Positions 1-58,612 of a DNA stretch of 58,612 nucleotides are shown here, piece by piece (the first letter of the stretch is position 1; every line of letters starts with the position of its first letter). The stretch comes from Alphaproteobacteria bacterium (GTDB lineage: Bacteria; Pseudomonadota; Alphaproteobacteria; UBA6615), in NCBI GenBank assembly GCA_003230015.1, contig QIGO01000199.1:1-58612 (forward strand). The letters run 5' to 3'. Made by a program: the position numbers and the translations under genes. Under the pieces are notes generated by a model, which had not been told where the DNA came from, did not search any database, and saw only the letters and a program-made list of their open reading frames with translations.

Positions 1-654
1 CGCGACGACCCGGAAAAAGGCCGGCTTGAGCCGATCGAAGAAGTCGTCGTCGATGTGGACAACGACTATGCCGGGGCGGTCGTCGAAGGGCTGGGCCAAC
101 GGCGGGGCGAACTGATCGATATGAGGCCGGGCGGCGGCGGCAAAACACGGCTGACGGTGCTGGCGCCGTCACGAGGGCTGATCGGCTATCACGGCATCTT
201 TCTGACCGATACCAGAGGAACCGGGGTGATGAACCGGGTGTTTCACTCCTATGCCCCGCACAAGGGGCCGGTGGTGGGCCGGCGCTCCGGCACGCTGATC
301 TCGACCGGCACGGGCAAGTCGGTGGCCTACGCCCTGTGGAACCTGGAAGAGCGCGGGCCGATGATGATCGATCCGGGGGTACCGGTTTATGCCGGCATGA
401 TTATCGGCGAGCACAACCGACCGGGGGATCTGAACGTCAACCCGCTGAAGGGCAAACAACTGACCAATATCCGCGCCTCGGGCAAAGACGACGCGATATC
501 GCTAACACCGCCCATGCGGCTGACCCTGGAACAGGCGATCGCCTATATCCAGGATGACGAGCTGGTGGAAGTGACGCCGAAGTCGATCCGGCTGCGCAAG
601 CTCTATCTCGATATCCACGAGCGTAAGCGGCATGCCCGGCGCGAGGCCGGCTAG
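1..654 (+). CDS. typA: Translational GTPase TypA/BipA, C-terminal part (5' end lies upstream of the window)
   Basis: Frame 1 is open from nt 1 (RDDPEKGRLEPIEEVVVDVD...) and runs into the listed 55..654 ORF. The C-terminal sequence (GLIGYHGIFLTDTRGTGVMN, LRKLYLDIHERKR) is typical of BipA. Stop is TAG 652-654. Confidence 0.9.
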   Translation, partial: RDDPEKGRLEPIEEVVVDVDNDYAGAVVEGLGQRRGELIDMRPGGGGKTRLTVLAPSRGLIGYHGIFLTDTRGTGVMNRVFHSYAPHKGPVVGRRSGTLISTGTGKSVAYALWNLEERGPMMIDPGVPVYAGMIIGEHNRPGDLNVNPLKGKQLTNIRASGKDDAISLTPPMRLTLEQAIAYIQDDELVEVTPKSIRLRKLYLDIHERKRHARREAG

Positions 655-658
655 CCTG

Positions 659-2254
659 CTAAACACCCTGATACTGCTCCTTGACCTTGAGGAAACGGAT
701 GTCGGGCCAATCTTCGCCGGCACGGTCGAGATGCCAAGCATTGCGGGCGAGAAATACCGGGGTGCCGTCGTGGTCGTCGGCCATGGCGTCCTTGTTATCA
801 TCGCCGAATTTTTTGACCAGTGCTGTGTCATCGGCCTCGATCCAACGGGCGGTATAGAGCGCTACGCCCTCGAAATGGACCGGAATCGAATATTCGGTGC
901 GGATACGGTCGGCCAGAACCTCGAATTGCAGACTACCAACGACACCGACAATCCAATCGGTGGAGGTGCGGCGCTTGAAAACACGCGCCACACCCTCCTC
1001 GGCCAATTGTCGGAGGGCGCGGCCGAGATGCTTGGCCCGCATGGGGTCGTCGGGGCGCACATTCTGGAGTTGCTCGGGGGCAAAACTGGGGATGTCGGAA
1101 AAATGAAGGATTTCGCCCTCGGTCAATGAATCGCCGATGCGAAGATTGCCATGGTTGGGCAGGCCGATAATGTCGCCGGCCCAGGCCTCCTCGGCCAGTT
1201 CGCGGTCCTGAGCCAGAAAGAGCTGGGCGTTGTTGACGTTGATTGCCTTGCCCGTGCGGACATGAAAGAGCCGGGACTCGCGTTTGAAATGTCCCGAACA
1301 TAGGCGGACAAAAGCGATGCGGTCGCGGTGGCGCGGGTCCATGTTGGCCTGAATCTTAAAAACGAAACCGCTGGTCTTGGGCTCGTCGGGGACGACCGCC
1401 CGTTCGACCGCCTTATGAGAGAGCGGAGGCGGCGCTAAATCGACAACGCCGTCGATGAGTTCACGGACGCCCAGGCTGTTGAGAGCGCTGCCGAAAAACA
1501 CCGGTGTCAGGTGCCCTTGGCGATAAGATTGGAGATCGAAATCCGGGCATAAACCACGGGCCATCTCGACATCTTCGCGCAATTTCCTGGCGGCGTCCTG
1601 CGGCAAGAGCTGATCGATCTTGGGGTCATCGAGGCCGCTACAGGGCTCGCCGGGCTGATTAAGCCGGTCGCGGGAACGGGCGAGCGGCACCAAACGGTCA
1701 TGGCGCAAATCATAACAGCCCAAGAAGCTGCGCCCCATGCCGATGGGCCAACTAACCGGACTGACATCCAGAGCCAGGGTTTGCTCAATCTCATCGAGGA
1801 GATCGAAAGTATCCTGGCCCTCGCGGTCGAGCTTGTTGATGAAGGTTATGATGGGGACGTCGCGAAGACGGCAAACCTCGAAAAGCTTGCGGGTTTGGGG
1901 CTCGATGCCCTTGGCGGCGTCGATGATCATAATCGCCGAATCCACCGCCGTCAGAGTGCGGTATGTGTCCTCGCCGAAATCCTCATGGCCGGGGGTGTCG
2001 AGCAGGTTCAACGTGCAGCCGGCATGCTCGAAGGTCATGACCGAGGTGGCCACGGAAATGCCGCGCTCGCGCTCAACCTTCATCCAGTCGGAATGGGCGC
2101 GGCGCTGGGCGCCACGGGCTTTTACCGCGCCGGCCTGCTGGATAGCACCGCCGAATAACAGGAATTTTTCGGTCAGCGTCGTCTTGCCGGCATCAGGGTG
2201 GGAGATAATGGCAAAGGTTCGCCGCAGTGCGATTTGATCTTTAAGGGCGGTCAT
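659..2254 (-). CDS. prfC: Peptide chain release factor 3
   Basis: GTPase motifs AIISHPDAGKTTLTEK, DTPGHEDF and NKLD, with full-length RF3-like sequence. I prefer ATG at 2252-2254 (MTALKDQIALRR) over the 25-codon upstream extension in the ORF track. Confidence 0.92.
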   Translation of the reverse strand: MTALKDQIALRRTFAIISHPDAGKTTLTEKFLLFGGAIQQAGAVKARGAQRRAHSDWMKVERERGISVATSVMTFEHAGCTLNLLDTPGHEDFGEDTYRTLTAVDSAIMIIDAAKGIEPQTRKLFEVCRLRDVPIITFINKLDREGQDTFDLLDEIEQTLALDVSPVSWPIGMGRSFLGCYDLRHDRLVPLARSRDRLNQPGEPCSGLDDPKIDQLLPQDAARKLREDVEMARGLCPDFDLQSYRQGHLTPVFFGSALNSLGVRELIDGVVDLAPPPLSHKAVERAVVPDEPKTSGFVFKIQANMDPRHRDRIAFVRLCSGHFKRESRLFHVRTGKAINVNNAQLFLAQDRELAEEAWAGDIIGLPNHGNLRIGDSLTEGEILHFSDIPSFAPEQLQNVRPDDPMRAKHLGRALRQLAEEGVARVFKRRTSTDWIVGVVGSLQFEVLADRIRTEYSIPVHFEGVALYTARWIEADDTALVKKFGDDNKDAMADDHDGTPVFLARNAWHLDRAGEDWPDIRFLKVKEQYQGV

Positions 2255-2344
2255 AGAATGAAATGTGGTTTCTCGGGGCAGGTGGAAACAAGGCCACTGG
2301 ATATAGTGATGCCCCGGCCTTGAGCGCAAGTGCCAAGCTTGGCG

Positions 2345-2929
2345 TTACCATCGGAGGATCAAACGATCTCCGGCGACCTCGAAGCTGTCCAACCGACCCA
2401 AGAAACTCATGCCGAGGAGGGAAATACTGATGGGGGCATCAATCACGGCGGCTTCCACATTGTAGTAGACGAGCTGGCCGATTCTGATTTGATCGAGGGT
2501 CACGGGTGCCGCCATTATGACGCCGTTCGCGGTCTCATAACGCTCGGTAAAACGCAGCCGGTTGCGGCGAATACCCAGACGCTCGGCATCGTCGGGGGAG
2601 AGGGCAATTGTGCTGGCGCCGGAATCAAACAACAGGGCGATCTCCGTGCCGTTGATAGCCGCATCGATAATAAAATGGCCGTTGCGGGTGGCCCGATAAG
2701 ACAACTCACGAACACCTTGGCCGGCGCTGGAGCGCGGCGAAGCGGCGCGTTGGCCTTGGCGCTCGCTTAACTGCTCAACCACGGCGCCAAAATTGGGGCC
2801 GCTGGTGAGAGTGACGACAAAAACGGCACTCGCCAACAGGGTGACGACGACCACACCCAGAGTCCATTTCAGGACCCCAGCAGGTTTTTCCTGGTGTTCA
2901 TTCGATGGGTCTTGATCAAGAGACGGCAC
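2345..2929 (-). CDS. Membrane-anchored retropepsin-like (clan AA) aspartic protease, TIGR02281-type
   Basis: One N-terminal TM helix (WTLGVVVVTLLASAVFVVTL) followed by a single retropepsin-like lobe with the catalytic motif LLFDSGAST. GTG start at 2927-2929. Confidence 0.7.
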   Translation of the reverse strand: MPSLDQDPSNEHQEKPAGVLKWTLGVVVVTLLASAVFVVTLTSGPNFGAVVEQLSERQGQRAASPRSSAGQGVRELSYRATRNGHFIIDAAINGTEIALLFDSGASTIALSPDDAERLGIRRNRLRFTERYETANGVIMAAPVTLDQIRIGQLVYYNVEAAVIDAPISISLLGMSFLGRLDSFEVAGDRLILRW

Positions 2930-3011
2930 CCGATCTGGCTCCCGGCCGTAGGCGGTGAGCCGGATTGTGCCGGCAATTGGATAATGTAACGCTAAGAGCG
3001 GTCGATCGGCG

Positions 3012-3218
3012 CTAATTTCCAGCCTCGGCCCGAGGCGCCGAGCGGCGTAAGAACGCGGCTACCAGAGCCACAATGGCGGCGCCAGAAAGAGCGCCTATGG
3101 CGATAATATCCAATGCATGACCACCGCCCGAACCGACAATCAGACCGGCAGCGATGCTGATGCCAAACGCTCTTGGCGAGGGCATATGGCGATCCCCTTT
3201 CGCGACCATCTTAGCCAA
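3012..3218 (-). CDS. Hypothetical small membrane protein (two predicted TM helices)
   Basis: Only ORF shape and hydrophobic segments (GISIAAGLIVGSGGG, IIAIGALSGAAIVALVAAFL). The start is uncertain (an internal MPSPRAF is possible). No recognisable family. Confidence 0.3.
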   Translation of the reverse strand: MAKMVAKGDRHMPSPRAFGISIAAGLIVGSGGGHALDIIAIGALSGAAIVALVAAFLRRSAPRAEAGN

Positions 3219-3298
3219 TCGGCGCCCATGTCCTGGCGGCGACTAGGGCTTAACGCGGAAGGGTTGGAAGCGATGTCCGACAGGGGGAAATCCGGCGG

Positions 3299-3796
3299 CT
3301 ATTTGGGCCTGGCCTGTGGATTGAGCCGTTGAATATGGGTCACTAGATGAGCGACGGTCTGTTTCAAAGCGAGGTATTTTTGCTCGGTCGCCTCGGTGTT
3401 GTCCTCGATCGGCGTATGGCTTCGCGTTAAAGACGGCGGCGGGCGACCGGCGGAGAAATGTTGTAAAGTCGCGTGCATTTGCTGGCGCAGCACTTGTTCG
3501 CGCTCTTGTAGCTTGACCATCTTGTCAACGCGCTCGTTAAGGCGCCGGTTTTCCTGAAGCAGCCGCGTCAACTCGGCGCGCTGAAGCTCTACCACATCGG
3601 CCAAATAAGCCAGCCGGTCGCCGTTGGGCAATATGGCCTCGCCGGCGTCGACGCCAGCGCTGACAAGCGGTACCGGAGCAAGACCAATAGAGGGCTCTCG
3701 ATGAGCCTGTTCTGGTGGGGGTAACCGGGTGGATTGCCCTTCGGAAATTCGGGCGGCAGCCAAGATGGATGCCGCAATATTCTTGATGGGAGACAT
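3299..3796 (-). CDS. Hypothetical protein with central coiled-coil-like segment
   Basis: ATG at 3794-3796 (MSPIKNIAAS). Heptad-like charged region AELTRLLQENRRLNERVDKMVKLQEREQVLRQQ. No family recognised. Confidence 0.45.
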   Translation of the reverse strand: MSPIKNIAASILAAARISEGQSTRLPPPEQAHREPSIGLAPVPLVSAGVDAGEAILPNGDRLAYLADVVELQRAELTRLLQENRRLNERVDKMVKLQEREQVLRQQMHATLQHFSAGRPPPSLTRSHTPIEDNTEATEQKYLALKQTVAHLVTHIQRLNPQARPK

Positions 3797-4078
3797 TGTC
3801 GTTCTGGAACACTCTCGCAAGACCAGCAGCACAGATCATATCGGATATCCGGCGGTGTCCCAAAGCGATCGCCGTGGGTAATGCCGAACGGACGACTACC
3901 ACATCCGGGCTCGTCAATGTTCCCCACCCGAACGGGCGGCAGCGCATACGCGCCCGATGACCGGAACGAGTGCTCCGGCCGGCGGGCGCCTACCGACAGT
4001 GCCCTGAGTTAGTGCCGCGAAACCGATGTCGCAGTTTACCTGCGGTGGGTTAGCGGCCGCCAACGTGAAATGAATCCA

Positions 4079-4372
4079 CTAATCCGAATCGCAACGGGTG
4101 ACGATGACACGACCGCGCCCACGCTTTACCAAATAACCACAGTTGGGAACGATGAGTTTGTTTTTTCCGATCAACCCTTCAATTGCCTCAGCGATCAGCC
4201 TCGCATTCTTATCTACAGGTTCCACGACGGTCTTATCGTCAGTCGCCAACCACTCGGCGAAAGCCTTCTCGCCAATCTCATCGCCAACGGATTTTTTCAA
4301 GGCGGTGAGCTTTCTTAGCTGACCCTTGGTGAGGCTTCTTAAGTCAATCTTAGGCTGGGCCTTACGCGGCAT
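4079..4372 (-). CDS. Hypothetical 97-aa basic protein
   Basis: ATG at 4370-4372 preceded by AGGAG about 10 nt upstream. The composition is protein-like (MPRKAQPKIDLRSLTKGQLRKL...). It sits in a lower-GC stretch. The overlapping plus-strand ORF 4070..4318 looks like its mirror image. Confidence 0.5.
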   Translation of the reverse strand: MPRKAQPKIDLRSLTKGQLRKLTALKKSVGDEIGEKAFAEWLATDDKTVVEPVDKNARLIAEAIEGLIGKNKLIVPNCGYLVKRGRGRVIVTRCDSD

Positions 4373-4833
4373 CGTACATACTCCTGAGGATTATATCCGG
4401 ATTCGTGTGCGGGATAAGGCCGTGGTAAATGACCCGGGTGGTTTTGTAAAGTTCAACGCATGCTGTTTACGGTTTTTGGCGCGGCCGGGGCGCACAATCC
4501 GGTTTGAATAATGTTTCATGTGAAGCATGTTCGCGAAGCGTCGATATTCGTTCGGCGAGGTTGCCGGACTCCCATCGCAGTGACAGGACAGCGGCCGCGA
4601 TTGAGGTCCGAGGTCGTGGCGTTGGTGGACACGAAAGAATGCTATTTTTGATTAGTGGTTAACAATATCGGTTGGGGTAATCTCTTAAAAAGGTTCTTGA
4701 ATAGACTGATTATTGGCAATTCTCCGCCACATTTTCGCCTTGCCCCGGGGCGCAGTATCAGTGCCTAGCGACAGGGGGTCCGGCAACGGCCGCCGCCGCT
4801 GTAAGCACCAAAAACAGCACCGGAGATGGGGAA

Positions 4834-6984
4834 ATGCGCGGGCCTATAGTGTTTGGTTCATTGGCGTTTACAATTGCCACTGTTGGTTATTCCTTGCCTG
4901 GCTATGGGGCGTCGGATGGGGCGTTGCGCGAGCAGGTATCGACGATCTTCACCCAGCGCTGCGCGGTGTGTCACGGTCCGGCGGGGGTGCGTAAATATGC
5001 CGAGGCCAAGGGCAAGTTCGACTATGTCCTCGATTTGGATCGCCTGGCCACCAGCGGCAAGCTGGTCAGCCCCGGCGATCCGCAAGCCTCGAAGCTGTTC
5101 ACCCTGGTGGCGCGCGACAAAATGCCCTATGGCGCCGACACCTTTGCCGAAGACCCCGTGCCGGCGGAAGAAAAAGCCGTCATCGAGGCCTGGATCACCT
5201 CCCTGAGCCAACCCCAGGGCAACCAGCGCGCCCTGCTTTCCAACCAGTTCATCCTCGATACCATCGCCGCCGATCTCGCCACCCTGCCCGGGCCGCGCCA
5301 GCGCCAGGCCCGTTATCTCACCCTGACCCATTTTTACAATGCCGGCGAGCCCGAAGACCGCCTCGAAGTCTACCGCCAGGGTGTCGCCAAGCTGCTCAAC
5401 TCCCTGACCTGGCAAAGCCTGCCGGTGATCCCCAAAGCCATCGATCCGCAAGGCACCATCCTGCGGGTCTTCCTCGACGAGCTGGGCTGGAGCAGCGATC
5501 TGTGGACCGAGATCGCCACCTTCGATCTCAATGAACTCAACAATCTCAACACCGCTGCTTATAACGTCAATCCCGACGATGCCCGTGCCCTGGCTTATGG
5601 CAAGGCGACACCGGCCGCCGGGCCCCTGCCCCGCCGCCGCGGTTTCCTGCGCCGGCCCGATCCCGACCAGGCCCCCTATACCTTCCTCAAAGCCGACTGG
5701 TTCGCTTTTGTCGCCTCGCGGCCGCCGCTCTATCACGACATCCTCAACCTGCCCTACACTCTCAACGGCATCGAGAAAATCCTCGATGTCGACCGCCGCG
5801 CCAACATCAAGGAGGCGCGCGTCGTGCGCGCCGGTGTTGTCGAGTCCGGCGTCGGCCTCAACAACCGCATGGTCGAACGCCATGACGCCAAATGGGGCGC
5901 CTATTGGCTGTCCTACGATTTCGGCGAGGATCTCGAAGAACAGGACCTGCTGCGCAACCCGCTGGGGCCCTATGGCTTCGCCCGCTCCTTCCGCTTCGAT
6001 GGCGGCGAGGTCATCTTCAACCTGCCGAACGGCTTCCAGGCCTATCTGCTGGCCACCGACGAAGGCTTCCGCATCGACAAAGCCCCCACCAACATCGTTC
6101 AGGACGCCACCCACCCCACCGACTCAACCATCATCAACGGCGCCTCCTGCTTCTCCTGCCATGCCAACGGCATGAACGAGGTCAAGGACGAAGTCCGCGC
6201 CTTCGCCCAAACCGCCGGCACCTTCACCCCCAAACAACTGACCCAAATCGAAGCCCTCTATCCCCCCGACGAGGTCTTCCAGCCCCTCATCACCGCCGAC
6301 CGCGACCGCTTCCTCGACGCCCTGCGCAGCGCCGAAATCGACCCCAGCCTGCGCGACCCGCAAGGCAACGAGCCCATCACAGCCCTGATCAGGCGCTTCG
6401 AGCGGCCCCTCGACATCAACCTTGCCGCCGCCGAGTTCGGTCTCGATACACAAACCTTCGCAGACCGCCTCGCGCAAACCCAAAATAACGACCTCAAAGA
6501 CGTCGCCGCCAGGCTCAAACAAGCCAACCTGCCAAGAAACCAGTTCCTCGCCGCCTTCGCCGATATCCGCAAAGCCGCCGTCACACAAGTCGCGCAAATA
6601 CCGACTCCGGTGCAAATCGCCGCACTGGTTAGCGAGAAAGAAGGACCGGCGACGAGCAAGGCGCAAGCCGATAGCGCGAAGCTGGCCGATGCCCGGCGGG
6701 GACCTTTGGAAATCAGATCAGTAGACGAAAATACGTCTTGGCTGGTGCAACTGGCATCGGGCCAGAAACTTGAAGCCTCACAATCGGCAGGCGATAAACT
6801 CAAGCAGCAATATGACGAGCTGATTGGCAAGCTCGCGTTCTACATTGAAGAGGCAAAGCTCGACAAAGGCACTTTCTACCGGGTCCAATTCGGGCCGCTG
6901 CAAAACCAAGGCGAAGCCGCCGCCCTGTGCGAACAGCTGGAGTCCGCCGACCAAGACTGTCTGGTGGTAAAGCCGCAGACCTAA
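4834..6984 (+). CDS. Secreted c-type cytochrome domain protein (planctomycete cytochrome c-like N-terminus, second CXXCH, C-terminal SPOR domain)
   Basis: GGAG-type RBS and a signal-peptide-like N-terminus. CAVCH lies at codons 43-47 (nt 4960-4974), inside a PSCyt1-like segment (KLVSPGDPQASKLF...MPYG...IEAWI). CFSCH lies at nt 6148-6162. The last ~80 aa match the SPOR pattern (WLVQLASGQ...FYRVQFGPLQNQGEAAALCEQLESADQDCLVVK). Confidence 0.75.
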   Translation: MRGPIVFGSLAFTIATVGYSLPGYGASDGALREQVSTIFTQRCAVCHGPAGVRKYAEAKGKFDYVLDLDRLATSGKLVSPGDPQASKLFTLVARDKMPYGADTFAEDPVPAEEKAVIEAWITSLSQPQGNQRALLSNQFILDTIAADLATLPGPRQRQARYLTLTHFYNAGEPEDRLEVYRQGVAKLLNSLTWQSLPVIPKAIDPQGTILRVFLDELGWSSDLWTEIATFDLNELNNLNTAAYNVNPDDARALAYGKATPAAGPLPRRRGFLRRPDPDQAPYTFLKADWFAFVASRPPLYHDILNLPYTLNGIEKILDVDRRANIKEARVVRAGVVESGVGLNNRMVERHDAKWGAYWLSYDFGEDLEEQDLLRNPLGPYGFARSFRFDGGEVIFNLPNGFQAYLLATDEGFRIDKAPTNIVQDATHPTDSTIINGASCFSCHANGMNEVKDEVRAFAQTAGTFTPKQLTQIEALYPPDEVFQPLITADRDRFLDALRSAEIDPSLRDPQGNEPITALIRRFERPLDINLAAAEFGLDTQTFADRLAQTQNNDLKDVAARLKQANLPRNQFLAAFADIRKAAVTQVAQIPTPVQIAALVSEKEGPATSKAQADSAKLADARRGPLEIRSVDENTSWLVQLASGQKLEASQSAGDKLKQQYDELIGKLAFYIEEAKLDKGTFYRVQFGPLQNQGEAAALCEQLESADQDCLVVKPQT

Positions 6985-6994
6985 GGCGCCGTTC

Positions 6995-7026
6995 GGGAGC
7001 CGGCATTCAACAATGTGCCGGCTCCC
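6995..7026 (+). terminator. GC-rich hairpin downstream of the cytochrome c/SPOR gene (no U-tract)
   Basis: GGGAGCCGGCA (6995-7005) pairs with TGCCGGCTCCC (7016-7026) around a 10-nt loop, 11 nt after the stop codon. It is followed by CACCCGCCCC rather than a T-run. Confidence 0.35.
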
Positions 7027-7170
7027 CACCCGCCCCCGGGCGGTTGTCCCGGGATTGGTTCAGCGGCGCTTTATAATGACTTGCCATTCTGTGTTTTTGT
7101 TGCATGTTCTTGGTCGATATGGGTCGCTGCCGGGATGTTGGCAGCGCGGTAGGTCAGCCAAGGTAAAAAA

Positions 7171-7574
7171 ATGAAATATCTACACACAATGGTACGGGTC
7201 ACGGACCTGGAGGCGTCTCTCGACTTCTATTGCAATAAACTCGGCCTGAAAGAAGTTCGCCGGATCGAGAATGAGAAGGGCCGCTTTACGCTGGTCTTCG
7301 TTGCCGCAGAGGGCGACGAGGACGCCAAGGTCGAGTTGACCTATAACTGGGATCCCGAAGAGACTTTGGACATATCGCCTATCGGGTGGAGAATATCTAT
7401 GCAATATGCCAGCGCCTGATGGATGGCGGGGTGACCATAAACCGGCCGCCGCGTGACGGTCACATGGCCTTCGTTCGCTCACCCGACAATATATCGATTG
7501 AAATTCTACAAGAAGGCGAGTCCCTGCCGCCGCAGGAACCCTGGGCGTCAATGCCAAATACCGGTGTCTGGTAG
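7171..7574 (+). pseudogene. gloA: Lactoylglutathione lyase (glyoxalase I) interrupted by a frameshift
   Basis: ORF 7171..7419 gives MKYLHTMVRVTDLEASLDFYCNKLGL...[10 protein letters not shown], then nonsense. The conserved continuation [49 protein letters not shown]...[11 protein letters not shown] is in another frame (open from 7347, listed ORF 7386..7574). The span 7171-7574 is 404 nt, not a multiple of 3. Confidence 0.75.
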
Positions 7575-7600
7575 TGACATAACCCAAGAGGCATCGGGTA

Positions 7601-7981
7601 ATGGCGCGCGTGGTCGGGGTCGGGGGTGTTTTCTTCAAGGCTGACGACCCGAAAGGTTTGGCCGCGTGGTATAGTCGGTGGCTTGGCCTGGTCATCGAAA
7701 ATGACTTCATCGCGGCGCAATTTTCGCCGGCGGATCAGCCGCCCGGCGGCTACACCGTGTGGCATCCGATGCGGGCGGATACCGACTATACAGCCCCTTC
7801 GGACAAGCCGTTCATGATCAATTTCATGGTCGACGACCTCGATGAAGCGCTGGCGCAGGTGCGCGAAGGCGGGGCGGAAGTTGTCGGCGGTCAGGAGAGT
7901 TATGAATTTGGCCGATTTGGCTGGTTCATGGACCCAGAGGGTAACAAGATCGAGTTGTGGCAACCTGCTGTCGTGCCGTAG
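7601..7981 (+). CDS. VOC (glyoxalase/bleomycin-resistance/dioxygenase) family protein
   Basis: 126 aa. The pattern VGGVFFKADDP...GRFGWFMDPEGNKIELWQP is typical of small VOC-fold proteins. Confidence 0.8.
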   Translation: MARVVGVGGVFFKADDPKGLAAWYSRWLGLVIENDFIAAQFSPADQPPGGYTVWHPMRADTDYTAPSDKPFMINFMVDDLDEALAQVREGGAEVVGGQESYEFGRFGWFMDPEGNKIELWQPAVVP

Positions 7982-7984
7982 GGC

Positions 7985-8050
7985 GCGCCGGAAGAGATCG
8001 CCAAATCGGCGCTCTATCCAGCCTCCGACGCTGCCAGTTTTACGACCGGC
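7985..8050 (+). pseudogene. Relic of the C-terminus of a short-chain dehydrogenase/reductase
   Basis: The frame starting at 7985 reads APEEIAKSALYPASDAASFTTG. This matches the conserved SDR C-terminal block (PEEIA..(L/V)(F/Y)LASD.ASF.TG). There is no upstream body (the VOC gene ends at 7981), and the expected VDGG that follows is absent. Confidence 0.35.
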
Positions 8051-8098
8051 CTGGCTGCTGGCCGAAAACGCATCGGTGTATTGACAGCGCTCAGCACA

Positions 8099-8118
8099 TT
8101 ATTCTAGTACTAGAATAA
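8099..8118. promoter_or_regulatory. Perfect 20-bp palindrome, probable PadR operator
   Basis: TTATTCTAGTACTAGAATAA equals its own reverse complement. It ends on the A of the first ATG of the PadR gene and is AT-rich in GC-rich surroundings. A consensus -35 (TTGACA, 8081-8086) lies 12 nt upstream. Confidence 0.5.
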
Positions 8119-8654
8119 TGAAATCACATACAATGACAGATGCGGAGTTGCTGCTGCTGGGGCTGATCGCTGAGATGCCGCGCCATGGTTATGAACTGGA
8201 GCAGATGATTGAGCAGCGCGGCATGCGCGAATGGACACAAATTGGCTTCTCCTCAATCTATTTTGTACTGGGAAAGCTTGAAAAAGCCCTTTTTGTGGCG
8301 GCCGAAACGCCTGCCGGAAGCAAGGCCAAGAAAGCATTTTCGATCACACCCGCCGGCCGGAAGGCGTTGGTTGCGCAGGCCACAGAGGCTCTGAGCTGCT
8401 TTCGTCCAGCCTACTCATCAGCATTGCTCGGCATGGTCCATTGGCCGGTGCTGTCGCGTGAGGCGGCGCTTGCGGCGCTCGAAGACCGAGCCGACACGGT
8501 TTCCCGAGAAATAGGGCGGTTGGAGCGCGTTCGTTTTGAGCGTCAGCCATTGCCCGACTTCATTGAAGCTCTTTTCGACTTTTCGGCTGGCCAGTTGGAG
8601 GCGGAGAAGACGTGGGTTGCCAAGACCCTGGATTACATGAAAACGAAGCCCTGA
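8118..8654 (+). CDS. PadR family transcriptional regulator
   Basis: Winged-helix N-terminus LLLLGLIAEMPRHGYELEQMIEQRGMREWTQIGFSSIYFVLGKLEK. An alternative start is ATG 8133 (MTDAELL). Confidence 0.85.
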   Translation: MKSHTMTDAELLLLGLIAEMPRHGYELEQMIEQRGMREWTQIGFSSIYFVLGKLEKALFVAAETPAGSKAKKAFSITPAGRKALVAQATEALSCFRPAYSSALLGMVHWPVLSREAALAALEDRADTVSREIGRLERVRFERQPLPDFIEALFDFSAGQLEAEKTWVAKTLDYMKTKP

Positions 8655-8669
8655 ATGGAGTAAACCGAC

Positions 8670-9284
8670 ATGGACTTGACCAAGAACCGCAAGAAGCTCA
8701 TGGAACTCTATCAGCCCGGTACAGAGGAATTTACCCTCGTTGACGTGCCCGAATTGCCCTTCGCCATGATTGACGGGGAAGGCTCTCCCGACCATGACGC
8801 TGTCGCCGACGCGGTAAAAAGCCTCTTCACCGCCATCTATCCGATCCGCCGGGAAGCCAGAGAGCGAATGGGCAAAGCCTTCGTCGAGCCCCCGGTGGAA
8901 GTGCTCTATTGGGCCGACGACATGCGCGATCTCGCTGCAGGAAAAAAGGGAAACTGGAAGTGGCGGGCGTTGATAACTCTGCCCGTATGGGCCGATGAAG
9001 AGATGTTTTCAAACGCCGTAGCCCAGACAAAGGGCCAGATGGACGAGGTTCCAAATACGCTACGTATGGAAACTTTCTCTGAGGGTCAATGCGCCCAGAT
9101 TATGCATGTCGGGCAGGCACAGGACATCCCCGCACTGTCAGAACGACTCTACAAACAAATCCTACCGCAGAACAATCTGGAGCCAGCCGGCGCCTATCAC
9201 GAAATCTATCTGGATGATTGGAGCCGGACCTCCCCCGAGCGGCGCAAGATGATATTGCGTCAACCCGTTCGCCCCAAACACTGA
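8670..9284 (+). CDS. GyrI-like small-molecule-binding domain protein
   Basis: GGAG RBS. About 200 aa with a GyrI-like pattern (ETFSEGQCAQIMHVG...YHEIYLDD). The gene lies 13 nt downstream of the PadR stop, a common PadR/GyrI-like pairing. Confidence 0.7.
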   Translation: MDLTKNRKKLMELYQPGTEEFTLVDVPELPFAMIDGEGSPDHDAVADAVKSLFTAIYPIRREARERMGKAFVEPPVEVLYWADDMRDLAAGKKGNWKWRALITLPVWADEEMFSNAVAQTKGQMDEVPNTLRMETFSEGQCAQIMHVGQAQDIPALSERLYKQILPQNNLEPAGAYHEIYLDDWSRTSPERRKMILRQPVRPKH

Positions 9285-9405
9285 CACTCAGCCTAACATT
9301 GAATGGGCCGGTGACTGACGCGGGGCATTAGGTAACCGGTCGGGCCATTCTAGTTGTACGACCAGGCGAGGCGTGCGCGTCCTTGGGAAACGCCGCCAGG
9401 GGGCA

Positions 9406-10299
9406 CTATTCCTTCACCGCGCCGGTCATGGAAGATACGTAGTGCTGGACAAAGAATGAATATAGAAATGCGACCGGGATGGAGCCGAATAACGCGCCGG
9501 CCATCAGCGAACCCCAGCGGTAAACGTCGCCCTCGATAAGCTCCGTCACGACACCGACCGGCGCGGTTTTAACCTCGGACGAGCTTATGAATACGAGGGC
9601 ATATAGGTACTCGTTCCAAGATAGGGTAAAGGCGAAAATTCCCGCGGAAATGAGGCCCGGTACCGCGAGAGGCAGGATGATCTTGCGTAGTATCTGGAAG
9701 CGCGTCGCGCCGTCGACGAGGGCGCATTCTTCGAGTTCGTAAGGGATAGACCGGAAATACCCCATCAATAGCCAAGTGCAAAAGGGGATGAGGAAAGTCG
9801 GGTATGTCAGGATCAGCGCAAACGGCGTGTCGAAGAGGCCGAATTTGAAGATGATCGTGGCGAGCGGAATAAAGAGGATGCTCGGCGGCACCAAATAGGC
9901 CAGAAAAATTGCCAAACCGACGAGGCGGGCGCCGCTATATCTCAGCTTCTCGATGGCGTAGGCGGCGAAAACAGCACAGAAAAGAGACAAGAATGTCGCG
10001 GTGAAAGTCACAAACAGCGTGTTGACCAGCCACCTGGGATATTCTGTCTGAAAGAGCAGGCGTTCGACATTCTCGAAGGTGAATTTGACGATCCAAAGAG
10101 CGGCAAAGCCCTCCGTCGTCAATAACTCCGTATTGGACTTGAACGTCGCAATCGTCATCCAATAAAAGGGAAATAGGAGGACAAACAGGAATACGCCCAG
10201 CGGCAGGTAAACAGCGACAACCCGGTAAGGGATGGTCTCAAGATAGTCCGTGCCACCTTCGTCGGCGTTTTTGGTGGTGCTTGCCGGTCGGTCAGTCAT
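9406..10299 (-). CDS. Carbohydrate ABC transporter permease (MalG-like)
   Basis: Six TM segments and an EAA-type loop (ELEECALVDGATRFQILRKIILP). The ATG overlaps the upstream permease stop by 8 nt. Confidence 0.9.
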   Translation of the reverse strand: MTDRPASTTKNADEGGTDYLETIPYRVVAVYLPLGVFLFVLLFPFYWMTIATFKSNTELLTTEGFAALWIVKFTFENVERLLFQTEYPRWLVNTLFVTFTATFLSLFCAVFAAYAIEKLRYSGARLVGLAIFLAYLVPPSILFIPLATIIFKFGLFDTPFALILTYPTFLIPFCTWLLMGYFRSIPYELEECALVDGATRFQILRKIILPLAVPGLISAGIFAFTLSWNEYLYALVFISSSEVKTAPVGVVTELIEGDVYRWGSLMAGALFGSIPVAFLYSFFVQHYVSSMTGAVKE

Positions 10300-11239
10300 C
10301 GGTGCCTCCCTGCTGCCACTTGCGCCGTTGCAGCCCGAAGTAGCTGAACAGGATGGCGGAGAGCAAGAACGGGATCATTGCCACCGCGATCGCGGACCCT
10401 TCTCCCAGGGACCCTCCGACAATGGCCCTTTGGTAGGCCAGCGTCGCCATCAAATGGGTGGCGTTAAACGGGCCACCGCGGGTCATGACCCAAATGAGCT
10501 GGAAGTCGCTGAATGTAAACAACACAGAAAAGGTCATGACGACGGCGATGATCGGAGTCAAAAGAGGGAAAGTGATTTTGCGGAACATTTGCATCCGCGT
10601 GGCGCCGTCGATGGTCGCCGCTTCGTAGAGGGTCGGCGATATTGTCTGCAGGCCGGCAAGTAAAGTGATCGCAACGAAGGGAATGCCGCGCCATATATTC
10701 GCGGCAATTACCGATGCCCGCGCATTATTAGCCTTACCGAGAAAATCAATATTGCTGTCGATTAACCCGAGCTGGATTAGAAGAAAACTGATGATTGAGT
10801 CTTGCGCATCGTAGATCCACCAGAACGCCATGGCGGAGAGCACGGTTGGGACGATAAATGGGAGTAGTACAATCGCCCGGATCATCGCCTTGAACGGCAT
10901 GTGTTTATTGAGGATCAACGCCAGCCAAAGACCTAACCCGAACTTAATCACACTGGCGACTACAGTGTACAAAAGCGTGTTGAATACAGAGAGCCAAAAC
11001 AGAGAGTCCTGGGCCAACCAGCGAAAATTGCCCAACCCTATAAATTTTCCAGGGCGACCAATCTTGACGTCGGTCAAACCGAGCCAGACGCCCAAACCAA
11101 GAGGATAGGCGAGGAACACCAGCAGCATAATACCTGCCGGGATCATGAATAGCAGACCGAGAAAATTGTTATTGTTGTGCAGCCGCGCACCTAACGTCAC
11201 CCGAGGCATGCGCCCCGGAGATTCCCCGATCACGGCCAT
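10292..11239 (-). CDS. Carbohydrate ABC transporter permease (MalF-like)
   Basis: EAA loop LYEAATIDGATRMQMFRKITFP. I prefer ATG at 11237-11239 (MAVIGESPG) over the TTG at 11260. Confidence 0.88.
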   Translation of the reverse strand: MAVIGESPGRMPRVTLGARLHNNNNFLGLLFMIPAGIMLLVFLAYPLGLGVWLGLTDVKIGRPGKFIGLGNFRWLAQDSLFWLSVFNTLLYTVVASVIKFGLGLWLALILNKHMPFKAMIRAIVLLPFIVPTVLSAMAFWWIYDAQDSIISFLLIQLGLIDSNIDFLGKANNARASVIAANIWRGIPFVAITLLAGLQTISPTLYEAATIDGATRMQMFRKITFPLLTPIIAVVMTFSVLFTFSDFQLIWVMTRGGPFNATHLMATLAYQRAIVGGSLGEGSAIAVAMIPFLLSAILFSYFGLQRRKWQQGGTDD

Positions 11240-11269
11240 AACAACGTATCCCTTGTGCAAGAAGAGGAA

Positions 11270-11297
11270 ACGGCGTGCCCGACTTTGGGCACGCCGT
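11270..11297 (-). terminator. Intercistronic hairpin after the binding-protein gene (attenuator/mRNA stabiliser)
   Basis: ACGGCGTGCCC (11270-11280) pairs with GGGCACGCCGT (11287-11297) around a 6-nt loop. On the minus strand it lies 11 nt after the SBP stop and is followed by TTCCTCTTCTTG. Confidence 0.4.
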
Positions 11298-11308
11298 CGA
11301 CTTTGCGG

Positions 11309-12616
11309 TTAGAGTACGTAGTAACGCTCCGCACGGCGCTGGGCGTCTTCGGCGGCTTCTTGAGGTGTCTTTCTGCCGGTGGCGGCCTCAGCGACCATGT
11401 TGACGACAACGAAGTCAGCGAAGACTTCGGTGGCGGCGCGGCCCAGTTTGCCCGGGTAGGCAAATGACAGGGAACGCTCGGATGCTTTTTGGAACACAGC
11501 GCGTTTTGGATCTTCGGTCCAGACCGGATGGTCTTCGAAAGCCCGCAGCGGTTGGGTCAAGTAGCCAACAGCCCCTTGCAGGAACTGGTTGTACTGGTCT
11601 GCCTCCATCATCCAAGTGATCAGGGATTTGGCGGCCTCGGGGAAATCACTGTGCTTATAGGTGAGCATCGGGAAGGCAACATGGAACTCCGTCGGTTTAC
11701 CAACCGGGCCCACCGGATAGAAGGCGTGGTCCATATCGTCGGAGATATCGGTCATGCCCTCACGCAAAGCGGCGGCATAGATGGAAATACCGTTGTTGGT
11801 GACGGAAATATCACTGGCCAGGAAGGCCTTGTTGTTGTTGCCGTCGAGCCAAGATGCCGCACCCTCGATAAAGGTATCGGCCAACTCGCGCACATATTCC
11901 AGGGAAGCGATGGTCTCCGGGCTGTTGATGACAACATTCTCGTCCTTATCAATCACCGAGCCACCGTGGGACCATAAGATCCAATGGGCCCAAGCGTTGC
12001 CATCACCGCTGGCGTTGCCCAACGCAAAACCGCCGGGGCGGCCATTGGCCTTCAATTTCTTCATCAGGTCGAGGAAATCCGTGGTGTTGTCCGGAATACC
12101 GTCATAGCCGGCATCCTGCACCCAGGAAACACGATAATTGATGAAGTTGCCGCTCATGACAAACGGCACACCAATCCACTTGCCGTCCTTGATGCCGTAT
12201 TCCTCGGCGATGGGATACCAGCCGCCGTATTTCTCGCCGAGATAGTTGCAGACGTCGCTGACGTCGACGAGGGCGTCGGGGTAGAGGAAAGCATCGGCAT
12301 GGATATTCCAGATAATATCGGGGCCGGTGCCGACGCTGGCGGCCACGGCCGCTTTCGGACGAAGGTCTTCAAAACCTAGACTGTCAATGCGAATCTCTAC
12401 GCCGGTGGCCTGGGTATAGGCGTCGATAAGGGCCAGGAAGGCATCCTCTTCCGACTGCACAAACCGCTTCCAACGCAACATCCGCAGCTTCGCGCCGGGT
12501 TCCGGCGTGAACTTCATCTCCTGCGCCCATGATCTGGCGGCCGCTAGCAGTGCTGGGCCCGCGACCGCGGCACCAACCGTGGTCTTTAGCATGTCGCGGC
12601 GGGTAAATTTGCTCAT
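11309..12616 (-). CDS. ABC transporter extracellular solute-binding protein (sugar family) with Tat-type signal
   Basis: N-terminus MSKFTRRDMLKTTVGAAVAGPALLAAARSWA (twin-arginine motif). Family-1 SBP length and composition. Confidence 0.88.
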   Translation of the reverse strand: MSKFTRRDMLKTTVGAAVAGPALLAAARSWAQEMKFTPEPGAKLRMLRWKRFVQSEEDAFLALIDAYTQATGVEIRIDSLGFEDLRPKAAVAASVGTGPDIIWNIHADAFLYPDALVDVSDVCNYLGEKYGGWYPIAEEYGIKDGKWIGVPFVMSGNFINYRVSWVQDAGYDGIPDNTTDFLDLMKKLKANGRPGGFALGNASGDGNAWAHWILWSHGGSVIDKDENVVINSPETIASLEYVRELADTFIEGAASWLDGNNNKAFLASDISVTNNGISIYAAALREGMTDISDDMDHAFYPVGPVGKPTEFHVAFPMLTYKHSDFPEAAKSLITWMMEADQYNQFLQGAVGYLTQPLRAFEDHPVWTEDPKRAVFQKASERSLSFAYPGKLGRAATEVFADFVVVNMVAEAATGRKTPQEAAEDAQRRAERYYVL

Positions 12617-12686
12617 GTCTCACTCCCTACAAGTTTAGTTTGGACGATTGAGCGCTGTTGAGGCTCTTCGTCATTTGGTCGCGTGC

Positions 12687-13802
12687 CTAGACGGCGCGAA
12701 ACCGTGGTAAATCGCTGTCGGCCTCGTCGAGTTCGAGACGCCGGGTCGTCTCTTGGTCAAACAGGTGCACGGTATCAAGCCGAGGATTAAGCCATATCCG
12801 CTGGCCTGGCCTGAAGTCATGGCGATCATGAAAAGACGCGCGCAGCTCCTGGCCAGCCGTGCGGCCGATAACCAAGATATCCGCGCCGGTCGGCTCAACC
12901 ACGACGACTTCGGTCTCAAAACCCTGGCCTTCCTTGGACAGAGCCAAATATTCCGGCCTGATGCCATAGACGACGCGGCGGCCATCCGAGACACCGTGGC
13001 CCTGAGCCAATGGCAAGACTGTGCCGTCATCGGCCAAAACAATTGATAAACCATCCTTCGCGGTAACTGTACCGGCGAACAAGTTCATCGCCGGCGAGCC
13101 AATAAACGAGGCGACAAATATGTTATTGGGGTAGTCATAAACCTCAAGCGGCGACCCGACCTGCTCGACATAACCATCGCGCATGACAACAATGCGGTCG
13201 CCCATGGTCAATGCCTCGATTTGATCATGGGTGACATAGATGGATGTGCCGCCGATGCGCTGATGCAACTCCTTTAGTTCCGTGCGCATTTGCACGCGCA
13301 GCTTGGCATCGAGATTGGACAGTGGCTCGTCAAACAAAAACACCTGCGGATCGCGAACCATGGCGCGGCCAATGGCGACCCGTTGGCGCTGACCACCGGA
13401 AAGCTGGCGCGGATATCGGTCGAGATATTCGCGCAAATTCAACGCGTCCGCGGCCGCATGCACTTTCTCCTGAACAATCTCGTCACTTGCCTTGGCCAAG
13501 CGCAGGCTGAAGGCCATATTCTCGAAGACCTTCATGTGCGGATAGAGCGCATAGTTCTGGAAAACCATGGCGATATTGCGCTGCTTGGGCGGCACGTTGT
13601 TGACCACCTGGCCACCGATGGAGATTTCACCGGCGGTAACCTTCTCCAATCCCGCAATCATGCGCAAAAGTGTCGATTTACCACACCCAGACGGTCCGAC
13701 GAGGACAACAAACGCCTTGTCGGGGATCTCTACATCGATGCCGTGCAGCACCTCGGTCGAGCCAAACGCCTTGACGACATTTCTCGCCACAACCGATGCC
13801 AT
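12687..13802 (-). CDS. ABC transporter ATP-binding protein (MalK/UgpC family)
   Basis: Walker [10 protein letters not shown], signature LSGGQRQRV, Walker B FLFDEPLS and a C-terminal MalK-type regulatory domain. ATG at 13800-13802 (MASVVARNV). The 34-codon upstream extension in the ORF track is rejected. Confidence 0.9.
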   Translation of the reverse strand: MASVVARNVVKAFGSTEVLHGIDVEIPDKAFVVLVGPSGCGKSTLLRMIAGLEKVTAGEISIGGQVVNNVPPKQRNIAMVFQNYALYPHMKVFENMAFSLRLAKASDEIVQEKVHAAADALNLREYLDRYPRQLSGGQRQRVAIGRAMVRDPQVFLFDEPLSNLDAKLRVQMRTELKELHQRIGGTSIYVTHDQIEALTMGDRIVVMRDGYVEQVGSPLEVYDYPNNIFVASFIGSPAMNLFAGTVTAKDGLSIVLADDGTVLPLAQGHGVSDGRRVVYGIRPEYLALSKEGQGFETEVVVVEPTGADILVIGRTAGQELRASFHDRHDFRPGQRIWLNPRLDTVHLFDQETTRRLELDEADSDLPRFRAV

Positions 13803-14055
13803 GTACCCTCCCCTGCGAACCCGACAGCTCGCCGCCAGCCAACTCGCCAAACCCAGACATTGCCCGCCCAAGCCCGATGGCGCGCGCCGGTTTACCGCCG
13901 CCAACGCCGGGCTTGGAGCAGAGCATACTCTTGCCGGAGCATCAATGACTCATGTCGGAGCCGTTATGCATATTTCGAAGCATATGCCGATTTCCGCGGC
14001 AACGGGCCGTTTTAAACCATTTTCCTCGCGCAGCCGGGTTCCGGCGCGGAGCCGC

Positions 14056-14982
14056 TTAGGCCTGATCAATTAAGGCAACCGGATCCGGGCCGGGACGTGT
14101 GGCGATATACCGAACTACGCGGCGACCGATTAAATCCACCGCACAAACTTCATCACCCAGGGTACTACATAACGCCCAGCCGGTCTCGTGGTCAAAGGCG
14201 ATGGATACCGGCTTGTCCGGCAGCGGTACAGCAAATATCTGGCGGCCTTGATCGACGTCGACCACCGCCAGGGCGCGGGCGTGATATAGTGCCACCAGCA
14301 GACGACCCCGGTGGCCCCAACAGAGGCGCACCGGCCCCGGCTGGGTGGCAATCCTATTGATCATGGCGCCGGCCGCGACGTCGATAACGGTTATTTCAGA
14401 AGACTCTCGGCAGGCCACGTAGAGAGTTCGCTGGGCGGCATCGAGAACCGAGCCTTCGGGACGCGCGCCGGTGGGGATTATGCGTGGTTTGGAGTCCGGT
14501 TCGCCGGGATCGAGAATAGAAACGTCGTCGCTTTTCATGTTACTGCAGAATGCCATCTTGCCGTCACCGGTCACGGTGACAATGTGCGAGCCGGCGCCGC
14601 CCGTGGGCAGACTGCACTCGAAAACCTGGGAAAATGGGTCGGTGGCGATCAATAGTCGATCAGAGGCCTCGCTTAAAACATATAGCCGGTCATCATGGTC
14701 GAGGGCGATGCCGTGAGGCCGGCGCCAGGGGCCGCAGTCGATATAACCAACAACCTGGCGCCGCTGCAAATCAACGATGCTGACGCGGGCGCCCCCAGGC
14801 CCTTCGTCCTCGGCCAAGGCAACACCGAAATGAGACTGCAAGGCATAGCGGCGGTCGCGGGAAAGGACAAATTCATGGGGATAGGGATCAAGGGCGATGC
14901 GTGCTGTTTCCCGCCCCGTCAGGAAATCATAGATGCCTAGTGAGTGGTCATTTTTTTGCACGACCACTAGGGACTTTTTCAT
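14056..14982 (-). CDS. Beta-propeller repeat protein (YncE/YVTN-like pattern)
   Basis: Repeating ~40-aa units with motifs of the type LYV(L/A)...I(T/S)V(I/V)D and HG(I/V). Cytoplasmic (no signal peptide seen). The family call is by pattern only. Confidence 0.55.
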   Translation of the reverse strand: MKKSLVVVQKNDHSLGIYDFLTGRETARIALDPYPHEFVLSRDRRYALQSHFGVALAEDEGPGGARVSIVDLQRRQVVGYIDCGPWRRPHGIALDHDDRLYVLSEASDRLLIATDPFSQVFECSLPTGGAGSHIVTVTGDGKMAFCSNMKSDDVSILDPGEPDSKPRIIPTGARPEGSVLDAAQRTLYVACRESSEITVIDVAAGAMINRIATQPGPVRLCWGHRGRLLVALYHARALAVVDVDQGRQIFAVPLPDKPVSIAFDHETGWALCSTLGDEVCAVDLIGRRVVRYIATRPGPDPVALIDQA

Positions 14983-15238
14983 CCTGCGACGCTACGATAC
15001 GCGCGGCGCCTGCTCAAGCGAGTTTTGCCCGGCAGCGGTTGCCCGGGCCAATGCCGGGCCAGCCGGTACGATCCCGGAAGGATTAAGCGCCTTAATGGAA
15101 TAGCAGCCGGCCTTGATGTGCGCGACATGCACGGTGGCGAATGCCTGGAATGGCGAGGATCCGGCCGGTGTATGCGGAAAGGCCCGGCAGGCCGCGCATA
15201 TTGCGCCGCCCGACCCATTCTGAGACGAGAGCACCAAA

Positions 15239-16843
15239 CTATCGGGATAGCTGCTCCTGGGTGGGCGTATCAATCTGGTCCTCGAGCGATTGAACAGATT
15301 TGATATTGAGTGCATCTGTGGCCGCGCCATCCCGCGCCACTGTCGCGGCGTCGTTGAACTCCTTCTCGCACTTGGCGGCAAGCTTGGGATAAGTTGCCTT
15401 ACAATTCAAAACCAACCCCCTTGCCTCTAGGTCGTTGCCGAGGAGTTTCTGATAACGAATTCGTGCCGGCAAGAGGTGTGGCGGATTTCCAACTGCGACC
15501 GCAGCTGAATCCAGCAACTTACCGGCTTCAACTATGCGTCCTTGGGCGAGTTCGTCGCCGATAAGTTCGAGGTAAACCTTCAATGCCGGTTCCTCACTCC
15601 GCGTCGCGATTGTCAGGTTTTGTAGATATTGCTCGCGTAGCCCCTGATCCTCGCGGATTTTCGAGAAGGCCCACCTTGGATAGGCGTCCGTCTCCGTCGG
15701 CCACGAAACCGCCACTTTTATGCGCGCGACCGCCTCGTCCAAATCGCCCCCTTGTTGCGCGTCCAAGGCCTCACGCACGGCGCGATAGTTATTCAGCATC
15801 GTCGCCATCGCGCCGTCCGGCTGTTTCATCCAAGGCAAGTCTCTCGTGACAGGCCGCTCGACAAACCTATGTTCCCGCGAAATATAGTCCCGGAGCCGAG
15901 TCTCGCGGACTTCGGGATCATAATACCCGCTACCAAACCGCTCAAACAATGCACCCTTGACGCTTCCTACCGCCTTTCTCGCGGTATTCACCGTGGCCTC
16001 TACAACCCCCGGGGCGTCTCCCTCGTTTAGCCCCGACTTAACCTGGTCGGCGGCCTGCGCTATTTCCTTTTCCCGCTTGTCGCTGTTTGCTTCGCGGCTA
16101 CGCGTTTGCCTTGCTTGGGCGAATCGCAGGGTATCGAATACCGAATCAAGGTTGTATCCGGCCGCCACCATAATATCCACACCCAAACGGTCTGCGTCAT
16201 CTTCTTGGCCTTTGGTGAATAGATTTGGTGCGATGATGTTTTCGGTTAACTCCGAGGCACCCAACAAGTAGTTTGTCGTCGTTGAATTGCTGAACTCGCT
16301 TTTCGATACCAAACTTCGAAAATTATCGAACAAATTCGACGCCTGGGTGGCGCGCTGGGTGATGTTCTCATATATATCTGTCTCTTGATGTTGATATAAA
16401 ATATGCGCCAATTCGTGTGCCAACATTGCCGCCAGCTGGTCTTCATTCTCGACTTCTTCCGCCAACAGCATACCGGCGCTGACGAGTACTAAACCCGAGC
16501 CGGTCACTACAACGCCGGGACTCGGGTTTGCGGTCAGGATGGCGCGCACGGATGCGTTCGGCACGGGCCCGGCGGCAACCAGCCGTGCCATAACTTCATT
16601 GAGATAACTATTGATTTCTCGCGCTGGAGCAATGCCAAATCCCTCCGACCGCACCGATGCCAGACCAACTATTTTTTCTTGATCGGATAACTGCGTAAAA
16701 AATCCTGATGGCCGCTCGTATGCATCGAAATATCGGCCTTCTATGTCCTTCTCAAGAAACTGAATTGGGGCCGCACAGGCGGCAACCACCAACGGAACAA
16801 GTATAACGACGCGAGACGCGTAGCGCTTTATAATATTTAGCAT
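15239..16843 (-). CDS. M48-family zinc metalloprotease lipoprotein with helical-repeat C-terminal half
   Basis: Lipobox LVVAAC. Zinc motif HELAHILYQH, with a downstream EDDADRLGVDIMVAAGY block typical of M48. The ATG overlaps the stop of the upstream 135-aa ORF (ATGCTAA). Confidence 0.8.
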   Translation of the reverse strand: MLNIIKRYASRVVILVPLVVAACAAPIQFLEKDIEGRYFDAYERPSGFFTQLSDQEKIVGLASVRSEGFGIAPAREINSYLNEVMARLVAAGPVPNASVRAILTANPSPGVVVTGSGLVLVSAGMLLAEEVENEDQLAAMLAHELAHILYQHQETDIYENITQRATQASNLFDNFRSLVSKSEFSNSTTTNYLLGASELTENIIAPNLFTKGQEDDADRLGVDIMVAAGYNLDSVFDTLRFAQARQTRSREANSDKREKEIAQAADQVKSGLNEGDAPGVVEATVNTARKAVGSVKGALFERFGSGYYDPEVRETRLRDYISREHRFVERPVTRDLPWMKQPDGAMATMLNNYRAVREALDAQQGGDLDEAVARIKVAVSWPTETDAYPRWAFSKIREDQGLREQYLQNLTIATRSEEPALKVYLELIGDELAQGRIVEAGKLLDSAAVAVGNPPHLLPARIRYQKLLGNDLEARGLVLNCKATYPKLAAKCEKEFNDAATVARDGAATDALNIKSVQSLEDQIDTPTQEQLSR

Positions 16844-17244
16844 GACTCACCATATCCGCGCGTGGCTAGCAGACTACCACCGGTAACTTCTGTGTCGCAT
16901 ATTATGGACAAGATGTCGGGCAAGGGTTTGTCCGTCTTGACGAATGTTGGCATAACCCAGCCAACATACTTCTGGTCACCAAGCCTATTTGTCACGACAA
17001 CCAGTAGCATGTTGTTTCTAGCGACACCCTTTATTGGGATAGGTAATATGACGTCCTCTTCGCTCAATGGCTGAGACTTACCGCTGATTACCGGCTCCTG
17101 GAAAAGATCGAGTGGCGGATTCGTAATTTCTGTGATCTTAAATAGTGTTGCTAGGCCCTCGGCCTCCTCTATGCTTTGACCGCTGGCCGGCGTAGAGACG
17201 TATACTAAGGCAATTAATAGGGTGGCAGCGATTTTATTCATCAT
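16837..17244 (-). CDS. Secreted 135-aa protein of unknown function
   Basis: Signal peptide MMNKIAATLLIALVYVSTPASGQ. Overlaps the CHASE2 gene by 11 nt and the M48 gene by 7 nt. Low GC. No family recognised. Confidence 0.6.
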   Translation of the reverse strand: MMNKIAATLLIALVYVSTPASGQSIEEAEGLATLFKITEITNPPLDLFQEPVISGKSQPLSEEDVILPIPIKGVARNNMLLVVVTNRLGDQKYVGWVMPTFVKTDKPLPDILSIICDTEVTGGSLLATRGYGESC

Positions 17245-18655
17245 GTTTCCTGTGCCTCTTGTCGCCCTCGAAAAGGGCGCCGTCCAATCTCGGTACGTAT
17301 TTTCTGAACATCAATGCCAGAAAGCTCTCCACCGCATTGTTGCGGGCTAGGATACCGATTGTAAGAGCTAATCCAAGCAGTCCTAGCCAGTTGGCCGGGC
17401 TGAGGTCTGCCCAATAGAAGAGCGCTAGTGACACTGCTATAGTGATCGTAAGATTGAGACCTGCAAACATCAACCACCACGCTGTGTCGCCCTGACGGCC
17501 TTTCTTCCTACTTTTACGATTAGATTTTTTTCGAGCTCGGTTTTTAATCCATCTGGAGAATGAAAGAGTAATCACTACAATCACTAAGGAGCCTATTATC
17601 TGCAAGTTGGTTCGACCCACTGGTCCTATTTGTGATTTCTTGTAATTGCCTTTGTAGGTTACGAGGTTATCATAAGCCATAGCATGCTGATAGACTCCGG
17701 GAAGAAAACCATGCGTTGGCACTACGGCCGAATCTCCCGTGCCTGAGAGGCTGGTTCCCAAGAAAATTACTTTGTCCGAAACCAAGTTCGTCAGATCATC
17801 GTCGGGGTTAAAAAGTAATACGCTAACTGGAACCGTCGCGGTGTAGGGACAGGTTTGGATAAGTTTCTCTATGCCGATCAGTCCTTTGAAGATGCGAGAG
17901 AGCGAGATACCCTGGATCCGTTTACAACCTCCCTTCATCCATCTGTCATTGAGTTCCTGGAATTGGTTTGCCCAAACGATGTCCATCGGAACATTAGGTG
18001 GGTCATCATTTGCCCTGCTCCTGCTGTGGGAGGTGGGCTCGGGCGGTAGGTTTCGGTAAAGCCAAAATGCGGCTGTTTCGAGCCCGTCCAAATCGGACTT
18101 TGTTGGATAGGTGCGGGCAGACCCGTCCGGTGCCCTTGTAGAGACATCGACCAGTATCGGTTGTGCCTCATCTACCGGCGCCGCAAGATCACTGCGGATC
18201 CCGGCAGGTAAGGTTGGCGCGCGCGCGAAAAGAAGGGGAATACCAGAACTGGCGTACCTCGATATTTCGCCGCGGAGATCGGGAATACCCGGGCTGGAAC
18301 GTTCGTCCGCGAAGGTGATATCTAACATTACTGCTTTTGGCTTGAGTTGTCGGAGTTTGGCCAGAATAAGGGCATAAAGGGATGCATCAATCGGCCAGGT
18401 AACACCGGCCGCCGATAGGAATCGGTCGTCCAACAAAAGCACCGTTGAAGGTTGGCCAAAGGGATCGGCGGCGTTGCCCGGATAGGTGGGCCCGATCACA
18501 GTCCGATAGAGTATGTCTTGCGAGGCGACTTCGGTAATTCGGTTGATTCCGAACGGATCGATCACTACCAGGACGATACCTATAACCAGGTAAAACAGGT
18601 GGTGGTAATGCCACTTTAGTGACGGAGCGGAAGTGCCGCCCGTAGCTTTCCCCAT
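17234..18655 (-). CDS. CHASE2 domain membrane protein with no output domain
   Basis: TM1 (HHLFYLVIGIVLVVI) precedes a periplasmic domain with CHASE2 hallmarks: TVLLLDDRFL...WPIDASLYALILAKLRQLKPKAVMLDITFADE, and KVIFLGTSLSGTGDSAVVPTHGFLPGVYQHAMAYDNL. Three C-terminal TM helices follow, then the stop about 40 aa after the last one. Confidence 0.75.
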   Translation of the reverse strand: MGKATGGTSAPSLKWHYHHLFYLVIGIVLVVIDPFGINRITEVASQDILYRTVIGPTYPGNAADPFGQPSTVLLLDDRFLSAAGVTWPIDASLYALILAKLRQLKPKAVMLDITFADERSSPGIPDLRGEISRYASSGIPLLFARAPTLPAGIRSDLAAPVDEAQPILVDVSTRAPDGSARTYPTKSDLDGLETAAFWLYRNLPPEPTSHSRSRANDDPPNVPMDIVWANQFQELNDRWMKGGCKRIQGISLSRIFKGLIGIEKLIQTCPYTATVPVSVLLFNPDDDLTNLVSDKVIFLGTSLSGTGDSAVVPTHGFLPGVYQHAMAYDNLVTYKGNYKKSQIGPVGRTNLQIIGSLVIVVITLSFSRWIKNRARKKSNRKSRKKGRQGDTAWWLMFAGLNLTITIAVSLALFYWADLSPANWLGLLGLALTIGILARNNAVESFLALMFRKYVPRLDGALFEGDKRHRKHDE

Positions 18656-18714
18656 CTTGCCCCAACCTCGCCGACAATCGTCCTATGCGCTCAATAGTAG
18701 CTAGTGAGAACTAA

Positions 18715-18744
18715 AGGTTAACGGCAGACGAATAGCGATGTCAA
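18715..18744 (-). promoter_or_regulatory. Candidate sigma70-type promoter for the CHASE2 operon
   Basis: On the minus strand, TTGACA (18744-18739), an 18-nt spacer, then TAACCT (18720-18715). This is about 60 nt upstream of ATG 18655, which has a GAGG RBS. Confidence 0.3.
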
Positions 18745-19032
18745 ATGAAGGCGGGGAGCATGTTGTTCGAGCGGATCAGCAAAAATGAACTATCGCTGGC
18801 GGCCAGGCTAACGGTGTGCACGTGTCACACAATGAGACCCGAAAGATAGGGGCCGTAAATGAGCAAGTGGGCGTTTCGCGACAGCTGTGGGCAGCTTGGT
18901 GTATGTAGCAGCCAGAACCCGCCTATTTAAGCGCCAAGGCCTTGGCGCGGCGGTTATTGCAAGATCGCTCATCAAGAAGGGGGCGCTGACCAAGCGAAGG
19001 TGTGTTGAGCGACCCGGAGACACTTTGAAATT

Positions 19033-19109
19033 TGGTAGCGGAGGAGGGACTTGAACCCCCGACACGCGGATTATGATTCCGCTGCTCTAACCAGCTGAGC
19101 TACTCCGCC
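19033..19109 (-). tRNA. tRNA with CAU anticodon (elongator Met, or Ile2 if lysidine-modified)
   Basis: 77-nt cloverleaf folded by hand: GGCGGAG-TA-GCTC-AGCTGGTTA-GAGC-A-GCGGA-ATCATAA-TCCGC-GTGTC-GGGGG-TTCAAGT-CCCTC-CTCCGCT-A-CCA. The anticodon CAT is at 19073-19075 (complement). It lacks the initiator features (no three G-C pairs at the base of the anticodon stem). Confidence 0.9.
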
Positions 19110-19130
19110 GTATTGGGTAGGATTTGATCG

Positions 19131-19159
19131 ATATAGGGGGTGGCGCGGCGGGCTGTCAA
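19131..19159 (-). promoter_or_regulatory. Promoter of the tRNA gene
   Basis: On the minus strand, TTGACA (19159-19154), a 17-nt spacer, then CTATAT (19136-19131). The -10 element ends about 21 nt upstream of the mature tRNA 5' end. Confidence 0.5.
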
Positions 19160-19182
19160 GCGGGGCCTTGGACGGCGGTCAT

Positions 19183-19533
19183 TTAGTCGAATGTCATGAT
19201 GGGGCGGACCTCAACATAGCCGGTCTTGGCGGTGGGGATCTTTTCGGCCCAAGCCAGGGCTGATGCCATGTCGGGACAATCGAGCAGGTAATAACCGCCT
19301 AGCTGCTCCTTGGTTTCGGCAAAGGGGCCATCGGTTACCATTGGCGCGCCCTCGCGGACCCGCATGGTCTTGCCCGCGGCGACGGGTTGCAGCGCGTGGC
19401 CACCGCGCATGACGCCAGCGTCCATTACCGATTGGCCGAAGGCCTGGTAGGCCGCCATCAACGCCGTCTGGTCGTTCTCACTCCAGTCTTGGCGGTCACT
19501 CTCGGCCTCATGGATAAGCAGCAGAAATTCCAT
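19183..19533 (-). CDS. YciI family protein
   Basis: 116 aa with the DGPF(A)ETKE motif and GGYYLLDCPDM, characteristic of YCII-related proteins. Confidence 0.85.
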   Translation of the reverse strand: MEFLLLIHEAESDRQDWSENDQTALMAAYQAFGQSVMDAGVMRGGHALQPVAAGKTMRVREGAPMVTDGPFAETKEQLGGYYLLDCPDMASALAWAEKIPTAKTGYVEVRPIMTFD

Positions 19534-19666
19534 GGTGTGCTCCAGTTAGACGTATGGGACAGATTGGCATGACCCGAAAGCGCCAACAATCCTGCGGGGC
19601 AAAAAAATTGGCGCCCTATTTCGAGGGCGCCAAGGAGGGAGGGTAGGAGAGAGAGGGAGAGAGATG

Positions 19667-20407
19667 CTATCGGCGGGTGATCCGGCGGCTGCCGGCGTCA
19701 ACGCGCAAATCGAGTGGCGCGCCTTGCCAATTGGCTGAGAGGGTGTAGATGCGACCGTCCTGTCGGACATCGCCTATCTGGGTATAGCCGAGTGCCGCAA
19801 GAGCGCGGCGGATGTCTTGGATCGAGGCTTCGTGGGCGGCGCCGGCAAAAACGATGCGGCTGGGGAAACCCTCGGCCGGCCGGGTGTCGGCGGCAGACCG
19901 GTCGGTGATGGTGCCGTTGGATGCGTCGTAGCGGAGGTCGAAAGTCTGGCCTTTCCAGCTTGCCGTGGTTGTAAAGACGGCACCGGAACGCTGGAGATTG
20001 GATATGGCCGAAAAACCTAGGCCTTGGAGACCTGAGACGACTTGTGGGACCGTTATGTTATCGGGGTCGCCGACAAGGGACAGGCTCGATGGCAGGCTAT
20101 CGCCGCTCGCGGGCCGCGGATCGACGATTTGGCTGATCGTCCGGGTGCGGGCATTGACTTTCAAATCGACCGTCTTGCCCTCCCATAGCGCGGATAATTC
20201 GAATATGCGGCCGTCGCGGGAAATGGTGCCGAGGTCGGTAAATCCACTGGCGCGAAGCTGCTGGCGTACCTGATTGACGGTTACGTTGTGGCCGTCATCG
20301 AAAAGGTTGATGGTTGACGGCACTGGGGCGCCAAATGAAGCCGCCGGGGCACCAATCACAACTGCGGTCATGGCGAAAGCCGCTAGCGTGAATTTTGAGT
20401 GTGCCAT
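19667..20407 (-). CDS. Secreted protein made of three tandem PepSY-like repeats
   Basis: Signal peptide MAHSKFTLAAFAMTAVVIGAPAASFGA. Three ~70-aa repeats each end in a pattern like DGRI(F/Y)(E/T)LSA.W.G...DL(K/R)V(N/D)A..R.I. The PepSY call is by pattern only. Confidence 0.6.
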   Translation of the reverse strand: MAHSKFTLAAFAMTAVVIGAPAASFGAPVPSTINLFDDGHNVTVNQVRQQLRASGFTDLGTISRDGRIFELSALWEGKTVDLKVNARTRTISQIVDPRPASGDSLPSSLSLVGDPDNITVPQVVSGLQGLGFSAISNLQRSGAVFTTTASWKGQTFDLRYDASNGTITDRSAADTRPAEGFPSRIVFAGAAHEASIQDIRRALAALGYTQIGDVRQDGRIYTLSANWQGAPLDLRVDAGSRRITRR

Positions 20408-20527
20408 GTTGTGTCCTCCAATGAGTGGCCCGTTTCCCCGAGTGCAGGCACTGCTCGGGCACTATGGCGGTACAAAGGACAGGCGCCTGTGGCGACCGTC
20501 ACAGTTCACCAAGACGTGACGGGGCGA

Positions 20528-21634
20528 TCAGGCTCTCGATATGGTGCCGCCACCGACAAGGCGCGTATCGCGGTAGAAAACCGCCGCCTGCCCCGGCGCT
20601 ACGCCGAATTGCGGGGCGTGAAGTTCCACCGACGCGGTAGCGTCGGGGAGTGCTGTCACCATGGCGGGCAACGGCGCCTGGGCCGAACGCAGCCGGACCT
20701 CGACCTCCATGGCCGTACCGGGGGCGACAGCGTCCAGCCAATTGACCTCGGCCACCGGTACCCGCTGGGTGGCGAGGGCCGATCTGGGGCCGACTTCCAC
20801 CCGGGCGCTCTCCGGGTCGAGCCGGGTCACAAAAAGCGGACCATCGGTGCGGCCGGCAATGCCGAGGCCACGGCGCTGGCCGATGGTGAAGTGAATAATG
20901 CCCCGGTGGGTGCCCAGAATAGTGCCATCGACATGGATAATCTCGCCGGGTATAGCGGCCTGGGGCCGCAGTTTGGCGACAATGGCAGCATAGTCGCCAT
21001 CGGGCACGAAGCAGATGTCCTGACTGTCGGGCTTGTCGGCGATGGCGAGGCCGAAACGGCGGGCCAGGCCGCGGACTTCGGCCTTGGGCATGGCGCCCAG
21101 AGGAAAACGCAAGAGGTCTAGTTGGGCCGGCGTCGTGGTGTAGAGAAAATAGCTCTGGTCGCGGCTGCCGTCGTGGGCGCGGTGAAGTTCGGGGCCGGCG
21201 GGGCCGACCACGCGGCGGACATAGTGGCCGGTGGCCAGGGCGTCGGCGCCGAGGTCCCGGGCACGGCGCAGGAGGTCGCGGAATTTAACCGTGCGGTTGC
21301 AGGTGACGCAGGGAATGGGGGTCTCGCCACGGGCATAGGAATCGGCGAAATCCTGCATCACCTCGGCGCGGAAGCGGTCCGCGTAGTCGAGCACATAATG
21401 GGGCATATCGAGCCTGTCGGCGACCCGTTTGGCGTCATAAACATCCTGGCCGGCGCAGCAGGCACCGGGGCGGTCGATGGCGGCGCCATGGTCGTAGAGC
21501 TGAAGCGTGACGCCGATGACCTCGTAGCCCTGCTGGTGAAGCAGTGCCGCCGTCACAGAGCTGTCGACGCCGCCGGACATGGCGACGACGACGCGGGTGT
21601 CGGCCGGTGCTTTGGCGATACCGAGGCTGTTCAT
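20528..21634 (-). CDS. mnmA: tRNA 2-thiouridine(34) synthase
   Basis: PP-loop [13 protein letters not shown], conserved TPIPCVTCN and DQSYFL motifs, full length. Confidence 0.92.
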
Positions 21635-21690
21635 GGCCGAGAATATAGGCTGACCAACCCGGCCGGCAAAGGGCGGAGCCGCAATGAGCC

Positions 21691-22767
21691 CTATTGGGAC
21701 AGCCGCGCGCCCGATACCGCGTCGAAGAAATGGGCCCGGGCGGCGGCAAAACTCAGATGGATGCGGTCGCCAAGCTTGACCGGCGCATCATGGGGAAGAC
21801 GGGCGATGACATGGTCCTGGCCGACCTGGCCATAAACAAGGGTGTCGGCGCCCAAGGCCTCCAGCAAGTCCACATTCATGGCTATGGCGCCGGCCGGCGA
21901 GGCGGCCAGCGAGAGATGCTCCGGACGCACACCGAGGACCAACTCGCGCCCGGACATGGTCGAAACGACGCCGTCGGCAACCGCGACAGATGAACCGTCA
22001 TGGAGCCGGAACGCGGTGCCGTCGGCGGCGATCTGGCCGGTGACAAAATTCATCGGCGGCGACCCGATAAAACCAGCGACAAAGGTCGTGGCCGGACGCT
22101 CATAGACCTCCATTGGCGTGCCGATTTGTTCAGCGTTACCGTCATGCATGACGATCAGGCGGTCGGCCAAGGTCATGGCTTCGACCTGATCGTGGGTAAC
22201 GTAGACACTGGTGGTGCTCAGATCGTTGTGCAGGCGGCGAATTTCGATGCGCATTTGAACACGCAGCTTGGCGTCCAAATTGGACAAGGGCTCATCGAAT
22301 AGAAACACCGCCGGCTCGCGGACGATGGCGCGGCCCATGGCGACGCGCTGGCGCTGACCGCCGGAGAGCTGGCCGGGCCGGCGGTCGAGATAGTCGCCGA
22401 GCTGGAGGATGCGCGCGGCCTCTTTTACGCGCCGGTCGATCTCGTCCTTGGGCAGCTTGGCGATGCGCAAGCCGTAGGACATGTTGGCGTAGACCGACAT
22501 GTGGGGGTAGAGGGCATAATTCTGGAAAACCATGGCGATGTTGCGGTCCTTGGGCTCGCGGTCGTTCATGACCTCGCCGCCGATGGAGATTTCGCCGGCG
22601 GTGATGCGCTCCAAGCCGGCGATCATGCGCAACAGGGTCGATTTGCCACAGCCCGAAGGACCGACAATGACGGCGAATTCGCCATGGGCGATGTCGCAAT
22701 TCAGGCCGTGAATAATCTCTAACTTGCCGTAGGATTTCCGGGCATCCCGAATCGTCACTTCAGCCAT
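21691..22767 (-). CDS. ugpC: sn-glycerol-3-phosphate ABC transporter ATP-binding protein
   Basis: Walker [27 protein letters not shown]. Last gene of the ugpBAEC-order operon. Confidence 0.85.
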
Positions 22768-22778
22768 GGACTGCGCCC

Positions 22779-23645
22779 CTATTTCTCATGCTCTATAAGG
22801 CCCTTGACGAACCATTTCTGCATTAGCACCACGACCAAAACCGGCACCAGCATGGCCATCATGGTGGTGGCCATGACGAGCGGCCAGTCTACCTGATCAT
22901 CGACGGCCCTGAGCAGGCGGTTGACGGCGATGATAATCGTATCGAAGGCGGGATCGGTGGTGATCAGCAGCGGCCAAAGGAACTGGTTCCAACCGAAGAT
23001 GAAAAGGATGACGAAGAGGGCGGCAATGTTGGTTTTGGAGAGGGGCAAAACCATGTCGAAAAAGAAACGGATGGGGCCGGCGCCATCGACCCGGGCGGCC
23101 TCGATCAACTCGTCGGGGATGGTCAGGAAGAATTGCCGGAAAAAGAAAGTCGCGGTGGCAGACGCGATCAGTGGCAAGATCAGGCCGGTATAACTGTTGA
23201 GCAATCCAAGGGCGGCGGCGATCTCAAAAGTCGGCACGATCCGTACTTCGACCGGCAGCATCAAGGTGATAAAAATGAGCCAGAAGAAGAGCATGCGAAA
23301 CGGAAAGCGGAAAAAAACGATGGCGTAGGCGGAAATGATCGAGATGGCGATCTTACCGATGGAAATGCCCAAGGCCATGATCATGGTGTTGAGCAACAGG
23401 CGCCAGACGGGCGTCCCGCCACCGCCGGCGCGGGCGCCCTTGGTCAGGGCGGTGGTGTAGTTTTCCAATAGCTGGCTGCCCGGCACCAGGGTCATGGGGG
23501 CCTGAAGCACTTCGGGAAGGGTCAGGGACGAGGCGACAAAGACCACATAGATGGGGAAAGCCAGGACAATGATGCTGACGATCAGAATGGCGTGAGAGAA
23601 GATGGTTAGAAGGCGATCATCAGTAGGTGACCCTCTTCTCGACAT
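22779..23645 (-). CDS. ugpE: sn-glycerol-3-phosphate ABC transporter permease
   Basis: Permease with EAA loop [22 protein letters not shown]. Overlaps ugpA by 26 nt. Confidence 0.85.
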
Positions 23646-24501
23646 AGCGGAACTGGGCCACGGTGAGGACGATGACGATGCCCATGAGGATTACCGACTG
23701 GGCGGCGGAACTGCCCAGGTCGAGGCCGATGAAACCGTCTCTAAAGACCTTGTAGACAAGAATGTTGGTGGCGCCGGCCGGGCCGCCTTGGGTGACGGCA
23801 TCGATGACACCAAAGGTCTCGAAAAAAGCGAAAATCATGTTGATCACTAACAGGAAGAAAGTGATCGGCATTAATAATGGGAAGATGATGGTCCAGAAGC
23901 GGTAAGTGGGCCCGGCGCCGTCAATGGCGGCGGCCTCGATCAACGAGCGGGGCATCGCCTGCATGCCGGCCAGGAAAAAAAGGAAATTGTAGCTGATCTG
24001 CTTCCAGGCCGAGGCGCCGATAACCAACATCATGGCCTGGTTGCCGTTAAGCAGGTAATTCCAGTCGACGCCGAGGGCAACGAGGGCTGAACTCAAAACC
24101 CCGACGCGTGGGTTGAACATGAACAAAAATAGGACGCCGGCAATGGCCGGGGCGACCGCATAGGGCCAAATCAGTAAGGTCCGATAAATCATCCGACCGG
24201 AAATTACGGCGTCGGCCTTGGCGGCGAGAAATAAGGCAATGGTCAGCGCCAAACCAGCGACCGAGAACGAGAAGATCGCCGTCGTTAGGATGGATCGCGC
24301 GTAGAGCGGATCGGAGAGGACAAAAGCGAAATTTTCGAAATAAACGAATTCGCTGGAGAGCCCAAAAGGGTCTTCTATGAGAGTCGATTGCAGCAGTGCC
24401 TGGCCAGCGGGCCAAACGAAAAAAACAAGGGTGATGGCGATCTGCGGGGCTAACAGGAAATAGGGCAGCACCCGATGGTTAAAGGTAACCCGCCTGTCCA
24501 C
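23620..24501 (-). CDS. ugpA: sn-glycerol-3-phosphate ABC transporter permease
   Basis: Permease with EAA loop [25 protein letters not shown] start at 24499-24501. Confidence 0.85.
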
Positions 24502-24535
24502 GCTGTTCCCCCTACAGCCCTTTCAAACCAGCAGA

Positions 24536-24565
24536 GCGCGGGCCGCCGCTAAAAACGGCCCGCGC
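24536..24565 (-). terminator. Intercistronic hairpin between ugpB and ugpA
   Basis: GCGCGGGCCG (24536-24545) pairs with CGGCCCGCGC (24556-24565) around a 10-nt loop. It lies 23 nt after the ugpB stop on the minus strand. Confidence 0.4.
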
Positions 24566-24588
24566 CTGTATCCTGCCGGGTCAACCTG

Positions 24589-25914
24589 CTATTGGTTGGC
24601 CCGCTCAAAACGACGCAACAGAACGTTGCCACGCTCTACGGCCGTATCCAGGCCTTCCTGGGCAGTCTTGTCACCAGCAAAGATGGCCTCCATCTCTTCT
24701 TCGATGACGTCGCGAATCTGCACGAAACTACCGAGGCGCAAACCCTTGGAGTTGCCCGAGGGCTCCCCAGACAGCATCTGGAAAATCGAAACATCGGCGC
24801 CCGGGTTGCGGCCGTAGTAGCCGGAAATCTGCGACACCGTGAACGCGGCCGGGGTTATGGGCAGATAGCCCGAGGCCTGGTGCCAAGCCGCCTGGAGGCC
24901 GGACGAAGAAAGGAATTCAAAGAAATCCGCCGTGCCGGCATAGACTTCCGGGTCGAGGCCCTGCAGCACCCACAGGCTGGCGCCGCCGATGATGGTGTTC
25001 TTGGGCTCAGCGATCACGTCGGGCCAATAGGGTAGCTGGGCGACACCAAAGTCGAAACTTGCGTTGGCGCGGACGCCACCGAGGCCAGCAGAGGATTCAG
25101 TAAACAAGGCGCATTCGCCGCCGCTAAACAGCGGGGCGGAAACGTTGCGGCGGCCGCCATATTTGAAGACGCCGTTTTCCTGCCAATCGGCCAACTGCTG
25201 GATGTGCTTGACCTGGGCCGGGCCGTTGAAGGTCAACTGAGTGTCGAGGCCGCCGAAACCATTATTCTTGTCGGCGAATGGCACATCTTGCCGGGCCGAG
25301 AAATTCTCAAGCTGGACCCAGGAAGGCCATGCGGTGGTAAGACCGCAGGTGGCAGCGCCGGAGTCGATGACCTTGGTCATCATCTCGCCGACTTCCGGCC
25401 AGGTCTTGGGCGGTGTTTCGGGGTCGAGACCGGCGGCGCGGAAAATATCCTTGTTGTAGTAGAGCACCGGTGTGGAGCTGTTGAACGGGAAGGACAGCAT
25501 CTGGCCGTCACTGTTGGTGTAATAACCGGTTACGGCGGCCAGGAAGTCCTTGGGATCGAATGATTTGCCATTCTCCTCCATAAGCTCAAAAACGGGCTTG
25601 ATGGCACCCTCGGCTGACATCATGGTCAAGGTGCCGACCTCGAAAACCTGTACGATCGCCGGCTGTTCACCAGCCCGGAATGCCGCGATCGCAGCGTTCA
25701 TGGTCTCGGCATAAGTACCGCGATTGATTGCCACGACTTCGTATTTGTCCTGGGTTTCATTGAAGGCCTTGGCGATCGCGTCTATGCGCTCGCCATTGGC
25801 GCCGCCCATGGCATGCCACCAATCGATGGTGACACGGTCCTGCGCAGCCAATGCCGAACCCGCGCCAAACGCGAACAGCGCGGCGGCCGCGACCATTGTC
25901 TTGCGAATATGCAT
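24589..25914 (-). CDS. ugpB: sn-glycerol-3-phosphate-binding periplasmic protein
   Basis: Strong similarity to E. coli UgpB as I remember it (WWHAMGG, AAFRAGEQPAIVQVFEVGT, FNSSTPVLYYNKD.F..AGLDPE.PPKTW). ATG at 25912-25914 (MHIRKTMVAAAALFAFGAGSALA) with a GGGAGGA RBS. The 84-codon upstream extension is rejected. Confidence 0.88.
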   Translation of the reverse strand: MHIRKTMVAAAALFAFGAGSALAAQDRVTIDWWHAMGGANGERIDAIAKAFNETQDKYEVVAINRGTYAETMNAAIAAFRAGEQPAIVQVFEVGTLTMMSAEGAIKPVFELMEENGKSFDPKDFLAAVTGYYTNSDGQMLSFPFNSSTPVLYYNKDIFRAAGLDPETPPKTWPEVGEMMTKVIDSGAATCGLTTAWPSWVQLENFSARQDVPFADKNNGFGGLDTQLTFNGPAQVKHIQQLADWQENGVFKYGGRRNVSAPLFSGGECALFTESSAGLGGVRANASFDFGVAQLPYWPDVIAEPKNTIIGGASLWVLQGLDPEVYAGTADFFEFLSSSGLQAAWHQASGYLPITPAAFTVSQISGYYGRNPGADVSIFQMLSGEPSGNSKGLRLGSFVQIRDVIEEEMEAIFAGDKTAQEGLDTAVERGNVLLRRFERANQ

Positions 25915-26226
25915 GAAGATTTCCTCCCAATTGTGCAAGTGCCGTATTAGTCCGCCGGCCGCGATACGCGCCCGGCAGAGATTACCGCAGATAAGCAGTG
26001 TGAGGCGGCGGTCGCAAGGTTCGCAAGGAAAATTATACGAAACAAATCGCAATTCGGCGAAACCCACGATGGTGAACCGGTCGACCGCAGCCAACGCGCT
26101 GCCTTGCCACCGCCACTGGATCGTGCGGCTTGGGGTGATCTGCCGCATCGCCCCACGATAGGTCAAAGGAAATCGCCGCGAACAGTATGGCTATCAAGAG
26201 ATTGTGACGGGCCGGCTGGCCGGTGC

Positions 26227-26556
26227 CTACAGCATCATGTTGTTGACGCCCTTGGGCAGGCGCACGTTCAGGCCGTCGAGTTTCTCGGTCATGATAATCT
26301 GGCAGCCAAGACGAGAGGTTCGCGTCAAGCCGAAAGCGAGATCGAGCATGTCTTCCTCATCCTCATCGGGTTCTTCCAGCCGCATTATCCAAGCCGGATC
26401 GATGATGACATGGCAGGTGGAACAGGCCAGAGAACCTTCGCACGCGCCTTCGATATCGATGTCGTGCATATGGGCGATTTCGAGCAGCGACAGGCCGACG
26501 GGGGCATTTACCGCGCGCTCAGTGCCGTCCGTTTCTACAAATATAACCTGCGGCAT
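26227..26556 (-). CDS. 2Fe-2S ferredoxin (adrenodoxin/Fdx type)
   Basis: Cys ligand pattern [14 protein letters not shown]...LGCQ. ATG at 26554-26556 ([11 protein letters not shown]). Confidence 0.85.
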
Positions 26557-26580
26557 CAACAGCCTCTCCGAAACAGGCCG

Positions 26581-26916
26581 TCAGACGTGAAATGATTCGC
26601 CACAGCCGCAGCGGCCCTTCTCGTTGGGGTTGTTGAAGGTGAAACCTGATTGAAACTGGCTTTCCTGATAGTCCATTTCGGAACCAATGAGAAACATCGT
26701 CGCGGCGGGATCGATGAGAACGCGGACGCCCTTATCTTCGATCACTTCCTCATAGGGCCGCATTTCCTCGGCATACTCAATGATATAGCTCAAACCGGAA
26801 CAGCCACGCGGCTTGATGCCAACGCGCAGGCCGACGACACCGCCATCGGCCCGGCCCATGAGGTCGCGGACACGATCGGCGGCGGCGTCCGTTAACGTGA
26901 TTACTTGCTGTGCCAT
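26581..26916 (-). CDS. sufA: A-type Fe-S cluster carrier (SufA/IscA/ErpA family)
   Basis: HesB-like fold with RGCSG and C-terminal CGCGESF. Confidence 0.85.
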   Translation of the reverse strand: MAQQVITLTDAAADRVRDLMGRADGGVVGLRVGIKPRGCSGLSYIIEYAEEMRPYEEVIEDKGVRVLIDPAATMFLIGSEMDYQESQFQSGFTFNNPNEKGRCGCGESFHV

Positions 26917-26950
26917 TTATTGGCTCCGTTTATGCTACTCATTAAAGCAT

Positions 26951-27364
26951 TCAAAACATGTCTAAAACCAGCCTGGCCTCTTCCGACATCAGGGCCGGTG
27001 TCCAAGTGGGTTCCCAGACCAGGCGAACCTCGACCTCACCGACACCGGCTACCGTGGCGGCGGCATCGGCGACCTGCTGAGGCAAGATGCCGGCCACCGG
27101 ACAAGCCGGCGTGGTTAAGGTCATCGCAATCACAACCGATCCGTCCGCGGCCAAGGTTAGGTCATAAATTAGGCCTAAATCGTAAATGTTCACGGGAATT
27201 TCGGGGTCATGGACAGTCTTTAAGGCGGCGATGACCGCGTCCGGCGTCGCCGGCGCTGCGCCCGAGACCAAGGGGGTGCCGGCGCGGGCGACAAATTCCT
27301 CGCCCGGCGCGGGGGCGCCGGGGATGAAATCCTGCAGGGAGCGGCCGTCATCGAACTGGTTCAT
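26951..27364 (-). CDS. sufT: SUF-associated DUF59 (SufT/PaaD-like) Fe-S assembly protein
   Basis: DUF59 pattern DPEIPVNIYDLGLIY...MTLTTPACPVAG. Confidence 0.8.
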   Translation of the reverse strand: MNQFDDGRSLQDFIPGAPAPGEEFVARAGTPLVSGAAPATPDAVIAALKTVHDPEIPVNIYDLGLIYDLTLAADGSVVIAMTLTTPACPVAGILPQQVADAAATVAGVGEVEVRLVWEPTWTPALMSEEARLVLDMF

Positions 27365-27367
27365 GGT

Positions 27368-27831
27368 CTATTCGGTACTGGCTTCATCCTCGCCGGCAAG
27401 GGCGGCGGATACCGCGTGCCAGGCAAGGGTGGCGCATTTGACGCGCATTGGGTATTCGCGGACGCCGGCTAGTACCTGCAGCTTCTCCAGGGCGCCGCTG
27501 GTCTCGGGATCGGCGGCTTCAGGCTCTTCGTCGGTGGTGCACATGCGGTGAAAGCGCGAGAAAATACGGGCAACCTGGGCCTCCGTCCGGCCGCGTATCA
27601 GTTCCGTCATCATCGAAGCGGAGGCCATGGATATGGCGCAGCCATTGCCCTCGAAAGCCGCGTCGCGGACGATGCCGTCGTCGTCGACCTTGAGATAGAC
27701 GACAAGTTTGTCGCCACAAACGGGGTTGTAACCGCGGGCCTGGCACGTAGCGTCCTCGGGGTGGCGCAAGTTGCGTGGCCGCCGGCCGTGGTCGAGGATG
27801 ACTTCCTGGTAGAGTTCGCGGATCTCGTCGT

Positions 27832-27835
<4 letters not shown>
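27368..27835 (-). CDS. sufU: SufU-type (NifU N-terminal-like) Fe-S scaffold / sulfur acceptor
   Basis: NPVCGD, GNGCAIS and RVKCATL motifs. ATGA overlap with the sufS stop. Confidence 0.85.
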
Positions 27836-29096
<1,261 letters not shown>

Positions 29097-29100
<4 letters not shown>

Positions 29101-30431
29101 GCCGGGGCCCCGAACCGGGTGTCCAACCAGCTTCGCACCAGGGCCATGAAGGATTGCCGCAGGGTTTGATCGGCAATCTCGTTGACGGCTTCGCCGGCAA
29201 ATGCCTCGGTCAACATGCGGCGGGCGGCGGCGGGCGGGATGCCACGGGCGCAAAGATAGAACAGGGCGTCTTCGTCAAGCTCGCCGGCGGTGGCGCCATG
29301 GCTGCATTTGACGTCGTCGGCGTAGATCTCCAGTTCGGGCTTGGCATCGATGCGGGCACCGGGGGCGAGCAGTAAGACCCGATTAAGCTGATGGCCATCG
29401 GTGCGCTGGGCGTGGCGCTTGACCAGTATCTTGCCCTGGAAGACGCCCTTGCCGCCGGCGTCGATGACACCACGGAAATTCTGGCGCGAGAGGCTGTCGG
29501 TGGTGTCGTGGACGATGCGGGTCACATTATCCTGCTGTTGGCCGGCGGCGGCGAGATAGACGCCGTTGACCCGCGCCTCGCCTTGCCGTCCGGTGATGTC
29601 GACATAGGTCTCCTGGCGGGCAAGAAGCGCCCCGCTGTTGAGGGTGAAGGCGTCATACAGGGCGTCCTCACCAAGCGATACCGTGACACTGGCCAAATGG
29701 GTCGCGGCGGGTGTTTCAAGCTGGGCCTTGATGTGACGCAGCCGCGCTTTGGGGGCGAGGCTGATCTCCGTTACCGCGTTGGCAAAATAGGCCGTATCGC
29801 CGAGGCCGGTATGGCTCTCAACCAGGGTCATGGCCGCACCGGCCTCGAGGATCACCAGATGGCGCGGCTGGATGGCGATGGCGCCGGCGCCCGGGGCGGC
29901 GATATTGATGAGGTGGAGAGGTTGGTCGAGCCTTATGCCGGCCGGTAGGCGGACTACCAGACCGTCGCCCATGAAGGCCGCGTTGAGTGCCGCCAGGGCG
30001 TGGCCCTTTGGTGTTGCAAGACGGCCGATATGGGCCTCGATCAGGGCCGGCCGGTGTTCAAGCAAGTGGGCAAGGCTATCGATCAGAACGCCATCAGGAA
30101 GGCCGGAGAGCCGCGACAGCCCTGGATGGTGGTGGCCATTGACGAAGACGATGCTGGGGCCCTGCACAAGCTCGCGCTGCCATGGCGGTAGCGTATCGAC
30201 GGCGGGGGGTGCGGTGAGTTCGGCGGGGGCGAGATCGAGGCCGGCCAGGTGGTCGAGCGGGGTCTTGCGCCAAGCCTCGAGCTTGCGCGTGGGCAAACCC
30301 TCGGCCCGGTAACTTGCCAAGGCTTGGCCGCGCAAGTCGCCCAACCAGGCGAGGCCGCTGCCCGGCAGGCGGGCGGCCGTGGCGGCGTGGCGGTCGGAAA
30401 GCAGCGGGGGGGGCATGGCGTTTTCCAGCAT
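29097..30431 (-). CDS. sufD: Fe-S cluster assembly protein SufD
   Basis: SufD-like beta-helix sequence ending in PELEIYADDVKCSHGATAGELDEDALFYLCARGI. ATG at 30429-30431, 16 nt after the sufC stop. Confidence 0.88.
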
Positions 30432-30447
30432 GGGGCGATCCGGGGGC

Positions 30448-31203
30448 TCAGGCCGCGACTTCAAGGAAACGGGCATAGCCCTTCTCCTCGAGTTCCAGGG
30501 CGAGTTCCTTGCCACCGGAGGCGGCGATGCGCCCGTTGGCAAGGACATGCACATGGTCGGGCACGATATAGTCGAGCAGGCGCTGATAGTGGGTGATGAT
30601 GAGCAAACCACGGTCGGGACCGCGCATGGCGTTGACACCCTCGGCCACGACCTTCAAGGCATCGATGTCGAGACCGGAATCGGTCTCGTCGAGAATAGCC
30701 AACCTGGGCTCCAGGACCGCCATCTGGAGGATCTCAAAACGCTTCTTCTCGCCACCGGAAAAACCGACATTGACGAAGCGGCGCAACATATCGTCGTCGA
30801 TGCCAAGCTTGGCGGCGCGGGCGCGGACGAATTTGAGGAAATCCATGGCGTCCATCTCGGACTCGCCACGGCTGGTCCTGGCCACGTTGAGAGCGGTCTT
30901 GAGGAAGTTCATGCCGGTGACGCCGGGCAACTCCACGGGGTATTGAAAGGCCAAGAAAATGCCGGCGCGGGCGCGTTCGTCGGCGCTCAGCGCCAGGAGA
31001 TCGGCACCGTCGTAACGCACGGTACCGCTCAATACCTCATAACCATCGCGGCCGGCGAGGATGTGGGACAAGGTACTCTTGCCGGAGCCGTTGGGGCCCA
31101 TGATGGCGTGGACCTCGCCGGGATCGATGGCGAGATCGAGACCGGTGAGGATCTCCTTGCCATCCACGGCGGCGCGCAGGCCGGATATCTCAAGCAATGC
31201 CAT
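30448..31203 (-). CDS. sufC: Fe-S cluster assembly ATPase SufC
   Basis: GPNGSGKSTL, FSGGEKKR, AILDETDSGLD. 251 aa. Confidence 0.95.
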   Translation of the reverse strand: MALLEISGLRAAVDGKEILTGLDLAIDPGEVHAIMGPNGSGKSTLSHILAGRDGYEVLSGTVRYDGADLLALSADERARAGIFLAFQYPVELPGVTGMNFLKTALNVARTSRGESEMDAMDFLKFVRARAAKLGIDDDMLRRFVNVGFSGGEKKRFEILQMAVLEPRLAILDETDSGLDIDALKVVAEGVNAMRGPDRGLLIITHYQRLLDYIVPDHVHVLANGRIAASGGKELALELEEKGYARFLEVAA

Positions 31204-31223
31204 AAATCTTGTAAAACCTTCTG

Positions 31224-32675
31224 CTAGCCGACGCTGCCTTCAAGGCTGATGCCGACGAGTTTTTGTGCTTCGACCGCGAATTCCATGGGCAGGGTCTGGA
31301 GGACCTCGCGGCAGAATCCGTTGACGATGAGAGAGACCGCTTCCTCGCTCGTGAGGCCGCGGGCGCGGCAGTAGAATAATTGGTCATCGCTGATGCGGCT
31401 GGTGGTTGCCTCATGCTCGACGCGGGCGGAGGGGTTGGTGGATTCGATGTAGGGGACCGTGTGGGCGCCGGATTGGTCGCCAATCAAGAGACTGTCGCAC
31501 TGGGTGTGGTTGCGGGCGTTGGTGGCACCAGCCTGCATGCGCACAAGACCGCGATAGGTGCTGTCGGAGCGGCCGGCGGCGATGCCCTTGGAGACAATGC
31601 GCGAGGTGGTGTTCTTGCCGATGTGGATCATCTTGGTGCCAGTGTCGGCCTGCTGGCGATTGTTGGTGATGGCGACGGAATAGAATTCGCCGACAGAGTT
31701 GTCGCCCTGCAAAATGCAACTTGGATATTTCCAGGTGATGGCGGAGCCAGTCTCGACCTGGGTCCAGGCGATCTTGGAGTTGCGGCCGCGGCAGGCGCCA
31801 CGCTTGGTGACGAAATTATAGATGCCGCCGCGTCCTTCCTCGTCGCCGGGGTACCAGTTCTGTACCGTCGAATATTTGATCTCCGCGTCGTCGTGGGCGA
31901 TCAGTTCAACGACGGCGGCGTGGAGTTGGTTCTCATCGCGCATGGGGGCCGTGCAGCCTTCGAGATAACTCACATAGGCGCCCTCGTCGGCGACGATCAA
32001 TGTGCGCTCGAACTGGCCGGTGTTGGCCTGATTGATGCGGAAATAGGTACTCAATTCCATCGGGCAGCGGACGCCCTTGGGGATATAAACGAAGGAACCA
32101 TCGGTGAAGACGGCGCTGTTGAGGGTGGCGAAAAAATTGTCCGAATAGGGTACGATCGAGCCGAGGTATTTTTTCACCAACTCCGGGTAGTTGGCCACGG
32201 CTTCGGAGATGGGGCAGAAGATGATGCCCTGCTCTTCGAGCTTGGCCTTGTACGTGGTGGCGACGGAGACACTATCGAACACGGCGTCGACGGCGACACC
32301 GGCGAGAAATTCCTGCTCGCGCAAGGGAATGCCGAGCTTCTCATAGGTCTCGAGCAGTTTGGGGTCGACCTCGTCGAGGGATTTGGGGCCGTCGGTGGTC
32401 TTGGGGGCGGCGTAATAATAGGCGTCCTGATAGTCAATAGGCGGGTAGCCGACCTTGGCCCAGTTGGGCTCCTCCATGGTCAGCCAATGGCGGAACGCCT
32501 TAAGGCGCCAGGCCAGCAACCATTCGGGCTCGGACTTCTTGGCCGAGATGAAACGGATGATGTCTTCATTGAGCCCCTTGGGCGCCAATTCGACCTCGAT
32601 ATCGGTGACAAAACCGTATTTATAGTCGGCGCCGACCGACTGGACCTGCTCAACGGTTTCGATATCTGCGGCCAT
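31224..32675 (-). CDS. sufB: Fe-S cluster assembly scaffold SufB
   Basis: Highly conserved SufB sequence ([38 protein letters not shown]). ATG at 32673-32675 ([10 protein letters not shown]). The upstream 71 codons are rejected. Confidence 0.95.
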
Positions 32676-32683
32676 AAGGGCTC

Positions 32684-33901
32684 CTATACACCGCCGGAAG
32701 CGCTGGTGCGCCGGGGCGTTTGGTTTTTCAAATGCTGAACTGTCTCGATCAGGCGACCGGCGGCAAAGTCGGTCTCGGCCTGGGTGGTGAATCTGCCAAA
32801 GCCTATGCGAACCGAGGCGGCGGCAATGGCGTCGTCGAGGCCCAGCGCACGCAGGACGTAAGAAGGCTCGACGCTGGCGGATGTGCAAGCCGAGCCGGTG
32901 GACAGGGCGACATCGTGCAATTGTTCGAGGATGGCCTCGCCATCGACACCTGGGAAGGCGAGGTTGAGGTTGGCGGCGACGCGGTGTTCGGCGTCGCCGT
33001 TGAGTATGACGTCGGGGATAGCCTGCAGGAGGCGGCGATGAAAGTGCTCGCTCAACGCGGCCAGGCGTTTGCTCTCCTCAGCCATCTCGCCGGCGGCCAA
33101 TTCGCAGGCGAGACCGAGGCCGACGCAAGGAGGGGCCGGTAAAGTGCCCGAGCGCAGGCCTCGCTCCTGGCCGCCACCGCTGATCTGGGCAGTTAGCCGG
33201 GCGCGCGGGCGGCGGCGAACATAGAGGGCGCCGATGCCCATGGGGCCGTAGGTTTTGTGGCCGGAAAGACTCAGCAAATCGATGCCCATGGCCTCGACAT
33301 CAAGGGGGATCTTGCCAATGGCCTGGGCGGCGTCGGTGTGAAACAAGATTTTGTGCCGACGGCAGAGGCGGCCGATTTCGGCAAGGGGCTGGATGACGCC
33401 GATCTCGTTGTTGACCGCCATGATGGAGACAAGCGCGGTGGCGTCCTCGATGGCGCCGGCGAGGGTATCGAGATCGATGAGACCGTTGGGCAGCACCGGC
33501 AAGATGGTCACGCGGGTGCCGGCCGCCGCCACCGAACGGGCCGATTCGAGGACGCATTTATGTTCGGTGGCGGCAACAATAATGTGGTCGCCGCCATGGT
33601 CGCGGTGGAACTCAGCCGCCCCTTTGATGGCCAGATTGTTGGCCTCGGTCGCCCCGGAAGTGAAAATAATTTCGCGGGGAGAGGCGCCGATACTGGCCGC
33701 TACCTGGGCACGGGCGGTGGCGACCGCATCGGCGGCTTCGCGGCCATAGGCGTGCTTGGAGTGGGGGTTACCAAAACGCTCGCTAAAATAGGGCAGCATG
33801 GCGTCGAGAATGCGGGGATCGACGGGTGTGGTCGCCTGATGATCGAGGTAGACCGCGGTGACCGGACCGGGTGCGGCCGTGCTGTTATGAACGTTGCTCA
33901 T
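32684..33901 (-). CDS. iscS: Cysteine desulfurase, IscS/NifS type (intact)
   Basis: ATG at 33899-33901 (MSNVHNST). [15 protein letters not shown] site [10 protein letters not shown], catalytic loop [21 protein letters not shown]. 405 aa. It forms the 3' half of the listed 821-aa ORF. Confidence 0.9.
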
Positions 33902-33908
33902 GATGGCC

Positions 33909-34999
33909 TCAGGCCGCCGGCGCGGCGATTGGGGCATGGCGGCGGCCGGCTTGGCCGATGCCGTGGCTCCAAGCGGCGATGAACCGGTCAATGTCCGCCG
34001 GTACGCTGGCCCAGCCGAGACTGATGCGGATGGCGCCGCGCGCAGCGTCCTCGCCGGCGCCCATGGCCTTGAGAACATGACTGGGCGAAACCTTGCCACT
34101 GGAGCATGCCGAGCCGTTTCGGCAGCGATATCGGGCACCCCAAGGCAGCTGGTATTGCCAAGGCGCGGTGACGTGGCGCCATGGACAATGGTCCCCGGTA
34201 CGGCCAGGCGCGCGCGGGTCTCCAGATCATCACGCAGGGCGGACATTCTGGTGGCCCGGGACAAGCCTTTTTCGGCAAGTCCCGCGGCGACGCCGAAACC
34301 GACGATGCCGGCGACATTCTCGGTCCCGGCGCGGCGTCCGCGTTCCTGTCCGCCGCCGTAAATCTGGCGGACGATGTCGACGCCGGGGGCGAGTATCAGG
34401 GCACCGACGCCCTGGGGACCGCCGATCTTATGGGCGGACAGGGTCAGCATATGGACACCGAGAGCCGGCATGTCGATGGCTATGCGGCCGGCCGCCTGGA
34501 CCGCGTCGCAATGAACCAGGGCACCATATTCACGGGCGAGCTGGGCAATCTCGCGGAGCGGCTGGATGACGCCGGTCTCGTTGTTGGCCAGCATGACCGA
34601 GACCAGGGCGGGACGGTCGTCGCGGGCCAACAGGGCGGCGAGATGGGTGAGGCTGACCCGGCCATCGGTGCGGACCGGCACGGCGATGGCATCGGGCGGC
34701 GCGGCGAGCACGGACTCATGCTCGATCGCCGAGACCAGGATGCGCTCCCTGCCGCAGCCCCGGAGTGCCAGATTGTTGGCCTCGCTGCCGCTGCCGGTAA
34801 AGACGACGCCGGCCGGCCTGGCACCCACCAGAGCGGCCACCGCTTCGCGGGCATCCTCGACCTGAGCGCGCATGAGGCGGCCAAATCCGTGCACCGACGA
34901 CGGGTTGCCGGGATGGGCCATGACTCGGGCGAGCGCGGCGGCGACCTCGGGATGGACCGGGGCGGTGGCGTTATAGTCCAAATAGACGGAAGTGGTCAT
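33909..34999 (-). pseudogene. NifS-like cysteine desulfurase with an internal out-of-frame deletion
   Basis: ATG at 34997-34999 (MTTSVYLDYNATAPV), PLP site SAHKIGGPQG, in frame up to ...CLGVPDIAAET (about nt 34117). The conserved continuation GSACSSGKVSPSHVLKAMGAGEDAARGAIRISLGWASVPADIDRFIAAW is in a different frame and ends at TGA 33909-33911. About 11 residues normally found between these blocks are missing. The span is 1091 nt, not a multiple of 3. Confidence 0.7.
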
Positions 35000-35013
35000 G
35001 ACCGCCTGGCCCT

Positions 35014-35484
35014 CTACTGCGCGGCCACGGTCGTGGGAGCCTGATCGCCAAAAAATAGCTGGCTGGTGCCGAGCACACGGCGTTCGCAGACATCGGCAAG
35101 AGAGACAGAGTTCAAATATAGCTGGATCTGCTTGCCCAACTCTTCCCACAGATCATGGGTCAAGCAGCGGCTGCGGTCGGCCAGGCAACCCTGGGCGGTG
35201 TCGGGCCGGCAGCGGGTGGCCCGCATGGGCTCGTCGACCGCCAGGATGACATCGGCGATGCGGGTCTCGCGCGCCGGGAAACCAAGCAAGTAGCCGCCAC
35301 CGGGACCGCGCACGCTTTGGACAAGGCCGACGCGGCGCAATTTGGCGAAAAGCTGTTCGAGATAGGACAACGAGATTTGCTGACGCTCGGCAATGTCGGC
35401 GAGGACGATGGGGGTCTCGCCGCCATTGAGCGCCAGATCGACCATGGCCATAACGGCATAGCGCCCCTTGGTGCTCAATCTCAT
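35014..35484 (-). CDS. iscR: Rrf2-family Fe-S regulator IscR
   Basis: [18 protein letters not shown], w[24 protein letters not shown], and the three-Cys cluster-ligand region [28 protein letters not shown] overlap with cysE. Confidence 0.88.
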
Positions 35485-36263
35485 GAGCCTGTCCCTCGTG
35501 GTGCGCCGCTGTTGCCGGCGCCATCGGCGCTCTGTTCCGGCGTCAAGGCGGCGTCACCGGGCGGCGGCACGGCTTGGGCGGAGGCAAGATCCCGCTCCAA
35601 TTCGCCGACGCGCTGACGCAGCTCACCGACCTGTGCCAGCAAGCCATCAATGGCGCGCGCTATGGGGTCGGGCAGATCGGCGGTGGGGGTGCCATAAGCC
35701 GCGAATGCTCCCGGTTTCGCCTGCGCACGAACCTGAACGGGTTTGGCGGGAACGCCGACCACAGTCGAGGCCTCGGCAACGTCCCTGACGACGACGGCGT
35801 TGGCGCCAACGCGGGCATTGCGGCCAACGGTGATGGGGCCGAGTATCTGCGCGCCGGAACCGGCAATCACGCCATCGGCCAGTGTCGGATGGCGCTTGGT
35901 ATTCTTTTGGTTAACGCTATCCTCCGCGGGTGATATTCCACCCAGGGTCACATCGTGGTAGAGGGTGACGTTATCGCCGATTTCCGCGGTCTCACCAACG
36001 ACGACGCCCATGCCGTGATCAATAACCAAGCCGTCGCCGATCTTGGCAGCGGGATGGATTTCGATGCCGGTGAGAAAACGGGATAGCTGGGAAAATACAC
36101 GGCCGAGGAAGAATAAACGGCGATGCCAAAGCCAATGAGACGCACGGTGCCAGACAACCGCGTGGAATCCGGGATAGGTCAAGGCTACCGTCAGCCGCGA
36201 GTGCGCGGCAGGGTCGCGCTCGATATAGGCATCCAGGTCGCGTAGGAGGCGCTTGAAGCTCAT
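35481..36263 (-). CDS. cysE: Serine O-acetyltransferase with C-terminal extension
   Basis: SAT N-terminal region and hexapeptide repeats ([44 protein letters not shown]). It has a ~70-aa C-terminal tail with a coiled-coil-like segment ([14 protein letters not shown]). Confidence 0.88.
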
Positions 36264-36339
36264 GGCACCCTATATGCTATACAATCCGGTCGAAAACGGT
36301 TGTTGGAGCCCGCTCCAGTCGCCGCATGGGGTTGAAGGC

Positions 36340-36368
36340 GATATAAGATAACCGACTATAACAGTCAA
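36340..36368 (-). promoter_or_regulatory. Candidate sigma70 promoter of the cysE-iscR-suf operon
   Basis: On the minus strand, TTGACT (36368-36363), a 17-nt spacer, then TATATC (36345-36340). The -35 element and the spacer lie inside the IscR box. Confidence 0.45.
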
Positions 36369-36372
36369 GTAT
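36348..36372 (-). promoter_or_regulatory. IscR type-1 binding site
   Basis: ATAACCGACTATAACAGTCAAGTAT matches 24 of 25 positions of the E. coli type-1 consensus as I recall it (ATASYYGACTRWWWYAGTCRRSTAT). The match holds in either orientation. It lies 85-109 nt upstream of the cysE ATG. Confidence 0.6.
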
Positions 36373-36471
36373 TCGTGGATATATATGAACCCCTGGGACT
36401 TATGAGGGCGACCACTAGCGTAGGAGATTGCCCGGCTTTAGCCGGTCGGCACTGCCAGGCAAAGGAAAGTG

Positions 36472-37113
36472 ATGCCAGAAGTTATTCTTAGCGGCCCGGA
36501 CGGGCGACTGGAAGGCCGCTACCACCACGCAAAGGAGCCTAACGCTCCGATAGCACTGTTTCTGCACCCGCACCCGCAGCATGGCGGGACGATGAACAAC
36601 AAACTCGTGTTCGCGCTCTATCATATATTCGCGCGACGGGGGTTCTCGGTACTGCGCTTCAATTTCCGCGGCGTCGGACGCTCTCAGGGGTCGTTCGACA
36701 GGGGCGAAGGGGAGCTTTCGGATGCGGCCTCGGCGCTGGATTGGATGCAGGGATATAACCCCAACGCCCGCGCCTGCTGGGTCGCCGGGTTTTCGTTCGG
36801 GGCCTGGATCGGCATGCAATTGCTGATGCGGCGGCCGGAAATAAGCGGTTTCATCTCCATTTCACCACCGGCGAATATGTATGATTTCACATTCCTGGCG
36901 CCCTGCCCGGCTTCCGGCTTGATGGTGCACGGCCTGGCCGACGATGTGGTGCCGGAACCTTCGGTCGCCCAGCTGGTGGAGAGGCTGGCAAAACAGCGCA
37001 ACGTGGTCATTACCTACGAGACTATCGAAGGGGCGAACCATTTTTACCAGGACCGGCAGGACGTGCTCCAGCGCAAGGTTCTGGATTATCTGAATACCCG
37101 CGACGATACCTGA
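36472..37113 (+). CDS. Alpha/beta hydrolase fold protein
   Basis: Nucleophile elbow GFSFGA and conserved HPHPQHGG(T)M and GDDVVP-like blocks. ATG 36472 has an AGGA RBS 5 nt upstream. GTG 36469 is the alternative start. Confidence 0.8.
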   Translation: MPEVILSGPDGRLEGRYHHAKEPNAPIALFLHPHPQHGGTMNNKLVFALYHIFARRGFSVLRFNFRGVGRSQGSFDRGEGELSDAASALDWMQGYNPNARACWVAGFSFGAWIGMQLLMRRPEISGFISISPPANMYDFTFLAPCPASGLMVHGLADDVVPEPSVAQLVERLAKQRNVVITYETIEGANHFYQDRQDVLQRKVLDYLNTRDDT

Positions 37114-37142
37114 CCCAATAGCGTCAACGAGAGCCTATCGGC

Positions 37143-38396
37143 ATGACATCGCTGCGCTCCGAGTTCCTGAAGACCGTCAGCGATCGCGGCTTCCTGCACC
37201 AATGCAGCGATATGGAGGCGCTGGACGCACTTGCCGCCGAAAGCATCGTGACAGCCTATATCGGCTTCGACGCTACCGCCGACAGCCTGCATGTGGGCAG
37301 CCTGTTGCCGATCATGATGCTGCGCTGGCTGCAGCGCACGGGGCATCGGCCGATCGTGCTAATGGGCGGCGGAACAACGAAAGTGGGCGACCCATCGGGC
37401 AAGGATGATGCGCGCAAGCTGTTGAGTGAAGAGGAAATCGACAGGAATATCGACCGCATCAAACAGACTTTCGCGCGCTTTTTGACGTTCGGGGAAGGCC
37501 CTACCGACGCCATCATGGCGAACAATGATGACTGGCTGAGCAGCCTGGCCTACATCCCCTTCCTGCGCGACTATGGCCGGCATTTCTCGGTCAACCGAAT
37601 GCTGAGCATGGACAGCGTGAAATTGCGGCTGGACCGCGAGCAGCCGCTCAGTTTCCTGGAATTCAACTATATGGTGCTGCAGGCCTATGACTTCGTGGAG
37701 CTGTCGCGGCGCCATGCCTGCGTGCTGCAGATGGGGGGGTCCGACCAGTGGGGTAATATTATTACCGGCGTCGATCTGGGACGGCGGGCGGCAAATAGAT
37801 CCCTCTATGCGCTAACGACACCGCTGTTGACGACGGCAAGCGGGGCAAAGATGGGCAAAACCGCGGAAGGTGCTGTCTGGCTCAACGAGGACAAACTTAG
37901 CGCCTACGATTATTGGCAATATTGGCGCAATACCGAGGATGGCGATGTGGGCCGCTTCCTGCGCCTGTTTACCGAACTGCCGTTGGATGAGATCGCCAGG
38001 CTGGAGGCCCTCGAGGGCTCGGAGATCAACGAAGCGAAAATCGTCCTGGCCAACGCAGCGACGACGCTGTGCCGTGGTGGCGAAGCAGCGCGCGCGGCAG
38101 CGGAAACGGCGCGCAAGACGTTCGAGCAAGGCGGGACGGGCGATGCGCTGCCCATGGTGGATGTACCGGCAGCCGAGCTTGGCGCGGGTATTCCCATTTA
38201 CGCGTTGATGGCCCGCGCGGGGCTGGTGGGCTCGAACAGCGAAGGCCGCAGGCTGGTTCGCGGCGGCGGTTGCCGGGTCAACGGCAAGGTGGTGGCGGAC
38301 GAAAATACCGCTATCGATACCGGTGCGGTAGACAAGGACGGCGTTATCAAACTGTCCGCGGGCCGTAAACACCACGCCCTGGTGCGGCCAAGCTGA
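37143..38396 (+). CDS. tyrS: Tyrosine--tRNA ligase
   Basis: HIGH-type motif [13 protein letters not shown]-type KMGKT, C-terminal S4 domain ([13 protein letters not shown]). Confidence 0.95.
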
Positions 38397-38403
38397 CGCA
38401 TTG

Positions 38404-41400
38404 CTAGTTATCGAACGGCGGGTCGACGGGGAACTTGGTCGCCGGCTCGGCCGTTGCCGGGGTGCCGGTGCCAAATCCGCCAAGTATTTTGCGGGTGAAG
38501 CCGGGTGTCAGGATGGAGAGAGGGTTGACGGTCATGCGCGGGCTGTCGAGGGGGCCTTCGACCTTGTATGTCGCGGCGAAAATGCCGTCGCCGCCGCCGG
38601 TAAGAATGTCGCCAAGCACCGGCAACTTGCCGAGCAGGCTATTCAATGTGTAGGCCGGGGCGATTTCGCCGCGCAGATTGATGGTGGCGGCGGTACGGTC
38701 GATGCGGCCTTCGGCCAGAATGCCGAGCTCGGAGCCACGCATTTTTATTGCCGGGAGTTCGATATTGGTTTCGGTCAGCACAAAAGGTATTTCCAGCCGG
38801 CTGAAAGCAATGCCATCACCACTGAGGGTATCGCCAATGCCCCTGAGCGAGGCGAGGGTCAGCAGGCGACCGAGCAGGGGCGCCTTGGTCATCTGAAAAT
38901 CGGTCATCAGCACCTGCCCGATCAACGGCTCGCCGGCCTCGTCATCGCGCATCTCTCCCTCAATGGTAAGCCGGCCGCCGCGGATGGCGTCGGTCCAATC
39001 AAGCGCCGAGAGCAAGGCGCCGCCATCGGCGACGGCGAGGGTAAAACCGCGCCGCTGGGTGGCGTCGACGACAATCAGGGCGACGTCATCGGGCTCGACA
39101 AGGCCGCCACGGAGGTCAGCGCTGCGCAACCTGGTACCGTCGTGGACAATGCGGCCGGAAACATCCAGCAGGCGGGTGACTTCGCCGAGCCGGACTTCGG
39201 CGATGGGCGCGTCGGGATCGATGGCCAGCCGCACGGCCAGGCCAGCACGCGGCGGGGTCTCGGGCTCCCCTGCCCCGTCGTCATCGCCGTCAAGGTCGCC
39301 GTCGGAGTCGGCGAGATCCCGGACCTGTTGGCGCAAATCAAGGGTCTGCCCGCCAAGACGAATATCCAAGGCGCCATCGTCGGCCAAGACGACGGTGCCA
39401 AACAGCTCATTGCCGCCATAAGCAAGACGCGAGAGCCCAATCTCGCGCAGGCCGCCGCCCTGATCGGCCGCGGCGAAACGGATGGCACCCGTTGCAACCA
39501 ATTCGTCGCCGGTGATTTCGAACCGCGAAATGTCGGTGAGCGCACCGGCATCGACAGTGAAACTCAGTGCTCCCTGCGCCGCGCTGCCGCCTTCCTTGCG
39601 CAACCCGATGGCAGGAATGCTTATATCGGCGGCGGTCAGATCAAGGTCGGCGGCACCGATCGCGCGGCTGTCGGGGAAGATCGCGTAACTGATTCCAACG
39701 CCAATCGCGCCCGACAGGTTGGCGCTGAGATCGAGGCCCAAGCTCGCTATGGCGGCTTGATCGAAGATGCCGCTGACCTCGTAGCGGGTCCGGAAACCGC
39801 CGTCATCGACAAAACGTTCGGTCCAGCGGGCTTCGACCGGTACCTGGCCGAGACTGATATTGCCCCATGCAGAGAGCTGTCGCGTGTCGACCTCCAGGGA
39901 CAGGGTGCCGTTGTCCAAAGGCAGCCCAAACAAACCCTGGGCCTGGGAGAAGCCCGTAATACCGGCGGCGGCGGCAACACCGATGTCGTCAAGGGACAAA
40001 TTCCTGCGCAATGGGATGCGGAAGGTGGCGTTGGTGCGTTGCTCGCCGCCCATTTGCCGGGGATCGATGCCAAGGGCCGTGGCATAACCCAAGGGCTCCA
40101 TATCAAGCACGGTCAAGGCGTCCGAAACCGACCCGGTAATGGTTATATCGATATTGGCAACCTGTTCGGGGCCGGCCAGGTTGATCGCGATTACCCCCTC
40201 CTCGACCACCAGGTCGCGCAGACCGCCGGAATTCACCTTGATGACGAACTGAGAAGCGTCAAAGCGAATATCGCCATTGACATCGAGAACCGGGGCCATG
40301 GGCCGGAAATAGTGGACCGTCACGCCCGATGCATCCATGACACCGCCTAGCTCGCTGACCTGGATCGCGAGGGGGTCGTCGACCGGGGCGCTGGCGACCA
40401 GCGCCATGGTCGCGCGGTTAACCATGCCGGCCTCGAGATTGGCAGTAACCCAATTGCGGGCGCCGCGGCCGATGTCGCGGGGCCACAGAGTGTCCAGGGC
40501 GTCCACCGGAACGTCGCGGGCCTCGGCGTCGAGGGCGATCGTGAGGGTATCCTCGTTAGAACTCACCGAGCCACGCAGCGAGGCAACCGGCCCGCCAAGG
40601 TCGATCTCGGCGGCATCGATGCGCAGCGTCCTAAAGTCAGCCTCGATGCTGCCGCTGGCACTTGCTCTGGCGAGCGTCAGCGGCTCAGGATAAAATTCCG
40701 GCAAGTCGATGCTGCCGGCACCGGCAGCCAAGTCGTAGCGGAGATTTTGGAGCCGGAAGGTTTCATCGAGCCGTAAATCGAGAGACCCGGCCAACCGCAT
40801 GTCGAGCCGTTCGAGGAAATTCAGCCGCGGCTCGACCCGGGCAAGCAGCTTTGGCTCGAGATCATCGAAGACCAGTTGGGCGGCCAAACCCGGACGCAAG
40901 GCGGTACGCTGGGCGCGGGCGCGGAATCGTCCCGTGACCCCGCCCGCGGTCACCGTCAAACGGGCGTCGGCCCGGATGCCGACATCGTCGCGGGTAATGT
41001 CCAAATTGGCATCGGTTATGTCCCAAGCCAGATTACGGCTCTGGTCGCGGACGGCGAGTTGGCCGTTTACGACCCTGACACTGGTGAGATAACCCGCAGC
41101 ACTGCTGTCGTCGGGGGGTTGGAGGAGTTGGGTGAGAAGGCTTAAGGCCCGGCCCGGCGCGGCCGGTACGGGTTCATCGAGGCCGGAGACGACCGGTTCG
41201 TCCCGGCCCAAGGATATGCGAAGCCTGGGGCCCCTGATCTCAAGACCCTGGGGGGCTATCAGGCCGCGCAGCAGGGCGCGGCCGCTGAAGTTGATGGATA
41301 ATTCAGGTATCCGCGCCAGGGGCCGGCCATCCTGGTCGCGAAGTTCGACACCCAGAGCCTGGACATCGAGGGATTGCCGCTCACTGGACCAGGCGAGCAC

Positions 41401-41589
41401 CGTCTCGCGGAGTGTCAATTGAGCGCTGCTACCCTCAGGGTTGAGCGCTTGCTCGATATAGCCGTTAAGGAAACTGAGCCGAATCGGCCCCTGCGCGAGC
41501 TGCCAGACGACGGCAAGCCCAAACAAAACCGCGCCGATAGATAGCGCAGCAAAGATCTGTAACAACAGCCTGGACGATCGCAATATCAA
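38404..41589 (-). CDS. AsmA-family / YhdP-like (DUF3971-type) large envelope protein
   Basis: 1061 aa. N-terminal TM anchor (LLLQIFAALSIGAVLFGLAVVW) and a long beta-rich body. The C-terminus (FAATYKVEGPLDSPRMTVNPLSILTPGFTRKILGGF) resembles the AsmA/YhdP C-terminal region. TTG start. Confidence 0.7.
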   Translation of the reverse strand: MILRSSRLLLQIFAALSIGAVLFGLAVVWQLAQGPIRLSFLNGYIEQALNPEGSSAQLTLRETVLAWSSERQSLDVQALGVELRDQDGRPLARIPELSINFSGRALLRGLIAPQGLEIRGPRLRISLGRDEPVVSGLDEPVPAAPGRALSLLTQLLQPPDDSSAAGYLTSVRVVNGQLAVRDQSRNLAWDITDANLDITRDDVGIRADARLTVTAGGVTGRFRARAQRTALRPGLAAQLVFDDLEPKLLARVEPRLNFLERLDMRLAGSLDLRLDETFRLQNLRYDLAAGAGSIDLPEFYPEPLTLARASASGSIEADFRTLRIDAAEIDLGGPVASLRGSVSSNEDTLTIALDAEARDVPVDALDTLWPRDIGRGARNWVTANLEAGMVNRATMALVASAPVDDPLAIQVSELGGVMDASGVTVHYFRPMAPVLDVNGDIRFDASQFVIKVNSGGLRDLVVEEGVIAINLAGPEQVANIDITITGSVSDALTVLDMEPLGYATALGIDPRQMGGEQRTNATFRIPLRRNLSLDDIGVAAAAGITGFSQAQGLFGLPLDNGTLSLEVDTRQLSAWGNISLGQVPVEARWTERFVDDGGFRTRYEVSGIFDQAAIASLGLDLSANLSGAIGVGISYAIFPDSRAIGAADLDLTAADISIPAIGLRKEGGSAAQGALSFTVDAGALTDISRFEITGDELVATGAIRFAAADQGGGLREIGLSRLAYGGNELFGTVVLADDGALDIRLGGQTLDLRQQVRDLADSDGDLDGDDDGAGEPETPPRAGLAVRLAIDPDAPIAEVRLGEVTRLLDVSGRIVHDGTRLRSADLRGGLVEPDDVALIVVDATQRRGFTLAVADGGALLSALDWTDAIRGGRLTIEGEMRDDEAGEPLIGQVLMTDFQMTKAPLLGRLLTLASLRGIGDTLSGDGIAFSRLEIPFVLTETNIELPAIKMRGSELGILAEGRIDRTAATINLRGEIAPAYTLNSLLGKLPVLGDILTGGGDGIFAATYKVEGPLDSPRMTVNPLSILTPGFTRKILGGFGTGTPATAEPATKFPVDPPFDN

Positions 41590-41687
41590 GAGGTTACGCC
41601 CTTTTCATGCATCGTTGGGGGACGGGAACCCGCCTTGACCCCGGTGCTTGCCATACCGCACTGTGCGGGAAATTCATATGGCTTGTT

Positions 41688-44666
41688 ATGCACCTACTCC
41701 GCGCCTTGGACCCGAGCCGATTGCCTCTCGCCGCCAATGCCGAACGCGCCGCTCTGGGACGGGCGCGGTGGCTAGAGGCGGCAGCGGCCTGCGGCGACCC
41801 GGATCTGGCGCGATTCGCCAGCGATCTTAACAAGGATGCCGCCGGGGCGCGATTGCTCGACGCGGTGTTCGGCAACAGCCCATTCCTCACCCAATGCCTG
41901 GTGCAAGATATAGGTAGTCTTCGGGCAATTCTTAGCCAGGGCTTCGAGGGCGGCTTTTGCGAGGCGCTGGACAGGGTGGAAGGTCTGGATCCCGCGGCCG
42001 GCAGCCTCGACTCGCTGATGAGAGAGCTGCGCCGGGCCCGGTCACGGGTCGCATTGAGCGTGGCACTGGCCGATATCAGCGGTGTTTGGGGCCTCGAGGA
42101 CGTGACACGGCGGCTGAGCCGATTCGCCGATAGCGTGCTGCGCGCCGCCGGCGGCTTTCTGCTGCGCCAGGCGCACGAGAAAGGGGCGCTGCGGCTACCC
42201 TATCCCGAAGACCCGAATCTGGGGTCCGGGCTGATCATTCTGGCCATGGGCAAGCTGGGGGCCAATGAGCTCAATTACTCAAGCGATATCGACCTGATCA
42301 TTCTCTATGACAGGGAAAAAATAGAAACGGCACGGCCGGACGCGTTGCAGCAGCTCTTCGTGCGGCTGGCGCGGGGGCTGGTCAAAGCCTTGGACGAGCG
42401 CACGGCGGATGGTTATGTCTTCCGCACCGATTTGCGGCTGCGCCCCGACCCGGGGGCAACACCACTGGCCATATCGGTGCAGGCGGCGGAAACCTATTAC
42501 GAGAGCATCGGGCAGAATTGGGAACGCGCGGCGATGATCAAGGCGCGGCCGGCCGCCGGCGATTTGGCATCCGGACATGAATTCGTCGAAGCCTTGCGGC
42601 CGTTTGTTTGGCGCCGCTCACTAGGTTTTGCTTCGATCCGGGATATTCACTCGATCAAACGCCAGATCCACGCCCACAAAGGCGGCAGCACGGTGGCGCT
42701 GGAAGGCCACAATATAAAACTCGGCCGCGGCGGCATCCGGGAGATCGAGTTCTTCGTGCAAACCCAACAGCTGATCTGGGGCGGGCGAAATCCTGCCTTG
42801 CGCACCGCGGGGACGCTGGATTCCCTGCGGGGGCTGGCAGCGAACGGCCGGATCAGCGCGGTCGTGGCCAAACAAATGGCGGATGCCTACCGGGAATTGC
42901 GACGGATCGAGCATCGCCTGCAGATGATCAATGATGAACAAACGCAAACGCTGCCGTCGGCGCGCGACGACATTGCGCGGCTGGCGACATTCCTGGGTTA
43001 TGAGAGTGAAGACGATTTCGCGGCGACGCTGCTCAATCACCTGCGTATCGTGGAGCATCATTATGCCGAGCTGTTCGAGGAGGCGCCGACCCTGGGCAGC
43101 AGCGGCAGTTTGGTTTTTACCGGCAGCGAACACGACCCGGACACCCTGAAAACCCTCGCCGCGATGGACTTCGCAGATGTCGAGGCGGTGTCGACCATCG
43201 TGCGCGGCTGGCAGCATGGGCGCTTCCGGGCGACGCGGAGCACACGCTCGCGGCAATTGCTGACGGAACTCATGCCAGGGCTGTTAAGCGCCCTGGCCGG
43301 CACAGCCAATCCGGATCAGGCGCTGCACCGGTTCGACGGGTTTCTGGGGGGGCTGCCGGCCGGGGTGCAGCTGTTCTCGCTGTTTCAATCAAACCCCTCA
43401 TTGCTCAAGCTGGTGGCAGAAATCATGGGCGGTTCGCCGGCCCTGGCGACCTGGCTTAGCCGCAATCCGCTGCTGCTCGACGGCGTCCTGGATGAGAGTT
43501 TCTTCCGTCCCTTGCACGACAAAGCAGCGATGCTGGCCGAGCTGGAAGACCGGCTGGTACAGGCGCGGGACATGCAGGATGTGCTGGACCTATCGCGGCG
43601 CTGGGCCAATGACGCGAAATTCCAAGTGGGCGTGCAGATATTGCAGCAGATCGCCAATATCGACCAGGCCGGGCAAGCCTTGTCGGACATCGCCGACAGC
43701 GTGGTGGCGGCGTTGCTGCCGCGCATCGCCAATGAATTCGCCGAGCGTCACGGGCGATGCCCCGGCCTCGGCCTGGCAGTGCTGGCATTTGGCAAACTGG
43801 GCAGCCAGGAATTGACGGCGACATCGGATATCGACCTGGTGTTTATCTACGACCTGCCGGACGCCAATGCGGTATCGGACGGCGACAAAGCGCTGCCCGC
43901 GCAGGTCTATTTCCAACGTTTGGGGCAACGGCTGATCACCGCGCTGACGGCGCTGACCGGCGAGGGTAAATTGTATGATGTGGATATGCGGCTGCGGCCA
44001 TCGGGCCATAAGGGACCACTGGCGGTAAGCTTGAAAGGGTTCGAGCAGTACCAACAGGACTCCGCCTGGACCTGGGAGCATCAGGCGTTGACACGGGCGC
44101 GGGTCGTCCATGGCGCCCCGGCGCTGGTGGGGCGCATTGAGTTGTTGATGAAGAAGGTGCTGTGCCGGCAAAGGGACGAGGACGCGCTGGTGGTGGCGGT
44201 GGACAATATGCGCGCGCGCATTGCCCGCGAACATAAGGGCATGACTCTGTGGGATATCAAACATTATCGCGGCGGCATGATCGATTGCGAATTCATCGCG
44301 CAATATCTGTTGTTGCGCCACGCCCACGAGCATCCAGGCTTATTGAAGGGGGATGCGGCGAGCATCTATGCCGCGCTGCTGAAAGAGGAATTGCTGCCGC
44401 GCGACGTGGCGGAAGAGTTAATCGAGGCCACCGATCTGTGGCGGCGATTGCAGGGCGTCATCCGCCTGGAAGCGGCGGACAATGCCGATGGCGACGGCTG
44501 GCCGCCGGCGGTCAAGGCAGCGCTGGCCCGGGCCGGGGGTGCGGCCGACTTCGAGGCGCTCGTAAACAAGGCGGAAGCGGTCGCACAGCGCACATACGGG
44601 CATTACAAATCGCTTGTTGGCGAAATAGCCGATGGTGTCCGCAGGAGTGGCCTGGATACAAAGTGA
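41688..44666 (+). CDS. glnE: Bifunctional glutamine synthetase adenylyltransferase/adenylyl-removing enzyme
   Basis: Two nucleotidyltransferase modules (GKLGANELNYSSDIDLIILYD and GKLGSQELTATSDIDLVFIYD). About 990 aa from ATG 41688. The upstream 27 codons are rejected. Confidence 0.92.
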   Translation: MHLLRALDPSRLPLAANAERAALGRARWLEAAAACGDPDLARFASDLNKDAAGARLLDAVFGNSPFLTQCLVQDIGSLRAILSQGFEGGFCEALDRVEGLDPAAGSLDSLMRELRRARSRVALSVALADISGVWGLEDVTRRLSRFADSVLRAAGGFLLRQAHEKGALRLPYPEDPNLGSGLIILAMGKLGANELNYSSDIDLIILYDREKIETARPDALQQLFVRLARGLVKALDERTADGYVFRTDLRLRPDPGATPLAISVQAAETYYESIGQNWERAAMIKARPAAGDLASGHEFVEALRPFVWRRSLGFASIRDIHSIKRQIHAHKGGSTVALEGHNIKLGRGGIREIEFFVQTQQLIWGGRNPALRTAGTLDSLRGLAANGRISAVVAKQMADAYRELRRIEHRLQMINDEQTQTLPSARDDIARLATFLGYESEDDFAATLLNHLRIVEHHYAELFEEAPTLGSSGSLVFTGSEHDPDTLKTLAAMDFADVEAVSTIVRGWQHGRFRATRSTRSRQLLTELMPGLLSALAGTANPDQALHRFDGFLGGLPAGVQLFSLFQSNPSLLKLVAEIMGGSPALATWLSRNPLLLDGVLDESFFRPLHDKAAMLAELEDRLVQARDMQDVLDLSRRWANDAKFQVGVQILQQIANIDQAGQALSDIADSVVAALLPRIANEFAERHGRCPGLGLAVLAFGKLGSQELTATSDIDLVFIYDLPDANAVSDGDKALPAQVYFQRLGQRLITALTALTGEGKLYDVDMRLRPSGHKGPLAVSLKGFEQYQQDSAWTWEHQALTRARVVHGAPALVGRIELLMKKVLCRQRDEDALVVAVDNMRARIAREHKGMTLWDIKHYRGGMIDCEFIAQYLLLRHAHEHPGLLKGDAASIYAALLKEELLPRDVAEELIEATDLWRRLQGVIRLEAADNADGDGWPPAVKAALARAGGAADFEALVNKAEAVAQRTYGHYKSLVGEIADGVRRSGLDTK

Positions 44667-44765
44667 CACGGCCGCTCAGCCCTGCCCTTGGTTGACATTG
44701 CCGGCGGGACCACGAAATCTACGGACAGCTAAAATTCGCCGACAGCAAGAAAAGGAGCCAGAGAG

Positions 44766-45230
44766 ATGAGCCTGTCGGAAGGCGATAAGGCACCTGACTT
44801 CGATGTGCCGGCGGATGGCGGGGGGCGGGTCAGCCTGGCGGCGCATGCGGGCAAAATTGTGGTGCTGTATTTCTACCCCAAGGACGATACGCCGGGATGC
44901 ACCAAGGAAGCCTGCGGATTTCGCAACTGTATCGGGGACTTTAAGGCCGCCGGAGCCGAGGTTATCGGCGTCTCCAAGGACAGCGTGAAAAAACACGACA
45001 AGTTCAAGGCTAAATACGAACTGCCTTTTACGCTGGCCAGCGACGAGGATGGGGCGGTGTGCGATGCCTACGGCACCTGGGTCGAGAAGAGCATGTATGG
45101 CCGCCATTACATGGGTATCGAGCGGGCGACCTTCGTTATCGACGGAGAGGGTGCCGTGCGCAAGATCTGGCGCAAAGTCAAAGTGCCCGGCCATGTGGAA
45201 GCGGTCCTGGACGTGGTGCGCGATCTCTGA
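44766..45230 (+). CDS. bcp: Peroxiredoxin, BCP/PrxQ type
   Basis: AGGAG RBS. Active site FYPKDDTPGCTKEAC. 154 aa. Confidence 0.9.
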   Translation: MSLSEGDKAPDFDVPADGGGRVSLAAHAGKIVVLYFYPKDDTPGCTKEACGFRNCIGDFKAAGAEVIGVSKDSVKKHDKFKAKYELPFTLASDEDGAVCDAYGTWVEKSMYGRHYMGIERATFVIDGEGAVRKIWRKVKVPGHVEAVLDVVRDL

Positions 45231-45256
45231 GCGGCCTGACCCTATCAGAGCTGGCG

Positions 45257-46036
45257 GTGGCCGCGCTCAGCGCCAGCGATCCCGGCGACAAGGTTGCGAT
45301 AACGGCGCAAGCGGCGGCGGCGTGGCAGGCCGGGGGTTTGCGCGATATTGGCGATACGCGGCCGCCGGAGCGGCCCGGGCGGCCGGCCAAACCGGTGCTG
45401 CTGGCGCCCTCGCAGATGCCCAAACGCAAAGCGAGTACGCCGCGTGGGCGCATTACCTTGTTGCACGCGATCGCGCATATTGAGCTTAACGCCATGGATC
45501 TGGCTTGGGATTTGCTGGCGCGGTTCGCCGGACCGCATCTGCCGCGCGACTTTATTGCCAGCTGGATCACTGTCGCCAGCGACGAGGCGCGGCATTTCTC
45601 CATGCTTGCAGCGCGCCTGCGAGAGTTGGGGGCGGGTTATGGCGACTTCCCGGCCCATGACGGCCTGTGGCAGGCGGCGATGGCGACGTCCCATGATCTG
45701 CTGGCGCGCCTGGCGGTGGTACCACTGGTGCTGGAGGCGCGGGGCCTGGACGTGACGCCGACGATGATCGCCAAACTGCGGCGCGCCGGCGATGACGTTT
45801 CGGCGGATATTCTGGAGGTCATCTATGACGAGGAAATCGGCCATGTGGCGGCGGGGCGCCGGTGGTTCGATTTTACCTGTGCCGCGCGGGGTTTGGAACC
45901 GGCGGCGACCTGGCAGCGTGTGGTGGCGGACCTGCATCCGGGGGGGCTGAAGCCGCCCTTCAATGTCGAGGGCCGAACGAAAGCCGGCTTTCCACAGCGC
46001 TACTATGATCCGGCGGGCGCTGATTCGTCCGCCTGA
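45257..46036 (+). CDS. Ferritin-like DUF455 family protein (start uncertain)
   Basis: Conserved [18 protein letters not shown] and EEIGHV di-iron-type motifs. There is no ATG after the bcp stop. The candidates are GTG 45257 or CTG 45236. The track's GTG 45059 would overlap bcp by 172 nt. Confidence 0.65.
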
Positions 46037-47143
46037 TCGGCACTGCCCTTGAGGCGAGCGGCAAGAGAGGCTTCGATGAAGCGGTCAATATCGCCATCCA
46101 GAACCGCCTGGGCGTTGCCGGTCTCGGCCCCGGTGCGCAGGTCCTTGACCATCTGATAGGGGTGGAGAACGTATGAGCGGATCTGGTGGCCCCAACCGAT
46201 GTCGGTCTTGGCATCGGCTTCGGCCTGGGCGGACTCTTCGCGCTTCTTGAGTTCGGCCTCGTAGAGCCGGGCGCGCAGCATATCCATGGCGGCGGCCCGG
46301 TTGCGGTGCTGGGAGCGGTCATTCTGGCACTGCACGACTATGCCGCTGGGCAGATGCGTCATGCGGACCGCGCTGTCGGTCTTGTTGACATGCTGGCCGC
46401 CGGCGCCCGACGCGCGGTAGGTGTCGACGCGCAAATCCTTGTCCTGAATTTCGATCTCTATGGTGTCGTCGATGACCGGATAAACCCAGGCACTGGCAAA
46501 GCTGGTATGGCGGCGGGCCTGGGAATCGAACGGTGAAATGCGAACCAGGCGATGGACGCCGGACTCGGTCTTGAGCCAGCCATAGGCATCGGGGCCGGAA
46601 ATCTTCAGGGTCGCCGATTTGATGCCGGCTTCCTCGCCCGCGCTTTCCTCCAGCCATTGCAACTTGTAGCCATGAGCCTCAGCCCAGCGGGCGTACATGC
46701 GGACCAGCATTTCGGCCCAATCCTGGGACTCGGTGCCGCCGGCGCCGGCGTGGATTTCGAGATAACAGTCGTTGGCGTCGGCCTCGCCGGAGAGCAGGCT
46801 GGCGAGTTCGAGCTTTTCGGTGCGCGTCTTCAGTGCCGCGATAGCGGCTTCGGCTTCGGCGACGATTTCGGCGTCGCCCTCGGCCTCGCCAAGCTCAATG
46901 AGTTCCCGATTGTCGGCCAGCTCTTGCGACAGGGCCTGGGTATCCTCGAGGGAGCGGGCGAGCTGGGTGCGCTCACGCAAGACCCGCTGGGCCCGATCCT
47001 GATCCTGCCAAAGCTCAGGATCCTCGGCTAACGCGTTGAGTTCGTCGAGGCGGCGGTGGGCGTTGTCCCAGTCAAAGGTGCCTCCGAATAAGGGCCAATG
47101 ACTGATTTATCGCAGCGACGAGCTGTGCGGTTTCGGCGCGCAT
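46003..47143 (-). CDS. prfB: Peptide chain release factor 2 (requires programmed +1 frameshift)
   Basis: ORF0 runs from ATG 47141-47143: [23 protein letters not shown], then in-frame TGA. After a +1 shift it continues [37 protein letters not shown]..., joining the listed ORF 46003..46980. SPF and GGQ motifs are present. Confidence 0.92.
47071..47085 (-). promoter_or_regulatory. prfB +1 frameshift site (SD-like GGAGG, CTT TGA C)
   Basis: The minus strand reads GGAGG CAC CTT TGA C. GGAGG is at 47085-47081, CTT at 47077-47075 and TGA at 47074-47072. The 3-nt spacing is the same as in the E. coli site. Confidence 0.85.
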
Positions 47144-47200
47144 GTTGGAGAACCTCTTGTCTGGACGACGATCGATGGCGTCTTCAGCAGTCCCTCTAGG

Positions 47201-49618
47201 CTAATATATACCGCCTGGAGATGCACTTGACGCGTCCTGGGCGGCGTAACCGCCATCGATAACCGGGCCAGCGCGACGCGGCACGCTGCCGGGCTTGAAG
47301 GCCTCTAGAATAATATTGCTCTCACCGGCCTGCGCCACCAGGCCGGTCTCGACGTTGACACGAACCAGACGGATGCCCTCGGGAATGCGGAAAGGAATCG
47401 AAGGCCGGTCGGCCAGGGCCTCGGCCATGAATTGCTTGAATATGGGTGCGGCAACCGAAGAGCCGGTCTCGCGATTGCCAAGGGTGCGAGGGTTGTCGAA
47501 ACCGGCAAAAACACCGACAGCCAAGTCGGGCGAAAAACCGACAAACCAACTATCGAGACCTTTATTGGTGGTGCCGGTCTTGCCGGCCAGAGGCTTGCCG
47601 ATGGTGCTGATGCGACGGCCGGTGCCGCGGGCCACGACCCCTTGCAGCATGGAAGCCATCTGGTAGGCGGTGCGCGGATCGACGACCTGCTCGCGGTTAT
47701 CGGGCAGCACCGGCGGCGATTGGCCGGCCCATGGACCCGGCTGGCAGTCCGGGCAAGGACGGGTATCGTGGCGAAATACGGCCTGACCGCGGCGGTTTTG
47801 GATGCGGTCGATGAGAGTCGGCGTGATGCGACGGCCACCGTTAACGATCATCGCATAGGCCGTGGTGAGCCGTAACAGCGTGGTCTCGCCAGCGCCGAGG
47901 GCCATGCTGAGCTGTTCGGGTAAATCGTCGACAACGCCGAAACGCTCGGCATAATCGGCGACATTCGTCATGCCAACCGTCTGAGCCAAACGCACGGTCA
48001 TCAGATTGCGGGATTTCTCGATGCCCAGGCGCATGGGGCTGGGGCCATAGAAACTGCGCGAGTAGTTGGCCGGCTTCCATTTGCCAAGACCCGGGCCCTG
48101 GTCAATGACGAAAGGCGCGTCGAGGATCAATGTCGATGGGGTAAAGCCGGCATCCAGTGCCGCCATGTAGACAAATGGCTTGAATGCCGAGCCCGGCTGG
48201 CGCCAAGCCTGGGTGGCGCGATTGAATTCACTCATGGAGAAATCGAAGCCACCCGACATGGCCAGCACGCGGCCGGTGTGGGGGTCGAGCGCGACTATCG
48301 CGCCCTGGATCTCGGGGATCTGGCGCAGGGCGTATGTGCCCTCGGGATAGGGGTCACCGCCGTCATGGGGCTGTGCGGGCTCGACCAGAACAACGTCGCC
48401 GGCGGCCAGGACGTCCCCAGCCTGCTCAACCTCGGGGCCGAGGCGCTGGCCGCTCCGCCAAGGCCGCGCCCAGGTCAATTCGGCGAGGGGGATCTCACCG
48501 ACGCTGCTGTCGGGAAAGCCGATCTCGGCCCGTTCCGGTTCGACCGCAAGGACCAGTGCGAGGCGCCAGTCGCCATAACGCGTCGGTTTTTCGATGGCGC
48601 CAAGCTGGCTCGCCCAGCCTTCGAAGTCCTCCAGTTTGGTGACAGGGCCGCGCCAGCCGTGGCGCCGGTCATAGGCGATAAGGCCGTCGGTCAGGGCAGC
48701 GTTGGCGATGTTCTGAAGCCGGGGCTGCAGGGTCGTCCGCACAGAAAGGCCGCCCTCATAAAGAGCGCCCTCGCCGTAGCGCTCAACCAGCTCCCGGCGG
48801 ACTTCCTCGGCAAAATAGGCGCCGCCGTCGACGCGCTCGGCCGGATTTCGGGGGGAAACCTCAATTTCCGTGTTGCGGGCGCGCTGAGCTTCGGATTCGA
48901 CAATAAACCCGTCTTCGACCATGCGGCCCAGAACATAGTTCCGCCGGGCCTTGGCGGCCGCGGGACGGCGGACCGGATCGTAGTTGGCCGGTGCCTTGGG
49001 CAAGGCGGCAAGGTAGGCGACCTCGGCGACAGTCAGCTCATCCAGGGAACGACCGAAATAGTTGATGGCGGCAGCCGCTATACCGTAAGCGCCGCGGCCA
49101 AGATAAATCTCGTTGAGATAGAGTTCGAGTATCTGTTCCTTGGAATAGGCGCGCTCAATCCGGAAGGCCAATATCGCCTCCTTGATCTTGCGGGTGTAGG
49201 ACAGGTCCTTGGCGAGCAGGAAGTTCTGCGCCACCTGCTGGGTAATGGTGGAGGCGCCGACCAGACGGCGGCCGGTACCCGCATTGCGAAGGTTGGTGAC
49301 GGCGGCGCGCAAGATACCGAGCGGATCAATGCCCGGATGGCGGAAGAAGTTCTTATCCTCGGCGGCAACGAAGGCGTCGACGACGCGCCGGGGTATGGCC
49401 TCGGCCGGGACAAAAACACGGCGCTGAATGGCATATTCCTCGAGTATACGGCCATCGCCGGCATGGACCCGGGTCATGACAGGCGGCTCGTAGTTGGCGA
49501 GCTGCTGGTAGTCCGGCAAATCGCGGCCATACTCCCAGAATACCCACAACGTGCCCGCTATCGCCAAAAGAGCGAAAAGCAGACCTACACCGAGGAGGTA
49601 GCTTAAAATCCTGAGCAT
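47201..49618 (-). CDS. mrcA: Penicillin-binding protein 1A (bifunctional glycosyltransferase/transpeptidase)
   Basis: GT51 motifs (EDKNFFRHPGID, GASTITQQ, RKIKE) and transpeptidase motifs (SAFKP, SRN, KTGTT). N-terminal TM anchor. Confidence 0.92.
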   Translation of the reverse strand: MLRILSYLLGVGLLFALLAIAGTLWVFWEYGRDLPDYQQLANYEPPVMTRVHAGDGRILEEYAIQRRVFVPAEAIPRRVVDAFVAAEDKNFFRHPGIDPLGILRAAVTNLRNAGTGRRLVGASTITQQVAQNFLLAKDLSYTRKIKEAILAFRIERAYSKEQILELYLNEIYLGRGAYGIAAAAINYFGRSLDELTVAEVAYLAALPKAPANYDPVRRPAAAKARRNYVLGRMVEDGFIVESEAQRARNTEIEVSPRNPAERVDGGAYFAEEVRRELVERYGEGALYEGGLSVRTTLQPRLQNIANAALTDGLIAYDRRHGWRGPVTKLEDFEGWASQLGAIEKPTRYGDWRLALVLAVEPERAEIGFPDSSVGEIPLAELTWARPWRSGQRLGPEVEQAGDVLAAGDVVLVEPAQPHDGGDPYPEGTYALRQIPEIQGAIVALDPHTGRVLAMSGGFDFSMSEFNRATQAWRQPGSAFKPFVYMAALDAGFTPSTLILDAPFVIDQGPGLGKWKPANYSRSFYGPSPMRLGIEKSRNLMTVRLAQTVGMTNVADYAERFGVVDDLPEQLSMALGAGETTLLRLTTAYAMIVNGGRRITPTLIDRIQNRRGQAVFRHDTRPCPDCQPGPWAGQSPPVLPDNREQVVDPRTAYQMASMLQGVVARGTGRRISTIGKPLAGKTGTTNKGLDSWFVGFSPDLAVGVFAGFDNPRTLGNRETGSSVAAPIFKQFMAEALADRPSIPFRIPEGIRLVRVNVETGLVAQAGESNIILEAFKPGSVPRRAGPVIDGGYAAQDASSASPGGIY

Positions 49619-49745
49619 TGCTGGTCCAAATGCTAACGCCGCACGGTTATCGCAAAGTGAACAACGGTGAAAATGCTATATTTCTCTCAAAACCCAAGGT
49701 AATCGGCCCGAGTCGGGCCAGATTATTGCGAGAAATATGGCATGG

Positions 49746-50963
49746 TCATGTCCGCCTGGCCTCGCGGGCTAGCTCAAAATAGCGCTCAATAGCCCGGACT
49801 ATAGTGGAGGATAGCTGTCGACGATAGTCGCGATGAAGCAGCAATTCCTCCTCCGCGGGGTTGGTCACATAACCGAGTTCAAGCAAGACCGACGGCACGT
49901 CGGGCGCCTTGAGGACGGCAAAACCGGCCGCGCGCCAGGGCCGGGGGGACAATCTGGAAAGTTCCGCGACCTCCTTGACCAGATTGTCGCGGGCAAAAGC
50001 CACCGATTGCTCGTTGGTCTTGGATTGCGCGAAATCGATGAGAATGCTGGCAACATCGGTGCTGTAGCGCTGCAAATCGACACCGCCAATGATGTCGGAC
50101 TTGTTTTCCGCCTCGGCAAGGTCGGCGGCCTCCTGGTCGGAAGCCTGCTCAGACAAAGTATAGGCGGAGAAGCCGCGAACCTTGCTGCCGCCATTGGCGT
50201 TCAAATGCAGGGAGAGAAAAAGGTCGGCGTTGGCGGCGCGGGCGATGCGGACACGCTCACGCAAGGGCAAAAACACGTCGCGGTCACGGGTCAAAATAAC
50301 CGTATATTTGCCAATCTTTTCAAGCTGGCGCTTTATTTCCTTGGCGTAATCGAGGGCCATGGTCTTTTCAAGGACACCGCTAACGCCGCTGGCGCCTGGG
50401 TCGATACCGCCATGGCCGGGGTCGAGGACGATCACATCGACGTCATCGGAACCGGCACCAAGCCCCAGGGGCACCTCGGCAGGCCGGCGAGGGGCCGCGG
50501 TGGGCCGCATGGCGGTGATGAAATCATCGCGGTCGGTGGCAACCAAATCCACCACCAGGCGCCAAGGCTTGTCGCCATCGGGGGGCAGGATAAAGTTGCG
50601 GGCGACCTTGGCGGGCCCGGACAGATCGAGAACCAGGCGGCTGGTGCCCGGCTGGAACTGGCCATAACGCATACGATCGATGACTCCACCGCCGGCTTCG
50701 GACTTGTCGGCAGGGAGGGCGAAATTGGCCTCGGGCAGGTCAATGACGACCCGATAAGGGTCCGGAAGGCCGAATATTTTGGGCTCCGTGGACCGAGAAA
50801 GCTCAACAACGAATCGGGTGCGCTCGGAATCGACACCGATTCGCACATCGTGAACCTGGAGCTGCGCGCGGGCCTGAATCGGCGCAAACAAGCCAGTCCC
50901 AACCACGGCCATGAGCAAAGCCGGCAGGCAGCACCTAACTGTAAGTCTTTGAAAATATTTCAA
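49746..50963 (-). CDS. amiC: N-acetylmuramoyl-L-alanine amidase with N-terminal AMIN domain
   Basis: AMIN-like region (VRIGVDSERTRFVVELS...YRVVIDL) plus an amidase_3 domain (VIVLDPGHGGIDPGA, LSLHLNA, LLELGYVTN). I prefer TTG 50963, which gives the signal peptide KYFQRLTVRCCLPALLMAVVGTGLFAPIQARA and has a GGCGAGG RBS. The alternatives are TTG 51053 and ATG 50912. Confidence 0.82.
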   Translation of the reverse strand: MKYFQRLTVRCCLPALLMAVVGTGLFAPIQARAQLQVHDVRIGVDSERTRFVVELSRSTEPKIFGLPDPYRVVIDLPEANFALPADKSEAGGGVIDRMRYGQFQPGTSRLVLDLSGPAKVARNFILPPDGDKPWRLVVDLVATDRDDFITAMRPTAAPRRPAEVPLGLGAGSDDVDVIVLDPGHGGIDPGASGVSGVLEKTMALDYAKEIKRQLEKIGKYTVILTRDRDVFLPLRERVRIARAANADLFLSLHLNANGGSKVRGFSAYTLSEQASDQEAADLAEAENKSDIIGGVDLQRYSTDVASILIDFAQSKTNEQSVAFARDNLVKEVAELSRLSPRPWRAAGFAVLKAPDVPSVLLELGYVTNPAEEELLLHRDYRRQLSSTIVRAIERYFELAREARRT

Positions 50964-51409
50964 AATATCGCGCCTCGCCTTTTGCGCTAGGCTACATATA
51001 TCCTTACTGTGGCTGCACAGCAACAAGCATCGGGTATCTGTGACAATATTCAATTGACGTTGTCCGCGACAGGGACCGTCGCTATCTTAGCCGAGCGAAC
51101 CGCTGCGATTCGTCGAGGACCCCTGGCTCGGGACAAAGAGTTCCGCGGTAGTGGAGATCGAGTGGCGACAATAACAAAGATCGCCATAGCGCTCCGATCA
51201 GGGGCTTGGTCTTGCAGTGTATGTGAAACCATCGAAGCCACCCCACGGCAGAGGCCTTGGGTGCGGGGCCCCAACCCTTGCCGTCCTGGCACATATGTTG
51301 TCCGTTCGACGGTTCAAGGTAGCCACCGCCGGATTCGATTCAGGCGCCTACCGTCCTCTCCGTATGTTCGCGCGGATTGTCCGGTAAGGCGGCCGAGGCA
51401 GAAGTAAGA

Positions 51410-53887
51410 ATGACCAGAAGGATGTTAATCGATGCGACCCATGCCGAAGAAACCAGAGTGGTGGTGGCACAGGGGAACAAACTCGAAGAATTCGATTTCG
51501 AAACGTCAACAAAAAAACAGCTGAAAGGTAATATTTATCTCGCGAAAGTAACCCGAGTCGAACCGTCGCTACAGGCGGCCTTTGTCGAATATGGCGGAAA
51601 CCGCCATGGGTTCTTGGCATTCAACGAAATCCATCCGGACTATTACCGCATCCCGATCGAGGACCGAGAGGCGTTGCTTGCCGAGTCGGCGAAAGCCGAC
51701 GAGGGCGACGAGACCGAACCGGTCGAAGGGGGCGGGGAGAGCGTCGAGACCGTCGGCGGAGACGAGGCGGACGATATCCAGCGCGTGGGCGAGGAACAAC
51801 GCCATCGCATGCGCAATCTGACGCGCCAATATAAAATCCAGGAAGTTATCAAACGGCGGCAGATTCTGCTGGTGCAGGTGGTCAAAGAAGAACGAGGCAA
51901 CAAAGGCGCGGCGCTAACGACCTATCTCTCGCTCGCCGGGCGCTATTGCGTGCTGATGCCAAATACGGCCCGGGGCGGCGGTATTTCGCGCAAGATCACC
52001 AACCCATCCCATCGCAAGCGCCTCAAATTAATCCTTTCCGACCTCGATGTGCCGGACGGCATGGCGGTTATCCTGCGCACCGCCGGGGTGGAACGCAGCC
52101 GGGCGGAAATGCGGCGCGATTACGATTATCTGCGCCGGCTGTGGGACGAAATACGCGAGCTGACACTCAAATCCACCGCCCCTTCCCTGATCTATGAGGA
52201 AGGCAATGTCATCAAGCGGGCGCTGCGCGACCTATATACCCGCGAGATCGAAGAAGTCGTGGTCGATGGCGAGGAGGCGTACAAAACAGCCAAAGAGTTG
52301 ATGAAGACGATGATCCCGTCCCATGCACGGCGGGTTCAGCGTTACGCGGACGGCAGCGTGCCGCTGTTTCACCGCTATCAGATCGAAGCGCAGCTGGACG
52401 AGATTCACGATCATATCGTTAATCTACCGGCCGGCGGCTATATCGTGCTGAGTTTAACCGAGGCGCTGGTGGCCATCGATGTTAACTCCGGCCGCGCGAC
52501 ACGAGAACGCAATATCGAGCAGACGGCGCTGCGAACCAATCTGGAGGCGGCTTCGGAAGTTGCGCGCCAGTTGCGCCTGCGAGACCTGGCCGGTCTGGTG
52601 GTGATCGACTTCATCGATATGGATGAGTCGAAAAATAACGCGGCCGTGGAGCGCCGCCTCAAGGAAGCGATGAAACTCGACCGGGCACGCATCCAAGTGG
52701 GCAGGATTAGCCCGTTCGGGCTGCTTGAACTATCGCGGCAGCGGTTGCGGCCGAGTGTCCTGGAAGCCAGCACGCTGGCCTGCACGATGTGCGGCGGCAG
52801 CGGCATGATACGTTCCACGGAATCGGCGGCTTTGCGGGTATTGCGGGCGATCGAGGAAGAGGGCCTGCGCGGCCGCTCCCAAGAGATCACGGTGCGGGTG
52901 CCGGGTGGGGTGGCGCTGTATATGCTCAACCAAAAGCGCAGCGCCCTGAGCGCGGCAGAAGCCAAATACCAGTTTCGGGTGCTGATCAATACCGACGACG
53001 CGCTTGTGCCACCGGCGTTCGAAATGGACCGGGTGAGTGCCGAGGGTGCCCAGGAAGAGCGCGAGGTGAGCCCGACACGCGCGTCGGAGCGTGACGGCGC
53101 GGCAGCGCCCGAGCGGGGACGGAAACGGCGGCGGCGGTCCGGCCGGTCACAAGAATCGGAAACCGAGACGGCCAAGGTCGAGGCCAAACCGGCAAGCGAG
53201 GAGATTGCCGCCACGAGCCCCGAGGAAGAGGGCGGCGAGCAGAAAGCCCGGCGGCGGCGGGGCCGCCGCGGCGGCAGGCGGCGGTCGAAGTCAGACGCGA
53301 GCGCGACGCCAGCGGCGGAGGGTCAGTCCAGCACCGAGGCGCCGGCCGAAGCGGTGGCCACCGGCGATGCCGGCGCCGGCCCAGAAGAGGCACCAGCCGA
53401 GGCTCAACACACACCTGTCGAAACGGCCGAGCCGCGCCAGGAAGCCGCAACAGAGGCGCTGGGTGGGAGCCATGAAGCGGAGGCAAAACCGAAACCGCGA
53501 CGGCGGCGGCGCAGCCCACGTACCAGGCGGCCGCAGGATGAGGCAAAGACCGGCGCTGGCGAGGAGAACCAGCCGGGAAACGGCGCAGACGTTACGGCGG
53601 CCAGCGCGCCGTCGTCTGATACCCCTGTGGCAGGCCCACAGCCGGACACCGCCGAGCCAGTGCCAGCACCAGAGCCGGTCAGCCAAAATAGCGCCGAACC
53701 TTACACACCGGCGCCGGCCTTTGCCCCCGCACCGCCGAGGCCCAGGGCCGTGGCCTTACCGGGAGGCGGAGGCCAGGTTAGCAGCGTCAGTGGCCCGGTG
53801 AAGGCCGTTGACAGCGTGGTTTCATCGGACGGCACGGATGATGACGCAGAACCACGCCGGGGCTGGTGGAACCGGATTATTCGCTAG
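51410..53887 (+). CDS. rne: Ribonuclease E
   Basis: MTRRMLIDATHAEETRVVV, S1 domain (GNIYLAKVTRVEPSLQAAFVEYG), catalytic core (DVNSGR, VVIDFIDM) and a long Arg/Pro/Ala/Glu-rich C-terminal half. The S1 region carries an acidic insertion. Confidence 0.92.
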   Translation: MTRRMLIDATHAEETRVVVAQGNKLEEFDFETSTKKQLKGNIYLAKVTRVEPSLQAAFVEYGGNRHGFLAFNEIHPDYYRIPIEDREALLAESAKADEGDETEPVEGGGESVETVGGDEADDIQRVGEEQRHRMRNLTRQYKIQEVIKRRQILLVQVVKEERGNKGAALTTYLSLAGRYCVLMPNTARGGGISRKITNPSHRKRLKLILSDLDVPDGMAVILRTAGVERSRAEMRRDYDYLRRLWDEIRELTLKSTAPSLIYEEGNVIKRALRDLYTREIEEVVVDGEEAYKTAKELMKTMIPSHARRVQRYADGSVPLFHRYQIEAQLDEIHDHIVNLPAGGYIVLSLTEALVAIDVNSGRATRERNIEQTALRTNLEAASEVARQLRLRDLAGLVVIDFIDMDESKNNAAVERRLKEAMKLDRARIQVGRISPFGLLELSRQRLRPSVLEASTLACTMCGGSGMIRSTESAALRVLRAIEEEGLRGRSQEITVRVPGGVALYMLNQKRSALSAAEAKYQFRVLINTDDALVPPAFEMDRVSAEGAQEEREVSPTRASERDGAAAPERGRKRRRRSGRSQESETETAKVEAKPASEEIAATSPEEEGGEQKARRRRGRRGGRRRSKSDASATPAAEGQSSTEAPAEAVATGDAGAGPEEAPAEAQHTPVETAEPRQEAATEALGGSHEAEAKPKPRRRRRSPRTRRPQDEAKTGAGEENQPGNGADVTAASAPSSDTPVAGPQPDTAEPVPAPEPVSQNSAEPYTPAPAFAPAPPRPRAVALPGGGGQVSSVSGPVKAVDSVVSSDGTDDDAEPRRGWWNRIIR

Positions 53888-53946
53888 AGCAAATTCCATT
53901 CATTTGCGTTCACTCCATGTGCTCTAGCTTGTTGTTTTGACGCATT

Positions 53947-53984
53947 TTCTTCTCGTTCAAACGGACCCGTTTGAACGAGAAGAA
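53947..53984. terminator. 38-nt near-perfect palindrome between convergent rne and the aminotransferase gene
   Basis: TTCTTCTCGTTCAAACGG (53947-53964), AC, then CCGTTTGAACGAGAAGAA (53967-53984): 18-bp arms. There is no clear U-tract on either strand, so a terminator role is tentative. Confidence 0.4.
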
Positions 53985-54021
53985 GCTCTAATTGCCGGAA
54001 CGCATCGGCGCGAAAACGCAC

Positions 54022-54063
54022 CGTTTCGTTCCGGCCTAGCGGCGTTTCGTTCCGGCCTAGCGG
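54022..54063. repeat. Perfect 21-nt tandem duplication
   Basis: CGTTTCGTTCCGGCCTAGCGG occurs at 54022-54042 and again at 54043-54063. The second copy contains the aminotransferase stop codon (cta, 54057-54059). Confidence 0.9.
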
Positions 54064-55196
54064 CGCCAAGCGATCAGCCGCGATGCCGCCGCGGCTATTT
54101 CCGGCTCGGATCCGGCAAATGAAAAACGCGCGAATTGATTGCCACGCTGCGGGTCGAAATCCAGGCCCGGCGTCGCGGCGACGCCTATTTCATCCAGCAT
54201 GCGCGCGCAAAAGTCAGTGCTGTCGTTGGTCAGGGTGCTGACATCGGCATAGATATAAAAAGCGCCATCGACCGGCGCCAGGCGCTCGAAACCGGCCTTG
54301 GGCAGACAGTCCAGCAACAGTTCCCGGTTGCGGGCATAGACCGACACATTCGCCCGCAGCTCGTCATGACAGTCGAATGCAGCCAACGCGGCCAGCTGGG
54401 ACAGCGTCGGCACGGAGATAAAGAAATTCTGCAGTAAACGCTCAACCGGCCTGAGCAGATCGTCAGGCAATACGGCCCAACCGATGCGCCAGCCGGTCAT
54501 GGAAAAATATTTGGAGAAGCTGTTGATGACGATGGCGTCGTCATAGACCGCCGCGGTGGCAGCCGGCATGGTGAATGTTATGCCGTGATAGATCTCGTCG
54601 GAGATGAGCCGAATACCGTGCGTGTGGCAGTAGGATGCCAGGGAGGCTAATTGCGCGGGCGAGACCATCGTACCGGCGGGGTTGGTTGGGCTGTTGACAA
54701 TGAGGCCAGCAATGTCGGGAAGCTGGGACAGATGCTCGACGGTGGGCTGGAAACGCTCGGCCATAGTGGTCGGCAATAACACCGGTTCAATGCCCAATGC
54801 GGTCATCATATTGCGATAAGCCGGGTAACTGGGAGAGGCCAGGGCGATGCGGTCGCCGGCCTCAAACGCGGCCAAACTGGCGACCAGGAAAGCGCCGGAG
54901 GACCCGGTGGTTACAACAATATTTTCCGCACTCACCGCTTGACCATAAAAATCCCGATAGTGCCGGGCAATGCGGGCGCGCAATTCGGGAATGCCAAGGG
55001 CCTCGGTATAGCCGAGGCGTTGGCTGTCGAGCGCCTTGTGGGCAGCGGCAATGACACCGGCCGGGGCACTGGTGCCGGGCTGCCCGACCTCCATATGCAG
55101 TATCTCGGCACCGGCCTTCTCACGCTCGTTGGCGGCCCGCATGACGTCCATGACGATGAATGAAGGAATATTGCCGCGTTGGGCGACCTTGATCAT
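54057..55196 (-). CDS. Pyridoxal-phosphate-dependent aminotransferase, class I/II
   Basis: NSPTNPAGT, the SFSKYFSMTGWRIGW lysine motif and DEIYHG. 379 aa. Confidence 0.88.
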   Translation of the reverse strand: MIKVAQRGNIPSFIVMDVMRAANEREKAGAEILHMEVGQPGTSAPAGVIAAAHKALDSQRLGYTEALGIPELRARIARHYRDFYGQAVSAENIVVTTGSSGAFLVASLAAFEAGDRIALASPSYPAYRNMMTALGIEPVLLPTTMAERFQPTVEHLSQLPDIAGLIVNSPTNPAGTMVSPAQLASLASYCHTHGIRLISDEIYHGITFTMPAATAAVYDDAIVINSFSKYFSMTGWRIGWAVLPDDLLRPVERLLQNFFISVPTLSQLAALAAFDCHDELRANVSVYARNRELLLDCLPKAGFERLAPVDGAFYIYADVSTLTNDSTDFCARMLDEIGVAATPGLDFDPQRGNQFARFSFAGSEPEIAAAASRLIAWRR

Positions 55197-55216
55197 GCAG
55201 ACGGCCTCACCAGACG

Positions 55217-56821
55217 CTATTGTTCGTCAGCGGCGGCGGCGAGCCCAAAACCGCGAGGATCGGCCTGGAAATCGCATAGATTGGAGCGCGGCAAGCCGTC
55301 GGGACAGGAGAAGGCAGCCACCCGGCCGAGGCGCTCGACAGCGCGGACACGGTGGCCGCGCGCGCTTAAACCCTCCTCGGCTTCGGCAATGACCTCATCG
55401 GGCGTGCCGCCATGGTGGAGCCGCGGGCGGGCCTGGGCCAGGGACAGGGACAGGTCCTCGACAAGAGAGGCAAGGGCCAACTTGACGATGGCGCCGGACG
55501 CGGCGTTACCCGCGGCAGCGGCGCCGAAGTAGACATTGCGGGTGTTGGGATTGACCAAGAGCATGGCGCTCAAGGCAGCCGGTTCCCGGGGATCGGGGGG
55601 AGCGGCCAGAAGAATGCCCGTACCGGGCGCCACCTGGCGCTGGCCAAAGGGGCTGTTCATGGTGAAGGCGCAGGCGACAGCCTGGCCGTCGCGGTCGACG
55701 GCGAGGATCATGGCGCCGCCGGCTTCCGGCAGGCTGGGAGACGGGGCCGCCAAGGCGTCCCGGCCGTCGGGGTTATAGCCGCGCATCAAGGCCTGAATGC
55801 GCTGGGATGCCAATAGCTCGGATGAAGCGAGGTCCGTGGAACCGTCGCTGCGCATCCATTGGCGGCGCGCGTCATAGACCCGCCGGCTGACCTCGGCCAG
55901 CAGGTGGTCGCGGGCGTCGGCGGGGGTGTCGTCGTAACGCGCGCCGGCCTCCAACGCGGCCCAGATCTGGGCCGTGGCGGCGCCTGCCGACACCGGTGGC
56001 GGCAGGAAGTGCATGATGTTGTCGCCCAGGGGAATCTGCAGGGACTGGCGAAGGCTCGGGCTGGCGTCGCGCAAGTCGGCGAGTGTTAGCTCGCCGCCCA
56101 GGGACGCCACGGCGTCGACAAATTGAGTACCTAACTGGCCACCGTAGAAATCGCCAGGGCCGCGACGACGCAAGGCCGAGATCATCGTGCTGAGCTCGAA
56201 CCGGTTGAGCCTGTCGCCTTCACGCAACTCGACGTCGGGTGGCAGGCCGAAGATGGCGGCAAGATCGCGGCTACCGCCGCCGGCCGCCGAAGCCGTCTGA
56301 AAGGCCCGCACCAAGGCTCGCGATGCCGGACTGCCCTCACGGGCGAGGCGCTCGGCCGGGGCCAGCAATGCCAGCCACTCGAGTACGCCGTAGCGGGCGT
56401 GGAGGGCAAACATGCCCCGGATGTTGCCAGGTATGACGTTGAATTGGGTCTGAGAAGGCGGAAAGCGATCCGGTACCTTGGCGAGGAACTCAAGGGCCTC
56501 GGTTTGTCCAGTGGCAAAATCGGCTATCAGGCAGGCGCCGCCGCCGCCGAGGCCGGCCCCGGCCGGGAAGGTCACGGCCATGGAGAAATAGGCGGCGACG
56601 ACGGCGTCCGCGGCCGTACCGCCGGCGCCGAGAACGTCGCGGCCGATGAGGGAGGCGCGGGGCTCGCTGGCGACGATGCCGCCAAGAAAACCCTCGACGA
56701 AGCCTTGCCGGCCCAGTTGGCCCGACGCGGCGCAACCGGCCAGTATCAGGGTCAGGGCGAGCCCGGCATAGCGGGGTAGAAACCGCGATCCCAGGGCGAG
56801 CCTCGATTGACGTGTCTGCAC
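55217..56821 (-). CDS. Gamma-glutamyltransferase family lipoprotein
   Basis: Lipobox LILAGC. GGT-like N-terminal region (ASEPRASLIGRDVLGAGGTAADA) and an autoprocessing-site region (FTMNSPFGQRQVAPGTGILL). GTG start. Confidence 0.75.
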   Translation of the reverse strand: MQTRQSRLALGSRFLPRYAGLALTLILAGCAASGQLGRQGFVEGFLGGIVASEPRASLIGRDVLGAGGTAADAVVAAYFSMAVTFPAGAGLGGGGACLIADFATGQTEALEFLAKVPDRFPPSQTQFNVIPGNIRGMFALHARYGVLEWLALLAPAERLAREGSPASRALVRAFQTASAAGGGSRDLAAIFGLPPDVELREGDRLNRFELSTMISALRRRGPGDFYGGQLGTQFVDAVASLGGELTLADLRDASPSLRQSLQIPLGDNIMHFLPPPVSAGAATAQIWAALEAGARYDDTPADARDHLLAEVSRRVYDARRQWMRSDGSTDLASSELLASQRIQALMRGYNPDGRDALAAPSPSLPEAGGAMILAVDRDGQAVACAFTMNSPFGQRQVAPGTGILLAAPPDPREPAALSAMLLVNPNTRNVYFGAAAAGNAASGAIVKLALASLVEDLSLSLAQARPRLHHGGTPDEVIAEAEEGLSARGHRVRAVERLGRVAAFSCPDGLPRSNLCDFQADPRGFGLAAAADEQ

Positions 56822-56862
56822 TGTCGGCCTACGTTCTTGCTGGGGGATGGGAGGATATTTGG

Positions 56863-58206
56863 GTGTTCAGAACTTTTACCATCGTTGGAAGCGCCTTGCT
56901 CCTGCTCCTCGCGCCAATGGCGCCAGCGGCCGCACAAGGCCGGAATATCTCCTTTATCCGCGATGCGGAAATCGAGAGTACCATCCGAGCCTATGCCACG
57001 CCAATTTTCAACGCCGCCAATCTCGATGCCGATTCGGTGCGCATACACTTGGTCTCGGATCCCGCACTCAATGCCTTCGTGGCGGGTGGACAGCAATTGT
57101 TCATCCATACGGGCCTGCTGACCCGCGCGGCGAGCCCAGGTCAGGTGATCGGCGTGATCGCCCATGAGGTCGGTCATATCCAAGCAGGCCACCTGGTGCG
57201 GCTGCAGGACGAATTGAGAAATGCCACGGCAAAGTCAATCCTGGCATTTGTTCTGGGTGCGGCCACCGGCATCGCGACCGGCAACGCCGAAGCCGCGACA
57301 GCGGTCATCGTCGGTGGCCAGCAGGTCGCCGTGCAAGGCTTGCTGCGCTACTCGCGGGCCCAGGAATCGGCTGCCGACGCCGCGGCGCTGACCCTGCTCG
57401 ACCGCACCGGGCAGTCGGCGCGAGGTCTCTTGGAATTCTTCGATCTGCTCGGTCGCGAACAGGCAACCACGGTGGGGCGCCGGTCGGTATATACAGGGAC
57501 CCATCCGCTGGCCTCGACCCGGCGCGCCACGGTGGCCAATCATCTGGCACTGTCACGCTATGCCGATGTCCCCGATGCGCCGGACCTGGTGATCCGCCAT
57601 GCGCGCATGGTGGCGAAACTGGTGGGATTCCTATGGCCCTACGATAAGGTACTCGAGCGCTATCCAGAGGCGAATATTAGCGTGGCCGGGAGATACGCGC
57701 GCGCCATCGCGCAATTCAGGCGCGGCGATCTGGAACCAGCCCTGGGCCTGATCAACGGTTTGATCGAGGAGCACCCCGAGGACCCCTATTTTCTTGAACT
57801 AAAAGGGCAAATGCTGTTCGAGAACGGGCGTGGCGCGGACGCGATGGCCCCTTACGAAGCGGCTGTCGCGTTGGCGCCCGAAGAGCCCCTCATACGGGTA
57901 AACCTGGCGCAGATTCAACTAGAATCCAACGACCCAGAGCTGCTCGTGGCCGCCAAAGCTAACCTGGAACGGGCAGCGCAGGCCGAACCAGAACTTGGTT
58001 CCGTCTGGCGCAACCTGGCGATCGCCAACGGGCGGCTTGGAGAAATCGGGGAGATGGCATTGGCGCAGGCCGAACTATCGGTGATCATCGGCGACAAGTC
58101 CGCCGCCAAAGCTCATGCGGAGCGGGCCGAACGAGAGTTGCCCCTGGGGTCTCCGGGCTGGCTGCGGGCCCAGGATTTGCAACAACAGTTGAACCGGAAA
58201 CGTTAG
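56863..58206 (+). CDS. M48 metalloprotease with C-terminal TPR repeats (BepA/YfgC-like)
   Basis: GTG 56863 with a GGGAGGA RBS and a signal peptide (FRTFTIVGSALLLLLAPMAPAAA). HEVGHIQAGH and ESAADAAAL motifs, with a TPR-like C-terminal half. Confidence 0.85.
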   Translation: MFRTFTIVGSALLLLLAPMAPAAAQGRNISFIRDAEIESTIRAYATPIFNAANLDADSVRIHLVSDPALNAFVAGGQQLFIHTGLLTRAASPGQVIGVIAHEVGHIQAGHLVRLQDELRNATAKSILAFVLGAATGIATGNAEAATAVIVGGQQVAVQGLLRYSRAQESAADAAALTLLDRTGQSARGLLEFFDLLGREQATTVGRRSVYTGTHPLASTRRATVANHLALSRYADVPDAPDLVIRHARMVAKLVGFLWPYDKVLERYPEANISVAGRYARAIAQFRRGDLEPALGLINGLIEEHPEDPYFLELKGQMLFENGRGADAMAPYEAAVALAPEEPLIRVNLAQIQLESNDPELLVAAKANLERAAQAEPELGSVWRNLAIANGRLGEIGEMALAQAELSVIIGDKSAAKAHAERAERELPLGSPGWLRAQDLQQQLNRKR

Positions 58207-58359
58207 ATATCGATTCAGGGATGCCGGCTAAAATGCTGTTGATTCAGGATTTTGGCGGGCGTCACCGGCGCGTGAAGAACCGTGATTTGCGTCGTGCGTT
58301 TGCGCGGGCTCATGATCGCGCCCGATTCGGCCATAACATTCTGATATTGGAGGTTGCCC

Positions 58360-58612
58360 CGTGCTCTTGGCGAAAAGGCTGCTGGCGGCTGCCGGCACGG
58401 CGTTGATGTTGTCGGCCGGCGTGAGTGGGATTGCGCTGGGCCAGGCAAACCAGACAGCGATTCCGGAAGGGGCCCTGACCTTGCCCAGTGCCACGGCGGC
58501 GCCCATAGAACAGACCTTTACAGGGGCGCAGCGTAGCGAGATCGGCCAAATCGTCCGCGACTATCTGGTGGAGAATCCCGACGTCATCGTCGAGGTGCTG
58601 CAAATATTGCAA
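58360..58612 (+). CDS. DsbA-family thiol:disulfide oxidoreductase, N-terminal part (runs off the window)
   Basis: GGAGG RBS then GTG 58360. The frame is open to the window end: LLAKRLLAAAGTALMLSAGVSGIALGQA (signal) ...FTGAQRSEIGQIVRDYLVENPDVIVEVLQILQ. That N-terminal helix is typical of alphaproteobacterial DsbA-like proteins. It is not in the ORF track because it has no stop. Confidence 0.6.

What the first reader, a model, noticed from the sequence alone, without database searches (positions are those of the whole stretch)
15239..18655. Output-less CHASE2 sensor translationally coupled to a secreted 135-aa protein and an M48 lipoprotein protease
Seen: three minus-strand ORFs overlap by 11 nt (ATGATGAATAA, 17234-17244) and 7 nt (ATGCTAA, 16837-16843). 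They therefore read as one translationally coupled operon. The 473-aa first product has one TM helix and a periplasmic domain with CHASE2 hallmark blocks. Three C-terminal TM helices follow, with a very basic loop (KNRARKKSNRKSRKKGRQ) between the first and second of them. The protein then simply ends, with no cyclase, kinase, GGDEF, STK or other output domain. The other two products are both extracytoplasmic: a signal-peptide protein with no recognisable family, and a lipobox-bearing M48 protease (HELAH plus EDDADRLG) with a helical-repeat C-terminal half. Established: CHASE2 is described as the N-terminal sensor module of multidomain signalling proteins. M48 includes HtpX, BepA and LoiP, envelope quality-control or processing proteases. 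Inference: here the CHASE2 domain's partner or output may be the co-encoded periplasmic protease and its small companion. That would make a sensor-protease module I cannot match to any described system. This is the best candidate in the window for an undescribed system.
Basis: partly seen in the sequence, partly recalled or inferred. Interest (0 to 1): 0.7.

Follow-up and report, generated by a model that had tools for sequence, protein, structure and literature searches.

The report
CHASE2 receptor, small partner, M48 protease
Three overlapping genes encode a sensor-like membrane protein with no signalling output, a small secreted protein and a BepA-like protease; the same trio is kept together in more than a hundred bacterial species and I found no description of it, so it is probably an unrecognised envelope-sensing system.

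Summary
Three minus-strand ORFs overlap by 11 and 7 nt. They encode a 473-aa CHASE2 protein (1 TM, periplasmic domain, 3 TM, no output), a 135-aa signal-peptide protein with no family, and a 534-aa lipobox M48 protease with a TPR-like C-terminal half.

The new result is synteny. Among 113 species-level genome loci that encode relatives of the CHASE2 protein, 107 of the 108 with enough flanking DNA also carry the small protein and an M48 gene. Almost all are in the same order, often with overlapping stop and start codons. They span Alpha-, Beta- and Gammaproteobacteria, Methylomirabilota and others, and the flanks are unrelated.

The protease keeps BepA's catalytic residues and its autoinhibitory-plug residues. 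A few relatives fuse the CHASE2 protein to a cytoplasmic TIR or HEPN domain, and one fuses it to the small protein.

I read the trio as a self-contained, proteolysis-linked transmembrane receptor module whose output lies on the membrane or cytoplasmic side. The protease is therefore probably not the output. The mechanism and biological role are inferred, not shown. No PADLOC model matches the three window proteins, and no searchable paper describes the trio.

The parts
17234..18655 (-). Gene 1: a 473-aa inner-membrane CHASE2 protein with no output domain. Predicted layout: N-terminus in the cytoplasm, TM1, periplasmic CHASE2 domain, TM2, basic cytoplasmic loop, TM3, short periplasmic loop, TM4, about 35 aa of cytoplasmic tail.
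   Evidence: Pfam CHASE2 E=1.2e-14. Hydropathy TMs at 17-41, 346-371, 392-415, 418-436. AF2 model pLDDT 89. 1324 family representatives at E<=1e-3.
17621..18532 (-). Periplasmic CHASE2 domain (about aa 42-345). Family-conserved residues include W87-P88, D112, R119, the C244/C269 pair and the HAMAxDNL motif (H324-L331).
   Evidence: Alignments A1 and A4. The model has no PDB neighbour at Foldseek E<=1e-3; the best is 0.14.
17348..17620 (-). C-terminal three-helix membrane bundle (aa 346-436). It includes the conserved periplasmic loop motif SPxNW (W423).
17492..17545 (-). Basic cytoplasmic loop KNRARKKSNRKSRKKGRQ (aa 371-388) between TM2 and TM3. Its sequence is not conserved in the family.
   Evidence: Read from the sequence. 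12 K/R in residues 367-388. The region is variable in alignment A1.
17234..17244 (-). 11-nt overlap between the stop of gene 1 and the start of gene 2 (ATGATGAATAA).
   Evidence: In the family, 45 of 78 loci overlap at this junction and 34 of them have a 4-nt overlap. Start codons were picked by a rule that favours overlap.
16837..17244 (-). Gene 2: a 135-aa secreted protein. It has a signal peptide (cleavage probably after ASG22), a beta-rich domain of about 70 aa (possibly SH3-like), and a C-terminal tail with C116...TRGYGESC135.
   Evidence: No Pfam or NCBIfam hit for the window protein. A family HMM recruits the intergenic ORF in 82 of 83 loci. Alignment A2 has C116, G130 and C135 conserved in at least 90% of members. 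SH3 hints are weak.
16837..16843 (-). 7-nt overlap between the stop of gene 2 and the start of gene 3 (ATGCTAA).
   Evidence: In the family, 67 of 78 loci overlap at this junction, using the same heuristic starts.
15239..16843 (-). Gene 3: a 534-aa periplasmic lipoprotein. It has a lipobox (VAAC, Cys23), an M48 zinc protease domain, an insertion, and a TPR-like C-terminal domain with an invariant C481/C492 pair.
   Evidence: Pfam M48 E=1e-10. Family profile against PDB: 3c37 at 1.1e-28, BepA at 1.6e-24, TPR/PPR repeats over profile positions 366-484. Invariant H143, E144, H147, E214, D218, R313.
16403..16417 (-). HELAH zinc-binding and catalytic motif (aa 143-147).
   Evidence: It aligns to BepA's HEISH.
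16190..16204 (-). E214-D218 (EDDAD). E214 is the third zinc ligand and corresponds to BepA E201. D218 corresponds to BepA D205, which holds the autoinhibitory plug.
   Evidence: Alignment to BepA. BepA residue roles come from bioRxiv 10.1101/2020.07.07.192476 and PMC13655028.
15905..15925 (-). Plug motif (aa 307-313, YYDPEVR). Y307 sits where 29 of 33 family members have His, placed by motif spacing at BepA His-246. R313 is invariant and is placed at BepA R252.
   Evidence: Column counts on alignment A3. BepA literature. The correspondence rests on motif spacing (H-x5-R), not on a direct alignment to BepA.
15344..15826 (-). TPR-like helical-repeat region of the protease (about aa 340-500).
   Evidence: Profile matches to TPR/PPR proteins and to BepA residues up to 402.
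18656..19109 (-). Upstream non-coding region plus tRNA-Met(CAT) at 19033-19109. This marks the upstream boundary of the low-GC segment that carries the trio.
   Evidence: ARAGORN. GC is 45-53% over 16000-18700 against 60-68% in the flanks. No consensus promoter or att repeat was found.

Best explanation
The three genes are one copy of a widespread, self-contained three-protein module at the periplasmic face of the inner membrane. I found no description of it.

Shown:
- The trio is inherited as a unit.
- All three proteins, or their main domains, are predicted to be extracytoplasmic.
- The protease is BepA-like: M48 plus TPR, catalytic residues intact, and residues at the positions of BepA's autoinhibitory plug conserved.
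- The CHASE2 protein keeps the canonical 1+3 TM transducer layout.
- In some relatives it is fused to cytoplasmic TIR or HEPN domains, and in one to the small protein.

Inferred mechanism (my pick):
- The latent protease and the small, possibly SH3-like protein act on or with the CHASE2 ectodomain. The likeliest form is that the protease cleaves or removes the small protein, perhaps at its conserved disulfide-bounded TRGxGExC tail, once the protease plug is released by an envelope cue.
- This would change the conformation or oligomeric state of the CHASE2 receptor.
- The change would be relayed through the TM bundle to the cytoplasmic side.
- In TIR- or HEPN-fused variants the result would be NAD+ or RNA destruction, meaning growth arrest or suicide.
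- In the output-less majority, including this window, the membrane bundle and short tails would be the only output. They would act either on the membrane itself or on an unlinked partner.

Whether the role is anti-phage or anti-competitor defence or an envelope-stress response is open.
For: - Synteny: the M48 gene lies directly downstream in 78 of 80 loci of the first scan, and the other two are cut by contig ends. It is found in 70 of 75 locus records of a second scan ranked on a distant clade. The unique tally is 107 of 108 informative loci.
- The small protein is one homologous family, found in 82 of 83 loci.
- Metagenome relatives at only about 35% identity keep the arrangement (L001, L003).
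- Gene order is permuted in L063 but the three genes stay together.
- Flanking genes are unrelated between lineages.
- Distance matrices of the three proteins correlate at r=0.96-0.98, Mantel p<=0.001.
- A Rosetta-stone fusion exists: P0118 is CHASE2 joined to the small-protein domain (E=7.6e-10).
- All M48 partners carry a signal peptide or a lipobox.
- Catalytic H, E, H, E and the plug-holding D and R are invariant, and the plug His is present in 29 of 33.
- TIR_2 is fused at the cytoplasmic N-terminus. HEPN with RNRIAH is fused at the cytoplasmic C-terminus.
- The membrane part varies while the periplasmic trio is constant: 3 TM; at least 6 hydrophobic segments in P0003 and P0071 (whose clade in the second scan is largely Methylomirabilota/Rokubacteria MAGs); UPF0114 in P0112.
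- Precedent that CHASE2 receptors work with co-encoded secreted proteins or sense protein signals: PMC5192318 and PMC13001267.
Against: - No interaction, cleavage or phenotype has been shown. Everything beyond co-inheritance and domain identity is inference.
- Only about 5% of sampled relatives carry TIR or HEPN, so these could be secondary co-options that say little about the output-less majority.
- The 134 flanking genes of 40 diverse loci are mostly housekeeping, with only a handful of PADLOC hits. There is no defence-island signal.
- The family is absent from the phage collection, and the only hit in the plasmid collection is a 2.1-Mb Photobacterium replicon.
- The small protein's fold is unknown. 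The single-sequence model failed at pLDDT 36, and the SH3 hints are below significance.
- The window protease has Tyr where BepA has the plug His, so its regulation may differ.
- The distance correlations could reflect shared species phylogeny alone.
Confidence: 0.45

Rival explanations
1. Periplasm-only module. The CHASE2 protein is a membrane anchor or sensor whose only output is control of the co-encoded BepA-like protease. The small protein would be an adaptor or substrate. The job would be envelope protein quality control or processing at the inner membrane, comparable to NlpI-Prc, LbcA-CtpA or LapD-LapG.
For: Most family members have no cytoplasmic domain. The protease has BepA's architecture and plug residues. 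Neighbouring genes are housekeeping and envelope genes, not defence genes. Rhizomicrobium species keep the trio in a stable genomic context.
Against: TIR and HEPN fusions on the cytoplasmic termini make no sense if nothing is passed inwards. The three-helix bundle and its SPxNW loop, which canonical CHASE2 sensors share, are conserved even though a single anchor helix would be enough. The membrane part is swapped between clades in the manner of an effector.
Confidence: 0.3
2. Peptide or protein signalling. The small protein would be a pro-ligand matured by the M48 protease. The released C-terminal disulfide loop, or the trimmed protein, would be the cognate ligand of the CHASE2 domain, serving autocrine, quorum or kin signalling.
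For: The conserved C-terminal motif C-x(15-20)-TRGxGExC is present in 36 of 39 aligned members. CHASE2 cyclases of S. meliloti respond to a signal of protein nature (PMC13001267). The three genes co-diverge tightly.
Against: No exporter across the outer membrane is linked to the trio. Most receptors have no output to report a signal. The motif is missing in the Kiloniellales-like clade (L003-L005) and in L238, which still keep the trio.
Confidence: 0.12
3. The M48 gene is simply this organism's housekeeping BepA, LoiP or HtpX, and its neighbours are unrelated. Alternatively, the CHASE2 gene is a truncated remnant of a kinase or cyclase sensor.
For: The best NCBIfam hit of the protease is the BepA model. 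CHASE2 is classically described in multidomain sensors.
Against: The BepA equivalog score is 33.5 bits against a cut-off of 570, and HtpX scores 13 against 422. Synteny holds in 107 of 108 loci across classes. The output-less form is full-length, conserved and is the rule among the 150 closest representatives. A CHASE2-small fusion exists.
Confidence: 0.02

Closest known systems
BepA (YfgC) of E. coli: a periplasmic M48 metalloprotease with a C-terminal TPR domain that surveys the BAM complex and LptD
   Same: It shares the M48 + TPR two-domain layout. The HExxH motif, the third-ligand Glu, the plug-holding Asp and Arg and (in most members) the plug His are present at positions that match BepA's; the Arg and His are placed by motif spacing only. 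It is extracytoplasmic. The family profile hits BepA structures at 1.6e-24.
   Different: The window protein matches BepA only weakly (E about 1e-4 over the protease core) and scores 33.5 against a cut-off of 570 on the BepA equivalog model. It has a lipobox, a roughly 70-aa insertion between the protease core and the plug motif, and an invariant C-terminal Cys pair. The window copy has Tyr in place of the plug His. It is always encoded with a CHASE2 protein and a small secreted protein. No link to BAM was tested.
[quoted passage not shown]
   Same: They share the membrane layout of TM, CHASE2, then three TMs. The CHASE2 motifs are conserved. A secreted periplasmic protein is encoded next door, and there is evidence that protein signals are sensed.
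   Different: There is no kinase, cyclase or GGDEF output. The partner is not FecR or LysM: no Pfam hit at E<=1 in 39 members. A protease gene is an obligatory third member.
CpxP-CpxA-DegP, RseA-DegS and LapD-LapG (working analogies only)
   Same: Each has a small periplasmic modulator or a periplasmic protease coupled to an inner-membrane receptor, with proteolysis acting as the switch.
   Different: The protein families are unrelated. None of these uses CHASE2 or M48. The analogy is an inference, not a tested similarity.
EACC2-caspase proteins with C-terminal CHASE2 (Kaur et al. 2021, PMC8195603), and TIR or HEPN effector modules of bacterial conflict systems
   Same: CHASE2 is used as the extracellular sensing end of proteins whose other end is a death or immunity effector. 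The TIR domains of P0012 and P0027 match PADLOC TIR models such as ThsB, SAVED-TIR and PDC-S66.
   Different: In that system the protease (a caspase) is cytoplasmic and fused. Here the protease is a separate periplasmic M48. Most trios have no recognisable effector. There is no NTPase, TRADD-N or EACC component.
Caulobacter CCNA_00635 'CHASE2 membrane receptor' operon, with hypothetical, TPR and hemopexin-binding-like genes (PMC11724286)
   Same: It is another CHASE2 protein annotated without an output, co-expressed with envelope proteins that include a TPR protein.
   Different: No M48 protease is annotated there. No sequence-level comparison was made here.

Membership tests
CHASE2 domain (Pfam PF05226) | Sequence match above the curated threshold | tested here: met
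   55 bits against 26.3, E=1.2e-14, residues 27-337.
CHASE2 domain (Pfam PF05226) | Extracytoplasmic location between an N-terminal TM helix and a C-terminal block of three TM helices | tested here: met
   Hydropathy and the AF2 model. The layout matches that described for CHASE2 kinases in PMC5192318.
CHASE2 sensor proteins as classically described (multidomain receptors) | A cytoplasmic output domain (kinase, cyclase, GGDEF/EAL or Ser/Thr kinase) after the TM block | tested here: not met
   Only about 35 residues follow TM4, and Pfam and NCBIfam find no domain there. The 150 closest representatives are likewise 332-700 aa.
Peptidase family M48 | Pfam match above threshold, plus HExxH and a downstream Glu as third zinc ligand | tested here: met
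   42.2 bits against 20.3. H143, E144, H147 and E214 are invariant in 33 relatives.
BepA (NCBIfam NF052400 equivalog) | Full-length match above the equivalog cut-off | tested here: not met
   33.5 bits against 570.
BepA-like architecture | An M48 domain followed by a TPR domain, periplasmic location, and an autoinhibitory His plug held by Arg and Asp | tested here: inconclusive
   The TPR-like region and the D218 and R313 equivalents are present. The plug His is Tyr in the window protein, while it is His in 29 of 33 relatives. Zinc coordination and latency cannot be tested here.
BepA function | Association with the BAM complex and action on LptD or stalled outer-membrane proteins | not testable with these tools
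   No experimental data and no genomic link to bam or lpt genes in the loci examined.
HtpX (membrane-embedded M48) | Match to the HtpX models and integral membrane helices flanking the protease domain | tested here: not met
   13.2 bits against 422 and 11.9 against 245. Hydropathy finds a 19-residue hydrophobic window only at the N-terminal signal/lipobox region and at residues 109-129, not flanking the protease domain.
Bacterial SH3-like domains (small protein) | A significant match to an SH3b-type family or a confident SH3-like fold | tested here: inconclusive
   SH3_4 in 2 of 39 members (best 1.8e-4), and GW in 4 of 39. The PDB profile's best hits are spectrin SH3 at E=0.18-1.1. The AF2 single-sequence model failed.
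FecR-type periplasmic partners of CHASE2 kinases | FecR (PF04773) or LysM domain in the secreted partner | tested here: not met
   Neither family appears among the 20 families hit at E<=1 by the 39 small proteins.
Known or candidate anti-phage defence systems (PADLOC-DB v2) | Any of the three proteins matches a defence-system model; location in defence islands | tested here: not met
   No credible hit for the three window proteins. Flanking genes of 40 loci show only a few scattered PADLOC hits. Only the fused TIR domains of some relatives match TIR models.
Translationally coupled operon | Same strand, overlapping stop and start codons, arrangement conserved in relatives | tested here: met
   Co-transcription itself was not tested.

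The most novel reading that the evidence does not exclude
The trio could be a periplasm-surveying suicide or immunity system built on the logic of Toll-Spaetzle. An extracytoplasmic latent protease would be unleashed by envelope damage from phage entry or lysis factors or from competitor toxins. It would process a small disulfide-bonded secreted protein. The processed or absent ligand would switch a transmembrane CHASE2 receptor. The receptor would then kill or arrest the cell through a swappable effector: a TIR NADase, a HEPN RNase, an enlarged polytopic membrane domain, or, as in this window, the bare TM bundle acting on the membrane.
Probability: 0.25. Interest if true: 0.9.

Novelty: new variant of a known kind. 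Interest (0 to 1): 0.7.

Why it matters
CHASE2 is a widespread extracytoplasmic sensor domain. I found no solved structural relative for it, and Pfam and the literature I read still give no defined ligand.

This trio gives it a genetically fixed pair of candidate partners: a small secreted protein and a protease. The question of what CHASE2 senses and how becomes directly testable in culturable hosts such as the Pseudomonas fluorescens group, Alteromonas, Achromobacter, Cupriavidus and Dechloromonas.

The trio also offers a second, operon-defined setting for studying how the plug of BepA-type M48 proteases is released.

If the TIR- and HEPN-fused versions report the function of the whole family, the trio would be an envelope-triggered cell-death or defence system of a kind not in current catalogues.

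Tried and rejected
- A word-index homologue search found almost nothing: 2, 0 and 1 non-self hits for the three proteins. A single-protein scan of genomes found none. Only the exhaustive HMMER search and the alignment-based scan opened up the family.
- An M48-alignment scan of genomes, meant as the reverse synteny test, could not be run because no stretch was conserved enough.
The single-sequence run was useless at pLDDT 36.
- Foldseek of the good CHASE2 model against PDB gave no significant neighbour, so the fold offers no functional clue.
- The genomic-island idea was tested. The trio sits next to tRNA-Met with a GC dip, but there is no att-like repeat and no integrase. 80 other alphaproteobacterial mnmA loci share no synteny that would let me date an insertion.
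- The defence-island idea was tested and not supported.
- The phage and plasmid collections were uninformative.
- No sigma-70-type promoter or terminator stood out above shuffled controls.
- A weak NCBIfam hit of the TM block to isoprenylcysteine methyltransferase (E=0.17) and a PADLOC Cas13c hit (E=0.012) were treated as noise.

Full report
**1. The observation**

The window carries three co-directional minus-strand ORFs at 17234-18655 (473 aa), 16837-17244 (135 aa) and 15239-16843 (534 aa). Reading the reverse strand shows gene 1 ending '...CAT GAT GAA TAA', with the ATGATG start of gene 2 inside it. Gene 2 ends '...TCA TGC TAA', with the ATG of gene 3 inside it. The 11-nt and 7-nt overlaps are therefore real. 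If the second ATG is used, as in the database copy P0004 (134 aa), the first overlap is 8 nt.

Pfam assigns CHASE2 to gene 1 (E=1.2e-14, 55 bits against a cut-off of 26.3). It assigns Peptidase_M48 to gene 3 (E=1e-10, 42.2 bits against 20.3). Gene 2 matches nothing in Pfam or NCBIfam.

Hydropathy places four TM segments in gene 1 at 17-41, 346-371, 392-415 and 418-436. The loop after the second segment holds 12 Lys or Arg among residues 367-388. An AlphaFold2 model built on 147 homologues is confident (pLDDT 89.1, pTM 0.89). It shows the same helices, an alpha/beta ectodomain, and only two short amphipathic helices after TM4.

**2. The family of gene 1**

The indexed search found only two relatives. 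The exhaustive HMMER search found 1324 cluster representatives at E<=1e-3 and 680 at E<=1e-10. The best 150 are 332-700 aa long. The output-less form is therefore the rule in this branch of CHASE2 and not a truncation.

Conserved positions include W87-P88, D112, R119, a Cys pair (C244 and C269), the HAMAxDNL motif, and an SPxNW motif in the short periplasmic loop between TM3 and TM4. Neither a profile search nor Foldseek finds a solved structure related to the domain.

**3. Synteny, the decisive result**

- **Metagenome relatives.** Two contigs with proteins only about 35% identical already show the pattern. L001 has the CHASE2 gene followed by an overlapping gene for a secreted protein with the same motifs (ITDPPLDLF, LPIPI, GWVLPTFVETD). 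L003 has the CHASE2 3' end, then a small secreted gene, then M48.
- **First genome scan.** An alignment-based scan of one genome per GTDB species returned 458 relatives, of which the best 80 loci were kept. A homologue of the window's M48 protein lies downstream on the same strand in 78 of the 80. The other two (L032, L067) end at a contig edge.
- **The small gene.** Between the CHASE2 and M48 genes there is always an ORF of about 115-140 aa with a signal peptide. An HMM seeded from four sequences recruits it in 82 of 83 loci, so it is one protein family.
- **Second genome scan.** A scan ranked on a distant member (P0003) added 33 new species, including Methylomirabilota/Rokubacteria, Binatia, Dechloromonas, Cupriavidus, Azoarcus and Herminiimonas. 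70 of the 75 returned records have all three genes in order.
- **Tally.** After removing duplicates there are 113 loci, of which 108 have enough downstream DNA. 107 of those have an adjacent M48 gene.
- **Exceptions.** L238 has a shorter M48 lipoprotein without the TPR domain, transcribed divergently. L227 has no adjacent M48 at all. In L063 the order is small, M48, CHASE2. A Photobacterium replicon also has the pair.
- **Flanks.** Flanking genes differ between lineages.
- **Co-divergence.** Pairwise distance matrices of the three proteins correlate at r=0.96-0.98 with Mantel p<=0.001. This is expected for a unit that is inherited together, although shared species history would contribute as well.
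- **Overlaps.** Overlapping stop and start codons are common: 45 of 78 at the first junction and 67 of 78 at the second. The start codons were picked by a rule that favours overlap.

**4. The protease**

All sampled homologues begin with a signal peptide or a lipobox; a lipobox was found in 35 of 79. H143, E144, H147, E214, A217, D218, R313, C481 and C492 are invariant in 33 diverse members.

The family profile hits the Geobacter M48 structure 3c37 (1.1e-28) and E. coli BepA (1.6e-24). Some alignments run through BepA's TPR domain, and profile positions 366-484 match TPR and PPR repeat proteins. In the direct alignment, HELAH pairs with BepA's HEISH and QEDDADRLG pairs with QNEQEADRIG.

In BepA, His-246 is a fourth zinc ligand that keeps the enzyme latent (the 'histidine switch', bioRxiv 10.1101/2020.07.07.192476). 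Arg-252 and Asp-205 hold that plug in place (PMC13655028). The family has the same H-x5-R spacing, with His in 29 of 33 members, an invariant Arg, and an invariant Asp four residues after the zinc-binding Glu. I infer that these are latent, partner- or cue-activated proteases like BepA. The His and Arg correspondence rests on motif spacing only.

The window's copy has Tyr307 at the plug position, as do L006, L055 and L070. Whether this changes latency is unknown. The protein is not a BepA orthologue: it scores 33.5 bits against a cut-off of 570 on the equivalog model.

**5. The small protein**

Alignment of 39 members shows three parts:

- a signal peptide;
- a beta-rich core of about 70 residues;
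- a tail with two Cys, each conserved in at least 90% of members, bracketing a TRGxGExC motif. In the window these are C116 and C135.

36 of the 39 members have two or more Cys in the last 45 residues.

Fold evidence is weak but points one way. Pfam gives SH3_4 in two members (best 1.8e-4) and GW in four. The top PDB profile hits are spectrin SH3 domains at E=0.18-1.1. No member hits FecR or LysM, the partners of CHASE2 kinases. The single-sequence AF2 run failed, and the family alignment was not accepted by the tool.

**6. Fusions that bear on mechanism**

- In the Defluviicoccus trios (L007, L009, L012) and in representatives P0012 and P0027, a TIR_2 domain (E about 1e-21 to 1e-24) precedes TM1. 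These TIR domains match PADLOC TIR models.
- In the Thiogranum trio (L055), a RiboL-PSP-type HEPN domain (8.5e-11) follows TM4 and keeps an RNRIAH (Rx4H) motif.
- By topology both termini are cytoplasmic.
- P0112 carries an N-terminal UPF0114 membrane domain.
- P0003 and P0071, whose clade in the second scan is largely Methylomirabilota/Rokubacteria MAGs, replace the three-helix block with at least six hydrophobic segments.
- P0118 fuses the CHASE2 protein, through an extra hydrophobic segment, to the small-protein domain (E=7.6e-10).

The pattern is a constant periplasmic trio with a variable membrane or cytoplasmic end. It argues that the CHASE2 protein is a transducer whose output faces inwards, and that CHASE2 and the small protein work in physical proximity.

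**7. What it most likely is**

*Shown:* a conserved, self-contained three-gene module whose products meet in the periplasm. It comprises a canonical CHASE2 transducer without an enzyme output, a BepA-like protease with the plug-holding residues, and a small secreted partner.

*Inferred:* the protease and small protein provide the input to, or the regulation of, the CHASE2 ectodomain. My preferred version is regulated cleavage or removal of the small protein after plug release. The receptor would then relay this through its TM bundle. In TIR or HEPN variants the consequence would be NAD+ or RNA destruction. In the output-less majority, including this window, it would be an effect of the membrane bundle itself or of an unlinked partner.

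I put about 0.95 on the statement that this is a real functional module, and about 0.45 on this direction and mechanism.

It explains the housekeeping neighbourhoods but not the fusions. A pro-ligand or signalling reading gets 0.12. Chance adjacency or a truncated sensor is excluded.

**8. Defence or stress?**

*For a conflict role:*
- the TIR and HEPN effectors and the swappable membrane end;
- the patchy distribution;
- in this window, a GC dip to 45-53% against 60-68% in the flanks, next to tRNA-Met.

*Against:*
- no PADLOC match for any of the three proteins;
- only a few scattered PADLOC hits among 134 flanking genes of 40 loci, which are otherwise porins, transporters and metabolic enzymes;
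- a stable context within Rhizomicrobium;
- nothing in the phage collection;
- no att repeat or integrase in the window.

The question stays open. I give the full 'periplasmic immune receptor' reading 0.25.

**9. Prior knowledge**

Full-text searches for CHASE2 with M48, metalloprotease, TIR or HEPN found no description of this trio. The relevant background is as follows:

- CHASE2 kinases are co-encoded with LysM/FecR secreted proteins (PMC5192318).
- S. meliloti CHASE2 cyclases respond to a protein signal via an outer-membrane protein (PMC13001267).
- CHASE2 occurs as one of the variable C-terminal sensor domains of EACC2-caspase proteins (PMC8195603).
- Caulobacter has a 'CHASE2 membrane receptor' co-regulated with TPR and other envelope genes (PMC11724286).

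The search covers only open-access papers and preprints, so an existing description cannot be excluded.

**10. Verdict**

I class it as a new variant of a known kind: a CHASE2 receptor operon with a secreted partner, here without an enzyme output and with an obligatory BepA-like protease. It has a credible chance of being something categorically new. Interest: 0.7.

Noticed in passing
window 19033-19109 and 16000-18700: tRNA-Met(CAT) lies 377 nt upstream of the trio. GC drops to 45-53% across the trio against 60-68% in the flanks. This suggests horizontal acquisition, but no att-like repeat or integrase is present.
   Followed up: partly
window 15905-15925 (M48 aa 307-313): The window's protease has Tyr where 29 of 33 relatives have His. 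By motif spacing this is the position of BepA's autoinhibitory zinc-binding His-246. L006, L055 and L070 share the Tyr.
   Followed up: partly
L007 6281-8314, L009 6362-8305, L012 6431-8335 (Defluviicoccus MAGs); P0012, P0027: These CHASE2 proteins carry an N-terminal cytoplasmic TIR_2 domain and are still followed by the small gene and the M48 gene.
   Followed up: yes
L055 2780-4924 (Thiogranum MAG): This CHASE2 protein carries a C-terminal RiboL-PSP-type HEPN domain with an intact RNRIAH motif and is followed by the small gene and the M48 gene.
   Followed up: yes
P0118 residues 526-637: A single 638-aa protein joins the CHASE2 receptor to the small-protein domain through an extra hydrophobic segment. 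It is either a natural fusion or a merged gene call.
   Followed up: partly
L063 4770-8494 (Rhodoferax sp.): The gene order is permuted to small, M48, CHASE2, while all three stay adjacent on one strand.
   Followed up: partly
L238 4657-7628 and L227 1604-7000: L238 has a short, divergently transcribed M48 lipoprotein without the TPR domain, and its small protein lacks the terminal Cys. L227 is the only informative locus with no adjacent M48.
   Followed up: partly
L165-L181; P0003, P0071: A clade made up largely of Methylomirabilota/Rokubacteria MAGs has CHASE2 proteins of about 590-650 aa. P0003 and P0071 have at least six hydrophobic segments after the ectodomain instead of three. The clade's genome loci (L165-L181) have the small gene and M48 downstream wherever the contig allows.
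   Followed up: partly
window 19667-20407 (minus strand): A 246-aa secreted protein is built from three repeats of about 80 aa. Only the last repeat hits PepSY_2. It lies between mnmA and a YCII-family gene.
   Followed up: no
window 14056-14982 (minus strand): Directly downstream of the trio is a 308-aa YncE-like beta-propeller gene with no evident signal peptide. It is followed by a sugar-type ABC transporter operon. It was not found next to the 80 alphaproteobacterial mnmA loci searched.
   Followed up: no
L169 (bin labelled Nitrosotalea), L173 (Verrucomicrobiia), L175 (Dormiibacterota): Soil MAGs assigned to very different phyla, one of them archaeal, carry trios that match the query at the same 42-44% identity as the Methylomirabilota loci. 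Mis-binning is likely.
   Followed up: no
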